A stretch of 63,580 nt of DNA, counting the filler, from Sphacelaria rigidula (lineage: Eukaryota): NCBI GenBank assembly GCA_964200075.2. It is 9 parts of 9 records of this genome, joined end to end, with 100 filler letters (N's around TTAATTAATTAA, not from the genome) between each part and the next. Parts side by side here need not be neighbours in the genome. Positions count along the whole stretch, not along the records: positions 49,531 to 56,505 come from CAXNAA020017128.1; 8 more parts are not named here. One strand, 5' to 3'. Both the position numbers and the translations under genes were made by a program. Shown in pieces: positions 1-63,580 of this stretch (position 1 is the first letter of the stretch; each line of letters opens with the position of its first letter). The notes under the pieces were generated by a model. That model was not told the DNA's origin. It saw only the letters and a list, made by a program, of their open reading frames with translations, and did no database searches.

Positions 1-732
1 AGATTTTAATCCTCCGGGTTCTCATCCTCAATCAAAAGCACCATCCTCAATATAGATGATTGGCTGTTTGTAGTCAAAACGCCATCGACCTCTCACCCCT
101 ACACTTCGCAAAGCGCGTGATATGTTCGGCGAGTCGAATGACATGATGAAGGGTGTGGTGACCTACATCCTACCAAGATTGTTCGGTCCCAAGTTTACTA
201 AAATAATGTTGCATGTGGATGACAGCCTCCAATGAGTTGCTTCATTTTCTGGTATCGCCACTTGCAGAGACAGCCACGGGTTGTACCGCCTCATGGGTGT
301 CTCACCATTGGAACACCATGTAGTATGACAATCTCCCTTGATTGCCTTACCAACTGCGAGTTGTGACCCACTCTCTCTTGATTGTGAGAAAACCTCATTT
401 TGGGGGAAGGCCTGAGGGAGGGGGTGGGGGGGAGTGAGGGTTCCCTGATGCAATTGATAATGGCGATAGTAGGTACTGTACAGTAACAAGAACGCAGACG
501 GGGTCCCACGACAGTGCAGGGTTCCATGATGGTGCGGCATATGAGGTTGAAAACCACTCTGGAGGAACGCTGTACCAACTTTACCATACGACAGTATTGC
601 ACAGTACAGGAGACAATAGAAGTACGTTCAGGAGTATGTATCATACTTCCGGACGATCATTCATGTTGTGGTGTGTACAGGAATGTGCTCGTGCAGCAGG
701 TGACCCACGAGAAAATTGCAGCATTATTGTAG
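1..732 (+). pseudogene. Heavily decayed Ty3/Gypsy reverse transcriptase remnant
   Basis: Frameshifted pieces read YILPRL...HGLYRLMG and RLKTTLE...EKIAALL. These resemble Gypsy RT motifs (YPLPRI, GLYEF.RMP, KI.AI) in the correct order. Many stops. Confidence 0.4.
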
Positions 733-959
733 CATCGGGTGCGCTTCTTGATCCACCGTGCGACTAGAAGGTCATCATCCAGCGGCTGAGAACCCATTAG
801 ATAAATCGTTGCCGCCGGCCCCAGATGGAACGCATTGCCAGCCATTCTCGGGGTTTTCCTCATTTCCGAGGGCCCCCCGACAGGAAGAAGGGGGGGGGTC
901 ACAGCCTGCAGTTGGGAGGGTCCCTTGCACCCGGACATATATATTCCTTCTGCGCGTAA

Positions 960-1560
960 GGTCGCTTCGTAAGGCAAACAAGAAAATATCCTGGAAGACT
1001 GCCTTTTTGTCCCTTTGCGCCGTTTCACGCATTTGAAGAGGCCTAGGCGATTGTTGACACCTTGGAATGAATGGCTTGTTACTCGTTGACCCTTGGACAG
1101 CGAGAGTAGGTCACCTGTTGAAACGGCATCAATTTCACTTGAAAAAAGTATGCATGATCCAGGAAAAATAACCTCGCGGTCTGAGTGAGGGTTAAGACGG
1201 TTCCAGGACACCTTTCCGTTTTCCGGTGGCCACAGTTTTTTTCGGCCAAGCTTGCGATGCATATTCTTGGACAAAGGTCAAGTCAACAACAATACGGACA
1301 GTTTTTTTTTTTTTCAGTTTTGTGTGGATCTTTTCAGTGTCTTCTGGGCTTCACCATTTGTCCAAAAAACGGAAAGTTGACCAAAAACTGTGGCAATCGA
1401 AAAACGCAAAGGTGTCCTGGAACCGTGTCGATGAGTATAGCAAGTCGTTCCAAGGTGTCAACATCCGCCTAGCTCTCTTATAGAGCGTAAAACGATGCGA
1501 AGGGACAAAAAAAAGGCACCTTTCCAGGATATTTGTTTTGTTTGCCGTAGCAAAGCGGCC
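960..1560. mobile_element. Long-TIR MITE (GGCCGCT... termini, probably PIF/Harbinger-like) interrupted by a piggyBac-like MITE
   Basis: 960-~1240 (minus the 1086-1195 insert) is an inverted repeat of ~1380-1560. TAA precedes the left end. An uninterrupted homologue lies at 26262-26740. Confidence 0.75.
1090..1191. mobile_element. piggyBac-like mini-MITE
   Basis: TTGA|CCCTTGGACAGCGAG ... CTCGCGGTCTGAGTGAGGG|TTAA. Homologous to 3398-3495. Confidence 0.75.
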
Positions 1561-1707
1561 CAGTGGGTTACTCGTACAATGCTGCGATATGGTGGGAAAT
1601 AACATAGCAGTATGCGTGGCGCCCCCTCCCCACCCCTGAGACTTTCCCAACGATATGGAAGGGGTTTGGGGGAACTGGCTCCTGGAAAATATCAAAGTAT
1701 CACTTTG

Positions 1708-2330
1708 ATTGATTGATTGATTCTCGCACTTTAACTGATCCCCCAGGGTAGGCCCTGAAATCTAAGGCATGTCGAAGGGGGTCTAAAGCAAACCGTTCAA
1801 GGCACGTCTCGGGCAAAATAGTTGGCCTCAGGCAACTGCTAAGGCATGCCTTACCCCGTATTCATGCCTGAAATGCCGTAGTTTATAGCTCGACATGCCG
1901 GAGACTTGCCTTCGACACTTACCGAATAATGGGAGTGGGCGTTGTCATAAGCTTTAGTTATTGCTACTATTTTTGTGGTATAATGCGTCTGCCCTTGTTA
2001 AATAAGGCATCTCAGGCATAAAACACCCTATCAGGCAACTCCTTTTCGAAAAGGGGCTTTAAGGCAAAAAATACGACCCCGGTATGCCGACTAATTAGAG
2101 TTGGCGTCGTCATTCATGTGCCTTACTTCCATTCTTCGTTGTAGTATACTCCGTATGTGTTTGCCTCGCCCAAACAAGGCATCTCAGGAGCCATGCCTCC
2201 TCTCAGGCAACCCCTTTCTGAAAAGGGGCTCTCAGGCAAAAAGTGAGGAATGCCTTGGAAGTCAGGGCCTACTCCAGGGGTCCAGCCGTGGTCTCATGAT
2301 AGAGGTACCCAAGAAAAACGAAACTGAACA
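1708..2330 (-). mobile_element. SINE-like 3' body with (ATCA)n tail, split by a MITE
   Basis: (TGAT)n at ~1706-1722. Segments 1723-1748 and 2272-2330 align on the reverse strand with 11900-12003 and with 37627-37800. Confidence 0.65.
1749..2271. mobile_element. hAT-like MITE
   Basis: TIRs TAGGCCCTGAAATCTAAGGCA / TGCCTTGGAAGTCAGGGCCTA. 8-bp TSD CCCCAGGG (1741-1748) / CTCCAGGG (2272-2279). Many internal AGGCA motifs and a ~65-bp internal direct repeat. Confidence 0.8.
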
Positions 2331-2339
2331 TTGGGGGCC

Positions 2340-2730
2340 CTTTTGGATCACTGTACTGTACGTATGTCGCCATCACAACAGTCTCCGCAGTCATTAGGAT
2401 GATCATAATGATCATTTACAATTGGTGACCAACAGGATTTTACCTGAATCCGCAAGTGCTTTGTTCCACACGCTGTAGATTATTAGACAGGAGTACAACC
2501 GACACAGCTATAATATCAATACCCACTGGCAGACGGACCAGTGGTTGCCTGCTACAGTTAGTAGTATCCAGTGAGAGATGGAAACCATCCATCTGATTGA
2601 TACCCCGCTCTCACCGTACATGATTCTGGCCACCACAACCGCTGATGGTTATATCTCGGAGAGTGAGTGGTACATGAGTAGCGTATGATGTTGTCAGTGC
2701 AATGGAGTATGGAATTCGCTATCCTGTACT
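2340..2730 (+). pseudogene. Possible decayed Gypsy RNase H remnant
   Basis: Weak motif echoes (QTD.., YISESEW ~ Y...E.E), colinear downstream of the RT remnant. Confidence 0.25.
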
Positions 2731-3397
2731 GTACTGTCTGCCGTCCCGGACGACGGGGTATTTACGAGGTTTGAACCAAGGCCAGGCCGGCCAACGACTC
2801 AACGTTTCGGGTTGGGATCAAACGGGACTTTCGGAACGTTTCCCCGATTGCTCGAGAAAATTTCAGTGAAAAAAAAAAACGAGATTCCGGTCGACGAGTG
2901 TCCTGCAAATTACATGTCGAGATCTTGACTCAAAAAATGATTAATTGAACTACGTACGAGTGGCAATGTTTGCAGATATGTGCACGATTTCGGCTATAAC
3001 GATCTCTCGAACTATCAATACAACGAACAATGGAGGGAGACCCTGTTTGCTGTTTTCGTCGCCGTGGAATGTACTCAGAAAGGTTGAACAAACTAGCAAT
3101 ATATTTTTTATGGAGAATTTTTCCACAAGAATAAAATTATAACACAAAGACCTGATCCTAATGACAAGTGCAAACACACAGATGATTTTCACGACACCAA
3201 CTCGGTGGATCCCTAAGCGGGATGGTTGCCCTTAATTATCTTAAATCAGCCAATCACAATACGAGTAAAATCTTCAGCTTTCCCGGATCTAGTACAATTT
3301 GAAATATGTCGTTATCTGACACAGCCTGGTCATGTTTGCCGCTCAGCTTGTACACATGAGCGAACAGCGAACAGTCAGAGCAGCAGTGATTACTTAA

Positions 3398-3495
3398 CCC
3401 TTAGACCGCGAGGTAAGTCTTCTGTTGAATCGGCATCATTTTCAAGTGAAAAAAAGTGTGCATGATCCAGAAAGACTCATCTCGCGGTCTAAGGG
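3398..3495. mobile_element. piggyBac-like mini-MITE (98 bp)
   Basis: Perfect 15-bp TIR CCCTTAGACCGCGAG / CTCGCGGTCTAAGGG flanked by TTAA and TCAA. Confidence 0.85.
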
Positions 3496-3619
3496 TCAAG
3501 TTGGGCTACAATTCACGCAGAGTTGGTGATAGTTGACTGGAGTGTGAAGAAATAGAATTGGATCTTTACTGGGGCTGACGTTAACAGTGCCCGGCCCAGT
3601 GTTCTCTTGGCGTGGCGTG

Positions 3620-3762
3620 TGCAGAACGTTCCTTCAAATCGCCGCATATTTGAAGTCTACAAACGCACACTTTGCTCAGGGAACCCAACGCACCCCTCTT
3701 GCTGGGGGGTTCCCGGAATACCTTGGGTTTAGGTTCAGGGTGAGGGTTGGGGGTAGGGTTGA
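3620..3762 (+). repeat. Dispersed repeat carrying degenerate TTAGGG-like units
   Basis: AACGCAC..CCCCT..GGGTTC.CGG..T.CCTT followed by (T)TAGGG-like units. Homologous to ~15100-15230 and ~29800-29915. Confidence 0.55.
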
Positions 3763-4922
3763 AATGTATCAACCATCGACAGAGTGTAGATCAACCGTTG
3801 GCCTACTCCCTCCATTCACTGAAACCGGGCGGGTTGGGGATAGGTACGCACATGACCACTTCGGCAAATGAAAGGGGGGAAACAGAGATGCCTCAGTGGT
3901 CCAGGGATAGCGTACTGTACCCGTAACTGACCCCCCTTCAACGCTCGACATCTTCCTGGTGAAGAATCTGTTACATTGTGCCCTTCCAAAAGATCCTTCT
4001 CTCACCAGTGACATTATTATTGTGGGAGGAAACATGAAATGTGTACGGTACTTACTCTGAAAGTCCAGATATTTCAGTACAGAGCGAGTACAGAGCATAC
4101 ACACAGGTACGTTTTTGAACATGTCCGACATAATGTTCATCACGTTCCACAAAAAGTGACGACCAGCCAGCCGGTGGAACCGACAGTCCTCGAGACGGTA
4201 CAGCACACATAACACTCAGCCCCGTCATATAACGTAGTCATATCGTGAGTGCACATATTGCCTGCCTCGCCCATGAGTACATCTCAACAATGCGTGAAGT
4301 CACAAGTGCTCTCACGAGAACCGATAGATGAACAACATCTCTTGAGCGTGAGAGGCCTAGCCTACACACAAGGAAACCGGGTAGTTTTGCGATCTTGAAC
4401 GATTTACACATCGGCGGGTTACATAGAGGCTGGACAGGGCCAGCAGAGAGGGTCATATAATTCAGCATATATATTTTTTATCACAATATTCCTCGTTACT
4501 TGGCATCACACACCTCATCCTCAATAGCCACGCAGGAGTCGAATACGGCAGCCGCTTCCGTCGCGCCCCCGTCAGGGTAGATACGAACCTCCCCCGCTTT
4601 GAAGCCTATAAACATGTGGTCTGAAACCGTAGAAAACTCAACGGAAACAGGTACCGTCCCAAAACCCTCCAATATATCCTCGATTACCAGCACATCGCCA
4701 TCGCGATCCACTTTCGTCTCGATTATCTCCAGAGCCACGCAGTCAGACTGCCAGAGCAACGCTAACCCCAGAGTAGCAACGATCCTATCACTGCCGAACC
4801 ATCGTCGCGCGCGCGCGGGCGGGACATCAGACCTAATCTCTGTATGGTTGCTTCGCTTGGGCTGCGGAAGGACCATGATCGCGTGATGGCCTCAGACGCC
4901 AGCGTTTTTTCAAAAACGGTGT

Positions 4923-5420
4923 TTGTTCTCTCAAGCTCTTGTCACCTTGTTAGATGTCGATGGGATAAATGTGTTCCCTTCCTTTCGTTCAGCTACGATG
5001 CAAGACGCCCTCTCCTATAACTCCGTTGGTGTGCTTCGGTCCCTCTCACCCCACATGCAGGTGCAATTGTGCTCTTACAGGTCACAACGCTGGTGTAATT
5101 TGTCTAGATTTCGTAAGATTTTCCGGGATTATGCCGATGACCGTGATGTGACGATGTATGACTCGATGGGAGAACTCGTCACTGCGCAACTGACTAGCTG
5201 TGAAAACTCATAGTCATTGCCCAGGAGGGGAGAAACTGGAATCCACTCTCCACCCTGACCGCGGATCTGAAACAAAATGGGTGAATTCCAATACTGGTTT
5301 GCCGACAGCTGTTGTACGGAGGTTCCGTACTCGTCCCGTGAAGAGGTACGCCCCTCATGATCAAGTTAGCCTCGATTCAACTGAAGATGGGGCGCTCCCC
5401 TATAAAGGTGTCTCATTTTG
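4923..5420 (+). pseudogene. Possible decayed Gypsy integrase remnant
   Basis: SYRSQ...LSRFRK..RDY resembles the YHPQ..G..ER.N motif. RPVKRYAPHDQVSL resembles RR...F..GDQVLL. Confidence 0.3.
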
Positions 5421-6469
5421 CCCCAGCCTGTCTATTGCTGACCTTTAGCGCTAGCTGCGGCCATGCCTTTATTACCATGTCGCATCATGTGTCCATGAGA
5501 TCAGGCAGCAGCAGCAGTAGCAGCAGCGATGTTGCGGCAGCCCTCAGGCCAAGGTTTCCTGGGCAGTTGTTGCGCTCACGAAGGAGACGGATGTCGATGC
5601 AATCTGCTGTAGCGATGGCGGATGAGGTACGATTCATTTGAATTATTCTTGGTTCGGGATTCATGGTCCAACGAGGCACATGCGTATACAACTTCTTCTC
5701 GGTTACTGTACCCGCTGCTGACGTGTCGTTTTTCCGTCTGGGTGCCTGTAATCCTTGCCTGGGAAGTTGGTATCCATGGCTGGCGTTTCCGCTGGACTTG
5801 TCTTCCTGCCTGTCCGTTTGTCCACCTGTCTGTCTAGAGTGTACATTGTTATCCTTGGGTACTTGCACCGTGGAAATCGCAACGGAAGCCTTGTCGACCA
5901 GGTTTGGTCGGCCCTGCCAACAGTTTCATTTACGTTCATCATTGCCCCTTACCCGTGCAACTTTGCTCCTCCAGGTGTGTCACGACGGCACCCGTCTGCC
6001 GTCGTAGCTCACGACACACGTCCCGTACTGAATGTGCGTGACTACAGTCTAAACGGATACGTGCTTATTTCACTGTCTACACCATACTATAATATGTACA
6101 CTTTATTAATGCTCGCGGCCGGCCGTGCTTTGACCATGGCATGTGAATCGCAAACCTTTCCTTGCGCAACTTGCCCGCTAGTCGTAGTCACAGTACAGGA
6201 CAGTAGTACTCCTACTGTAGCCCTTCTGGCTGGTCTCCGATACCAGTGTGTCATGCTCCCAGTCTCCATCGAAAAGGCTGGAAGATACTACAGTAGTACC
6301 AAAGTGGCAGTTTCACATCCACCATCCACACGTCTGGGCAATTGTATCATTTCATCTTACACCCAGGTGGCTACTCCTATCTTCGGCTACACGGCGGGAG
6401 CTATGGTGGTTTTGGAAGACTGCGTGGTGTCGCAGGGAGATACAGGTTCGTGAAGGGCTCGCACCGTCC

Positions 6470-6830
6470 ACGGAAGGCGCACATGATTCGGCACGCTGCA
6501 CACGTTAACCTCGAGGCATAGTGTGCGCCTTCGGTTATATTGTGAGCACTCAACCCAGTAGACCTACTGGAGCATTTTCCATGAGCTTTAATGGGCTCGG
6601 TGAGGTAAGACTTCTAGTTGTAGGTCACGGTGCCACATGTAAAGGTCAAGTGAGGGCACACATATCACCTGTTTCAAGCAAGCGTATTTTTCGGCATAGT
6701 GTTTGGTACACACCATGTCAGAGCCTATATGCAGTGTTATTCCTTTTCAATATTATGGAGGCGGTATCTTTGGAGATTAGGCGCCTCAACACAGTACACC
6801 AGGCGTCTGATGATACTGAAACTTGACGTA
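6470..6830 (+). pseudogene. Possible decayed Ty1/Copia protease region
   Basis: HDSARCTR (DSG-like), GEVRLLVVGHG and HSVWYTP (NVLYVP-like) in the expected order. Confidence 0.3.
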
Positions 6831-6977
6831 TGTGTGGTCTGAAGCCGCAGGTAGGTGTTGACGCAGCAGTTTCGGCGACCCAAGGCATTTTGTGCGCTGC
6901 GTGGCTTGAGAGGATGATTATGCACGAGTCTGCAGTGATTCCGAAAACAAGAACACTTTCTGATGACAGTTCTAGAG

Positions 6978-7077
6978 NNNNNNNNNNNNNNNNNNNNNNN
7001 NNNNNNNNNNNNNNNNNNNNNTTAATTAATTAANNNNNNNNNNNNNNNNNNNNNNNNNNNNNNNNNNNNNNNNNNNN
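6978..7077. other. Artificial contig spacer (first of eight)
   Basis: 44N + TTAATTAATTAA + 44N. Identical spacers at 14054, 21130, 28206, 35281, 42356, 49431 and 56506. Confidence 0.98.
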
Positions 7078-7249
7078 TGGGTTTGTTGTGCGGGCTGTCG
7101 GGGTGGGGGGGGGGGGCGGGGGGCTATCGTAAAAAGTGTCGTCGACTCTCATCAAACCAAGTCAGTCAAACAAACCTTTTTTGCTACTTGCGTACGTCCT
7201 CATGCTTCCAACGAAGGGAACCAGATACTTAGAGGAGAAAAAACTCGAA

Positions 7250-7324
7250 GGAAATCTGGGGGGCATCGAACCCGCCTTCTTGCCACCGTGACCTCGTGTT
7301 ATTTGTATCATTGGACCACCGGGG
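7250..7324 (-). mobile_element. Degenerate tRNA-derived (SINE-head-like) sequence
   Basis: Reverse strand has A-box-like TGGTCCAATG and B-box GGTTCGATGCC at tRNA spacing, but no intact cloverleaf. Confidence 0.45.
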
Positions 7325-7385
7325 CGAAGCTGTGCCCTCGATGCTGCTACTCGCATGACTGCATAGGTATGGCATATCAAATGTT

Positions 7386-7620
7386 CCGCTGACAGTATGC
7401 ACTAAACAGAGTGCTCTGTCCCGTACAGATCGAACATACTGGGCACAGTACTAGTAGTCGAAAAGCCACACATCGTGTTTCCGGGAAACGCATATATCTA
7501 TACCGCTGACAGTATGCACTGAACAGAGTGTTTTGTCCCGTGCAGATCGAACCTACTGGGCACAGTACTAGTATTTGAAAAGCCACACATGGTGTTTTCG
7601 GGAGGCGCATATATCTATAC
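7386..7620. repeat. 117-bp tandem duplication (2 copies)
   Basis: Unit starting CCGCTGACAGTATGCACT at 7386 and 7503, highly similar over its full length. Confidence 0.9.
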
Positions 7621-8406
7621 AGAATCAACGAGAAAAATTACGACAAAAAAGTTCATGCCTGGCTCGCGCAGTGTTAGAGGTCAGCTTCCGAGTATTGTCC
7701 TGTCTTGAGCTACGGTATGAAGTCGTGCCTCATTAAGTACCATATAAAAGACGGGTTCTTGGGTATCGTCACTAAGATGAATCAGGACGTACGTGCAATT
7801 AAATGTAGACGTTGGAACTCCGCCCAGGCACTACTGCAATCCTTTGCACCTCCATGACCCAACTTCATCTCATGAAACTGGGGCTGTCACAAGTGTCTAT
7901 GGGGGGTACGGTCGAGCTCTCAGAGTATCAGAGTGAGCAACAAGCTCATGAGTACATGATCTCCTGTTCAACAGCACGCGGCTAGATCTCACCGCTGTTT
8001 TTGCACAGGATAGACATCAAGGGCGACCCCAGCAGCTGCGCGTACGCCTGCGCGCATTCCTTCGGGATCTGCGTTTTCAAAGCGACATCGCGTCCACGGA
8101 CGGTACGAGAGGGAGCGGCGAAGACGCTGTTGGAATATGACTTCATTAAAAAAAAATCGCTATGGTGTTGCAGCATTACAGTGTGTGCGTACATTTGTGT
8201 TTTGTGTCATTTTCCATACCTTCAATAACACCCCCCTCCTCCTCGAGACGAGTCTGTAGTCTTACGGGATCAAACCACCTTCCCCGAGAACTTGCCTTGG
8301 TATTCAGCTTCGAGCATTGTATCACCTGGCGTACTGGCGAGCATTGGTCGATCACCCTCCCGCAGGCCGTCGACGTTAGTTCATTGAGCCAGTGGTGCAT
8401 TGTTAA

Positions 8407-8542
8407 CCTTTTGGGAACTAAGTGCTGGTTTTTGCTTAGTGAATCTTCGTGAATCGGCATCATTTTGACTTTAAAATGAACGGAAATGATGCCGATTCAC
8501 AGAAAAAATCAGCACTTTCTTGCGGATCTAGTTCCCAAAGGG
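8407..8542. mobile_element. piggyBac-like MITE, second subfamily
   Basis: TTAA|CCTTTTGGGAACTA ... TAGTTCCCAAAGGG|CTAA, with internal inverted GTGAATCGGCATCATTT motifs shared with the 3398 family. Confidence 0.7.
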
Positions 8543-10199
8543 CTAACTCATGTCATCCCGCTTTCCACGACGGAAACCAGAAAAATAAAGTGTTGTACGT
8601 ACAGACCCAAAAACACCATTTTGGCAAGATTTATCCAAATGTCCAACCGCTCCTGGAAATGGGGCGTAGCAGCGTTTGGCAGCCAGCCCCATTCATTCAC
8701 CATCTCACGCGCCTCTTTTAATACACGGATCTCTGTACAGAGAGACGTATTCCATCCTCCGCATTTTTGTTAAAACCTTTCCCGAACCCGAAACCGGCCA
8801 AAGGAGTGGAAGACCGCGCCATCTCCGGGAACAGAGGACCCACCCTGATTGTTCACGCTCATCACCCAGCATCCACGCATCCGCGATACTCCACGCCGGT
8901 TTTTGGAGCTGGATGCTGAACCTTTGCACACATATGCTTTGGATCTTTCCGAACCTTTGTCAGATTGGGGTCTTTCGATTGTTGTTTCATCTCGAAGGGT
9001 ATCCGAAGTCTCAGGGTCCACATGCCGTCAGTGGACCCCCGATAACTGGCGAATATATTTTTCAACGATACTTTAGCTTGTTTGGAGCCCCAACGCCTCC
9101 CAAATTGCCAATTTGAAGGGCAGAGCTTTTCTACGGAAGATATGAGAGTAGCCGTCAGAAGGCTTTCTGGGTCTTTGGTGCCTGCCATATGTGGAAATTC
9201 AAGTACCGCAAACCCACATAGCCGGACTAGCACGGTTTCGGGTATAATTGGATCCCCATAGTACCCCTATTCAAATATGTTTTTTTTCCCGTCAGACTCC
9301 CGAGCTGATGGCGGTCACTACGCTTTGAAGCATGTGGGATTGGGTGGAACGGATGCTGGTACTTCATGTTTTTCATTTCAGAACAACTTGAAGGTCGCTG
9401 ATTGGTCTAGGTGCCGTTTCACCCTTGGCGCCACCGCTAAGGCCTTGAACGAAATCGCGGCTGTGGCCACCTCTGTAGTTGCTCATGGCGATCAGTATGA
9501 TGCCATGCGTGCCACTACTGTATAGATACTGTGAAAAGCATTTGCTGACGAATAAATTTTGGGTGATAAGTGTAAACAAACCAGTACTGTACTACTGCAC
9601 TACTGCACTCTAATTGATCGATTAATCCATCCTTTCATCAATTGTCGCACATCAAACATCAACAGATCCGCTTCTAATCCAGCCACGAGCCACGAGCCAC
9701 GGTCACTACATGGGCGTAATCCTGTCTACTTCAATCCTCGCCTGTTGCGCTGCCACGGCTCGTCGCTTTGCACTTCAATGATGATCTCAAAATACCCGCT
9801 GCCTCTTCGCCGCTCGGATTGCAATTCCACCGTGGTTCAGAGACATGCCACATTTTCGCACCCTCGAATACTCTCAATTTTACTCCCACCCACAGCGTTC
9901 CGTGGTGATAAAAACCAACACAACGGTAATCTCTCGACTGTCTGGCGAGTCGCATGGCAACTCTTATGGTCGTAACTATAATGTGGTACCGCTCCTGGAG
10001 ACATCCAAGATGCCCAATCTCACCCACTTACCACTGATGGTCAGGGTAGCACATCGTCAGTCGGTGTGGGCGTAATAGAAGTAGAGGGTTCGAATCCCGA
10101 TAGTAACGGGATGACTGCAGGACTTTCGTCACGGAAAGCGTGAGACTCTGAATTATTATTAAAAAAAAGGCTCCACAACATGCGGCGGATTGTGGGATG

Positions 10200-11700
10200 G
10201 TCATCATCTAGTGCGCTGTCATGAATTGCAGGGCACCTACCACGGGAGGGATGAATTGATATCTTGAGACTATGGTCGCATTTCAACACTCGTTCGTCGC
10301 ACAGCTCCAGTGAAGCACGAAGCATTCGAAGATTTCAAGGGTGAACTACGCCTACGGCCAAGTATTTCGCCGTCTTCACAAACTTCGAGCTTCCTTCAGT
10401 CAGCCAGTACCTCAGGCACCCGGGGGTACTTGGTACTGCAAATATTCTACACCCTGAACAATGTATAGTCAACAGTTGCAATAGACAAGAAGTTTACTGC
10501 GTAGAGTGTAGGATTATTGCAACTATTGACGATATATTTTTCAGGCTGTGAAACACTCCGGAATCTCAGGGTCTCCTAGGTACATAATGTATCCTAACCA
10601 GCTTCAAAAGCCTCATCATACCGGGCAACACGGGGATAGAGTAGGAAATATCTCTCGCGAAGGGAGCCCGCCTGGACGCGTGTTTTGGAAACAACAAAGG
10701 CAGAAGGTGGATCACGTCGCACGGGGGCTACACCCCTCAGATTCGCGCGGGATGGGTGACATGCCGTAGTGTAGTCGTGGAGGTGGAAGACGAGGTCTCC
10801 GTCCAACGCTTCAAAAATAGACGTCGACACGCATCGAGCCGTTTCAACGGTAGATCAGGGTGAACAATCACACCATATTTCCCTTCCAAGACGCGATGCC
10901 TCCGCGAATTTCACATCGAGGACACCCGGTTCTCGGGAACACAAAATAGAGAGATGTCGGAGGCCCGCTGTCGTACGTGCGCACAATAAACCCTTGCATA
11001 CCCTCAACCCCTCCACTTCCTCGGATCGAGTCCGTAGTGCGTGGTCCCAAGAGACTGACTAATCTCTCCCCTGATACACGCCTGAGATTTTTTTACTGCC
11101 GATTGGATCAGCACTCCCGCACATGTCCACTGTTCTCAAATCATCTATACTTCTCACGTTTTTCTGGAACAAAGCACATACATGTCGGGGTTGCAATCCT
11201 CCAACCTCCACCTACCACCCCCCCCCCCCACCCAAAGCCTATTGAAGATGTACAAGTTATACCACGGGGAGTGCATCATTCTAGAAACGTCACACGTATA
11301 CCGCCACCACTGCGAATGGGTTTATATACATCACATACGGCAACCATGCGTTGTGTCGAAAACGAAGGACAGCACACCAAGTCATCGTCATCCCCATTTC
11401 CACAGACATCCACGGGTTACACTGCCTCATTGGGGGTCTCACCATTCAAAAATACGGGTGTGTGTGTGACTGAGAGAGATGTCCCCTCCTGCACATCAAG
11501 GTTTCCGCGAAAGACATTACTTGGCTGACGTTCGGGTATATACATGTCGGCGGGAACGTGACCTTGAATTCGGAATGCTGGAGAGTATTTGTCGCCATAA
11601 ATCAGATGCTGGGCTACTTCGGCCAATAATACGGTCAGTCGAAGATTTGGGCGAAGTGTCATACTGAGTTGAAATTGTCCCCGTCTCCGATTCAACCTCT
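10200..11700 (-). pseudogene. Decayed Ty3/Gypsy pol remnant (RT-RNase H)
   Basis: Reverse-strand fragments in order: SLFCVP...HPDLPLKRLD (RT start), DEAFEAG*DTLCT*ETLRF (connection domain) and LCDERVLKCDHSL (RNase H TDH motif). Confidence 0.5.
10448..10550. mobile_element. 8-bp-TSD MITE (CACACCCTG family)
   Basis: TACACCCTGAACAATGTATAGTCAACAGTTGCAATA ... TATTGCAACTATTGACGATATATTTTTCAGGCTGTG. Flanks AAATATTC / AAACACTC. Confidence 0.65.
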
Positions 11701-11783
11701 CTGGGCATACACCCGATCGTGACGCCTGCTCCTATGATAAAACACAGTCAGTATGTGAAAATATTCCCGAGAGTCCGTCAAGT

Positions 11784-11854
11784 GCTTAAATGGTTCAATG
11801 GTAGAATACATGATTGCCATTCATGTGATCGGGGTTCGATTCCCCGTTTAAGCA
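11784..11854 (+). tRNA. trnG-GCC: tRNA-Gly(GCC)
   Basis: Full cloverleaf: acceptor GCTTAAA/TTTAAGC, D arm GTTC/GAAT, anticodon stem CATGA/TCATG with GCC at 11816-11818, T arm CGGGG-TTCGATT-CCCCG. Discriminator A, then a T-run. Confidence 0.88.
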
Positions 11855-11862
11855 TTCTTTTT

Positions 11863-12003
11863 CATGTCGTTCTGTTCAACTTTTTTTGTTCCTACTTTCC
11901 TTCAGGGTATGTTGCGGTTTTGAATTTCTTGGGCACGCCTAGCATTTGACCACGGCCGGATCCCTGGGGGGTCAGTTCGAGTACGACAATTAATCAATCA
12001 AAT
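11863..12003 (+). mobile_element. SINE-like body with ATCA tail directly downstream of the tRNA
   Basis: ATGTCGTTCTGTTC...GACCACGGCCGGATCCCTGGGGGGTCAGTTCGAGTACGACAATTAATCAATCAAA, homologous to the reverse complement of 37627-37795. Confidence 0.7.
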
Positions 12004-12261
12004 CTCACGTAAGACTGATGAGCTCGCTGCCTAGTCAACTGGGGGGGGGGGATATTCGGAAGCGTTATTCAGGGGACCGAGGTTACGAAGCTAAAGGTCA
12101 GGAATGTGCTCGCTACATACGCACACAAAAGCCACAAAAAAACAAGAAACAGGGACTGTGCCTCGTGCAACGAACTCATCACCAACCAGGCATGTCCACG
12201 TTCCAAGTTTTGGTTTGGCCGAGGTCATTTCAAATCAATCTCATCTTGGGGGGAAGCATCA

Positions 12262-12275
12262 GCAACAACGACAAC

Positions 12276-12309
<34 letters not shown>

Positions 12310-12313
12310 ACGA
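12262..12313. repeat. (CAA)n microsatellite
   Basis: Direct reading. Confidence 0.95.
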
Positions 12314-12335
12314 CATATTTGCCAACACAACCTAC

Positions 12336-12793
12336 CTTTCCCCGAGTAATAGCCTTCTCCACCTTCCTCAATATCCTATCCTTCTTCCTACCCGTCGCCG
12401 CGATATCCAGCTCCTCCAGCCCGCCCCCTCCATCCTTCCCCTCGTCACCCCCCTCGCCGTCACCTTGCCCATCGCCCCCACCTCCCGACCCCTGGCCTCC
12501 CCCGAACCCGCCCCCGCCTCCCGAACCGTTCACATCCCCTCCGCCATCATTGCCTCCATGGCCGCCGCCGCTATCTGTTTGCACGTGCAGGTTGGTGATA
12601 TCCACTGCGCTGCTACCACCTCCGACGCTCGCAGCGCTTCCCTTGTAGTGCTGCGTCAAGCCATTGTTGTTGTGCTCTGGCTTATCCTGTATGACGGAAT
12701 TGGGATATTCTCGTGAGGCAATGTTGAATGATCGACATGCGGCAACGACGGGGAATTCGCTCAGACTCTTGTACTGTATATATACCTCCCTCT
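12336..12793 (-). CDS. Probable internal exon of an unidentified protein (Gly-rich segment)
   Basis: Acceptor TCTGCAG| and donor AAG|GTAGG bound a stop-free frame REVYIQYKSLSEFPVV...GGGHGGNDGGG...LEELDIAATGRKKDRILRKVEKAITRGK. Confidence 0.55.
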
Positions 12794-13098
12794 CTGCAGA
12801 CGAGTGTTTAGCTCTCGGTGGTTTTGAGCGGAAATAGTAAAATTGCGTGTCTTGATTGGCTTAATTCGACTAATTGATGTCGTATGGTTAAAGTGATCCC
12901 CTAGGATATCAGCGGTGGTCACAATATACACCTTCTCGAGGTACCTTAGGTGGTCGCAATATATCCAGACAGAACTGTGCTCTTACGTGCACAGGTTAGT
13001 CCTGCCACTTCACCCAAACAGTGTCGACGGTGAAAATAGGACCCACACCAACCGCAGGTAACACAGCAAAGGAGGTTCCCTGCAACCGTATAGTATAC

Positions 13099-13247
13099 CA
13101 CATCCTGGGTAACGACGACACGATAGATACCTTTGTCAGAAAATGTACTGCGTACAGTATTAACAATTGTGTCGGCTGCCATAAACGATATATTCTATAC
13201 TGTACGCAGTACATTTTTTTTACGATGAATTTACCGTTCAGGGTGTG
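13099..13247. mobile_element. 8-bp-TSD MITE (CACACCCTG family)
   Basis: CACATCCTG...CAGGGTGTG termini and an internal AATGTACTGCGTACAGTAT inverted repeat. Homologous to 55980-56115 and ~53913-54030. Confidence 0.7.
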
Positions 13248-13511
13248 TAGCACAGCTAACCTAGAGTACACCGCGCCCCGTGATCGTTCATTCCACCACC
13301 TCCGTCATCATCTCACATCATTCCGGGACGTCAGGTACGGTCTGGGTGACGGTACCCGTTTGTGGTGGTTTGTTAGAACAATCAAGATGCACGAATTCTT
13401 GCCCGATCGACCCGAACATCAGTGTGCGTGTACAGTACATATCAAACGGTACCTGCTTCGGCGTGTGGCTTATCGCCGCTCGAAATGCACGGCCGCATCA
13501 AGTATTGGGGG

Positions 13512-13891
13512 ACAACATATCATTTCCCAAAAATGAATGGGGTTTCACCAGGGCACTTAACATTACACGTCGCAACTTGACGTTACACGTAACTTGACGT
13601 TACACGTAACTTGACGTTACACGAGGATTCCTGTTCAAAGTCACGTCAAATCAAATCAAGCATCGGGTAAGGCTATTATAGTACTAGTACTAGGGTGGGG
13701 GACCACGTCGACAACATATCATTTCCCAAAAATGAATGGGGTTTCACCAGGGCACTTAACATTACACGTCACAACTTGACGTTACACGTAACTTGACGTT
13801 ACACGCGGATTCCTGTTCAAAGTCACGTCAAATCAAATCAAGCATCGGGTAAGGCTATTATAGTACTAGTACTAGGGTGGGGGACCACGTC
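13512..13891. repeat. ~199-bp tandem duplication containing a 17-bp minisatellite
   Basis: Copies start at 13512 and 13711. AACTTGACGTTACACGT occurs 3x in the first copy and 2x in the second. Confidence 0.9.
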
Positions 13892-13968
13892 GTCCCCCAC
13901 CCTAGTACTAGCCTGGGTTAAGTTGTGACGTGTAACAAACTTTGTGACGTGTAACATCAAATGCCCTA
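13748..13968. mobile_element. MITE with 5S rRNA-like inverted segments (rearranged relative of 53273-53484)
   Basis: CAGGGCACTT...AAATGCCCTA termini, GTTACACGT subterminal motifs, CTAGTACTAGGGTGGGGGACCACGT in inverted arrangement, and the shared CCTGTTCAAAGTCA..TCAAATCA spacer. Confidence 0.7.
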
Positions 13969-14153
13969 CAGTAGTCAGCGTCAGAAGTATGCAGAATCCG
14001 ATATTTCTTAGTTTCTCAAAGATTGTCTAAATTTGTTTTGCTTGCCACCGCTCNNNNNNNNNNNNNNNNNNNNNNNNNNNNNNNNNNNNNNNNNNNNTTA
14101 ATTAATTAANNNNNNNNNNNNNNNNNNNNNNNNNNNNNNNNNNNNNNNNNNNN

Positions 14154-14220
14154 CTTTGTAGGGATGCGAGGTCAATGATCGGATGACTATAGCATGCATG
14201 ATCATGAGCACATCCCCCCT
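14154..14220 (+). mobile_element. 3' end of a LINE-family element
   Basis: GGGATGCGAGGTCAATG...GACTATAGCATGCATGATCATGAG, similar to the LINE 3' end at ~59605-59634/63484-63505. Also at 49531-49620, 43085-43132 (-) and ~56200-56240. Confidence 0.6.
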
Positions 14221-14299
14221 CATCTGGGTGGGAACAAGGAACACCCCACACCTCTTGTTTTGACCGCAGCTTCGCTGTGTTTGCCTGTTAATCGAGCGT

Positions 14300-14770
14300 C
14301 AAGTGATTCTTCGATACGACCGCGTGCCGCAAACGTACACTCTGTGCTTGTACTGTGAAACGCAGCGCAAACAACTCCCTCCGGTTTCTCATCCTACGGT
14401 CGCATCGCACGTGGGGGCAATCCTTTTGGGGGGGGGGGTGATGGATATACGACATACACCAGTGCAGACGGTGAGGATCGGCGAAGAACATCTTCATAGT
14501 CCACGATATTCATGCACCCTCTGGTGGTTACGACGCGGACTCGACACCTGAAACGCTGGTCGAGGCGACAACATATTCCAGCACCAGGGTCGTTCAGCAC
14601 GATACGGAAATATTGACGAAGTACTCACCGTACTGCGGCACAAGTATGTGGAGTACCGGATACGGGGGTGAAAGATGAGGGGCCGATGTTGGGCACTTAA
14701 CATCGGGAAAATGGACACCGACCCCCTCTCTGCGAAAAAAATGGCTCGTAATCGAGTCAGTCTTATGAAT
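14300..14770 (+). pseudogene. Decayed Ty1/Copia RNase H remnant
   Basis: YTSADGEDRRRTSS..IF (Y.DAD...DRRSTSG..F), RWSRRQ (W.SKKQ) and DTDPLSAKKMARNRVSLMN (TKPL...R..LMN). Confidence 0.5.
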
Positions 14771-15046
14771 TGTTTCAGTACATTCTGCAACAAACCTGTG
14801 ACTGACGTTGCTGTACACCTACCTGTACGCAGGGTTTCAAACAACAGAAAAAAAGAAACTGCTGCTCGTGCTGTTGTTGTGCCTCTCTTGGTGCGGCATG
14901 TCGTTGTGCCAATCTTTCGACACGGTTATCTCGGAAACCAAGCAGAGGATCGGACCAGTAGAGTTCATCACTTGGGATGGTGAGAAATTTCTCAGATATT
15001 TCAACTCGATTTCAGTGTGAACAGCGAAAATCCGGATCTTTAATGG

Positions 15047-15260
15047 GGTTATGCTTCAAGCGTGCTCCTAGCTTGCGCAGAACGCGTTTTGGTCGAAATC
15101 GCCGATTTGAGGTCTGGCAACGCACCCTTTGCCTACGTAACCCTCTCCACCCCCTCGCCCGAGGGTTCTCGGTGTGCCTTCGTTAGGGTTAGGGTTAGGG
15201 TTGGTGTTGGTGTTATAGTTTTTTCGAAGAGGGGAGCGTTCATTCGCAGCTGTTATAACC
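15047..15260. repeat. Dispersed repeat with internal (TTAGGG)3
   Basis: TTAGGGTTAGGGTTAGGG at ~15183-15200. Possible GGTTAT...ATAACC ends. Homologous to 3620-3762 and 29800-29915. Confidence 0.6.
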
Positions 15261-17330
15261 AAACAATCTCATCTCCGCCCGCAGATTTGTGGCGTGGGAA
15301 AGATCTCGACGAACTACCTTTCAGTCACAACGGCCACGACTTTCTCGCGTTCGGAGAACCCTGTGCGCAATAGGACCACCATCAACGCCACGGTCCCAGT
15401 CAAACGTGCGCTTAAACATGCCAGTGTCGTTACTTGTGTCATGGACTTTACGATGAGACTGACTAGGACGGCACACGAGCAGCGAAGGACCAAATAACGA
15501 ATAACGAGAAGAAACTGACATTCACGTGTACGGAGGGTCCTACACTTTGAGAGCGCCCCCGTGTATGGAAAATATCTGGCGTGATTACCATTGTCGGCCA
15601 ATACTGGCCGAGTCAAGCGCTAAGGTCGGATTGGCTTCGAGCCGTATGATACACTTACAAATGCCATGTACATGTTCGCGGCACGTGCGGTATCTGTGAG
15701 AGGTTAAGTTTGGAGTTTGGGGAGTAGCGGTTGGCACAGAGAGCAAAAACAAAATGGCTACCGGATAAGAGGCGTTATCCTAAGCATTGAAAAAGGCTAA
15801 ACGGAGGGTTTGCCCGGAGCAAATTTGTGGACGCGTAGTTCCTCTCGCCCCTCTTCCGGAGAACAACTTTGCGAACATTGTCATAATTTTCGTGATCTGT
15901 TTAACGTGTTGAAGAAATGGATCAGAAACACTGACAAAAACCGAGAAGTCTGGGGGGCTTTGCGATGTTCGTATTTTTGCTCCTTCTCCTTGCCCGCTCT
16001 GTCCTGATGACCTCAGATGCCGGCCACGCTCACACACATATATGAACACGAGCGCACGGTAGCGACAACCTGTAGCCAAAGTAGCAGTCGCTCCAGAAGA
16101 TATATCGAGGCCTTAGCAATTACAGTAGAGGGAGCTGCTATAGATGAGCTTGGGCGAGGGGGGGGGGGTGTTCGCTATCTCAGCGGTCTCCATGCCAAAG
16201 ATCTGTGTACACGGCAGCTGACCGCATCGGCCAACGCCTCGGCTATAAAGTAGGGATAACAGGCTAGGTGCCACCCCTCCCCTTCTCATCAATCAGTTTT
16301 CGATCTTGGGGCCTACGTGTCCAGAAATTATATTTCGGCAGAACCTTGGCTAAACCGAGCTTTCTTCGGTCGGTTCGACTAGTTCACCGATACCAGTTAA
16401 ACGTGATGAGCACAGGAAAACGCTCGCAAAGTATTGAATAGCTCAGTAAAGTAGGCGTTAGCCTCGTGTGTTTTGTATGTGGTGGGGTCATTGACATGCT
16501 CCAACACACCCATGGGCGGTGACGGCAACGTTTAATCTCACACTTCCGCATCCGCGCAACATCTGTGGAACGTACAGCACAGTGGCTGGTGACACCAATT
16601 TCAATGCTTGACGGGATATGGTGTTGGTGATTACGTGAACAGCCGTTGTTTGAAACTTGGAACTGGCATGAACAAATCGACAAGGCATGGACACGAAATA
16701 CTACTCTGTCCATGTGCAGATTCTCCGGCGCGAGCAACAGCGTGGAAGCCAACATAGGGGCGATGAGGAGGAAAATCTGCACCCCCCATCCCAGGCCCGC
16801 CCCTGCGACCCTACGCCCAAAAACAGGAGGGAGGAGCAAGGGTAGTTCTCTTCCTCAACTTTGCATGGAAAAAAGTGCAGCGCCTCAGAGTCCCAATTCG
16901 ACAAAAACACCAGACAACAGAAAACCCACAGTAGCCGCAAACCACGCGATCGCGCCTTTTTTCTGGGGAAATTTGCCCAACGGAATGAACGGTGACGAAA
17001 TAAACTTACAAGGACGATGGACGGCAAGACATCGCATCAACCTCCATCAAGATCAAACACCCACGGCCAGGCCAGACATTTCGTGTGCGCGAGCATCATG
17101 AGAGCACTCTACGCCAGTAAACTAAAGCGGATCTTCACAATCAACGGTCATTCACGCCCACTTGCTGTGTTGAAAAAGGAAAAACGCAGTCCTACACTAC
17201 TCTGCGTGACATCGGCATTCAGAGACCTGTAGTGCTTGACTCCTCTTCGCGAAAGATTCCTCTGCCGTCGCCCAATTTCGCCTGAATTTCACCGGTCTAA
17301 CCGCCGGAACAATGCCTCCTTTCCCGGTAG

Positions 17331-17510
17331 AACCGGAACGAGTAAACGTCTACGAGGTTTTCCAGCAACCCGTTATAACCGATTCTTTTTTCAACGGTAC
17401 CCAATTCTACTTCGGAGTGTTCTGCTTCATCTTCCTACTGTTACCCGCTGGGCAAGACATCACGCGGCATGTGATCGCCGGTCTGCATATGGATTTGATG
17501 CCTGGCTGCG
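17331..17510 (+). CDS. Probable 180-bp exon of a membrane protein (unidentified)
   Basis: Pyrimidine tract + TAG acceptor and G|GTGAG donor, phase 1-1. Stop-free frame EPERVNVYEVFQQPVITDSFFNGTQFYFGVFCFIFLLLPAGQDITRHVIAGLHMDLMPGC with one hydrophobic helix. Confidence 0.5.
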
Positions 17511-17641
17511 GTGAGGGATGGGGTCTCGTCGCCGGCGGGGCGGCACGGTCTAAGGCCAGCCTCTGCAGGTGAAATTCTCCTTACCGCTGTTTTATACCGT
17601 GCAAGCCGAGAAACCCGGGGTTAACGACGTACCAGCCTTAA

Positions 17642-18404
17642 CCCTTAGACAGCGAGCGCAGCCTTGGAATAGTTTCACAGACTAAAAGTCCGGAGACATT
17701 GAAGGTTTCCATTCGCCGGGGGGGGGGGGATTTTGACCGGGGGTGGGGGGGGGGGGTTGGCTGTCCGCAGAGGAGCCGAAAAGCTCACCAAGTCAACCAT
17801 TTGTGTTTGGAAGTTTCCCGCGGGAAATGATGAGCCATGCACGAGGCCGGAGAGGCGCGGGATGCCCATTTTGACCAACCACACTCGTCCAAATTAGCAC
17901 GTTCTCCCGGTTCGGGTGGACTACATTGGACTAATTCGCTGTCTACCCCCACGACTCATTTGGGTCATGCGAAATCAACCATAGATTGCATGGGTACAAA
18001 TAACTTGTTTTGTATTCTGCTCGTGGTCTACGTCGCCTGCCTGAGCCCCCATGCGCTGCCAGCATAGCTTCACACTGTCTGTAGTGTTGTTGTTCAGCAC
18101 TAGGCAGAGGCACCAGCAGCATGCAGTAAATTTTGTTCAGCGGAGAGCGATGGCACACTCATATAGTCTCTCGCCGTTGTATCCAGTGAAGACATACAGC
18201 ACACATGCATTTACCGACTCTGCACGCAATTGGCTTCAGGGTCAAAACTAGTCAGGGGTTCTCCGGGACTCTGTTCTATATCGATGACAATTATCCACAT
18301 GTTCATGAGAAAGGCGTTTTGCGTAGCGAGAAAAGAGCAGTTTTGAACCCCAAATGTGGCTTAGTCCAAGTCACTCCACCCATACGGGGATCGCTGTCTA
18401 AGGG
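17642..18404. mobile_element. Longer non-autonomous piggyBac-like element
   Basis: TTAA|CCCTTAGACAGCGA ... TCGCTGTCTAAGGG|TTGA, a perfect 14-bp TIR. Confidence 0.75.
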
Positions 18405-19177
18405 TTGAAGTGATCGACCGTCAAGTGTATAATGTCTATTCACTACACAGGTAATTGCTCTGGGCGAATGGAAGTACACTATCGGGGTAGGGTGGGCTGC
18501 GACCACGCCTCGTCACCTGCGACACCCACAGCAAGACGAGAGCAAGGCCTGGTGTACAGAACTTGAAACTTACTTGTCCGTTCTGTGTGTGGCTGTCCAG
18601 CATGTGGGCAGGGCGAACGCCGTTTGATTGGCCGCATCTGCTTGGAGCGACACGCATTTTAACGAAGTTAGCTCCGCCTTCGCAAGACGTGCTGCCTCAG
18701 CGATCTTCTCAAGATAGTACCAGTCCCGACGGACTCTCTGCGAAACGATGGGTGGGGTAAAGCGGTAAAAGGAACGAGATGCGGTGAAGGCAGCCAAATA
18801 TAAAAGGGATTGCGCCGGCAGCGGGCTGGCGATTGGGCGCGTGCCACGTATCTACAGTATCGGTCGGCTTTAACTTGTCCCGTAGTTCTACCTCTTGTAG
18901 ATGGTTGTGTCGTGGGTTTGGGGTTAGACTGCATATTTAAGCAGGCCCGTCGGTCTAACGAACGCACGTTCGAACTCACCCCCGCACAGCAGACAGGGAC
19001 GCATTGTAACGCGCGCGCAGCATACGGCATCGACACGCACAAGCACAGCAACAGCTCATACAAACTACAGCCCTTCAAATTATCGTACATGCTTGGCCTG
19101 GAGGCAACGCAGCTGCTCTTGTGTGTACACATCAGTTTTCGTACGTATTGACGCCTACAGTACCGCGAAACACTGCA

Positions 19178-19273
19178 AGGGCACGTGGGGTAGAGTATAC
19201 TCCATTGCGGGGTATTTTGAAAGACGCACTTGAGGTACGTACTCAAATTAGGGTAGAGTGTAAGGAGTCGTAC
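19178..19273 (+). mobile_element. Partial copy of the 48987-49190 MITE
   Basis: AGGGCACGTGGGGTAGAGTATACTCCATTGCGGGGTATTTTGAAAGACG...CTCAAATTAGGGTAGAGTGT matches its left half. Confidence 0.75.
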
Positions 19274-20559
19274 ATGGGGTAATCGAGCTTCGAAATTCGG
19301 TCCAGGGGCTGTGCGATCACTCGCACAATTACGGGCACTTTCTGTACACATTGGCATGACTCGAGCCTATTGTTCTCGAAGCCCTGGACATGATAATAAA
19401 AACATCGCCGCTTTATATGTATCACATAACGCTCCTTCAAGTTCCTACTGCGAGTCTAGACGGTGAACTGTTGTGGCATACCACTTACTGGCATCCTCTC
19501 CAGATACGACAGTAGTACAACAGCACCTTGAGATGGTGTGATGAGTGCAATTTGAGATACAGTCAGTGTAGCGGGATAGGTGCAAGTGATACAAAAGGCG
19601 TGCATGAGGTGACACTGCTGCCCTCTGCGCTTATATCCCATTTACTGTACTGTTGCTATTGTATGTACTGCTGCGCGCACTGCACTTTATCCCGTTGTCC
19701 TAGACAGGTAAAAGTCAGATGGAACAGCGGAAGCAAAAAAGGACAACGCACCGCGATCGCTGACCTCGACACGTATGTGCCTCCTGCTTCACTTCAGCTT
19801 CCTCCACGGCCGTTGTTGGATCCTGCGTCGCCCGTACCCCGGGACTGCCGTTCAAGGTGTCTCTGGAGAAAGTGCAAGCGTGATATTTCATGAACGCGCT
19901 CCCGACCTTTGGCTTCAGCTTCGGCCAAGCCTCTTTCCAAATCTGGTAGAAAAACGTTTTCCTCACAGGTAACCTCTACGGATGTTGCTCGCCGTAGTGA
20001 TCTTACCCCTTTAATACTTATGTAGCTCTTGAAGGTGGATCGCAACGAGACCCCATGACGGCCGAACTGCCATCGTCGCGGGTAGGCTTGTACCGATTAT
20101 GCTAATACCCCCGTCTCATATCCCACGATAATCTGGAAAAGTTAAAACATAAGCATAACAAGTATAAGCCCAGCCCCCGCCATCAAGAGCACTTCGGTCG
20201 TATCAAACCCCCAATAGTGCTCTGCTGTGTTCATGTCCTTTCGGGAGTCGCCTGCCTACTTATTATTTTTATTATATCCTTCACATTAGCTCAATCTCTC
20301 GAACCCGTGGTCGCAGAGTGCAAGGAGTATACCACCCGTACAAATAACCCAAACAGCCCGCAGAAGAAGGCGAAAAACAACATATTTGCACGAAAAAACA
20401 GGCACCTACACGACGAAAGATCTATATTATGATACCAATTGAACTACAGAAGACCTGCTTGTACTGGACTATATGAAGTCCCCGCGTGTGACCCTTCCGA
20501 CTACTTTGCCACGTATTGGTTTATACACAGAGTAGTAACAGCGAGTGAGCCGAAAATCC

Positions 20560-20712
20560 TTTCTTTCCTTTCTGAGGCCGTTGCTTCTGTCGTTTTCTGT
20601 TCCTTTCTTTATTCTTTATTCTTTATTATTATCTTTTATTTTTTGTTGCTCCCGACCACGGGCTAGATTGTTACAATCAGCTAATGTGAGATAATCAATC
20701 AATCAACCAATC
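20560..20712 (+). mobile_element. Retroelement 3' tail ending in (ATCA)n (second tail family)
   Basis: GACCACGGGCTAGATTGTTACAATCAGCTAATGTGAGATAATCAATCAATCAA. Reverse-strand homologue at ~52168-52240. Confidence 0.6.
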
Positions 20713-20918
20713 GAAACTGCATGTAGAGGTGAATACAATTTATATTAATAGATACCACGTGAACGGATGCCGGATAACATATAACAACCGATTTTAAATT
20801 TTGGGGTTCAACACTAAAATGGGGCTGAAGTCGCATTTCTCTCTTGCAGGAAAGATACGAAAAAGTAACACAGAGCGAAAGTATCTTCCCCCCCCCCAAA
20901 CTCCGCAGGAGGACTTGA

Positions 20919-21022
20919 CCGTCAGACCGCGAGAGTAGGTCACCTGCTGACTCGGCATCAATTTTCACTTGGAAAAAGTACACGCGTGGTCCAGACCGAC
21001 TACCAACACCGCGGTCCAAGGG
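20919..21022. mobile_element. piggyBac-like mini-MITE
   Basis: TTGA|CCGTCAGACCGCGAG ... CGCGGTCCAAGGG|TTAA. A further truncated inverted copy lies at 21230-21312. Confidence 0.75.
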
Positions 21023-21317
21023 TTAAGCAACAACTCTGGCTAGGTGCACCCAACGAAATGCGGTGTACACGCGTGTCGATGGCGATATCACCAGAGAGAG
21101 AAGCAACGACAGAGAGGAAGCTCCTCGCCNNNNNNNNNNNNNNNNNNNNNNNNNNNNNNNNNNNNNNNNNNNNTTAATTAATTAANNNNNNNNNNNNNNN
21201 NNNNNNNNNNNNNNNNNNNNNNNNNNNNNGGTAGTCTATCTGGATCATGCATACTTTTTTCAAATTCAATTGATGCCGATTCAATAGATGACCTACTCTC
21301 GCTGTCTATGGGTTAAC

Positions 21318-22005
21318 TTGAGTTCACTCATTCTCTGATAACTCGACGCTGAGTTATACGGTACAAGTCAGCGGTACATGCTCCCACAGTCTCAGCTACA
21401 TGGTGTAGCTCAGCGTTACCTTTCCTTAAATTTGGTCTGGTTACTTCAACCGTCATAAAAGCCTTGGGAAATTTTATCCGCTCCTGGACAAAAACTCGAT
21501 TCTTCCCGAACACAGCAGCGAACCTTTCTTTCACTCAAGTCTACGGGCAGACGTCACACGTCACGTGTTTCCTCTCGCACTGGCTAGTACTGACAGCTGT
21601 GATATGCATGTTTCCGCTTGAGAGATGTATAAAACGTAACGTACCTCGTGAAGTTAAGTCCCCGGTGACTTTTACAACATATCATAAATGACTTTAGCAC
21701 GAGTTTATACCAAGTTATACGGTTAAACTCAGCGGTGACCTTTCCCATGGCATGAGCTAAATGGTATAACTCAGTGGTATCTTTTTCACTGTCTGAGTTA
21801 TACCCCAAAACTCAGCCGTACCTTTTGTCCCGTTGGCTACATTAGTGTATGGTGAAACGCAGCGGTACTCTCTTCCATTGGCTGAGTTATATGGTGAGCG
21901 CAGCGGCGCCTATTTCCACCGGCGGAGCTATTCGGTATAAAACCCAGCGGTACCTGCTTCCATTCTATGGGTTTTGCGAGTAGCATATAACTGAGTTAAC
22001 TCATG
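21318..22005. repeat. Foldback-like element with degenerate ~42-bp tandem units
   Basis: AACTCAGCGG-like anchors at ~21726, 21768, 21809, 21856, 21897 and 21941, plus similar units at 21350-21425. Ends TGAGTTCACTCA / CTGAGTTAACTCA are inverted. Confidence 0.6.
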
Positions 22006-22035
22006 AGCTGTCTGACGTTTGAAAGAGTTTCTGTT

Positions 22036-22037
<2 letters not shown>

Positions 22038-22069
<32 letters not shown>
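22038..22069. repeat. (TG)n microsatellite
   Basis: Direct reading. Confidence 0.95.
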
Positions 22070-22072
<3 letters not shown>

Positions 22073-23948
22073 TTTCCCCGTGTTTTTTTCGCTATACTAC
22101 CATTCCCTTTCCCTCCTCAGGATCGAGTCCGTACCTAGTTTCCTGGGATGATCAACCCAAAATCTTCCGTGACGATAACCTACCTGCCTCGACAATTTTT
22201 TGTGAAGCATTGAAACGCTGTGTCAATACTGCAGCAGTCCGGCAATTTTTAGTTTTTCGGCGATTGTTGTGCTTGTGTCGTCCCTTTGACTGCGTACGGT
22301 GGGTTCATTTGTGAATCGGCATCACTGTATCACTTGAAAGAAGAAGGAATGAAATTACTAATTTACTGTGGGAGACTAAGAGAAAGAAATGGCCAAATAT
22401 TGTCGGAGATTCGAGCCGCCTGATTCGCCAAAAACTGGCCGATGATTTTCGAGGCTAACCACAGGGGCGCGGGGGGTTTCATGATGCACGTGTACAGTAC
22501 ACGCAGTACTGCACCATTCCATTTTTGACCTGCGGGTTGATTAACCTATGGCTGTGTTTCATGGAGCGTTCGTCAACGTCATTTTGTTCGGTATAGTGCA
22601 TCACATGCATATCAATTGTCCTTTTTGGCCGGCGGTCAATATTCCGAGAGGATAGTCGGCGGCCCTTTTCAGGTTCTTCCGCCCAGTCACTGTCGGAACG
22701 GCTTTTTTTTTTCGACGTGACAGACCTAATCATCATACAAGTATCTCGAGCTCCAGTTTTCCGATATATATTTCAAAGTCAAATAAATAATTATACCTGC
22801 AAGTTTGATGAGATCCGCACAGTGTGGTGGTCTACACTGTAGAGGCAGTGACGCCGTGTCTTGGGGCGTGTTCAAGCATTTTTTCTAGTCGAAAAAGTGC
22901 GGTGGAAAAGAAAAATTCCGTCTGATGGGCCGTCAGCATCTCAAACATGGATGAATGACGTTACAAAAATGACGGATCATCCTCACCCATCAGAGGATTG
23001 TTTTTTTCTTCCGACATTATTTTTCGATCAAAGAATAATTTGCTAAATCACGACCTTATTGAGCTGGAGAAAAAACGCGACAAAAAAAAGCGAGCAAGGC
23101 AAAAGCCGCCTGCCGACAACGATCACTCTGGGCCTTGACGAGGAAGAAATACGAAACGGACTTTCTTGGAGTAGCAGTGAAATTTTTGGCACCGGACACA
23201 GTCGGGAACGGGTCTGGAGAATCTCAACGGGTGTGACTGAAACGCCCCGTTGTCATCGATATTGTTTTGTCGGATATTTCCGAAGATTTTGAGACATTTC
23301 GGACTCTGGGTTCGGTCATGTCCGAAAATGAAGCGCCTTGATTTTGTTTCCTCCGCAACCTCACATTTGGAGCAATCCGAACAATTCGGCCTGCATGACA
23401 GCACTCAGGATATACTAACTGTTGTGCGAGGACCGGAGAATCATCGCTGGTTTGAATCCCCAAATTCACGATTTCTGCGGCCTGATTACTCTATAGAAAA
23501 AAATGGTTTGACCACGGGTGAAAAAAATGATCTACAGTACGTGTCCAGACTCGACGAAACCCGATAATATCACACCGCACGTTTTATCTTTTTGTCGAAA
23601 TATTGTCGATATGATAACGATAACGATGTTTCGATACGATACATCGAAACTTTCGATACGATATCCAACACCAACTCGCAAGCGTACGAGAGTCATCAGC
23701 CGCCCTACCAGTGGCAGCCTGGGCTGTTTCGGAGAGGTAAAAGCGCTCGTGAGTCTGGCCGGAGTGGCATCATCGGGTCGGCGAAGGCGAGCCAACGACA
23801 AGATGGGTGCTGCACTGTGCCTGTGATGAGAGGTCTAACCGAAACGGCAGGACTCGACGACATCGTTACCCTCTGGATCGTTTTCAATATCTCCGAAATT
23901 TCAGGGCCCTCTCCAACAATCGTTTTTTTAGATAGTAAATTGAACTGA

Positions 23949-24193
23949 GGCCGTGTCTTATTATCATCATTTTTCTTCTTCGATTGCAAACGTACGGCGG
24001 GGGGAGGAAATAAATTGTTTGTATATCTGGTGCGTTCACGTCACTTGATGTTTTCAACACTCTGAGAACTTGAATGACATGGACCAGATAGTCGAGAGCA
24101 TGAATGATATGGATGCATCGGATACGAACGATTTTTTCCCGCCGCACGTTTTCGATACCATAAGAAAGGAAAAGGAATGATTGAGACACGGCC
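23949..24193. mobile_element. PIF/Harbinger (Tourist-like) MITE
   Basis: TGA|GGCCGTGTCTTA ... TGAGACACGGCC|TAA. Related copies in the opposite orientation at ~22852-23060 and 25025-25219 share CGAAAAAGTGCGGTGGAAAA. Confidence 0.75.
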
Positions 24194-25024
24194 TAAAACG
24201 CGTTACGACCGAGCCCGAGCAAAACACACGGACAGAAACACCCACAGAACAAGCGCGTCACGCCCAGCGCTAGCTCTTCTTGCTCGTCTATACATGGCGT
24301 TGTCTTTTTCACGGCAATCCGTTGCGGTATTGGAAAAAAAGGGGCCGAGCCGCGTGTGTGCAACAAAAGGCAATCATGATGGAGTCGTTGACCCTTTGTG
24401 GGTGTGTGTTTGTTGTATGGCGCCCATCTCGCAGGAACCGTCGTGTCTCATTCAAATTTGACCAGATTTTCCCCGAGCCAATAAGTTCGTACTCGTGTCA
24501 TCATTACTCACGACTTGAGCCAATCATTGTTCATTCTGGGAACGTGAGATAAGAAGTTGATGTGAGCTTGTGCCTCGAGTCCGGGCGTGAGTGACGAGTG
24601 TGTACCACAACAAGGGTAACTGCGCTGCTAATTTATGTCGCCGTTCACGGCGAACAGCTCAATTGTCACGAGATATATTGATGGGTTGAGCAGACGAGTC
24701 ACCCTCGTGGGGCGCTGTATCGCCGTGCATTTATTATTTCTTCAGAGGTCACCCCCTTTTATGGCATGGATGGTGTACAGTCCTATTTGAACCTTCTCTC
24801 TAAACCTCAGCCCCAAACCCCAAATATAGAGCTCTCAGCATGGTGCCGCGGCGCCTCTCTGGCTCGGCTGAATTCACACTAGCTACAGTACTAGTTCCCG
24901 AGCCGTTGCTGTTGGTACCTCGTACTGAACCGTAGTGGCTCCAACCCACCCGAGAATCTACGCATGAGATCTATGTCCAACCCCATAATCCCCACAGCAG
25001 CGATCGATCGACACGTCTCGGGAA

Positions 25025-25219
25025 TGCCGTGTCATGAGCAAATAAATCATTTTCGACCGAAAAAGTGCGGTGGAAAACAAAAATTTCGCTCTGATAGGTT
25101 ATGATTTTCAACATTCATGACTATTGTTGAAATGACGACGTATGAGATCATAATTGCCGTTGTCATCGCACAATTTCGATCAAAATATGATGTGCTATGA
25201 CACGTCCTGAGACACGGCC
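25025..25219. mobile_element. PIF/Harbinger-like MITE copy
   Basis: TGCCGTGTCATGA ... TGAGACACGGCC|TGA. Confidence 0.65.
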
Positions 25220-26261
25220 TGACAACGCCAAAAAATTATTCTGCGACCAACGGGGGTCAGGCGACGCCACGTGGCGCCATGAACAATAGCTACGTACGGG
25301 TCCACCAAGCTCGTGGACCCGCACGAGTGCAATAATCAACTATGATTGCCGCACGACGGATGCCTACTGCTCTTTCGGCTATGTCGTGACTGACGCCAGT
25401 AAGGCGCGATGTTTCCGACCTCACCCCAAAAAATAGCACAACCCCAACGCTCATTTTCTCCGGACAAAACGTTGAACAGAAAAACCGGGGCAATATTTTC
25501 GGAGGAATTTGGTCTCAGTGTTGAAATTGATCTATATATAATCTGACCTTGTGACGAAGTCCGCTCTCACACTGTTCGGAAAGAAGTTTATTTTCTCCGA
25601 AGAAGTTGGGGGGAAAAAAGGTCTGAATAGCTTCAACTCGATTTTCCCCCTGCACTTTGATGTTACCGTTTATGGTCTTTTCAGGGCCTCCGGAACACTT
25701 ACGGACTGTGAAAGAATCGAAAGCAACGTTGAGCGCCCTCCCCTTCGATTATTTTGCCGTAGTTGTATATTAGCCCGAAGATGTTGTTCCGAAGGGTGGT
25801 CCGGCACCCTAAATTCACCAAATGGAACAAAAACAGCAGTGCTCGGCATCTCGGACATACCCAGCCAGATCCGGATCTTTGCACACGCTAAGGCTTTGTT
25901 TTGTCATACCCGATGCCCTGGGATGCAGGGGGTACTTGTACTTTAGTGCGAAGGCGCGGCACACGCGGAGCCGCAACATCTTTTTGCTGGAACCGGCGTC
26001 GCAGGCTTTGCCTCGGGGACTTTGGTATGCCCCCGAAGCCCTAGGGTTCACCTCCGGCCATCGTTGGAGTTAGAACATGAAGGTCAGCGTTATGTTGTTG
26101 GGTTGGCTCGTTTGGAGAGCTGGATAATGATGTTTTACACCCAAGATGGTGAAGAGGCCTCCAATCCCCATTTTTGGAAATAGTGCCCATGTTGGGAAGT
26201 GATACGAGCCGCAATGATTTTTGAATGAAGAATGGAGATGCGATTGGTCGTTTAAAATACA

Positions 26262-26740
26262 GGCCGCTCCTTATAACAGACAGAAATTAAAAATCTGGAA
26301 AAGTGCCTTTTTGGAGATTTTACGTTGTTTTACGCCCCAAAAGAGAGCTTGGCGGAGTTTGACACCCTGGAATGACTCGCTCTACAAGTTGAAGCGGTTG
26401 GAGGACATCTTCCCGTTTCCCGGTGGCCGCAGTTTTCATTTTGTCCAAATAAGAATTTTAGTCCAAGAACCGTGAGAAAGAGTCGAGTCCAGAGAAAAGT
26501 GACGATTTTTTTTAGGTTTTACTGTCTTTGACTTATCTTCGACAAAAAAAAATGTTTGGTAAAAAAAAAACTGCTGCTACCAGAAAACGGGAACATGTCC
26601 ACGAACCGCCTCAACTAGTAGAGCAAGTCGTTCCAAGTTGTCAAACTCCGCCTAGCTCTCTTTTGGGGCGTAAAACGACGCGAAAGCTCCAAAAAGGCAC
26701 GTTTCCAGATATTTAATTTTATCTGTTATAAGAAGCGGCC
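26262..26740. mobile_element. Long-TIR MITE (~180-bp arms)
   Basis: GGCCGCTCCTTATAACAGA... / ...TCTGTTATAAGAAGCGGCC|TTA. Homologous to 960-1560. Confidence 0.85.
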
Positions 26741-27960
26741 TTAGGCGCTGAATTTTTCACACGATATTTTTATCATCAACCCGCGCAACCCTCTGGGAGG
26801 TGAAAAGGAAGAAAGAAAAGAACAACAACAGGAAGTCAGAGCGAGTTGAAGTTTCAGCAAAAACAGTAAAAATGAAAAATGCTACACGTAAGTTCGTGAA
26901 ATATTGATAAAAACGGCTGCACCCACCAGTCGGAAAAATTTGATGCCCACCCGGGGTGCACCATCGAATATCATGTGCACCCTGAGATAATGGCAAAAAC
27001 ACGTGCGGCTTGTCAGTGCCGCACGACCACGGTCCCGACCGTGGTGAAACTTAGGTCACACTTATTTCAATCCGAGCCAGCACAAACAACGCAGAGTACA
27101 GTAGTACAACAGTATCATGATGTCGCACTCTCTCTCACCTCTCACTACTCGTCGCGTGGTGGAGTCTGCATGATTTCCCACTGCCAGCTCGAAAACAAAC
27201 ACTGTTCTCTATTGATTATTTCGAAGCTCAAAATTCTATGCTCGCTTACTTCCATCCGTCATCCATGTATGATGCACACCGACAGATTATGAAGGGAAAA
27301 GAGGTGCTGCTTTGCGTACCCAGAGAAGCACAGATAACCCAAGTAGAGAGCGTGGCGTGTACCGGAACAGACAACATCACGGCGACAACATTATATTCTA
27401 CTGTTTGTTACTTGTTGTGTTGAGTCCATCGGTACCGCCATGTGCGCCGTGCCGTCCCTGCAGCAAAGTGATTGATGGCCTACGGAGAGGACGGTACACA
27501 TACCATGTGTGTACTGTATGCACACGGGAGGGCAAATAAAACAACCGTACAGTACAGTGCAGTCGTCATATTCTCTATCCATCACGATTACTGAAGGATC
27601 AGATTCCACCAAAGCCCCGGGAGGCGTGGCCCCTTTCTGCCACCAGCTGTATAATATAACCCTTTGACCGTCAGATTAGCATTCTTGAAGTGAAAATTAT
27701 GCCAAGAAACAGAGGACTCATCCTCGGTGTGACACGTTCTCCATGTATGTTCTTTCGAACAGCGGACGGATGCTGTAGAGACGGCACGGCGCACATGGCG
27801 TTACTAACAAACATGATGTTCGATGGTGCACCCGGGTGGGCATATAATTTTTCTCCCTACCAGCAGGTTTTGGGCACTCTCGTCGAGGACATCCTGGTGA
27901 AGTTTTGGCCAAAAATACCTCAAATTGGGCTTCGCGTCGCACTTTTCGTGTGACAGGGCT

Positions 27961-28040
27961 GGCGCCCCGCTGGTCAAACTGGTACAACAGCCTCAAATGA
28001 TACAGGTCACGAGTTCGAATCCCGAGATGACCACTTTTTT
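27961..28040 (+). mobile_element. Degenerate tRNA-derived (SINE-head-like) sequence
   Basis: TGGTCAAACTGG (A-box-like) and GAGTTCGAATCCC (B box), followed by a T-run. No anticodon arm. Confidence 0.45.
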
Positions 28041-30065
28041 GTGCATAATCTAAATGTGCATCACCTCTCGTACTTCCCGGGTTACAAAGGGTCTCGATAT
28101 TTTGGTGACACTATTCTTTGGGGGGGGGGGGGTCTAGCGCGGTTCCAAGCAGTACTTCTCCCTCGCACGGTGATATACGACAGTCGGCTCGGAGGTCCTC
28201 TCCCANNNNNNNNNNNNNNNNNNNNNNNNNNNNNNNNNNNNNNNNNNNNTTAATTAATTAANNNNNNNNNNNNNNNNNNNNNNNNNNNNNNNNNNNNNNN
28301 NNNNNAGTTTCTAGCCAAAACGGATGAATGGACACTATCCTTTAGAATTTGTTGCGGTTTTCAACCAATTTCCCACCCAAGCGTCTTCCTACGGAGAGTA
28401 GAACACCAGTTACCGCGCCTACATTCTCCCCTAATGTCCCAAGCGAGCGTTTTCGCGTGAATAGTAGAGAAATGTCAACATTGTGAATAGTAGAGAAATG
28501 TCAACATTTTCAATGGCAGGATTTTGCACCAATGTACGAGATAAGCGTTGTGTCCATTAATGATGCAGGCACAGGCAGGCACAACCCGCCGCAGAAAGCC
28601 TTGAAAAGCCTACTCTCAATCGCACCATCCACTCTCAATCTCACGAAACTACTGTTGAAAGCGGTAAAGAGCTATTCATCCTTCAGCCCACGTATACATG
28701 GACTCGGGGGTAAAAGGATGAATACCTTTCAGCAACTTTTTCTGCGTGTCGGATCCCATGCACCGTTGACGATGCAGTATGCGGTATTTGCCCAGCAGCT
28801 GACGCTGCTGGCCATAAATTTCGTTTCCCCTAATCTCTGGATGAATTGGAGCGAAAAGTAAATATTCATTTCGAGCTTCTTCTGCCGGTCAAATTCCGAA
28901 TCTGCCGGTGTGCATGGGATTTGCGCAGCAAAAGGAGCTGTTCGAAATATATCCTTTTTCGCTCATCTCGAAAATGGGCGAAAAAAGGATCGATCTTGAA
29001 CAGCTTCTTCTGCTGTTCTAAATAGATCTTTTCCTTTGCCGAAATCAATCGGGCGAGAGAAGGATCTGTTTTGAATCTAGCTTGACCTGCTGTCCAAAAT
29101 AAATTCCTTTTCGCTCGACTCAAATCGGGTGAAGAAGAATTTACCTCGGACAGGAGGACAAGATATTGAAGATATATAAATTTACAGGTTTTGTACCAAA
29201 ATATATGGAATTTTAGAAAAAAAAACACTTGAGTTTTTTTCACCAAAACTCTACCACATGACTGTGCAGGGCTTTGCCGACGTGCCTATGCAGGGCTGCA
29301 AATCCAACCCTGGGGAAAACCCTATCAAAACGCTGCCACGGGTACAGATTTTGCATTTCACTGTCAGGGTTTTTTCGCAAAGACTGTGGAGGACCCTGTA
29401 CGGACCCTGCACAGTGCGCCCCACAGGGTACTATCTGTCCACGTGTGATGCAGGTACAAGGTACGAACAGTCCAAAAGGACCAGATTCCCGGGACCCAGT
29501 AAGCCCAACGATACTAGAAAACTCGGGGTGATGCCAGGAAGAGTCTGAAATCAGGACAGCCAAACATTCCCCGAGGAAACGGGTTCACCTCACGGTGATC
29601 ATTTCTTACAAGTCTGACCCACCTCTCGCCTACATAACACAAGAGGAAATCATCGCCAGCCCCAGAGTTCCTTCGGTGTCAGGACGGCATCTCCAACGAC
29701 AGTCTTCCCCGTAGGTCTCTGTCTACCCTAGCGATACGCCTCCCTCATACACTGTACAACATGATCGATACGTGATCTCCCTTGGTTTCAGAGTGGACAC
29801 CAAGACGCCGCTATAAGGTCCAGCAACGCACTCTTTTCCTGGCGTAAACTTTGCACTCCCCTTGCCCGAGGGTTCTCGGTATGCCTTCGTTGGCGCGAGG
29901 GTTAGTGTTGGGATCATAGAGTCATCCGAAAATTATAACTTTCCGAGGAATCTCCTGACCCGATCGAGAGGAAAACCTTCAGGAGATCCCTACGTGCACT
30001 AGGGGCTGTTGAGCGAAACATATTTCCCCTCAAAGATCAGCAGCAATGAAGCATTTGTGGCTAGA

Positions 30066-30148
30066 TGCACCGAACGAATGTGGTGTACACGCGTGTCGAT
30101 GACGATATCACCAGAGAAAGAAGCAACGACATAGAGGAAGCTCCTCGC
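30066..30148 (+). repeat. Dispersed repeat shared with 21046-21129
   Basis: GGTGTACACGCGTGTCGATG.CGATATCACCAGAGA.AGAAGCAACGACA.AGAGGAAGCTCCTCGC is present on both contigs. Confidence 0.8.
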
Positions 30149-31288
30149 TCGTGTCCTTTGCGTGTCCTCGCTCGGCGATTACCAATCGCTCGAGAGACTG
30201 GCATCATGCATGTTACCAGCTTGTACCCAATTTCCCATGTGTCGGTAGGCATGTTATATTGCTGCGCACAGCCCCCCAAAGAACATCGAGGTGCGGAGGG
30301 ATCTCGCCTCTTGTTGTCTGTGGAGTTCACCGGCGCGAAGGTACATTTATCTCTGCCTCTCTCTTTGGCCAGAACGCACCTCTGTGCGCTGAAAAACATG
30401 TCGAAAAACAGGGCAATGTTCCCGTCCCCGCTACTGTTCTCTGTCACACACATGCCAGCAAGGACAGTGCTGCGGCAATAACATATCCAATTTGAACTTT
30501 GGGGGTGTTATTCATGTTGATTTCACCCGACATGTGACCCGACCACAAGAGCGTGCCACACGCCAGTTGGGGGGGGGTGTATGAGAGATCAAACACTTGT
30601 GGAGACCTTCTTGACATGCGAATTGAAAGAAGATACCTATGGTGGTGACCTAACTGTTGCTGGCGTGGTGCAGGGGGGTGCCTCCATGCTGCAATCTGGA
30701 GGAGACACCCGCTGCGTGAACCCTGCGGTACAGCAGCTTTCCAGAATCACTACAAGCTGGAGCGAGAGATGACCACACGAGGAACAAGAGTACTCTATGA
30801 TCAACCACTTGTCGTTGCATTTGACACCCATGCCATGAAGCGCCGACCACAAAGGTCTTGTGAGCCATGCTACGATAGGGCTTGCACGTTTTGTTTTTGG
30901 ATCTGTTTTTTGTAGAAACCAAAATATATGGCGCTTACTGTGCAACCCAAATCTCCGGGGACCGGACATGGAGATGCACGCAGGGGCCTTTTCGTGAATC
31001 AGCATCATTTTCAGTCTTTTTCAAGTAAAAATGATGCCAATTCTCAAATGACCCGTCCAACACCCCGAGAAATAGTTTGGCCAAAAACGTGCACCGCTAC
31101 CGTAGCATGGCTCTTGTGGCTTTCAAGCAACGCTGGCGGCAGTACGGCAGGCAAACCCGATCATAGCTAGCTTTCGTTGCTCTACGGTACTGACTGCCGT
31201 CTCCACAGAGGTCACCCACCGTAACAACATGCACCGAATTTCGCAACAGCTGGAAAAACTAAACAGTTCGATTTTCTCAACTACGTCC

Positions 31289-34200
31289 TGTGACGAAATG
31301 ACGCCGTCACGTTGAGTTGGTAGTGATGGTCTGGATAATGACCGGGGACACTAGGTTGGTACCCTGGCGTGTCTAGGAGGTTGTGCCTACGAGGGCACTC
31401 CTAAATAATGAGAATGTTGTAAAGGCTGACAACTGAAACTGAGGCCAGCAAGACTGGGAAGTCTCTCAACAACAGTGACCCACCAGTCCTCCTTCTGGGT
31501 GGCCTCAAAATATCGATATTATTGCTAGTGTTAGTGCTAGAAACCTTCCGAAAAGGATTTCGGCGGAGTGAGTCCGGCAGCTGGGGACAACCTGACATCA
31601 CGGACGCGTGGAGGGGCTTCAAGCTGGTGGTGGCTGTAGAAAGGCGGCTGACCTGTGATTGATCCACACTGGAGACTTGCTGAAGCTGCGTGCAGCGGGA
31701 GTTTGGAGGCTCTTACGACGGTGTGGTGCGGCGACGACGCAAGGAAGTGTACCATTCGCGAAGGCCCGCTGGCCTGCAAAAGGTTCGCAGGTAGCCAGTG
31801 CAGCTTTGGCGACTTGTGCCTGTACTACGACCAGCGTGACGCCCGTGGTTATGCGGGAAGAGTTGCGACCTCCCCAATACGGGGATAGGTACTCAGAGAG
31901 TGCATCTCGCACTTTTCTTACGAGGTAGTTTGAGTACAAGAAGCATGTGAAGCACGCTAACGCAGGGGGTGTTGTGCGGCATCAGGTGGTGCCAATGGCT
32001 CGACAAGTGCCAAAGTATGTGCAGAAAGTGCTTGCTCATTTGGAGCATAACAAAATCACAATCACCCCGCCACAATTGGTTGCGGCGATCAGGAAGCATG
32101 CTGGGCATGCGGCGGGCGCTTGCTACTGTTGTGGCCAGGTCGGCCATTACGCGTGCGATTGTCCAACGTCTTCCGGTGGAGAGTCTGGGCAGTCTCATGC
32201 CGCGCGCCATCAGCATCGTCAGCACAAGGGCAAAAGACGAGATGGTCGTGGTGGCGGGGGCGGATCCTCCGGCGATGGGGGGGGTCGCAGTCGAGTCCTC
32301 GACAGCAGCAGCAGCAGCAGCAGCAGCAGGGGCAGCGGCGTCAGCATGGGCCTGGTTCTGGGTCCGGCACCACCGTAGGTGCCGCTGTTCCGCAACGAGC
32401 GGTGCAGGTGGGACCGACTTCTACAGTGTCGAACACCACGCCGGCGCCAGTGATGGCGCCGGCGGCGACACCGACAGCAGCGCCAGGCGCGACGCCTGCT
32501 GACACGCTGGTCGGAGGTTCGCCAAATTCTCGGTCTGCTGGCTGGGAGTTATACCCGCCGGCGGTGCCGTTTGAACCTGCCGGGGCGTCTTCGCCTGCGC
32601 AGGTTGCGCAGCCGTGGCGTCCAGTGGGGTTAGTGGCGCATCGGGCGGCGAATGAATTGCCAGTGAAGTTGGCGGACAACTACGTTCCTGCGGAGCTGTC
32701 TCTCAAATCAACGGGAGCGTGGAGCCATTGCGATTCGGGCTAAGTGGGATCCAGGCGCCCATATGGCGGGTCATGTGAGTCTGCCGGTGCAGATTGTAGA
32801 GATGTTCGCGCGTCTTCTCCCGGGTGTGCTGCTGCGCATTCCGTCTTCGCTCGGGACGCGGCAGGCCGTCCCCGCGTCGGGTTAGCATGTTTACGTCACA
32901 GAGCGTACTGTTCCGCTGCAGCTGACGTTCACGACTTCCTGGGGGCCGGCGCAGTTGCCTCCGATCTCGTTTGCGATCATGCCGGGGTCGGCTGGCGTTA
33001 TCCTTCTGGGGTCGCCGATGGTTCATGGTATTGGTGTCGACGCTCGGTGCTTGTGGGACTCCATCAAGACGGGAATATCTCCGCCTGGTCTCAGCTTGGA
33101 GACATCCGCTCTTTTGGGCAGTCGTCGTGTGAGTTTGTCCGTAGATGCTTTTCAGGAGGCTGAAGGGTAGATGACCGAGGAGCGGAATGCGGCGGTGGAA
33201 CGCTTGTTAGAGCACGGCTCGGAAGGTCGCGCCGGCGGAGAGCGTGACGGATGCTGGGGCGACAGGCCTCAGCGTCTCAAAAGCGGAGCGCCTGCGCGGC
33301 ATATTGCATTGCCGCGTCAACGCGTTTCCTCGCGCGCTGCGGGGTAATCCCCCTGCGCGCATGGAGCCCACGCGTGTTCAGCTAAAAGATGGGCCATCCG
33401 TGGTAAAGGCGGATCTGCGGTGGTACGATCCAGTGAAGTCGAGTTGGTTGGCATTGTGCGTAGCGGCTCTGTTGGCGCTCGGGTTGGTGTTACGGAATAT
33501 GCAGGCGGGGTGGTCCAGTCCAGATATGGCGTTTCAGAAGGAGGCTGCATCGTGGACGGAGGGCAGGCTGCAGGCGTGGGCGGCAGCGAAGGATCTGGTG
33601 GCTCATGCCGTGACGCTGCTCCATCCTCGTCCTGATTGCCAGGTGTTTATGTTTCCGGATGCATCTGAGTGCCATTGGGGTAGTTTGGTCATGCAGGTGC
33701 CTACAGTTGAAATTCAAATGCCTGTGCGCGCTGTGGCTTTGTATGGTCCGTGTGAACCTGATCACTTGATGCCGTCCAAATCTGTTGTCCGCCAAGCGCA
33801 GCGAAACGACCTCGGGGCCGAAGATGCGGATGTGCAATCTTTCGAGTCGGACTTTGGTACTGCTATCTTACACAGTGAAGGTCTGTTTCGTGTGCATGGC
33901 CGAAACGTTTTGTGGATTCCGAGTTCTGACAAGCAGTTACAGGTACGTCTAATGGTTTGCACGCACATGCGCGATGCCGGGCATCGTGGTGTGGCTGCGA
34001 CGCTCGTGCGCTTGCAAACGTTTCGTGTCTGGCAGGGGATAGAAACTCATGTGGGCGAATTTATCCGCCAGTGTCTTCACTGTGCTGACTCGGGGGTAGG
34101 AGATGTTGTTCCCCGCCCGCTCGGCGAAACGGTCCATGGGACCATACCGAATGAAGTCGTTCATTTTAACTTCTTGTACGGGGGTGAGAGTGGCCCGCTA

Positions 34201-35280
34201 GCTTCCCTAGGTTTGTCGGAGGATGCTTGGTTTCGATAAATTTTGGTAATCATGGATGATTTTAGCAACTTCGTGGCTCTGGAACCAGTAGCAGTGTACT
34301 GCTGAATCAACTGCTGCATCTTTGCTGAATTGATGCAAAACTTTGGGGGTGTCACGTGTGTGGGTGAGTGATACCGCCACGCATTTCACGAATGCAATCT
34401 TGGTCCGATTGCGAGAGGCTTTGCGCGTTGATCACCAGCTTGCGGTAGCGTATTCTCCGTGGTCTAACGGTACGTGCGAACGCATGGTCAAGAAAGTAGT
34501 TCGTGCTCTTCGCTCTATTGTTCTCGAGCAGTGTAAAGCGGTTTCCGAGTGGGTGGATGTGTTGCCGGCGGTGCTATGGGCGCTTAATACAGCGTATCGT
34601 CGTCGTTACGGTAGTACGTCGTACCACGTGATGTTGGGTCGTGCTCCTCGGACGTCTTTCTTGGTCCTGGCGTCTTCGTCGGCGGGGGGAATGGAAGTGT
34701 GATGTTTTGGACGATGTTCAAATTAAGAGTACACTGCAAGGAGTCTTGGACTGGCAAGAACACTTCCACGTTCAAGTGCAGGATCGTGTTGCTGCTGAAC
34801 ATGCGCGTAGACGTGAGGGATCCTCGTCGGGGCTGGAATTGCCGAAGTTTGAGGTAGGCGACTATGTCTTTTATGCACGCGTGCGTCGTCCGGGTGTTAC
34901 GCCCAAGTTGATGGCGACGTGGACAGGTTCATGCAGAGTGGTTGGTACTCACCACCCGCACGTGTTTGAGATTCAGAACATTGTTTCGGGTCGTGTTCAG
35001 ACCGCCCATATAGCTCGCTTGCGTTTTTATGCAGACCCGCAGCTTAATGTTACGGCTGACGTTAAGGACGTGTTCCAGCATGCTTTCAATCGGGGGCAAT
35101 TTCAGATGGCTGGTATTGTCCGAGTGGCAGAAGCAGATGATCGTTCGTTGATCGTGTTGATCGACTGGGTTGGTTTCGAAGTTGAGGAGCGCACGTGGGA
35201 GCCTTTCAAGGATATTTTGAGAGTCATCCTACGATAGGTGGGGGGGTATTTGGTTGCACGAAAAAAGAGGCTCATAAGTG
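31289..35280 (+). mobile_element. Ty3/Gypsy LTR retrotransposon with chromodomain, internally deleted and degenerate
   Basis: Gag zinc knuckle CYCCGQVGHYACDC (~32120-32163) and protease DSG (~32735). RT N-terminus, PDAS RNase H motif, integrase HHCC (HMRDAGH...CLHC) and core (IMDDFS, VSDT, NGTCER). WTGS (GPY/F), chromodomain LIDWVGFEVEERTWEP, and a G-rich PPT after the stop at 35237. The left boundary is approximate. Confidence 0.92.
33244..35237 (+). pseudogene. Gypsy pol pseudogene (truncated RT/RNase H, integrase, chromodomain)
   Basis: ORFs 33244-34239, 34343-34702 and 34641-35237 are linked by stops and frameshifts. Confidence 0.9.
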
Positions 35281-37626
35281 NNNNNNNNNNNNNNNNNNNN
35301 NNNNNNNNNNNNNNNNNNNNNNNNTTAATTAATTAANNNNNNNNNNNNNNNNNNNNNNNNNNNNNNNNNNNNNNNNNNNNCGACGTAGTCAGTCCATTGC
35401 AACAAAAGATACACTCTTTCAGGAAAAACCGATTAGTGCCTGAAACAGTTCCAGTTCCGCAATGCCCCCCAGGCGTAAAAATGCGTTGTGCGGTATGTCA
35501 CCGACCAGACCGCGTAATTTCTCGAATGGGGTACTGTACGGTAGCTGCACGCACAGCACGTGGGCTCAAGAAAAAAAAAAAAAAGTTGCCTATTAGGAAC
35601 GCTAAAGCATCCCACTCTGAATCTGAAACTACCCTCTGAATCTCACGAATTTAGTGTTTATACTTGTAACGTCGCAAGTAGTCGAACTGGAATATTGAGG
35701 TGAGCTAGACTTTTCCCCAACAGTTGAATCGTGTGAAATGCTGATCACCGCGTTACCGTGCTGATGTTGAACGCATAAGATACGTGAGGGAAGAAATCGA
35801 GCTCAACATCTTGATCGAGTAACGGTTCGTCCGAGTTCGTATAATGGATGAAATTACAATTTGGGTGGGAAAATAGTGCCAACGGATTTGAAATTCGTCC
35901 GAATTTGAGTGAAAAATCGAACGTGCTCAATCCCCGTCCCGTAGAAGCTGCACCTACAGCGTTAAGACGCGGAGTGCCATCCCAGCCCTTGTCGTAACCA
36001 AACTGCGGTGTTTTTTTGCCAGTGAAAGATCCAGAGATCGAAACCACCACGGGCTCAAATCCGAAAAAAACATTTGGAGATGCCTTCATGCACTTCGACT
36101 AACCTCGAGCATATATGCGCCAAACGGGATGTGGCTAGACTCATCACAAGCCGGACTACTCGATGGTTTTCGGTGACAGATCATGACAACCGAGTACCAC
36201 ATTGGTCAGTTGTAACGAGCACAATCTCCAGAGTTTATCGATACGGTGGTTTCTCTATATTTGTTCATGCCTATCTGGTGGTCTGTAACCTTAGCTCACG
36301 TAGACATTCCAACATGTCAACGGAGGGCGATGAAATGTCTGGGTAGCAACCTTGTGACTATGCAGCACCGACGTGTCACACTGCGCGTACGCCACCTTGA
36401 TGTGAGCAAGACATACTGCACCTGCAACGTCCCCGGAAGGAGCACAATAACCCTGACGACGTACTCCGACACATTGAATCAGATACACTAGAACATGGCA
36501 ATCCCTTGTGCGGTTAACTCACCTCGCTATGCACGAATGTGCTTGTAATGCGAGAGATGCCTCACAGTACAGAACAACTAAAGCATGTTTCCCCCTGACA
36601 ATTTATCCCCCAATCAGTACCCACCACGTTTGGTGGCCCTAAATAATTATACCCTACACTATCCTGCATTGAGAAGGCCTACACTAACAGCCGCCCCCAA
36701 GACTCGTGGCTTCAGCGGATCGGCCACTAATAGGATGCCAATTCCCAACTCCGAATGCCTTCACCATGATGTCCTAATATTACCTCCAGAGGAATCTGTT
36801 ACGACGAAGTAAACGCGATCCCGACCACGGCATGTCCCAAACCCGTGCGTGCCCGTGTTTTCTATACTGGTACAAAAAATTGGATTCATCCAACAGCTCG
36901 TAACCATGTGGTATCATTACATAAATTCAGCGAGATTTCCATGTTACCACGTCAAAACAGACGAGACAGTTCGTCTCATGTATCTTGAAATCGAATTGGA
37001 ATAACCGTTCATTTTTCGTACAGCATACCCCAGAATCTTCGACGCTCCCTCGTGTTCGGGTTGGACGTTCTAAGCACGTTCTGATTTCAATCGTTGCGTA
37101 CAACTCGTAGGTGGTGCAACTACTTGTCTACCCCCATCGAAATCGCTTGTAGACGTCCAGCACCCACATTGTCGGGTACCACTGACATTTCAATCCGCTT
37201 ATGCACACTGTTTGATCAAAGTTCGACCTTTCATTCTCTGGATGTAGTGGTACAGCCGTCAGTCTTCTTCAGCTTCAAACTGTATACGTATCAGTGACAC
37301 GAATGAAAAAAATATGCGTGCAGTTTCTGAAACTCGTTTCTTTTGCAGAATGCAGAAGTAAAATGGGATCCTACGTTGTCAACTGCTTGGGGGAGGCTCT
37401 AACGGTTTGTTCCTGTTGACGCTGATGAACAAAACCGAGCTTTCCTTCCTTCAGCCCAGCGAACGGGAGGGCTCCCTTCGGCAGTTTACAGCGTGCTGCT
37501 TTGCGAGTGAAGGCAAGACAGCTTGGGCAATATACGGCCCAGTACCATAGAGATGTTTTTCTTCACATCTTTCTTACAAACACAAGATATTGCTACCCTT
37601 GGTTTTACTGCTTCTCTCGCGGCCTA

Positions 37627-37800
37627 TATTGATTGATTGATTGATTGATTGTCGTACTTTGACTTACCCCCCAGGGGGTCTAGTCGTGGTCTCATGGTAG
37701 ACTTACCCAGCAAAAACAAGACTGAAACACTCGCTGAAAAGAAAAAGGAACAGAAAAAAAGAGGAGAAAACAAAAATCGAACAGAACGACATAGTAGCCC
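37627..37800 (-). mobile_element. SINE-like body with (ATCA)n tail
   Basis: Reverse strand ATGTCGTTCTGTTCG...GACCACGACTAGACCCCCTGGGGGGTAAGTCAAAGTACGACAATCAATCAATCAATC. Matches 11863-12003. A further partial copy lies at ~49899-49985. Confidence 0.75.
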
Positions 37801-38480
37801 AAGACGACCAAAAATACAAAAAGTCAACGAAAGCTACGTTTTCGGGCCTTGCTAATGTGGTGTGCTGTATGCTGTGAGTTGGGAGATGTGCTTCTGACGT
37901 GAAGTCAGTAGGGGCCATGTCTTGAGTTACGTCTTCCTCCTTCTTATGTCTGGTCCTACAAGACCAACGGCATTTTCCTTACACATGCACTACATGCCCT
38001 TTAATTTGTAGCTTTTACAGTTGAGTGCAGACAGAGTCTGGGGATATACCCTGTTTCCAGAGAAGTAACAGCAGCAGCGGAGACAAGTTTCCCATCACAT
38101 GGCAAGCTGCACTCATACCAGGCCGAACAATAACTACACACAAAATGACTGACAAAAACGTCCACGTACAGGCGATGAGCCATTTGCCTGCATGGGCTAG
38201 ACCATCGAGCACCCTTTGTTTTCATTGGCCTTCTGCAGTGCAGAGTCAAAGGCGCAGTCACTACGCGTGGCGCAACGTGACAGAAAATCTTGTACAGAAC
38301 TACTCTAGGTGGTTAGAGTGAAGGTGAAACAATTGGTTGGTTCAAGCCAATCAGCACACCCGAAAAAGCCGCGTCGTTCCAGGTCACGCCGAAACTCTTT
38401 TGCCGAGTATTTATTGACGTTTCATGTTGTCAGGCTAACAAAATTTCATGCGTTTTCCCATGAGCCACATTATGGCAGTC

Positions 38481-38548
38481 GCTCCGCTTGCTCAGTTGGC
38501 AACCTCGGAACCTTCTGACGGGTCGGTGGCGGGTTCGAGTTTCGGTGA
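38481..38548 (+). mobile_element. Degenerate tRNA-derived (SINE-head-like) sequence
   Basis: TTGCTCAGTTGG A box and GGTTCGAGT B box at tRNA spacing. Stems poorly paired. Confidence 0.45.
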
Positions 38549-39485
38549 AGTTCCACGGTCTGGCCTTGATTATCACACCATACCCAACAGTGAAGAACGA
38601 GTATGTCGTAGATACAAAATATTCGACTTCGTGATCGACGCGGGAAATGGATCACTGAACTCATTTCGCGATAAAAGGTGACGCAGAAGGAAGGTGGATA
38701 ATCGAAGTAAGGAGGAAATCCCTGTGTTGGCCTTCCTCCTGTGTGATCACGGCTGATGCGCCCACGTATACACAAAGGTGTAGACTGGCGTCCACAATAG
38801 GTGGCATGACAACACCACACACACTACATTTACGGTCGCCGTTGCTGCAGCGTCGCAATGGCAGAATAATGTGCAGAATGGCTGTCCCAGCTCCGTGAGC
38901 TGGTCCAGTCTCAAAACGGGTCTGGCCCTACATCTTGATTCCGCAGATCCCTTGAGAGAGTTGAAAACGAAACTTGGTACGGAGTAGCGCAAGGGCATGA
39001 TGAAAACGTGCATGCTACGAGTTGAGGGCAAAAAACAGTACCCATTTTTCACAAAAACGTCGATGACACTGAAGGGATACAACCTAAATGATACAGCATA
39101 TGTTCCTTCATAATTTTGCCCTCGGGAGTGTTTTTCATAGGTGTACTAATGCCGCGCCCCGGTGGTATAATCGTCCGACTGTCGCCATTAGGGTGGATGA
39201 AACGAGGGTTTGTTTCCCGATCCGTTGTTTTCTTCATTGCAATGTATGATTTCCACCGTAGAAAGCGTGAGAACGTGAGTAAACAAAGTAGTCGACTGAG
39301 TTGTTTTGACTTGAGTTGCCGCGGTGCGGGAGTGGTGATAGTCATGACCCAATGCAAGACACCAAAATGCAAAGCGTGTACCGGGTTGATTAGGGTTGAT
39401 CCCCTGAAACCACGGACTCATCCCAAGAAAGGCAAGGGGTTCAAGTGCGACAAATAAACAGCAAATAAGCAATAAATAATACTTA

Positions 39486-40252
39486 CTTTCCCTGTCCCAC
39501 AAAATAAGCCCGTTTGGAAAATCTCCTCGGATAAGCCAGTGATGAAATATTGCGATGATGTACCTAATACAGTCGTTTTTCGAAATACGGGCCTCCAACA
39601 TGTCTTCCACATATGGTTGCCATCGTGTCAAAAAAAAAAATGAGCATGAGGGGCTCACATGCTGTCATCCCCGGCGTGAAAAAAGCACAGTGAACCCATG
39701 TAGTGATAGATTTTCCGAAGGAGAGCCACAGTTTTGGGGGAACTTTGGCTTAATGTGCGATACGGGGGGTACAAAGAACCTCTTTTTGGTCAGACCCACC
39801 GTAGTCTGTTTCGAGGTGTTGGGGACCTGTGTGAGAACAAGAAGACCCTCCAGACTCGAAGACAACGTGATATTATCCCCAGGATGGGCGCGTAAACTCC
39901 CGAACCCGGCATGAACGGACTGCTGCAAGCTAAAATAGTGCTGTGGTGGCGCCAGACTGAAAAATGACGGTTTCGGGCGGTTCTCCGAAACATGTCGGGA
40001 ACCACGAAAAAATACGCTTCACCAAAAATCGATGGGAAGGCTGTCAACCAGTAGATTCCGGTTGTGCACGATCGACACACTCTGATCGCCGTGAGTGTAG
40101 CTGCTTGTCTATTGGGGGCTCGACAAAAGCCACGGTTTGAGTTTTGCTCCAAAACTTCACGAGAACAAAACAAGGGTTCGGGAGAAGCAGAAAACACGCA
40201 CGAAAGATGTGGCGAAACCTCCAAACGGGCTTATCTTGTGGGACAGAGGAAG
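39486..40252. mobile_element. Tc1/mariner (Stowaway-like) non-autonomous element
   Basis: TA|CTTTCCCTGTCCCACAAAATAAGCCCGTTTGGA ... TCCAAACGGGCTTATCTTGTGGGACAGAGGAAG, a ~33-bp TIR resembling the Stowaway CTCCCTCCGTCCC end. Confidence 0.75.
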
Positions 40253-40439
40253 TCATAACTACGAGTCAATATCGTACGTTCGACGAACGAGGTTCTATTT
40301 TTTGCCGTTCTTTTGTTGATAACCGTTTTTCGGGTGTCCTACGGTTCTCGGGGACCTTGAACTATCTCTGAATGACGCTGGACACCCGAAGACAGTGGAA
40401 AGTGAAGAACGTGATGAACCTGTCGTCCGTTGACAGCTT

Positions 40440-41600
40440 TGTGATGGCCCGTGATGCGTGTGTGCAAAATTTAATGTTCCAACTGCTGAAAAAGGCGTTA
40501 AGCTTTGCGATGAAGTGAGCTTGAAACGTGCGAACTCCCACCTACTTGATTTTGATATGAAATATATGTTTCGGGTATAATGGAAAACACTGCACTAGTT
40601 TTTCGAGTTTCGCAACCAAGCCACGTACATATCATATGTTTGTTGGACCACCCGGGACGTATAACATTAACCTATTTCATTTCGAAGCATTCTGTACCGC
40701 CTTCCAAGGAGATCTTCACGCTGGGACCCACGGAAGCCGGCAAAAAGCAGCGAAACTAGGAAATAGTGGTAACAATACGGCTTGTTTCCATTTAGAGCAC
40801 CGATACGTGTGGCACTGCCTTTTTGAGGACGATCTGAGCTTTTATACCACCGATATGGGGAAACCCTTCCGTGGTCTTTCGTGCCATTTATAAGTGGCAA
40901 CCACACAACGCCAACCCCCCACATCCTCGACAGAAACAAACCCACGGTGTGAGGTATAACTCGATCCCATATAGTAATCGGTTCCGCACATGTTGCTAGA
41001 TTCCGCGCTGATGCATCACCAGGATTCAAATTACGTCTTGATCGAGTAAAAATTGGGTTTAGATATCATGTTTTCAATAAATCATAGCAGTTTGATAAAG
41101 GTACCGTTTCGCCCTCAGCGCCATCGCTTTGGCCTTGGACAAAAATCCCGCTTTCATCCTCGTCGCCTGCTCTTTGCTGTCAGCTTGATACATGTGTTCG
41201 ACGATTTGTTGGGTATCGCGGAAGGCATTTGAGATGAGTGCGAACCAGGCTCCATTCTTCACCAAATTTCAAACCACACCTCGAACTCACCACGAAATTC
41301 ATGTCATGTATCGATTTTAGAATGGGGGTATTGTGCGCGTCACGTCTCTTCATAGATTCCAGATGACGTGGGGGTGAGGGTTCGAGGGCATTGATCGTCT
41401 CCCCGTGCCCAAAGGAATCGCCACACCCAAAATCCGCTGGTTCTACGGTGACGAGGTTTACTCCGCACAGCGTTTATCGGTGAGGAGGCATTTGACCGGG
41501 CTGTTGTGTAAGTGGGTTCCTGTCCCCAAATCAGATGACTCACAATATTTGCGGATCACGACCGAATATGTCTGCTTCGATGAGATATGGTTGTGACAGC
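40440..41600 (-). pseudogene. Possible decayed Mutator/MULE (FAR1-like) transposase
   Basis: In order on the reverse strand: LCGVN...DFGCG...ETINA (cf. FVGVN..FGCALL..ET), EHMYQADSKEQA...KRYLYQT, SAESSN (third catalytic E region) and NIKFCTHA (SWIM-like C.H). Confidence 0.4.
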
Positions 41601-44149
41601 TCAAGCTCGTCTTTATACCCAGTGCCGTAATATAATGATCGCCATTTGTTGTGAATTGATGTTAGGCAGGTAATTTAGGTGCCCGAAATACAACATGCAG
41701 GAGGAGTATATGTTGCACAGTGCGTGGCAGCACCCTTTTGTGTGAACGAGTTCTGGGCAGTCCTGTTGTCCTATTCATACCGGCATCGATATGCGTTTCC
41801 TACGCGCCGTGCTCCATGTGAGCTGCTCTTTCAAAGCACCCTTGAGAGTAGGAACGAGTGACATCATATTTCAGCGGCGTGACGTTGCCATTTCACAATA
41901 TTTTGAACTGGTGCACACCACAACAACTTCGAACCATCCAGTGAGAGAGAAATTGCAAATGTATTCGTCCCGATAACGCCTTGCACCCATCCCGTGTCCA
42001 CTCTTCATAGAATACAGATCGCCTTACTTTCACGAAAGAGAATAGAGCGATGAGAACGCAGGGCCACTCCGTCCATGAGTAACTGATCCGGCGAGTACCA
42101 TCTGGAATAAGGGAGTGGAAGTATTTACATTTCCCCTTGCGGTCTCGTGGACAGAAAATGCACCTTGCAGTAATCTCTGTACACCACTGTTCACAACGTC
42201 ATTGGACTGTCTCACACGATCTACGACCAAGGCTTGAAAACAAAAACCGCCAGCAGTCTAGCCCCGAAAAGACTGCCTGTAGTTTTCACCTGGTGTGTCG
42301 AATAGTAGTCACAGTGCCCCGCAAAATCCCAAATGGCCACTTCAAGCGGCTGAGCNNNNNNNNNNNNNNNNNNNNNNNNNNNNNNNNNNNNNNNNNNNNT
42401 TAATTAATTAANNNNNNNNNNNNNNNNNNNNNNNNNNNNNNNNNNNNNNNNNNNNTGAAGGAGTATCTACGCGATCGAGGGGCATTTGGCCGGCAAAAAC
42501 TTCATTGGGCACCATCGCTGGAAGTGTGGGGAAAGCACTGTTTTAGGCTTGAACCTCATCTCGGCGTTGAACCTCAATGCGCACATTTTTTTGTCATAGT
42601 TAAATTGGACGGATCATCGTCGAATGTCGATCTGGTCAGATATTGAGGTTGGACGCAGAGTTTTCGGGATTGTTTTTGTTGTTTTGGGAATTTGAGTGAT
42701 TCATGGTGGACAATTTTCCGCAGATGGTCCATAAGGATTGGGTTGAGAGATATGTGCAACACTGAGTACATGATCAGGGCAGTTAGTGTAGAGGTAACCT
42801 CAGGGGGGCGATATTGTGTGAACTGAATATCCCTTCCGATATTCTGAATGCGAAAATGCGTGGTGTACAGTATATTACGGGCAGGCAAAGTTTATTGGTA
42901 TCGTTGAAAGTCAAGGAAGAGTTGTTTTTGATACAAGCCGGGTGTTTGATATTTCCCCGACGTGAAATTTATTCGAGTCCAATTTGGAACTTGGATTGAC
43001 ACAGTAGTACAATCACGGTAAGATCGAGGAAACTAAGCTGCTTCGCATTGGTTATATAGTATGATTGTCCTTGATCGGATGTCGGGGGGTGTACTCATGA
43101 TCATGCTTGCCATAGTCATAAGACCATTGACGGGATGTCGGGGGGGGGGGCGAGATGTTGAACCTGAATGAAGACTGATGACCATGGTATGAGATTGTAG
43201 TTGCCCGAGCAAAAATATCGAAACATAGATGCACTACGAGGGTTCAGTGTTTGAGCGTTAAATTACTCGTTATTGTAGGCGAATCGGTGAAATTTGTGCG
43301 TGACTAAAAAAGGTTATTCACAAACGGGGTTCACGTTTTCCTTTTTAGCTCCAGATAGTAAGGCCTGGGTTTATATGTGTCTTTGTGGAGTTGTTCTCAG
43401 TATATGAGCGATATCGTCCTGTGTCATTACGCTTTCGAAATCACGACTGTGCCGCAAGCAGGGGGGCTGATCGAATATTCTTACACTCAGTCGTGAGGAT
43501 AAGGATGACATGTATGTAGGATACTGCGTGCATGTTGGACTGCGTGATTATGATACAAGGATTATGTGGACGGAATGACCGGAATGTAGGGATGTTGGAG
43601 TATATTCCGTACTGGAGAAGTTTCATCGGATTGTGTAGTATGACGCATTCATTACTGTTGTTATTCCGAGGTGTAGTACGCACATGCCACCCATCCGAGT
43701 TCAGTTGTTCATGCCAGTTCTTCAGTTATCCATGTGCTATATCGTCCTTATGTGAGTCAACATGGGGTACGGTATGAGGTGATTGGGGGAAGAGTAATCG
43801 AGATACGAAGAGGAAAGGGGTATAATCACCACCGATGCAACGAGCTTCTTCTTATTTTCTCCTCACCTGGGGTGCTGAGGATGACGATTCGTAGACCACG
43901 GAAGACATCCCCCAAGGCATATAGCGGCAGAACCAGGTAACCGTGGATCAAATTTAGTATGCAGTGGAATCGTAGATCCTCCAACCTGCAAATCTCCTGC
44001 AAAGCATTCATCAGTCGTCTTCATTATCACCGCCGAGAAACACCCCCGCCGTAAATGGGAGGCTCAGGCATACGTATTATGTTATTCTTCGAGGGTAGGT
44101 GCCTGTTGGGACATACCGTGCCGCACACAATCAGGCGATAGACGTGGCT

Positions 44150-46100
44150 TGCGCCACTACATGCTGGAAATATCTATTGCTGGAGGGACGCATGCACCTT
44201 TTCCAGTAATATCGTTCGACTTATTATGCTATCTTTGCTGTTTGATCAAACGTCATATTCAATTGCATTGTCGTCGTTAGGGATGAACCATTGCAAGGAT
44301 GCTGTCAGGGCCTGCATTGACACACGCACTGTGTCTTTCCAAGTTCGAAGGGAGCCAGCCCTTATCAATCGAACCGTAATCTGTGGCGCATAAACGATAT
44401 CTTACTGTCAATCCACCCACCTCTTCTGCGCAGTGTTTCTGTACACGGGTGGCCACTGGGGTGCCTGCTACCTCACATTTTTTGGACGTTACAGACCTTA
44501 CACAAGGTCTGTAACGTCCAAATTTGAGGTTGTAGGCGCCCAAGTGGTCACCCGTGTAGTAAATACCGCCGGGTAAACATGTATTTTGGCCAAACGAATC
44601 ATCACTCCTGATCAGTCTCCGATACAACCACTGTATGCGTGTAGACCGCCTACATGCTCACAACACAACAGTGGACCCTTAGCGAAGCACACAGAGATGC
44701 TTGAGGGGTTACATAGTGATGACGCATTGTTCACAGAAGGCTGAGGTAATACAAATACCTATTCTGAAGTGACGTACCGATCAAACTGTATATTTCTGCT
44801 ATTTTAGATCCTGACTTGGCCGGGTGAAGAAGGTAATGCGTGAGAGGACCGCGTGCTTAGAGGACCGTTCCGTAGTTTAAAACACCCCAGGATCGACGTT
44901 TTTCAAACCCAATCGGATCAGTCCCTGCAGGTACCACGCCCCTGACTACAACCCTAACACTAACTCTGACCCTAACCCTAACCATGGGGATATTCAAATT
45001 CCGATGCGGTCCTCTAAGCACGCGGTCCTCTCACCCATTACAAAGAGGACAAGTAGGTAAGTGGACGACTAGAAGACTGGAAGACTCGAAGACGAGACGA
45101 CTGGAAGACCAAACGACAGACGACGTGATAGACCTAAGGGTGCTGATACGCTATGTACACGTGATTATCACAACCATGCTCCAAGCAATCGACACCGGCT
45201 TCATTCTTTCCAGAAGCTAAGGGAATTATTTCGGTCCTGCAGGATCGTTCCTAGATCCGTTCCCAGAAGGTTCGGAGCCAAACACACAACATATCATATG
45301 AAACAGTGCATACTCCCTGTATCGTGCAGTCTGTTGGCCATGGGTGAAATAATCCAGGCTGGCACTCATAGGTGGTTCTTCATGAAGCTGGCCAGTTCTT
45401 GCCTGTGTCAAGATGTTGGTCACCATGAACATGACTGCTACTCCAGATAGAAGAGCAGGATTTGGTCCCCGGGACCGCACATAAGGATATTTTCTCCTGA
45501 GAAGGACATGCGGTCGTTTGTAAGCAAGGGTTGTCATCAAATGCAAGACAGAGGTACGTGTGGACGGGTGGTCGGGTTGGTCCAGCACTATTTGTACGAC
45601 GCCACGAGCTCTCCACACAGAGGTTATGGTCTGCGAAATAATTCCCCGTTTGTTCGATTTCATCTGTAGCGTTTCTCCAAAGCGTTTCACTCGAGCCCAT
45701 CGAAACAAGCATATGTTGGGAGATAGCGGTGGCGGAATTCGTACCCTATATTCCCTGTGTCAGCATCTTGACCCTTTTCACAAGATCTCTGTTTTTCACG
45801 CTGATATGCACCCAGGTTACTTTTATCATGGCGCATACATGGGTATACCCTATAACTCGCCGACCAAAGATAGTGGTGGCTGAATCTGGACCAGGAATTG
45901 AAGTGCCCCTGTGTCGTGCGTACACAGAAAAGAGAGTGCTTGACTTCACTTAGCACTGGATCGTCTTGCAGTGGGGTAGATTTACTGCATACAGACAGGG
46001 TATGATCTCCAGCAACAGTGACGGGCATTGGAGCAAACGCGTGAAGAATATGCTGCAATCCCCGACTGAGCGGTTGGTGTTCCTTATCCACATATATGAT
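44150..46100 (-). pseudogene. Decayed PIF1-type helicase remnant, probably Helitron RepHel
   Basis: Frameshifted Walker A region QTGNYF/QTITSVWRARGVV (~45590-45660) and Walker B-like LTQA...HEEPPMS (~45365-45410, cf. WDEAPM). Motif III-like IRSDDSFG..PGGIYYTGD (~44545-44615, cf. PFGG..GD.Q). Confidence 0.5.
44832..45042. mobile_element. MITE with ~35-bp TIRs and internal CCCTAA repeats
   Basis: GGTAATGCGTGAGAGGACCGCGTGCTTAGAGGACCG / CGGTCCTCTAAGCACGCGGTCCTCTCACCCATTACA, flanks AAGAA / AAGAG. A second copy starts TGTAATGCG at 49360 and is cut by the contig end. Confidence 0.85.
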
Positions 46101-46120
46101 TTCGTTCGGATACTACCGAC

Positions 46121-46369
46121 GACTGCTACCGAGATAGCCCCCCCCAAACCGGCCGAAACGGTGCACGGGGGCGATACTCATGAAGGCCGTTAGAGCTGGT
46201 TTCTTGCTGCCGGACGCGACTCATTTGGGCGTCGAAGCTGATTTCGCCCTCGCTACACGCCTCTCATGTGGGCGAAGTTGCTGTAAACGAGCCCAACAGT
46301 AGAATCGCAACCGGATTGCCGGACGGTCTTCGGTGCACGTTTTGTAGGGGGGCTATCTCGGCATTAGTC
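46121..46369. mobile_element. MITE with GACT... termini
   Basis: GACTGCTACCGAGATAGCCCCCC ... GGGGGGCTATCTCGGCATTAGTC inverted ends. Confidence 0.6.
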
Positions 46370-46737
46370 CGGACGCTCCTGTGTGCCGCTCTTCCAGCGT
46401 GCGAAATGAGCATATGATCTGTACCGTACTATCGACCGCTTTCACGCAACGTCTTGCCGAGTTTCAGCACGCACGCGGCCATTACTCTGACACGGACCAG
46501 TAAGCTTGGTTGCCACCCGGCATCATGGCTGCCGTGAAGCGATCGGGTACGAGCAGTATCCCCTCCTTGTACAATCGTAGTGCGGTAGGAAGAGATATAT
46601 GTATATATATATATGTCTAACTAAGATTACGTGCGAACGCTACCGTGCAAGCGGGACAATTACACCTACTCTCAAAACAGCACACTTCACAAAACCCTTC
46701 AGCTCCACGTCATGCTGCGACCTTTTTCATTTTCGAA

Positions 46738-47290
46738 AGCTTGATGAGATAGTGCGATGTTTTTCCATCACCGTTCACCTCCGACGAGGGCAACATTCGA
46801 CCTTCGACCCAAGCTGTCAGTGCCTGAAAGTATGAGCGTATTAGGCAATACGCGGGGCCCTGGTTGTGGATCTGACACTTATTCTGAAAAACGGAAATCT
46901 GATTCAGAAAAACGAAAATACACGATGAAAACAGGAGATACCAGAACGCAAGAAGAGCGTCTCTGTTTCCTTCGGGCAAGAGTTTTCTTTGGACCATGTC
47001 GCTGTATATGTTTGGCTATATTGCGCAAAACAGATAATGACGTTAGCTTCGTCAGGTAGTATAATGATTTTCCATCACCGATCACCTTCGACGAGCGCAA
47101 TATTCCCCTTTTACCCAAGCTATCAGTGCCTACATATAATATGCCCGTAATTGGGCATACGCGGAGCCCTGCCGGTGGTCCTGACGTTTTGATTCTGAAA
47201 AACGGAAATACACCAAAACGCAACAAAAGTGTCGGTGTTTCCTTCAGGCTGGAGTTTCTTTGGACCATATATGGCTGAATATTTTGTGCA
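46738..47290. repeat. Diverged tandem duplication (period ~307 bp)
   Basis: TTTTCCATCACCG, ACCCAAGCT.TCAGTGCCT, ATTCTGAAAAACGGAAAT and TTTCTTTGGACCAT each occur twice in register. Confidence 0.8.
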
Positions 47291-48986
47291 ACACACTCAC
47301 GTTGAAGAGGTAACGCGATTAGTGCTCATTGTACAGCATAGGCGTTCAATCAGTGAGAGCGTAAGCAAAAAAAAAAAAAGGTTGCGGCTTACCGCCCGGC
47401 GCTTTTTTCGCAAGCCTTTCTCTGCTTCGATTTCTCGGAGTTCGGTGCATTTTTGAGCCGCAGGTTCTTTGTTTTTTGTCTCTCTCTGGGTTGTCTATTA
47501 TTATTTGGCAATCGCAGCTTCTATCGTACACATGTGAAGCACATGACGTTCAAACGGTAACGCGATTATACTTCCTGACACCATAGGCGTCTGACTCGTG
47601 TAAGCGCGACATGTGCGTGCGTCATATCAATTTGATTTCAATCAACAACAAACAATAATAGATGCTGTGTTTATGGTTGCCTGTTTGCAGGCTTCCGTAC
47701 GGCGCTTTTTCGTCGGTCTTTCTGTGTTCCTTAGATTCTATCCCCCGGGATTCGGGGTTCAGAGAATCTAGCAGTCGATTTGCCGCGGTTCGGTAAATTT
47801 TGGAGTCGAATTGTATTGTTTCTGTGCTGTGGCCGTCTATGCTGTGTGACACATTCGGGTGTTCCGCATTCTCCACACGTTTAAAACGTGTAACAATATT
47901 CAGTGTGTTTCATCCACCATTCTTCCGCGCTCTCAAAGTTCGTTCGCGTTCCTTAATACCAATCATGCCACACGCATGTCGGATCTTCCTTCTTCTGCTC
48001 ATCGCATATAACACAGTTTCATGACCGATAAGCACATCAAATCTCTGGCTCAACCTCTTCTTGGTAGGAGCATCATTCGCTTAACCATCTCCCAAATTGC
48101 ATTCATTCCTTTCCGTGCCTATCGTGGAGGACGGGGCTGCCTATCGGCGGCCCCGTCCGATCCTTGTAAGTACATACACACACACGGGCTACACTCACAA
48201 TATCCGTACAACTACAGTAGAACTCAGCAGAATTTTTGGATTCGTCTTTGCAAGACAGTTTGGCAATGGGAGGGTGATCGACTTCAATTTTGACTGTATG
48301 AGCCGCCATCACGCCTGATTTGAGAAGAACTGGCGTCGAATCAACGGAGAGGTCCATGCATTTGAGGGACACAGAAAGTGCTGTTTAGCATTTGCAGTAC
48401 TGACCGCAAGGAAGGGCAAGGGTACCTTCGATACATAGAGTACTCACGCCTGCCAGACCGCGAAAATGAACCACGCAGAAGCCCCGTTGAAGACGACGAC
48501 AGCCATCGCCACCAACATCGACAAGAACTTCATCAGCTCCGAGTGGAAGCAGACTTCAATCCATCAGGTAGAGTACCGCCATGTCGCGCTATACGGCCGC
48601 CCACCATGCAGTTGGGACGTGTCTTGCTGTGCACTGCGGCCCAACCGCAGTTCGGTCTAGCTAACCTTATTATGGTGATGTCTGAGGACGTGTTGGTTGA
48701 AGCTGTGGCCAAAAATGAATCCGCTTGCTCAGCTGGTCATTTTTCTGCCTGTTGGTCACTCTGCAGATGAAGCTTGTGCTGGATGTATAATTGATACTTC
48801 GTTTATCGTGTCGAGTACGAGTACGTTGCTACAACTGGCAGCCGGCGATTTCGTTGAAATGTCGTATCCCGCATGTGCGCTGATATTTGAGACTAGAAAC
48901 GGTCAGAAAGTGTGCGTAGATCCCGCCGCAATGCTACATTCCGCCGCATTTGTTTTAGACTTCCAGATGAATGTTCGAATGTTCCT

Positions 48987-49190
48987 AGGGCAGGTCGAGT
49001 AGAGTATACTCAATTGCGGGGTATTTTGAAGGACGTACTTGGGGTACTCAAATTAGGGTAGAGTGTTGGGAGTCGTACCCAAAATATGACTGGAAAGCGA
49101 TGCCTAAAACCCTACCCCCGATTTGTGTACTTTGAGTACGCAACTTTCAAAAATACCCCGCAATTGAGTATACTATACTCGACCTGCCCT
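48987..49190. mobile_element. MITE with ~45-bp TIRs
   Basis: AGGGCAGGTCGAGTAGAGTATACTCAATTGCGGGGTATTTTGAA / TTCAAAAATACCCCGCAATTGAGTATACTATACTCGACCTGCCCT. Confidence 0.85.
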
Positions 49191-50458
49191 TGGAATCTTT
49201 GTGGCAGTCTTGGTTTCTGTCTCGAACCCTCTTGATACCTCACTCCTGTACAATGAGCGAATAAACGAACGAACATGATGAAGATGTTTCATTCGGAGCT
49301 GTTTGTGTTGCCTAGTCAAGGCGAGTCAGTAGAAAGGAAGAGTGACGTGGGAGGGGGAGTGTAATGCGTGAGAGGATCGCGTGCTTAGAGGACCGCGCCG
49401 TAGTTCAAAACACGTCAGGATCGACGATTTNNNNNNNNNNNNNNNNNNNNNNNNNNNNNNNNNNNNNNNNNNNNTTAATTAATTAANNNNNNNNNNNNNN
49501 NNNNNNNNNNNNNNNNNNNNNNNNNNNNNNACCCGGCGTGTTCCGTTCCGGCTTTGTAGGGATGCGAGGTCAATGGTCTTTTGACTATGGCATGCACGAT
49601 CATGAGTACACCCAACCCCTAAAAATAGATGACCGGCCTCTGCAACAGATCTTGCACAACAACACGTGCATTCATACCCGAACGAGGCAGAACAAAAGGC
49701 CGTGGGGACAGGTGCTCATTTTTTTAGCCACACTGTTTCGGGTATGAGCCAGCACCAAGCAGAGGTGCGGTAAAAACAAAAATCGTGCACGCCTGGTACT
49801 GCAAAAAAAATGGTTGCAGTGTCCACCGTCGCACCCCGATGGTCGAATTGGTCGGTGCGGTGGTAGACCTACCGACCAGTCGGTCGGCGAAAGCTCATCC
49901 CCCAGAGATCCAGCCGTGAGTCACGCGATTAGACGTACCCGAGATAAAGATAAAACAAAATCACGCGCTGAAAAAAGGTGAGGAAAACAGGAAGGGTACA
50001 CCAGACAGATTATACTCAAGAAAAAAAAAAGACAAGAAGAAAAGAGAAGAAGAAAAAAAATGGAAATAAAAATAAAATAAAAACAGGACAAAGACAAGAG
50101 AAAAAAGTTGAGGGTTCGAAATCCCGATAGATGACGTTATTTCGGAAAGAATCTGGCTTCGGTCGTCGAAAACGCGAGGACGCACGCGAGTGGCGACAAG
50201 AAAGAAATAAGTTAATGAATTAATAAATAAATAAACGAAAAAAAAAGTTTGACGCCGCGGTCCGGGAGTGCTTATACAAAATTATTGATTACTGCTAGAG
50301 CTCTCACGAATGTACCGGGGAGATGTTGGTTGACCTCTCGACACTAAGGGATTTGTCCCGAAAAAGGGGACGGGCAACATCACGAGCATGAAAAAAAAAT
50401 GGTGTTTCGAGACCTCTTGTTATCTCCTCTCAGGGAGGTTCTCAGATAGCACTCGTAC

Positions 50459-50548
50459 CTGCGACATTGGGAAGCTGGTTTCCTGCATACTCAGCAATTC
50501 CGCCATGATACAGCCCACAGACCAGACATCCACCGCTTTGTTGTAGTC
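50459..50548 (-). CDS. Atypical MAP kinase, exon (subdomain IX)
   Basis: CAG|DYNKAVDVWSVGCIMAELLSMQETSFPMSQ|GTACG, 90 bp, phase 0. Later exons are not on this contig. Confidence 0.93.
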
Positions 50549-51185
50549 CTGTAGCAAAAACAAAAGGAAAAAAGGAACGCGATTGAGTACAAAAGTTAAA
50601 AAGTGAGGAAAGTCAGGGGGAGGGTGGGGGGAGGGGGGGATAAGAAAAAAGGCGAGCAGACAGAAAACACGACACCGGACTAGGCGGAATGAGTACCCAA
50701 CCGAACCAATTCACAACACACAACAGTGCCGTCACGACCACTAATAAACAAAAAATCTAAATTCAATCTGCACAAAATTGACACAATTTCGGACATTCTC
50801 TACTAGTAAATTTCATTTCGTGTCCTCAGTCATGAATACATCAGAAACAGTCAACCGTGACCTCTTTCCCCCAACTCCCAACCCCACCCCCCCAACCCCG
50901 ACTCCTCTCCACCTCCACCTTTCCCGCCGCACCCGCCATTAGTAGTACACCACACATACATCACATACATCATAAACACGCACACAAGAGACAAATACAC
51001 ACTTAGGGGGGCAGCATTGCCTGACCTGAGATCTACCCTACAGTCAGTCCACGACCATCAAAACATGCGCAGGTGCGGCCGGCGTCTTGTGATCCGACTT
51101 GAAGACAACAACAAGGGGGTGATGACAGACACCAGGTGCGCGGCCTATCTTCACCGCTACACCCCCAGCCCACTCCACACGGCAC

Positions 51186-51422
51186 CTGCAAGAGGATCAG
51201 TTCCGGAGCGCGGTACCAGCGAGTGACAACGTGCTTGGTGAGCTGGCGCTTCAAGGTTCTCGTGGCCTCCTGTGGCGGCTCATCGTCCAAGTCTGTCTCC
51301 ACGTCTCCCTGCCCCTGCCCCTGTCCTTGCCCTGCCGTCGTTCCGTGCCCTACCCCTCCGTCGGCGCCGGGAGCGGCGACGCCGGGCGGCAAGGAAGACG
51401 GTTTCACCGGGGAGCAGGCCAG
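51186..51422 (-). CDS. Atypical MAP kinase, exon (activation loop and subdomain VIII)
   Basis: CAG|LACSPVKP...RTLKRQLTKHVVTRWYRAPELILLQ|GTGCC, 237 bp, phase 0. Confidence 0.93.
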
Positions 51423-51569
51423 CTGAATCGGTCGGTAAGTGAACGGTGGCGGTACGGGTTGTGGGGGGGGGGGGGTTAGTCCATGATGTTGGACCCATTC
51501 ACGAGCCTTCCTTACTGCATACGAGTGTTCCCGCTTTTGTTTTATCTCACATCGGGTACATACAGGCAC

Positions 51570-51648
51570 GTCTCTCTCTCTCTGTCTTTCTCTCTGTCTC
51601 TCTGTCTTTCTCTCTGTCTCTCTGTATTTCTCTCTGTCTCTGTCTCTC
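51570..51648. repeat. (TC)n/(TCTG)n microsatellite in a MAPK intron
   Basis: Direct reading. Confidence 0.9.
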
Positions 51649-51895
51649 CGTATCTAGGGGCGTATTTACTCCCATTTCCAAAGCACCGTGAAGACGACTT
51701 CGGAACAAGAAACATCTATTCTCACGACGAAAATAAACACGCTGTAGAAAAAAAAAGGAAAAAAAAAAGTCGCTTGGGCCTGCGCCACCGACAGCGATAC
51801 GATTGAGCAACAAAAGGTTATCCTTTCCCACACGAAATTACGAAGACACGAAAACGCCACGCTACACGCACACCACCCCCCCCAAAAAGTGTCAC

Positions 51896-52057
51896 CTTTC
51901 CGCCCGAGGAATCCTTGGAGTCGTTATCTGCGCCGGAGGGCTGGGGCATGCGAACGGGCTGTTGGGCTGGGGGAGGAGGATCTTGAGTCACCACTCGCGA
52001 CAGCCCGAAGTCGCAAATCTTGAGGGTGCAATTCTCGTTCAGCAATATGTTCGCAGG
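51896..52057 (-). CDS. Atypical MAP kinase, exon (subdomains VIb-VII)
   Basis: [26 protein letters not shown]...SSGGK|GTGAC, 162 bp, phase 0. Confidence 0.95.
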
Positions 52058-52636
52058 CTGCGGAGGAGAATCAAACACAAAAACAAGAGAGCAACAGTAA
52101 GCAGAGAGACGCAGCGGGCAAGCAACGGCAAGCAAAAAAAAGGCAGCTATGTGCTATTAGCTATTAGTGATTGACTGGTTGATCGATTGATCGTTGCACA
52201 TTAACTGATTGATTCCCGAGCATCCTACATGACCGTGGTCATTAGATAGCCATATGTACCCAAGGTGAACAAAATGGAAACGCTCGCCAAAAACGAAAAA
52301 AAAGTGTAGAAAAAATGAAGAAGCGACAACAATTTCTTGGTACAATTCATGCATATGGGCTGGTACCTCAGTTGTCTGATATCTTATTCCGACCATTTTA
52401 GTACATTTTCATTGTTGTCAACAAGGACATAACACCAGCTGTTCAAACGCGCTTGTTACCGATACACAATGCCCCTTCATGGTGATTGGCAGCACTTTTA
52501 ACCAAATACAAGCGCACCGCGAGTGTTCTAGGTCGTCCAACACACTAGTGATCCCTGTTTATCGTGGAATCACACCTCCCCCCCCCCCCCCCCGTCCCTA
52601 TCGTAGCGTGACTCCAGAACGAAAAAAAATATCGAC

Positions 52637-52783
52637 CTTCATATCCCTGTGGACAACGTGGGCGCTGTGCACGAACTTGAGCCCCAGCAGCATTTGGTAC
52701 ATGAAGACCTTAATGTGCTCATCCGTCAGGAACTGCGGCGAGGCTATCAGCTTGAATAGGTCGGTATCCACATACTCGAAAAC
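52637..52783 (-). CDS. Atypical MAP kinase, exon (subdomains V-VIb)
   Basis: CAG|VFEYVDTDLFKLIASPQFLTDEHIKVFMYQMLLGLKFVHSAHVVHRDMK|GTCGA, 147 bp, phase 0. Confidence 0.95.
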
Positions 52784-53272
52784 CTGAAAATGGGCAGAAC
52801 CGGGGGGAGGGGGGGGGTAGGACCAAAACATGAGTGTCTCCAGAGGTGCGAAGGGGTGTTCCTCCTACGCATCAATCAAGACCGAAAACCACACGACCCA
52901 TCTAGACGTCTTACAGGCCACACACAGCACGGCTCGTGGCCTACCTACCCAACGTACGAGGAACCCCGCAAAACACGGCACAACCCGGGAAGGTTCAACA
53001 ACGTTCATCAAGCAATCCCTGTGATTTTTGCTCAAATGACATAACAAAAGTAATCGTATAATACTCGAAATAAATCGACCGTCTCGATCGTCTCGAACGA
53101 TCAAGAACGACCGAGCTCGATCAACTCAGAATCAAAGAACGATGTTAATGCACTCGCTAAGGTTTATTCCCCCTTGTGCTTTCGCTTTCCCCGAACGGGA
53201 GTGTGACATCAAGTCCCTCCCTCAAGGACTCAACCCAATGCTCTCTCCCCGTCCGCCCCCTCCCAAAAATTA

Positions 53273-53484
53273 CAGGGCACTGATCGTTACACGTGAAAAA
53301 AAATTGTTACACGCCAGAAGTTAAGCCAGGCTAATACTACGGTGGGAAATCACGTGGGGAGCCCTGATTTGACTTGACTTTGAACAGGGCTCCCCACGTG
53401 GTCCCCCACCGTAGTACTAGCCTGGCCCGACGCTTGACCTTTGGCGTGTAACGAATGTTGTGACATGTTATGACAAGTACTCTT
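53273..53484. mobile_element. hAT-like MITE with 5S rRNA-derived inverted arms (intronic)
   Basis: CAGGGCACT...AGTACTCTT termini with 8-bp TSD AAAAATTA / GAAAATTA. Arms 53317-53366 (+) and 53385-53441 (-) read GAAGTTAAGC..(TCGGG)CCAGGCTAGTACTACGGTGGGGGACCACGTGGGGAGCCCTG. Confidence 0.8.
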
Positions 53485-54351
53485 GAAAATTAAGAGCCAC
53501 CGAATGTCGCAAGATCCATAGGCTGCCATGACGGATAAGTAAAATTCCGGGTGCTGCAGACAGCCGCCGCGACGAGAGAAAGACTAAAGTGGTTCAATGT
53601 CACAAACGCATGAATCTGAAGGGATTAGTTGGTTACGAGGACCGCCGCATAAGGGGTCGACTGACGCACTTTACGGGGCAAACCCACTCGTCGTTTACAG
53701 TGATATGATGCCATCACTTAACCCCAAGAAAACCATTGTGCACACCGGTTCAAAACGGGTATTTTTCATCAGCTCTGGAGGGTTGGCACCATCACACCGA
53801 GTACATCGCACGGTAAAGCGCCTTATAATATGTTTTGCTATTATCTTTGTTGTTGTTTACTTTGTCTTTTCTGTTTTTTCGCGGATACCACCGCACAGAA
53901 GGGAAAGGGTTCATACCCTGGACAATAGAATACACAGTCAAAAAGTGTACAGCGCACAGTATCGACTCTTGTGCCTATTTCCACAGGCAATAGATTTCAT
54001 ACTGTATGCAGTACATTGTTCCACAATAGCGTTCATCGAGGAACTGCCTCTTCCATATTATTATTTTTTTCGTGTGGATGCAGTGTACCACCACATCAGA
54101 GGGAATAATTTTCCCCAAATATCCGTCGAGGAATTCCCATTTTTCAGTTTTTTCGTGTGACATACCAGAAACAAAAGCTCCAAATCTGGGGGCAACAACG
54201 ATCACAAAACTCACCGAACCAAACCTGAACTAACCAAACCATGCCAAACATATATATATATATATATCGAACGATCGATTCACAAGATGCGGAAGAAAAG
54301 AAAAGAAAAAGACACGCTCGAAATAAAAAATAACACAATCGAAACACTCAC

Positions 54352-54474
54352 GAGGTACAGGTCCCTGAATCCGTCGAAGCTGGGGGGCAGAATGACGTCC
54401 CGTAGTTCGATTATCTCGGCGTGCTTCATGTGCCGAAGGATGTACATCTCGCGGTAGATCCGCTTAGCATCCAC
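54352..54474 (-). CDS. Atypical MAP kinase, exon (subdomains III-IV)
   Basis: CAG|VDAKRIYREMYILRHMKHAEIIELRDVILPPSFDGFRDLYL|GTGAG, 123 bp, phase 0, with the MAPK signature AKR.YRE. The N-terminal exon(s) were not found on the contig. Confidence 0.95.
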
Positions 54475-54613
54475 CTGCACAGCCACCACGCCGACGCATA
54501 ATCTAAACATCATCAGCGGAAAAAGAAAATCGAGAACCCCGCGATTCCCATGAACGCAATTTTGACTGGGTCACATATTAGGTTTGAATAGATGCCATAC
54601 ACTTAGACGTCAC

Positions 54614-54728
54614 GCTTCATTTCGGAACAGTATCGACACAAGGCTTTGTTTCGGAATAGCATCGACACAAGGCTTCATTTCGGAATAATATCGTCGCTAG
54701 ACTTCCTTATGAAACAATATCGCTAGAG
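54614..54728. repeat. ~29-bp minisatellite (3-4 copies)
   Basis: GCTTCATTTCGGAACAGTATCGACACAAG-like units in tandem. Confidence 0.8.
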
Positions 54729-55979
54729 TTGGCCATATCCTCTCTGTTTAGCAGCAAAATCTCGATGACAACATACCACGTATTCCGCAGCTCTCAACCC
54801 CCGACACACTAATATAGCACAACGAAGGAAGTCATTTTCCACATGCTGTATTTACGGTGGTCCACCCACTGTCCACCAGAGGAGGCCTGGCGCCCTGTTT
54901 CAACCCTTTGACCTCCCGGTTGCATTTTCCGAGTTTTACTCCGATTCTCGAGGTAAAAAAAATGAAACGGATTCCACGGATGAACCACCCTGACGATCGA
55001 AGGGTAGAGGGGCTGAGAAAAAATCTAAAATCCTGACCCTTCGGGAACCGTTGATGGAAAAACGATAATTTACAATCGAAGTTTTCTTGCGCAAAACATG
55101 GTTGCTTTTCAGCAACTGTTTTCTCAACGCAGCCCACCACAACGGTACACCACTCCAAGTTCAATTATAGTACTAATGTGAAAAAAATGTGCACCGAACT
55201 CGAAGTAATTTTTTTGCGGTGACGAAAGCTCGCACATGGGACGATGTACTGTTTTCGCGAGTCCGGAAAGAGTTAACATGGTCGCAATAAAGTCAACCCC
55301 GGACGCGTCGCACAAGTACTCCACACACAGCCATCATGACCGTTTTAAATCATTCGAGAACAACACGCATCACCTAATGTTCTGCCCAGTCGTTCAACAA
55401 GCCTTCGAAATGATGCTACTCCATTCATGTCGCCGCACATGTATTACGGTGGCCGGCCGCAGGCAGCATTATTGTTGGAATTTCGAAAATGGAGATGAGG
55501 CAGCGGCACGTTCTAGATACAGTAGTTTTCAGATGAAATAGCGAATGTTCGTCACTACTTCGTAGTCGGTGATTCTTCAATAGTTTTCTCACGTGCCACC
55601 GCTCATCCCAGCGAGCACTTGCGCCCGGAGTTAGAGATCGGGAGATACTACGCATCCGCTCCACATTTCGACATAAAAAAAACACTTCCGCGCTAAATTT
55701 CGAACGACTCAGCAAGGGCGCACCCACCCCAGCAATGATGATGATGCACCCTCAGCAATTTATTCTGTATCTACGAGTCATTTGAGGCTATTCCTCGTCT
55801 GTTCTTCTTGGTGTCTCTCTTCTTATTTCTGTTGTGTGTTGTTTGTTTTGTGCCTGGGGCCTCAGAAGAAACGATGAGAAACTTTCTGTCTTGGAAGGAA
55901 AAGCTGGAACGGTATCGGAAACACGAGTCCACGTCTGTGGCCACGGGTTCGAGAGATCGCACCAATGTGCGGAAACAAC

Positions 55980-56115
55980 CACACCCTGAACAATAGAAGA
56001 CAGTCAAAAAGTGTACTGCGTACAGTATCGACTATTGCGCCTATTGCAACAGACAATAGATTCCATACTGTACGTAGTACATTCTTTTACAATGGAATCT
56101 CTTGTCTAGGGTGTG
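55980..56115. mobile_element. 8-bp-TSD MITE (CACACCCTG family)
   Basis: CACACCCTGAACAA ... TTGTCTAGGGTGTG with a perfect TSD GAAACAAC at 55972-55979 and 56116-56123. Confidence 0.85.
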
Positions 56116-56729
56116 GAAACAACATCAACAAACGCAAGCCAATGTTCCCGTCAGACGTTTCACCCCTCCCCTTTTATCGTCAGCCTTTTCACCGCCCCGC
56201 CCCGGCTTTGTAGAGGGATGCAAGGCCAATGGTCTTGCATATCTTTCCCTTGTTCGGGACGACTCAGTCCGTCGTATCAAGGGATCATTCCATCCATCCA
56301 ATCTCCCCCAGTACATGCCTTCACATTTTTGGTGACGCAGATCTGGACTAGAACTGCCGCACTGCATCAACGTTTCGTCGCATCCTCGTGTTTTCAAAGA
56401 TGGAAAGCAAATACTCCGGAGGGGGAGGGGGGGGGGGGGGGGAAAAAATACACAATACACTTAAGGTGGCGTAAAAATTTTCACCCCTGCAAACCAAAAA
56501 AAAAGNNNNNNNNNNNNNNNNNNNNNNNNNNNNNNNNNNNNNNNNNNNNTTAATTAATTAANNNNNNNNNNNNNNNNNNNNNNNNNNNNNNNNNNNNNNN
56601 NNNNNGGACACAATCCCGAGGAGCGGTTGATTCTCATTTCAAAATACGTTCTCATTTTTCTGGCAACCCTGTTATATCACGCACATCGAGAACGCCTTCT
56701 ATTTAAGCGACTAATATCCGCCGTCACAC

Positions 56730-57755
56730 AGCTGCAAAACACCTACTTCCATATCTGGCCGGCACTACAGATCATGTCATAAGCTACAACCAGGGCGGTT
56801 TCCAATTGACGGCGTTCTCAGATGCGAACTGGGGTAACAATTCAGATAACGGGAAATCTACATCATCATATCTTATTTTTCTCTCGAATGGCCCCATCAG
56901 TTTCAAGGTAGGACTACAAGGACTCACCGCACAATCAACGATGGAAGTAGAACTCGTGGCCGCTGCACTCACCATGAAGGAAGGCATATTTTTCCCGAAT
57001 ATGATGCGGGAGATGGGATGTAGCACACGCTTCGACTCCGTTCCTGTCTACATCGACAACACTTCAACTCTCCACGTCGCAGGGAACCGAACTTACAGCT
57101 CGAGAGTCAAGCACGTAGCTCTACGGTACTTCTTCATTCAGGAATTAGTCAAGGAGGGAAGGATCGACATCTGTTACGTCAAGACCGAAGACCAACTCGC
57201 AGACATAGGGACCAAGTACCTCAGGAAACACATGCACCGCCATCCTGTCAAGCTGATCAGCACATTCAAAATATGAGTACAGCCTGGTCGTAGCTTTGAG
57301 GTCTTATTTCGTCCTTGATTGCCGGGATGGTTGTACTGATGTGGGTGTTTGGAACTAGTACGTATTGCATTAAGAGGGAGTGTGAAGGGTTAAGAGCTAT
57401 ACTTGCGTTGAGGGGGAATGTTAGAAAATGAGGCTATGGAGTCATGCTCTTCACCGTTTCGTATGGTATTGACTTTATATCTATATATGTAGTAATAGGA
57501 CCGCAGGTACCGGTCACAAAGGTTTGGTCTGATGTGGGGGCGTGTAATGTGGGATAGCAGTTGTTATACATGAAGTACTCATCTCTTTGCCCGTGCACCC
57601 CGGTGAGTTGTTTGTATTTGTCTGGCCCAGAAGCGGCACCTTGAACACTATCTTCTGTCTACACTCTGAAGCAGCCTGCCTGCTTGCTTGGCTTAACTGC
57701 CATTGCGCCAACTCTAGCGACCACGACAAAGGGGTTCTGAGTGAATCCTCTAACA
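56730..57755 (+). mobile_element. Ty1/Copia 3' end: RNase H, PPT and 3' LTR
   Basis: AFSDANWGNNSDNGKSTS, STMEVELVA, DNTSTL, KHVALRYFF and QLADIGTK, stop at 57276. PPT GAGGGGGAA, then LTR TGTTAGA...TCTAACA at 57419-57755. Confidence 0.92.
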
Positions 57756-58237
57756 ACCTATACGTTTCACCTGGAGAAGTATTCCTTGGGGGACCTTAGT
57801 ATTTCCGGTGCCGGGGAGCAGTCGGTTCTCGCTCCAATGTTTTACTTCTAAGGCCTGTCGTGTTCGAGTTCTGTTCTGCTGTCGCCAGTGTGAGGAAGGC
57901 GTATCGCTAGAGTAGTCAGAGACCTCCGGGGGGAGACTGCCGTCCTGATGCCCAAGGAACTCCGAGGCCGGCGATGATTTCCTCTCGTATATGTAGGCAA
58001 GAAGTGGGGTCAGACTTTGAGTGGGCGCCATAGGCGACCAGGGCCTCGGGGGATGTTGGACCGTCCTAATATTAGGCTCTTCCTGGCATAACCCCGAGTT
58101 GTCTAGTTACGTCGGCATTACAGGCTCCTCGGTGATCTGGTCGTTCCGGATCGTTCCTACCTTGTCCGTGCTTGCGCTGGGTCTGCATACATGTGTGGCG
58201 TCAGTCTCTGATATGTCACTGCAAAGAGATATCCTCC

Positions 58238-59634
58238 ACAATCACCCACTTTGTTCAAGGTATTTATCAATTACTTGATAATAGCGATAGAAGCAGCAAC
58301 TCAAGGAGTCAAGGTGGATGAAGATGTGAATCAGGTTTGATGTTCGCACATGGTTTTGTTGAGATTTCAGGATCAGCAGAAGGATTACAAAAATAAACAG
58401 AAAAGGCTCTAGAATACACTAGGAAATGGAGAGTAACAGCGAAAGCTAACAAATACGTGGTACTCGTAGGTAACGAAGATAAAAAAGTCCGGTAAACTTC
58501 AAGTGGAAGTGGGGAGAAGAGGAACTGCCGATCGTAGACGAGTATACACACCTTGGTGCAGAAATTTCAAGAAACTGTTCTTGGGATGCACGCATAAATT
58601 GGGTAATACAAAAGGTTAAGGCACAGATAGGAAGGATGGACGTGGCCCTCGGAGACTCGCATCTAGACAGAAGGATCAGGAGATATATCCTAATGAACGT
58701 GATTGTACTAAAGCTGGAACATGCAGGTGAAGTGTGGGAGGGGAACGTGAAGTTGGCGAAGAAGTTGGAAAGAGTACAGATGGCAGCAGCTAAGAAGGTA
58801 CTGGGATGATTGAAAACGATGAGTAATACAGCATCGAGAGTAGAGTTAGGAATGTACCCATTTAAAACAAACAGGGACATGAGAAACTTGAGGTGGCAGT
58901 ATAGCGTAAAGAACATGCATAGAAAGAGATTGTCAGCTATAGTTGATAGGGCCGTACGGAAGAAACATACGAAAGGCAGGCTGGAATGAGGTGGGATAAG
59001 AAGTCGAAAAAGTACGGAATGACATTGGAGAAACCTCAGACAGAATCCTGTCTATGGGTGAAGGCGCGGAGTACAAGACAAAAGTAAGGGACATGGTAGG
59101 AATAAGGGAAAGAGGAGCTCTGAGGCGCTAAGTAGACGAGGAAGAATACCTGAAGATATACAGAGGGTTGAGAGAGAGGATCGGGATGAAAACATATTGG
59201 CATGGTTCAATAGACGCTGCGAAAAATCTGAAACTGCGATCTCGGGTGGGGGACCTGGACCTGCCAGAAAGAAGAAAGAGATATACCAGTAGTCGTGTGG
59301 AGGATGAAGCAGATGCACAGAACTGACCCTGTGGCGTAGCGATAGAGAGCAGAAGCAATATAGTGGCAGAATGTGAACATATACAAGGAGAAGCCGGACG
59401 TGGTGGCATGAAATCGTTCCACGCATTAGACAGTAGAGCGAGAAAACGACGGCTGTACTAGCAGATAGATGGTGGCCACAGACGGCGAAACAGGATGGGG
59501 GTAAGATATATATAAGGTTTTTGTGTAATGTATGGAAGAAACATAATGAGCGCTGAAATGTTGAAGGTGGCTCTATCAGGACTAGAAACGGTGCTCCGTT
59601 CCGAAAGGGATGCGTGGTTAATGGTCAATCGACT
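58238..59634 (+). mobile_element. Non-LTR retrotransposon (LINE) 3' fragment, degenerate RT
   Basis: SPTLFKVFIN, SGLMFAHGFV (decayed FADD), YTHLGAEI, LEHAGEVW, ELGMYP, GDLDLPERRKRY and *PCG..ES..IVAEC (C-terminal Cys motif). The 3' end resumes at 63484. Confidence 0.9.
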
Positions 59635-61316
59635 GACACTTTCTACGATACCTCCCCCCCGAAATCAGCTCAAAACTGCGACAAAAAAATGAATTTACAG
59701 CGCTTGATGTTTGGGTTCAGGTTGCATTAAGCGCCTCATATGGGCTACATGGGCGAAACCGAGCCCAAGCGCTCAGATGGACCATCAGAATCATATCCTA
59801 TTAGTACTCCTTCCCAAGCTTTTTCCTCTATTTTACTCTGATGGCGTTCCTTGTGCACGAACGCTCTTGAGCCGATGGTTATCAAAAACGACAGTTTCGG
59901 TTGTTCGAGACACATCCGATAGTATGGGGTGTCTCCTCCGATGCTAGTGTGCGGCAAGCGGTTGATTAAGAAGACCGCAGTTCCCGCAATCTCCCCCCAG
60001 AGAATCTTCAGCATATTCGCTTCATTCAGGAGGCAGGGCGTAATATCCAGGATAGCTCTTCCGTCTCGCTTGGAAATGCCATTTTGTTGAGGGGTTTATA
60101 CGGCAATAAATTCTTGAAGAATACCCGTTGTTTTGCAGTATCTTCTAAAGTAGTCCGCAATGTATTCACCCCCGCGGTCAGACCGTAGGCGGTGTACGCG
60201 GAGCCCTAAAGGAATAGCCAGATCTTGGATGAACCGGCAGAGCGTAGTGAGCGTTTCGTCCTTTGTCTTTATAAAGTACACCACCTTGAACCGCGTGTGA
60301 TAATCCGTACATTTTGCCATGTACCTATAGCCTGTCATTGCAGCAGGTGTAATGGGTCCTGACAGGTCGGTGCTGACCAATTGTAATCGCTGCAAATCAT
60401 TGGTGTGAGTCTACAGTTTCGGGATGATCCTGCTGTACGCTCTCATTTATTTTGCAGGTTTCACAAGGCGATAGCGACCCTTCAAAACCCACACCTGTTT
60501 GGGGGATATTCTGAAGACGCCGCATGGCCTGTTCCGTAGGATGTCCGAGTCGCTTGTGCCATACGTCTGCTCCCACCGTGGTAGATAGGGCTGTTGAATC
60601 GTCGGCCATGTCTTGAACTGTTTCTGCAACATGAACAGTGTCGATGTCCATAAGTTCCCCTGACATAGTTGTGGCCATCAGTGCTGAGCTGTAGCTGTTG
60701 ATCCCCTGGTTTCTGAGAAATCTTCAAGTGGATGTACAGAAGTGTTTCGCTGAGGTCACCGTTGAAAGGCACTTTGAAGGTTCCAAGGTCTACATGAGAG
60801 TTCCTGGGAAAATTGTCGATATGCCTTTCGTTTGAGCTTCAATGGGCGAGAACAGATGTTTCCCAAAACCTGGAACAATTAATGCTAGGAGCCGAACGGT
60901 ACGCCCGATCCCCTGGGAACCAGTGACGATGGTGGTGAGAACGTCTCTTCCCGTAACATATAGTAGATGACGTCCAGCAGTAAGGATACTCATGGGTGGA
61001 TCGAGCTTCACGTAGTCAACCATTTCACGTTCGATATTCGGCAATAATAGATGCTTATCCAGAAAATGTCCGCTGGAGCCACCGTCAACTGCCATCTTGA
61101 AAGAAATTTTACTTTCTGTACAGTGTTTGTCAGTGACATGAAAACCTGAAAGGAAGGGAAATCCACGCCGTTTATTTGGTGGTTGACATGAGTCAAGCAC
61201 AGTTTCGGCCGAAGGTGTCGAAATAAGTTGGCCTTGGTCATTCGATGGTACTGTCGCGGAAGCTGGATCGGCGATGGCAGTATCGGCTTGGCGTTGATGC
61301 CCATTGAAGTTATTGC

Positions 61317-61525
<209 letters not shown>

Positions 61526-62810
61526 CACTCAGAGTCGTCGTGTTTGTCTATATGGTGAAAACTGCACCATTTGACCGACCTATTCTGGTGGTTTGACTGC
61601 CCACTAGAACGGCAGTCGCGCGGGTGACCTCTTCTTCCGCATGAGAAGCATTTACGACGAAATTCCGCGGGTTGATTCGAGGACTTCGACACTGCTGCCG
61701 CCAGCACTGAAGAATCACGGCCATGTGATCTGCTCGCGGATACTTTCCTCGCCAGTCCATTGGCAAACATGTTGCGTAGGGTAGTTTCGATTTCCCCGAT
61801 GCTCGAGTCTGGATCATGTTCTGCGTTTTATTTTATTTGGTAATACTCGCTGGTTAGACTCTCGACTATGATACCAGTAAGTCGTTCGTCGGAGATGGAC
61901 TCGGCAATGTGCACGAGCTCGTCTCGGAACTGAAACAGTTTTGCTACAAAAACGTCCGGGTCTTGTCCTGGTGACATGGTCATGGTGTCCAGCTTTCGCA
62001 TCAGCAAGCGGCGTCTTTGCTTAGATGAATTTTGGTACTTAGCTACCAAACCTTCCCACGTACATTAGCCGTTTGGTTTCTCTGAGCCCTTCGGCTGAAA
62101 ACGCAGGAGATAACTTGCCGCTGAACCAGTTGTCGATAAGTACAAAACATTTAACAACTGTTCGTTATACCGGCCCCAGTTTTATATCTCACGCGTGTTT
62201 AAAATCTGTCTCACAATTAAGTCCACGAGGGGATGATCAGACACTTCTCGAACAGGAGGTTGGGCTTGATCACCAGCCGTTTCAGTATCACCCGCCGCTG
62301 CTGTCGTCGCGCTCCTCGCGGTTGCCCCCACCGATGGTGACGGCGAACGAGGGGACGGCTGCTGATGGCTTCTGGAACGGGTCGCAATGAGGCTTGTTCT
62401 TGATGTCGATCTGTCAGCTGGTTGTGTGTGATCTACCTCTGAAAAATCTTCATCGTGAATATCCTGTGGGCGTTCAACCCCGTTGAAGATATCAGATATC
62501 CCCGGATGAGTTAAGGAACTAATCGCGGGCGTAGAGCGCGTTCACTCGACGAATTTCGTACCGTCGGACTTGTGGATACTCCAGATGAGTAGAGTTTCAG
62601 ATGGGTCTCCAGATGTATCCATCTCTCAAGTTTTATTTGTAAAAACACTTTTCATTCACACCTGCAGATCCTGTGAAAGGATCTGATTTCTTGGTCCTCT
62701 GATTGATACTGCTGAGACGACCTTGAAGTGACGTCCCCTCGCTCGTGCTGACCTTCGTAGTCTCGAATCGAAGGCCGATGACCTGAAGGACTACGTGGTC
62801 GCGAATCGAA

Positions 62811-62821
62811 GGCTCAAAACC
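62811..62821 (-). promoter_or_regulatory. Copia primer-binding site (half-tRNAiMet type)
   Basis: GGTTTTGAGCC abuts the LTR end. It is one mismatch from GGTTATGAGCC, the complement of the tRNAiMet anticodon arm. Confidence 0.65.
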
Positions 62822-63580
62822 TGTTGTAAATAATGTGTGGCTGGGGGCGTTTGGTTCTGTTCTCGAAACAGACCGACTGCTGTCCCGAAGACAGCAGTGT
62901 GACAGAGGGTGCACAGTGGTTTTCAGACCACTTGCTTCTGCAGCAGAATAAAATTAGAGAGACGAAATGGTTGATGGGCTCTTCAATTGGCCAAGAAAAA
63001 TAGAACACACAGCCTCTTCTTAAAACAGAGAGCTGAAGGTAGTGGAGGAGAGTGATTGAAAAGGGTGATAGAAACCACCGATTACAAGCATGCTCAATCC
63101 TGGAACAAGAATCAAAGACTGCTCCACGTACGCCCGTTCTACCGTATCATTCGATTCAACCTCTCTATTACTTACGCGGTAGCCTTGCCAGTTTAGATCA
63201 ACTGCAACCTTGCACCCAAGATGTTCTACAACTTACGCGGTCTAAGTACTCGCTAGAGTGTTGACAAATCATGGTAATACGCCTACTCTGGTAATATTCT
63301 ACTCGAGGCCTCATCCACACAGAAGAGGTACTCTTCGTATAAACATATAATGTAACTGTACTACACTGTTTGAAGTTTCATTGAATCGCAACAGGTTGTG
63401 CCGTTATTTTCTGTAGTTGCAACAACTCAATTCAAGACACAATGCATGTAGACTGTACCGTCTAGATTATTTACAACAGTGTCGACTGAGGCAAGCAACA
63501 AATGATTATTAATTCGACAATGTTGTGATTTAAAAGCTTAGAAATCCGTATCTTACAAACTCTACAGTATAGATGGTTAT

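Follow-up and report, generated by a model that had tools for sequence, protein, structure and literature searches.

A 2024 review of the relations between rDNA and transposons (PMC10946416) tabulates elements with rDNA-derived sequence in 18 rows. In its Table 2, 16 rows are assigned a '5S rDNA promoter' and all of these are retrotransposons, either SINEs or TRIMs of the Cassandra/Ajax kind; the sole DNA transposon/MITE row is Pokey, with IGS repeats, and a figure legend of the review names 'DNA transposons' in general terms. A preliminary description of the locus studied here held that the known 5S carriers are retroelements, which agrees with this table (16/16 rows) and with the literature considered here. 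The listed elements that carry a 5S promoter (SINEs, Cassandra and the Ajax TRIMs) move via RNA, and transcription is the point of the promoter.

Here, we analysed a 63,580-nucleotide stretch of Sphacelaria rigidula DNA, which is called the window as a whole, and found at 53273-53484 what is well supported as a TIR-type MITE with 5S-derived inverted arms that lies in an intron. Cassandra of plants and Ajax of ribbon worms resemble this element in being non-autonomous and in containing a ~70-bp 5S core twice per element, one in each terminal repeat (PMC10853983, PMC10946416); this core extends over the A-box, IE and C-box and is the 5S-derived portion common to all Cassandra elements (PMC10853983). 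However, their repeats are direct LTRs, their movement is RNA-mediated and their 5S transcription is reported, whereas the element described here has TIR-like ends, a putative 8-bp TSD and repeats that are inverted in place of the direct long terminal repeats of the Cassandra/Ajax type. The 5S SINEs (SINE3/AmnSINE1, OS, MEG, Ped-1, 5S-Sauria and HaSE3) are likewise dispersed and contain 5S sequence with the internal promoter (PMC10946416). In contrast to their 5S-derived 5' head, which serves as transcription unit, their LINE-related tail and absence of TIRs, the 5S pieces of our element are internal and inverted, and it has TIRs and neither the 5S nt 1-47 nor a tail.

Among DNA transposons, Pokey/mPok (piggyBac, Daphnia) is comparable as the only DNA transposon/MITE in the table of rDNA carriers (PMC10946416), but it has IGS-derived repeats instead of 5S and targets 28S rDNA. 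Dada elements are also DNA transposons tied to multicopy small-RNA genes; they target U6, U1 and tRNA genes, are without TIRs, produce 6-7-bp TSDs and carry a mimic of a target-gene motif in their subterminal inverted repeats (PMC3706591). While Dada inserts into U6, U1 or tRNA genes, the present element has internal 5S sequence in both orientations and is inserted in an intron. Dada-type target-specific insertion was considered and ruled out, as the intron flanks are not 5S, the 5S pieces are internal and inverted, and TIRs are present. In full-text searches of the literature, including that on brown-alga transposons, neither a MITE nor any other DNA transposon with arms derived from 5S came up. 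A 5S-promoter segment on a DNA-transposon chassis is therefore new relative to that literature, and may already be curated in Repbase, Dfam or a species repeat library.

Anatomy of the element and its insertion site

The element extends from 53273 to 53484/5 (212-213 bp) and is a strong foldback without coding capacity. Its parts and its flanks are as follows.

53265-53272, unstranded: putative TSD, left copy (AAAAATTA), 7/8 against 53485-53492
53273-53285, plus strand: left terminal inverted repeat CAGGGCACTGATC, alignable to the three other family termini
53286-53313, plus strand: left subterminal region with two GTTACACG (53286-53293 and 53306-53313) flanking an A8 run (53295-53302)
53319-53366, plus strand: left 5S-derived piece (5S nt 48-107 minus nt 56-65), by alignment to the L001 5S gene (described below)
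53367-53384, unstranded: 18-nt loop, within a spacer conserved in the family (53365-53388, minus-strand sequence CCTGTTCAAAGTCANGTCAAATCA)
53385-53444, minus strand: right 5S-derived piece (5S nt ~48-107), with 53387-53432 near-identical to 5S
53445-53484, minus strand: right subterminal region, with GTTACACG at 53445-53452, plus the decayed terminal repeat of this end, by the terminus HMM
53485-53492, unstranded: putative TSD, right copy (GAAAATTA), 7/8 against 53265-53272

A repeat search resolved the foldback into inner arms (53325-53366 and 53385-53426) of 42 nt with 90% complementarity, separated by the 18-nt loop, and outer arms (53299-53326 and 53432-53459) of 28 nt with 79% complementarity. 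As single-stranded DNA, 53273-53485 is predicted to fold with -62.7 kcal/mol, compared to -24.9 +/- 3.2 kcal/mol for 200 dinucleotide shuffles (z -11.8), none of which (0/200) folds as well. The arm complementarity and this z value bear out the 212-bp foldback that had been proposed. The hairpin centre (53345-53408) is spanned by none of the DNA contigs listed, which thus give it no independent confirmation.

At the left end, 53273-53280 reads exactly CAGGGCAC. The right end, which begins with CAAGAGTAC when reverse-complemented, is decayed and matches the left terminus poorly, but it can still be aligned to the other three family termini, from which it differs mostly by G>A / C>T changes, and the terminus HMM matches 53483-53441 with an E of 9.8e-11. 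Because of this decay, the proposed 'CAGGGCAC-type ends' are literally true for one end only. For the proposed 8-bp TSD, the flanks AAAAATTA (53265-53272) and GAAAATTA (53485-53492) are identical at 7/8 positions. A flank match of at least 7/8 at the TSD spacing is found at 47/61,536 window positions (7.6e-4) when the boundaries are fixed and at 667/63,168 (1.1e-2) when each boundary is given a freedom of +/-2 nt. The arm sequence quoted in the preliminary description turned out to be a composite. Both of its portions exist, with GAAGTTAAGC found only in the left arm (53319-53328) and TCGGGCC...GGGGAGCCCTG (also written ...GAGCCCTG) only in the right arm as the reverse complement of 53385-53430, and the whole string is on neither arm.

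Of the 11 sequencing runs listed as containing the window, one of them labelled 'algae metagenome' and none recorded as RNA, four were compared with it as contigs, X1, X3 and X4 being DNA and X6 presumed RNA. An X6 contig of 5,304 nt joins 51185-51422, 51896-52057, 52637-52781 and 54350-54476 and is thus spliced across the element, which was correctly placed in a host intron; this intron (52782-54349) is 1,568 nt long and belongs to a MAP-kinase-like gene on the minus strand. Two exons border it.

52637-52781, minus strand: host exon on the low-coordinate side of the intron, encoding part of the kinase domain; the X6 contig joins 52781 to 54350
54350-54476, minus strand: host exon on the high-coordinate side, from the same X6 contig and its translation

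The minus-strand translation is open and shows a MAP-kinase-like catalytic domain, identified visually by its HRDxKPxN and DFG motifs and a further one of WYRAPE type. The first two introns of the gene read CT...AC on the plus strand. The joint 52781|54350 has no GT-AG on the minus strand as aligned, and a canonical pair needs one T more than the contig has. On the strand of the gene, the RNA from 53491 to 53295 is predicted to fold with -109.2 kcal/mol (z -13.3), and this hairpin would be part of the pre-mRNA of the gene. The effect of this single copy on the host is likely small.

The intron of the element and the neighbouring introns also hold other very abundant repeats. Matches of the hairpin to miRNA families (mir-629, 42.6 bits with a gathering threshold of 72; mir-1954, 39.7 bits with a threshold of 99; and others) were rejected as generic long-hairpin matches far below threshold.

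A second copy in the window

BLASTN of the element region against the window identified a related locus at 13549-13967. The two family loci are 40 kb apart in the window and have unrelated flanks, and the similarity between them ends at the termini. The second locus contains a rearranged copy and a duplicate of part of it.

13748-13968, plus strand: second family member, rearranged (CAGGGCAC ... TGCCCTA), with 5S nt ~67-98 in both arms and no TSD
13511-13709, plus strand: tandem duplicate of the second copy's left flank and left arm, with 99% identity to 13710-13892

All four termini, two from each copy, are homologous terminal inverted repeats that align as CAGGGCAY, followed by TTACACGT and, ~20 nt further in, by a second GTTACACG. 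This last motif occurs 11 times in the window, compared to 1.85 times expected, and 11 was reached by 0/100 shuffles. Ten of the 11 sites are inside the two elements and point inward, being on the plus strand in the left arms and on the minus strand in the right arms; from this pattern, the subterminal repeats could be transposase-binding sites. The eleventh GTTACACG, at 47887-47894, stands outside any element. When the window was searched by nhmmer with the arm profile, 12 matches were obtained, six of them with E < 1e-3 and all six in the two loci, and with the arm and terminus profiles no further copy was detected in the window at E < 1e-3.

In both copies, ~10 nt of the 5S piece are missing from one arm, namely the left arm of the element at 53273-53484 and the right arm of the second copy, and are kept in the opposite one (right and left, respectively). 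As this asymmetry is common to both copies, they appear to descend from one ancestor that was already asymmetric and not from independent inverted duplications. The 24-nt spacer CCTGTTCAAAGTCANGTCAAATCA has three exact matches in the window with 0 expected, at 53365-53388 on the minus strand and at 13630-13653 and 13812-13835 on the plus strand. It forms the loop in the 53273-53484 element and is upstream of the 5S piece in the second copy; variant contigs of the DNA runs have the same tandem-like order of spacer and 5S as the second copy. The arms are covered by dozens of distinct variant contigs in the three DNA runs, for example 63 at 53334 and 46 at 53439 in X1.

The second copy (13748-13968) lacks a TSD, as GGTTTCAC is on its left and CAGTAGTC or ACAGTAGT, depending on the placement of the end, on its right. 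Its tandem duplicate is ~90 nt from the N-run/linker, and the duplication of 13511-13709 and 13710-13892 may be an assembly artefact. We found 0 loci for the 24-nt spacer pattern in metagenome, prokaryote-genome and viral contig collections and 0 loci for the terminus pattern in viral and prokaryote-genome contig collections. Since the family patterns are absent from those collections, mobility rests on the anatomy, and no empty site or insertion polymorphism was seen. The family comparison covers the two loci of the window, with a TSD in 1/2 copies. These data uphold the proposed MITE anatomy, that is, a non-autonomous TIR element of a family with at least two members in the window. No transposase domain was detected in the 17 largest ORFs of the window (0/17), where no autonomous partner was seen either. 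Two ORFs at 33211-35237 have weak LTR-retroelement domains. For an LTR-element ORF, the first Atlas match scored 0.86 with diatoms as the most frequent phylum, a similarity too weak to indicate a lineage.

Derivation of the arms from a 5S rRNA gene

By sequence comparison, it is confirmed that the arms derive from the 3' part of a 5S rRNA gene (nt ~48-107 of ~119). The Rfam model RF00001, searched over 53200-53560 with E-value reporting, matched the right arm on the minus strand with 25.8 bits (E 0.0028), and the right arm alone scored 23.1 bits; the confidently aligned part is almost entirely in the model's 3' half. For the left arm, no match was obtained at E <= 10. The RF00001 check suggested in the preliminary description thus gave a match below the gathering threshold of 38 bits for the right arm and none for the left arm; the arms are fragments, not genes. 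Over the whole window, Rfam at gathering thresholds reported one tRNA and nothing else.

The 5S BLAST check suggested alongside it was passed by both arms. An exact 30-mer of the right arm has a single occurrence in the metagenome collection, in L001, where it is contained in a bona fide 5S gene (L001:332-450) that scores 99.7 bits over the full RF00001 model. As L001 was fetched via this 30-mer, 30 of the 46 matching positions of the right arm follow from the retrieval, and the evidence consists in the location of the 30-mer in a genuine gene and in the extension of the match beyond it. BLASTN of the L001 5S gene against the whole window gave 14 matches at E <= 10, five of which have E < 1e-3 and are all in element arms.

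53432-53387, minus strand: 44/46, E 1.5e-16, 5S nt 60-105
53325-53364, plus strand: 34/40, E 7e-8
13916-13885, minus strand: 29/32, E 2.5e-7
13684-13708, plus strand: 24/25, E 3.1e-6
13866-13890, plus strand: 24/25, E 3.1e-6

In a local alignment of the left arm to nt 48-105 of the L001 5S gene, 42/58 columns are identical, including a 10-nt gap at nt 56-65. In the MAFFT alignment, the match of the right arm reaches the box-A stretch across a gap of 3 nt. With the host consensus, the 5S match reaches nt 107 (GCCCTG).

The host contigs relate the right arm to the 5S genes of the organism itself. Unique neighbouring contigs have a depth of ~20-30 (X1), ~10 (X3) and ~27-35 (X4), and the summed depth at 53392, which is not a copy number, is 290,336 (X1), 230,779 (X3) and 335,188 (X4). 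At this position, 83-93% of the depth in X1, X3 and X4 has T and not the C of the element. The host DNA contigs that match 53385-53433 have a very high summed depth and continue into 5S on both sides, with loose contig ends at 53433 in 35 (X3) and 50 (X4) contigs and at 53385 in 66 (X1), 61 (X3) and 97 (X4) contigs. By eye, the consensus behind 53433 is, when reverse-complemented, identical at 30/30 positions to L001:360-389, which is 5S nt 29-58, and the consensus before 53385 reads as the final ~10 nt of a 5S gene and then a T-run (15/18 to the 3' end and flank in L001). This continuation indicates that the right arm at 53385-53433 is a near-exact copy of the host 5S, with the host gene continuing where the element does not.

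Over their outermost ~50 nt, the four arms are no more similar to 5S nt 1-47 than shuffled sequences are, with 389, 910, 985 and 998 of 1000 shuffles scoring as well. We therefore rejected the reading of a whole arm as a mutated full-length 5S gene, to which the 1-120 cmscan alignment had pointed.

State of the promoter region and competing readings

Nucleotides 48-107 span the equivalents of the Xenopus box A (+50-64), intermediate element (+67-72) and box C (+80-97). Since this segment covers the A-box, IE and C-box, as in the Cassandra core, the layout of the 5S 3' half that had been claimed for the arms is right, and they correspond to the promoter-equivalent region at nt ~48-107. The further claim of two convergent 5S promoters holds for the convergence of the two 5S pieces and not for their integrity, as neither control region is intact. 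In the left arm, nt 56-65 are deleted and the box-C stretch (nt 80-97) has three changes; in the right arm, the box-A stretch has substitutions and is followed by a 3-nt deletion, with 44/46 identity over nt 60-105. All three boxes at the native spacing are found in neither arm of the 53273-53484 element. Because both control regions are damaged, the 5S pieces of this copy appear to be passengers, and judged from these boxes the copy is unlikely to function as a Pol III promoter. The 5S segment that was captured starts where the box-A stretch starts and takes in the entire promoter-equivalent region, and Cassandra elements share a ~70-bp core of similar kind (PMC10853983), which argues against a random passenger.

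In summary, the element is probably an old copy, now decayed, from a family of small non-autonomous foldback transposons of the cut-and-paste (TIR) kind, most likely hAT, with the 5S pieces as passengers. Each arm consists of a terminal repeat of ~13 nt (CAGGGCAY...), the inward-pointing GTTACACG in two or three copies and a 50-60-nt piece of host 5S, and the two 5S pieces converge on the 18-nt loop. A transposase supplied in trans would have moved the element and created the 8-bp duplication. The 5S piece would have been acquired once, by the ancestor of both copies, presumably when 5S rDNA, which is very abundant, served as filler or in template switching. The only likely molecular effect would be a ~60-bp hairpin in the intron of the host pre-mRNA.

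The assignment to hAT, which is based on one 7/8 TSD and the CAGGG terminus, is plausible. The termini read CAGGG, TAGGG and CAAGA, compared to the hAT form (C/T)A(A/G)NG, and the 8-bp TSD is seen once, at 7/8. Ac/Ds-type hAT elements have an 8-bp TSD, a YARNG-type terminus and short subterminal repeats. hAT-type MITEs and Ds-like elements resemble our element in the repeated short subterminal motifs, the small size, foldback potential and intronic location, and would also share with it the putative 8-bp TSD and a terminus of the (C/T)A(A/G)NG type; it differs from them in that its internal arms are 5S rDNA and its TSD is from one copy. It could instead be a TIR derivative of another superfamily, for example Mutator-like or P-like (both of which can also give 8-bp duplications), or an undescribed one, as the TSD length comes from one copy at 7/8 with none in the second, no transposase was found in the window, and CAGGG-type termini are not known to be exclusive to hAT. 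We regard this as unlikely, however, because the combination of an 8-bp TSD, a short terminus of the YARNG type and short subterminal repeats is classic for hAT. Without any mobility, the foldback could have formed from a dispersed 5S pseudogene (orphon) that was duplicated locally in inverted orientation; 5S genes are extremely abundant in this organism, and inverted duplications arise spontaneously. Such an orphon is very improbable, since each arm ends in ~46 nt of non-5S sequence, the termini, GTTACACG and the CAGGGCA end are common to a locus 40 kb away with unrelated flanks, the homology between the loci halts at the termini, and dozens of distinct DNA contigs vary in the parts that are not 5S-identical (46 at 53439 in X1). 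That the 5S likeness arose by chance would be in line with the RF00001 score of 25.8 against a gathering threshold of 38, and with the tRNA as the only result of the whole-window gathering search, but the 44/46 match (E 1.5e-16) to a 5S gene of 99.7 bits and the continuation of the host 5S contigs on both sides leave this reading practically negligible.

A different reading of the same anatomy takes the 5S pieces as working modules, so that the family, at least in its intact members, would be the cut-and-paste counterpart of Cassandra/SINE3. Each control region would recruit TFIIIA, TFIIIC and Pol III, transcription would start near the end of the element and pass through the foldback, and the product would be a hairpin RNA that matches 5S; alternatively, the element would benefit from the pieces as a chromatin boundary or a site for Pol III factors. 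In its favour, the captured nt ~48-107 comprise the promoter-equivalent region and little else, and the Cassandra core is likewise ~70 bp (PMC10853983). The distance from the terminus to the box-A stretch is ~46-48 nt in each arm, the same as from the 5S start site to box A, so that a start would fall at the edge of the element, and the first minus-strand T-run past the right arm and the foldback, T8 at 53302-53295, would terminate a hairpin transcript of ~190 nt. In addition, 3/4 arms retain the core CTAGTACTAsGGTGGGGGACCAC with 22/23 to 25/28 identity, while the termini are ~70% alike. The X6 contigs (presumed RNA) over the core have the element-type C at 53392, with the rDNA-type T in 0/306 of the depth, and the family-majority bases at 53334 and 53350, and there is no X6 cover in the bins flanking the element (52912-53112 and 53515-53715). 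This fits the presence of other family members in RNA, in contigs that reveal neither strand nor start nor polymerase. Against the working modules, both control regions are damaged and their RF00001 matches are below the gathering threshold or absent, the T8 run is not kept in the second copy, the X6 contigs, which may derive from Pol II transcripts, are uninformative on strand, start and polymerase, and a cut-and-paste element has no obvious gain from being transcribed. We therefore judge the working-module reading to be quite improbable. As a proposal of wider reach, the family could be a cut-and-paste analogue of Cassandra in which the arms of the intact members would be working 5S promoters that give a hairpin RNA matching the 3' half of 5S rRNA or TFIIIA/TFIIIC sites in introns, and this we would call a long shot.

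A DNA transposon family that has the same promoter-bearing 5S part in both arms would mean that this segment may be repeatedly picked up for mechanistic reasons, the candidates being abundant 5S rDNA as a repair template or a pseudo-end; alternatively, the 5S segment may give an advantage that is unrelated to retrotransposition. Elements of this kind would disperse 5S-like sequence among genes, where it can mislead the annotation of 5S rDNA, FISH and read-clustering, and would put long rRNA-identical hairpins into introns.

The boundary of the 5S homology is of note in this respect. The homology stops exactly at GCCCTG (nt 102-107), the reverse complement of the terminal CAGGGC, and each arm is therefore bounded by CAGGGCAC ... 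GAGCCCTG (53273-53366, with its mirror at 53385-53485). The transposase may have used the GCCCTG hexamer of the 5S rDNA as a pseudo-end during the capture, or the correspondence may be a coincidence. CAGGGCWC occurs seven times in the window, compared to 3.6 times expected, and seven was reached by 9/100 shuffles.

Octamers and duplication at the 5S-armed elements

In the 5S-armed element, a foldback MITE whose arms hold pieces of the 5S rRNA gene, both 5S pieces end inwardly in an octamer, GAGCCCTG (53359-53366) in one and CAGGGCTC (53385-53392) in the other. These inner-end octamers match the terminal CAGGGCAC of the element at 7 of 8 positions; therefore, each single arm is flanked by terminus-like inverted octamers.

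The second 5S-armed element, a rearranged member of the same family (13748-13968), is associated with a tandem duplication at 13511-13892 with 99% identity, in which the unit consists of the 38-nt left flank together with the left arm of the element. The duplication junction is the exact centre of a palindrome (..CCACGTC|GACAAC..), and a run of N lies ~90 nt away. The duplication is either a rearrangement provoked by the hairpin or an assembly artefact. At 14054-14153, N-runs are broken by TTAATTAATTAA, which is a six-frame-stop scaffold linker and not native sequence; the N content of the whole window is 704.

Host intron and an abundant foldback repeat

The intron of the minus-strand MAP-kinase-like gene that hosts the 5S-armed element spans 52782-54349; its borders meet at 52781|54350 in the spliced RNA contig, without GT-AG on the gene strand. 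A canonical GTGAGT...CAG pair is located 1-2 nt off this joint, and its use would insert one T that is absent from the contig and would disrupt the reading frame. The adjoining exon, 52637-52781, is bracketed by an inverted pair made up of a ~16-nt C-run and, at a distance of ~210 nt, a G-rich run (52575-52598 and 52801-52822). The summed contig depth reaches thousands in bins 52309-52710, indicating that another repeat adjoins this exon.

A further foldback-type repeat, far more abundant than the 5S-armed element, was observed as two copies or part-copies whose ends resemble CACACCCTGRACAATAGA and the complement of that sequence:

55981-56118, copy or part-copy of the foldback-type repeat
53917-54017, copy or part-copy of the same repeat

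Bin 55927-56127 has a summed DNA depth of ~80,000-205,000, compared with ~10-35 in unique contigs; in the run guessed to be RNA, the summed depth of this bin is 16,081. Contigs with loose ends number in the hundreds at 56003 and 56081, where the consensus sequences appear to be mutually reverse-complementary. A direct connection between ~53934-53941 and ~56002-56014 is present in many contigs.

Other features of the window and a metagenomic 5S gene

Two further plus-strand features were found in the window:

11784-11854, plus strand, tRNA gene (RF00005, 70.7 bits)
33211-35237, plus strand, ORFs that weakly match an integrase zinc-binding domain (PF17921, 32.4 bits), an RNase H-like domain and a chromodomain

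The second 5S-armed element is ~1.7 kb downstream of the tRNA gene. Judged by these domain matches, the ORFs resemble a decayed Ty3/gypsy-type (chromovirus-like) retroelement; for a retroelement ORF, the closest Atlas cluster has a weak score of 0.86, and diatoms are the most frequent phylum there.

In L001 (1-830), a metagenome contig carrying a bona fide 5S gene, a T-run immediately follows the gene, and the flanks are AT-rich with many short repeats of the GTAC/TACT type.
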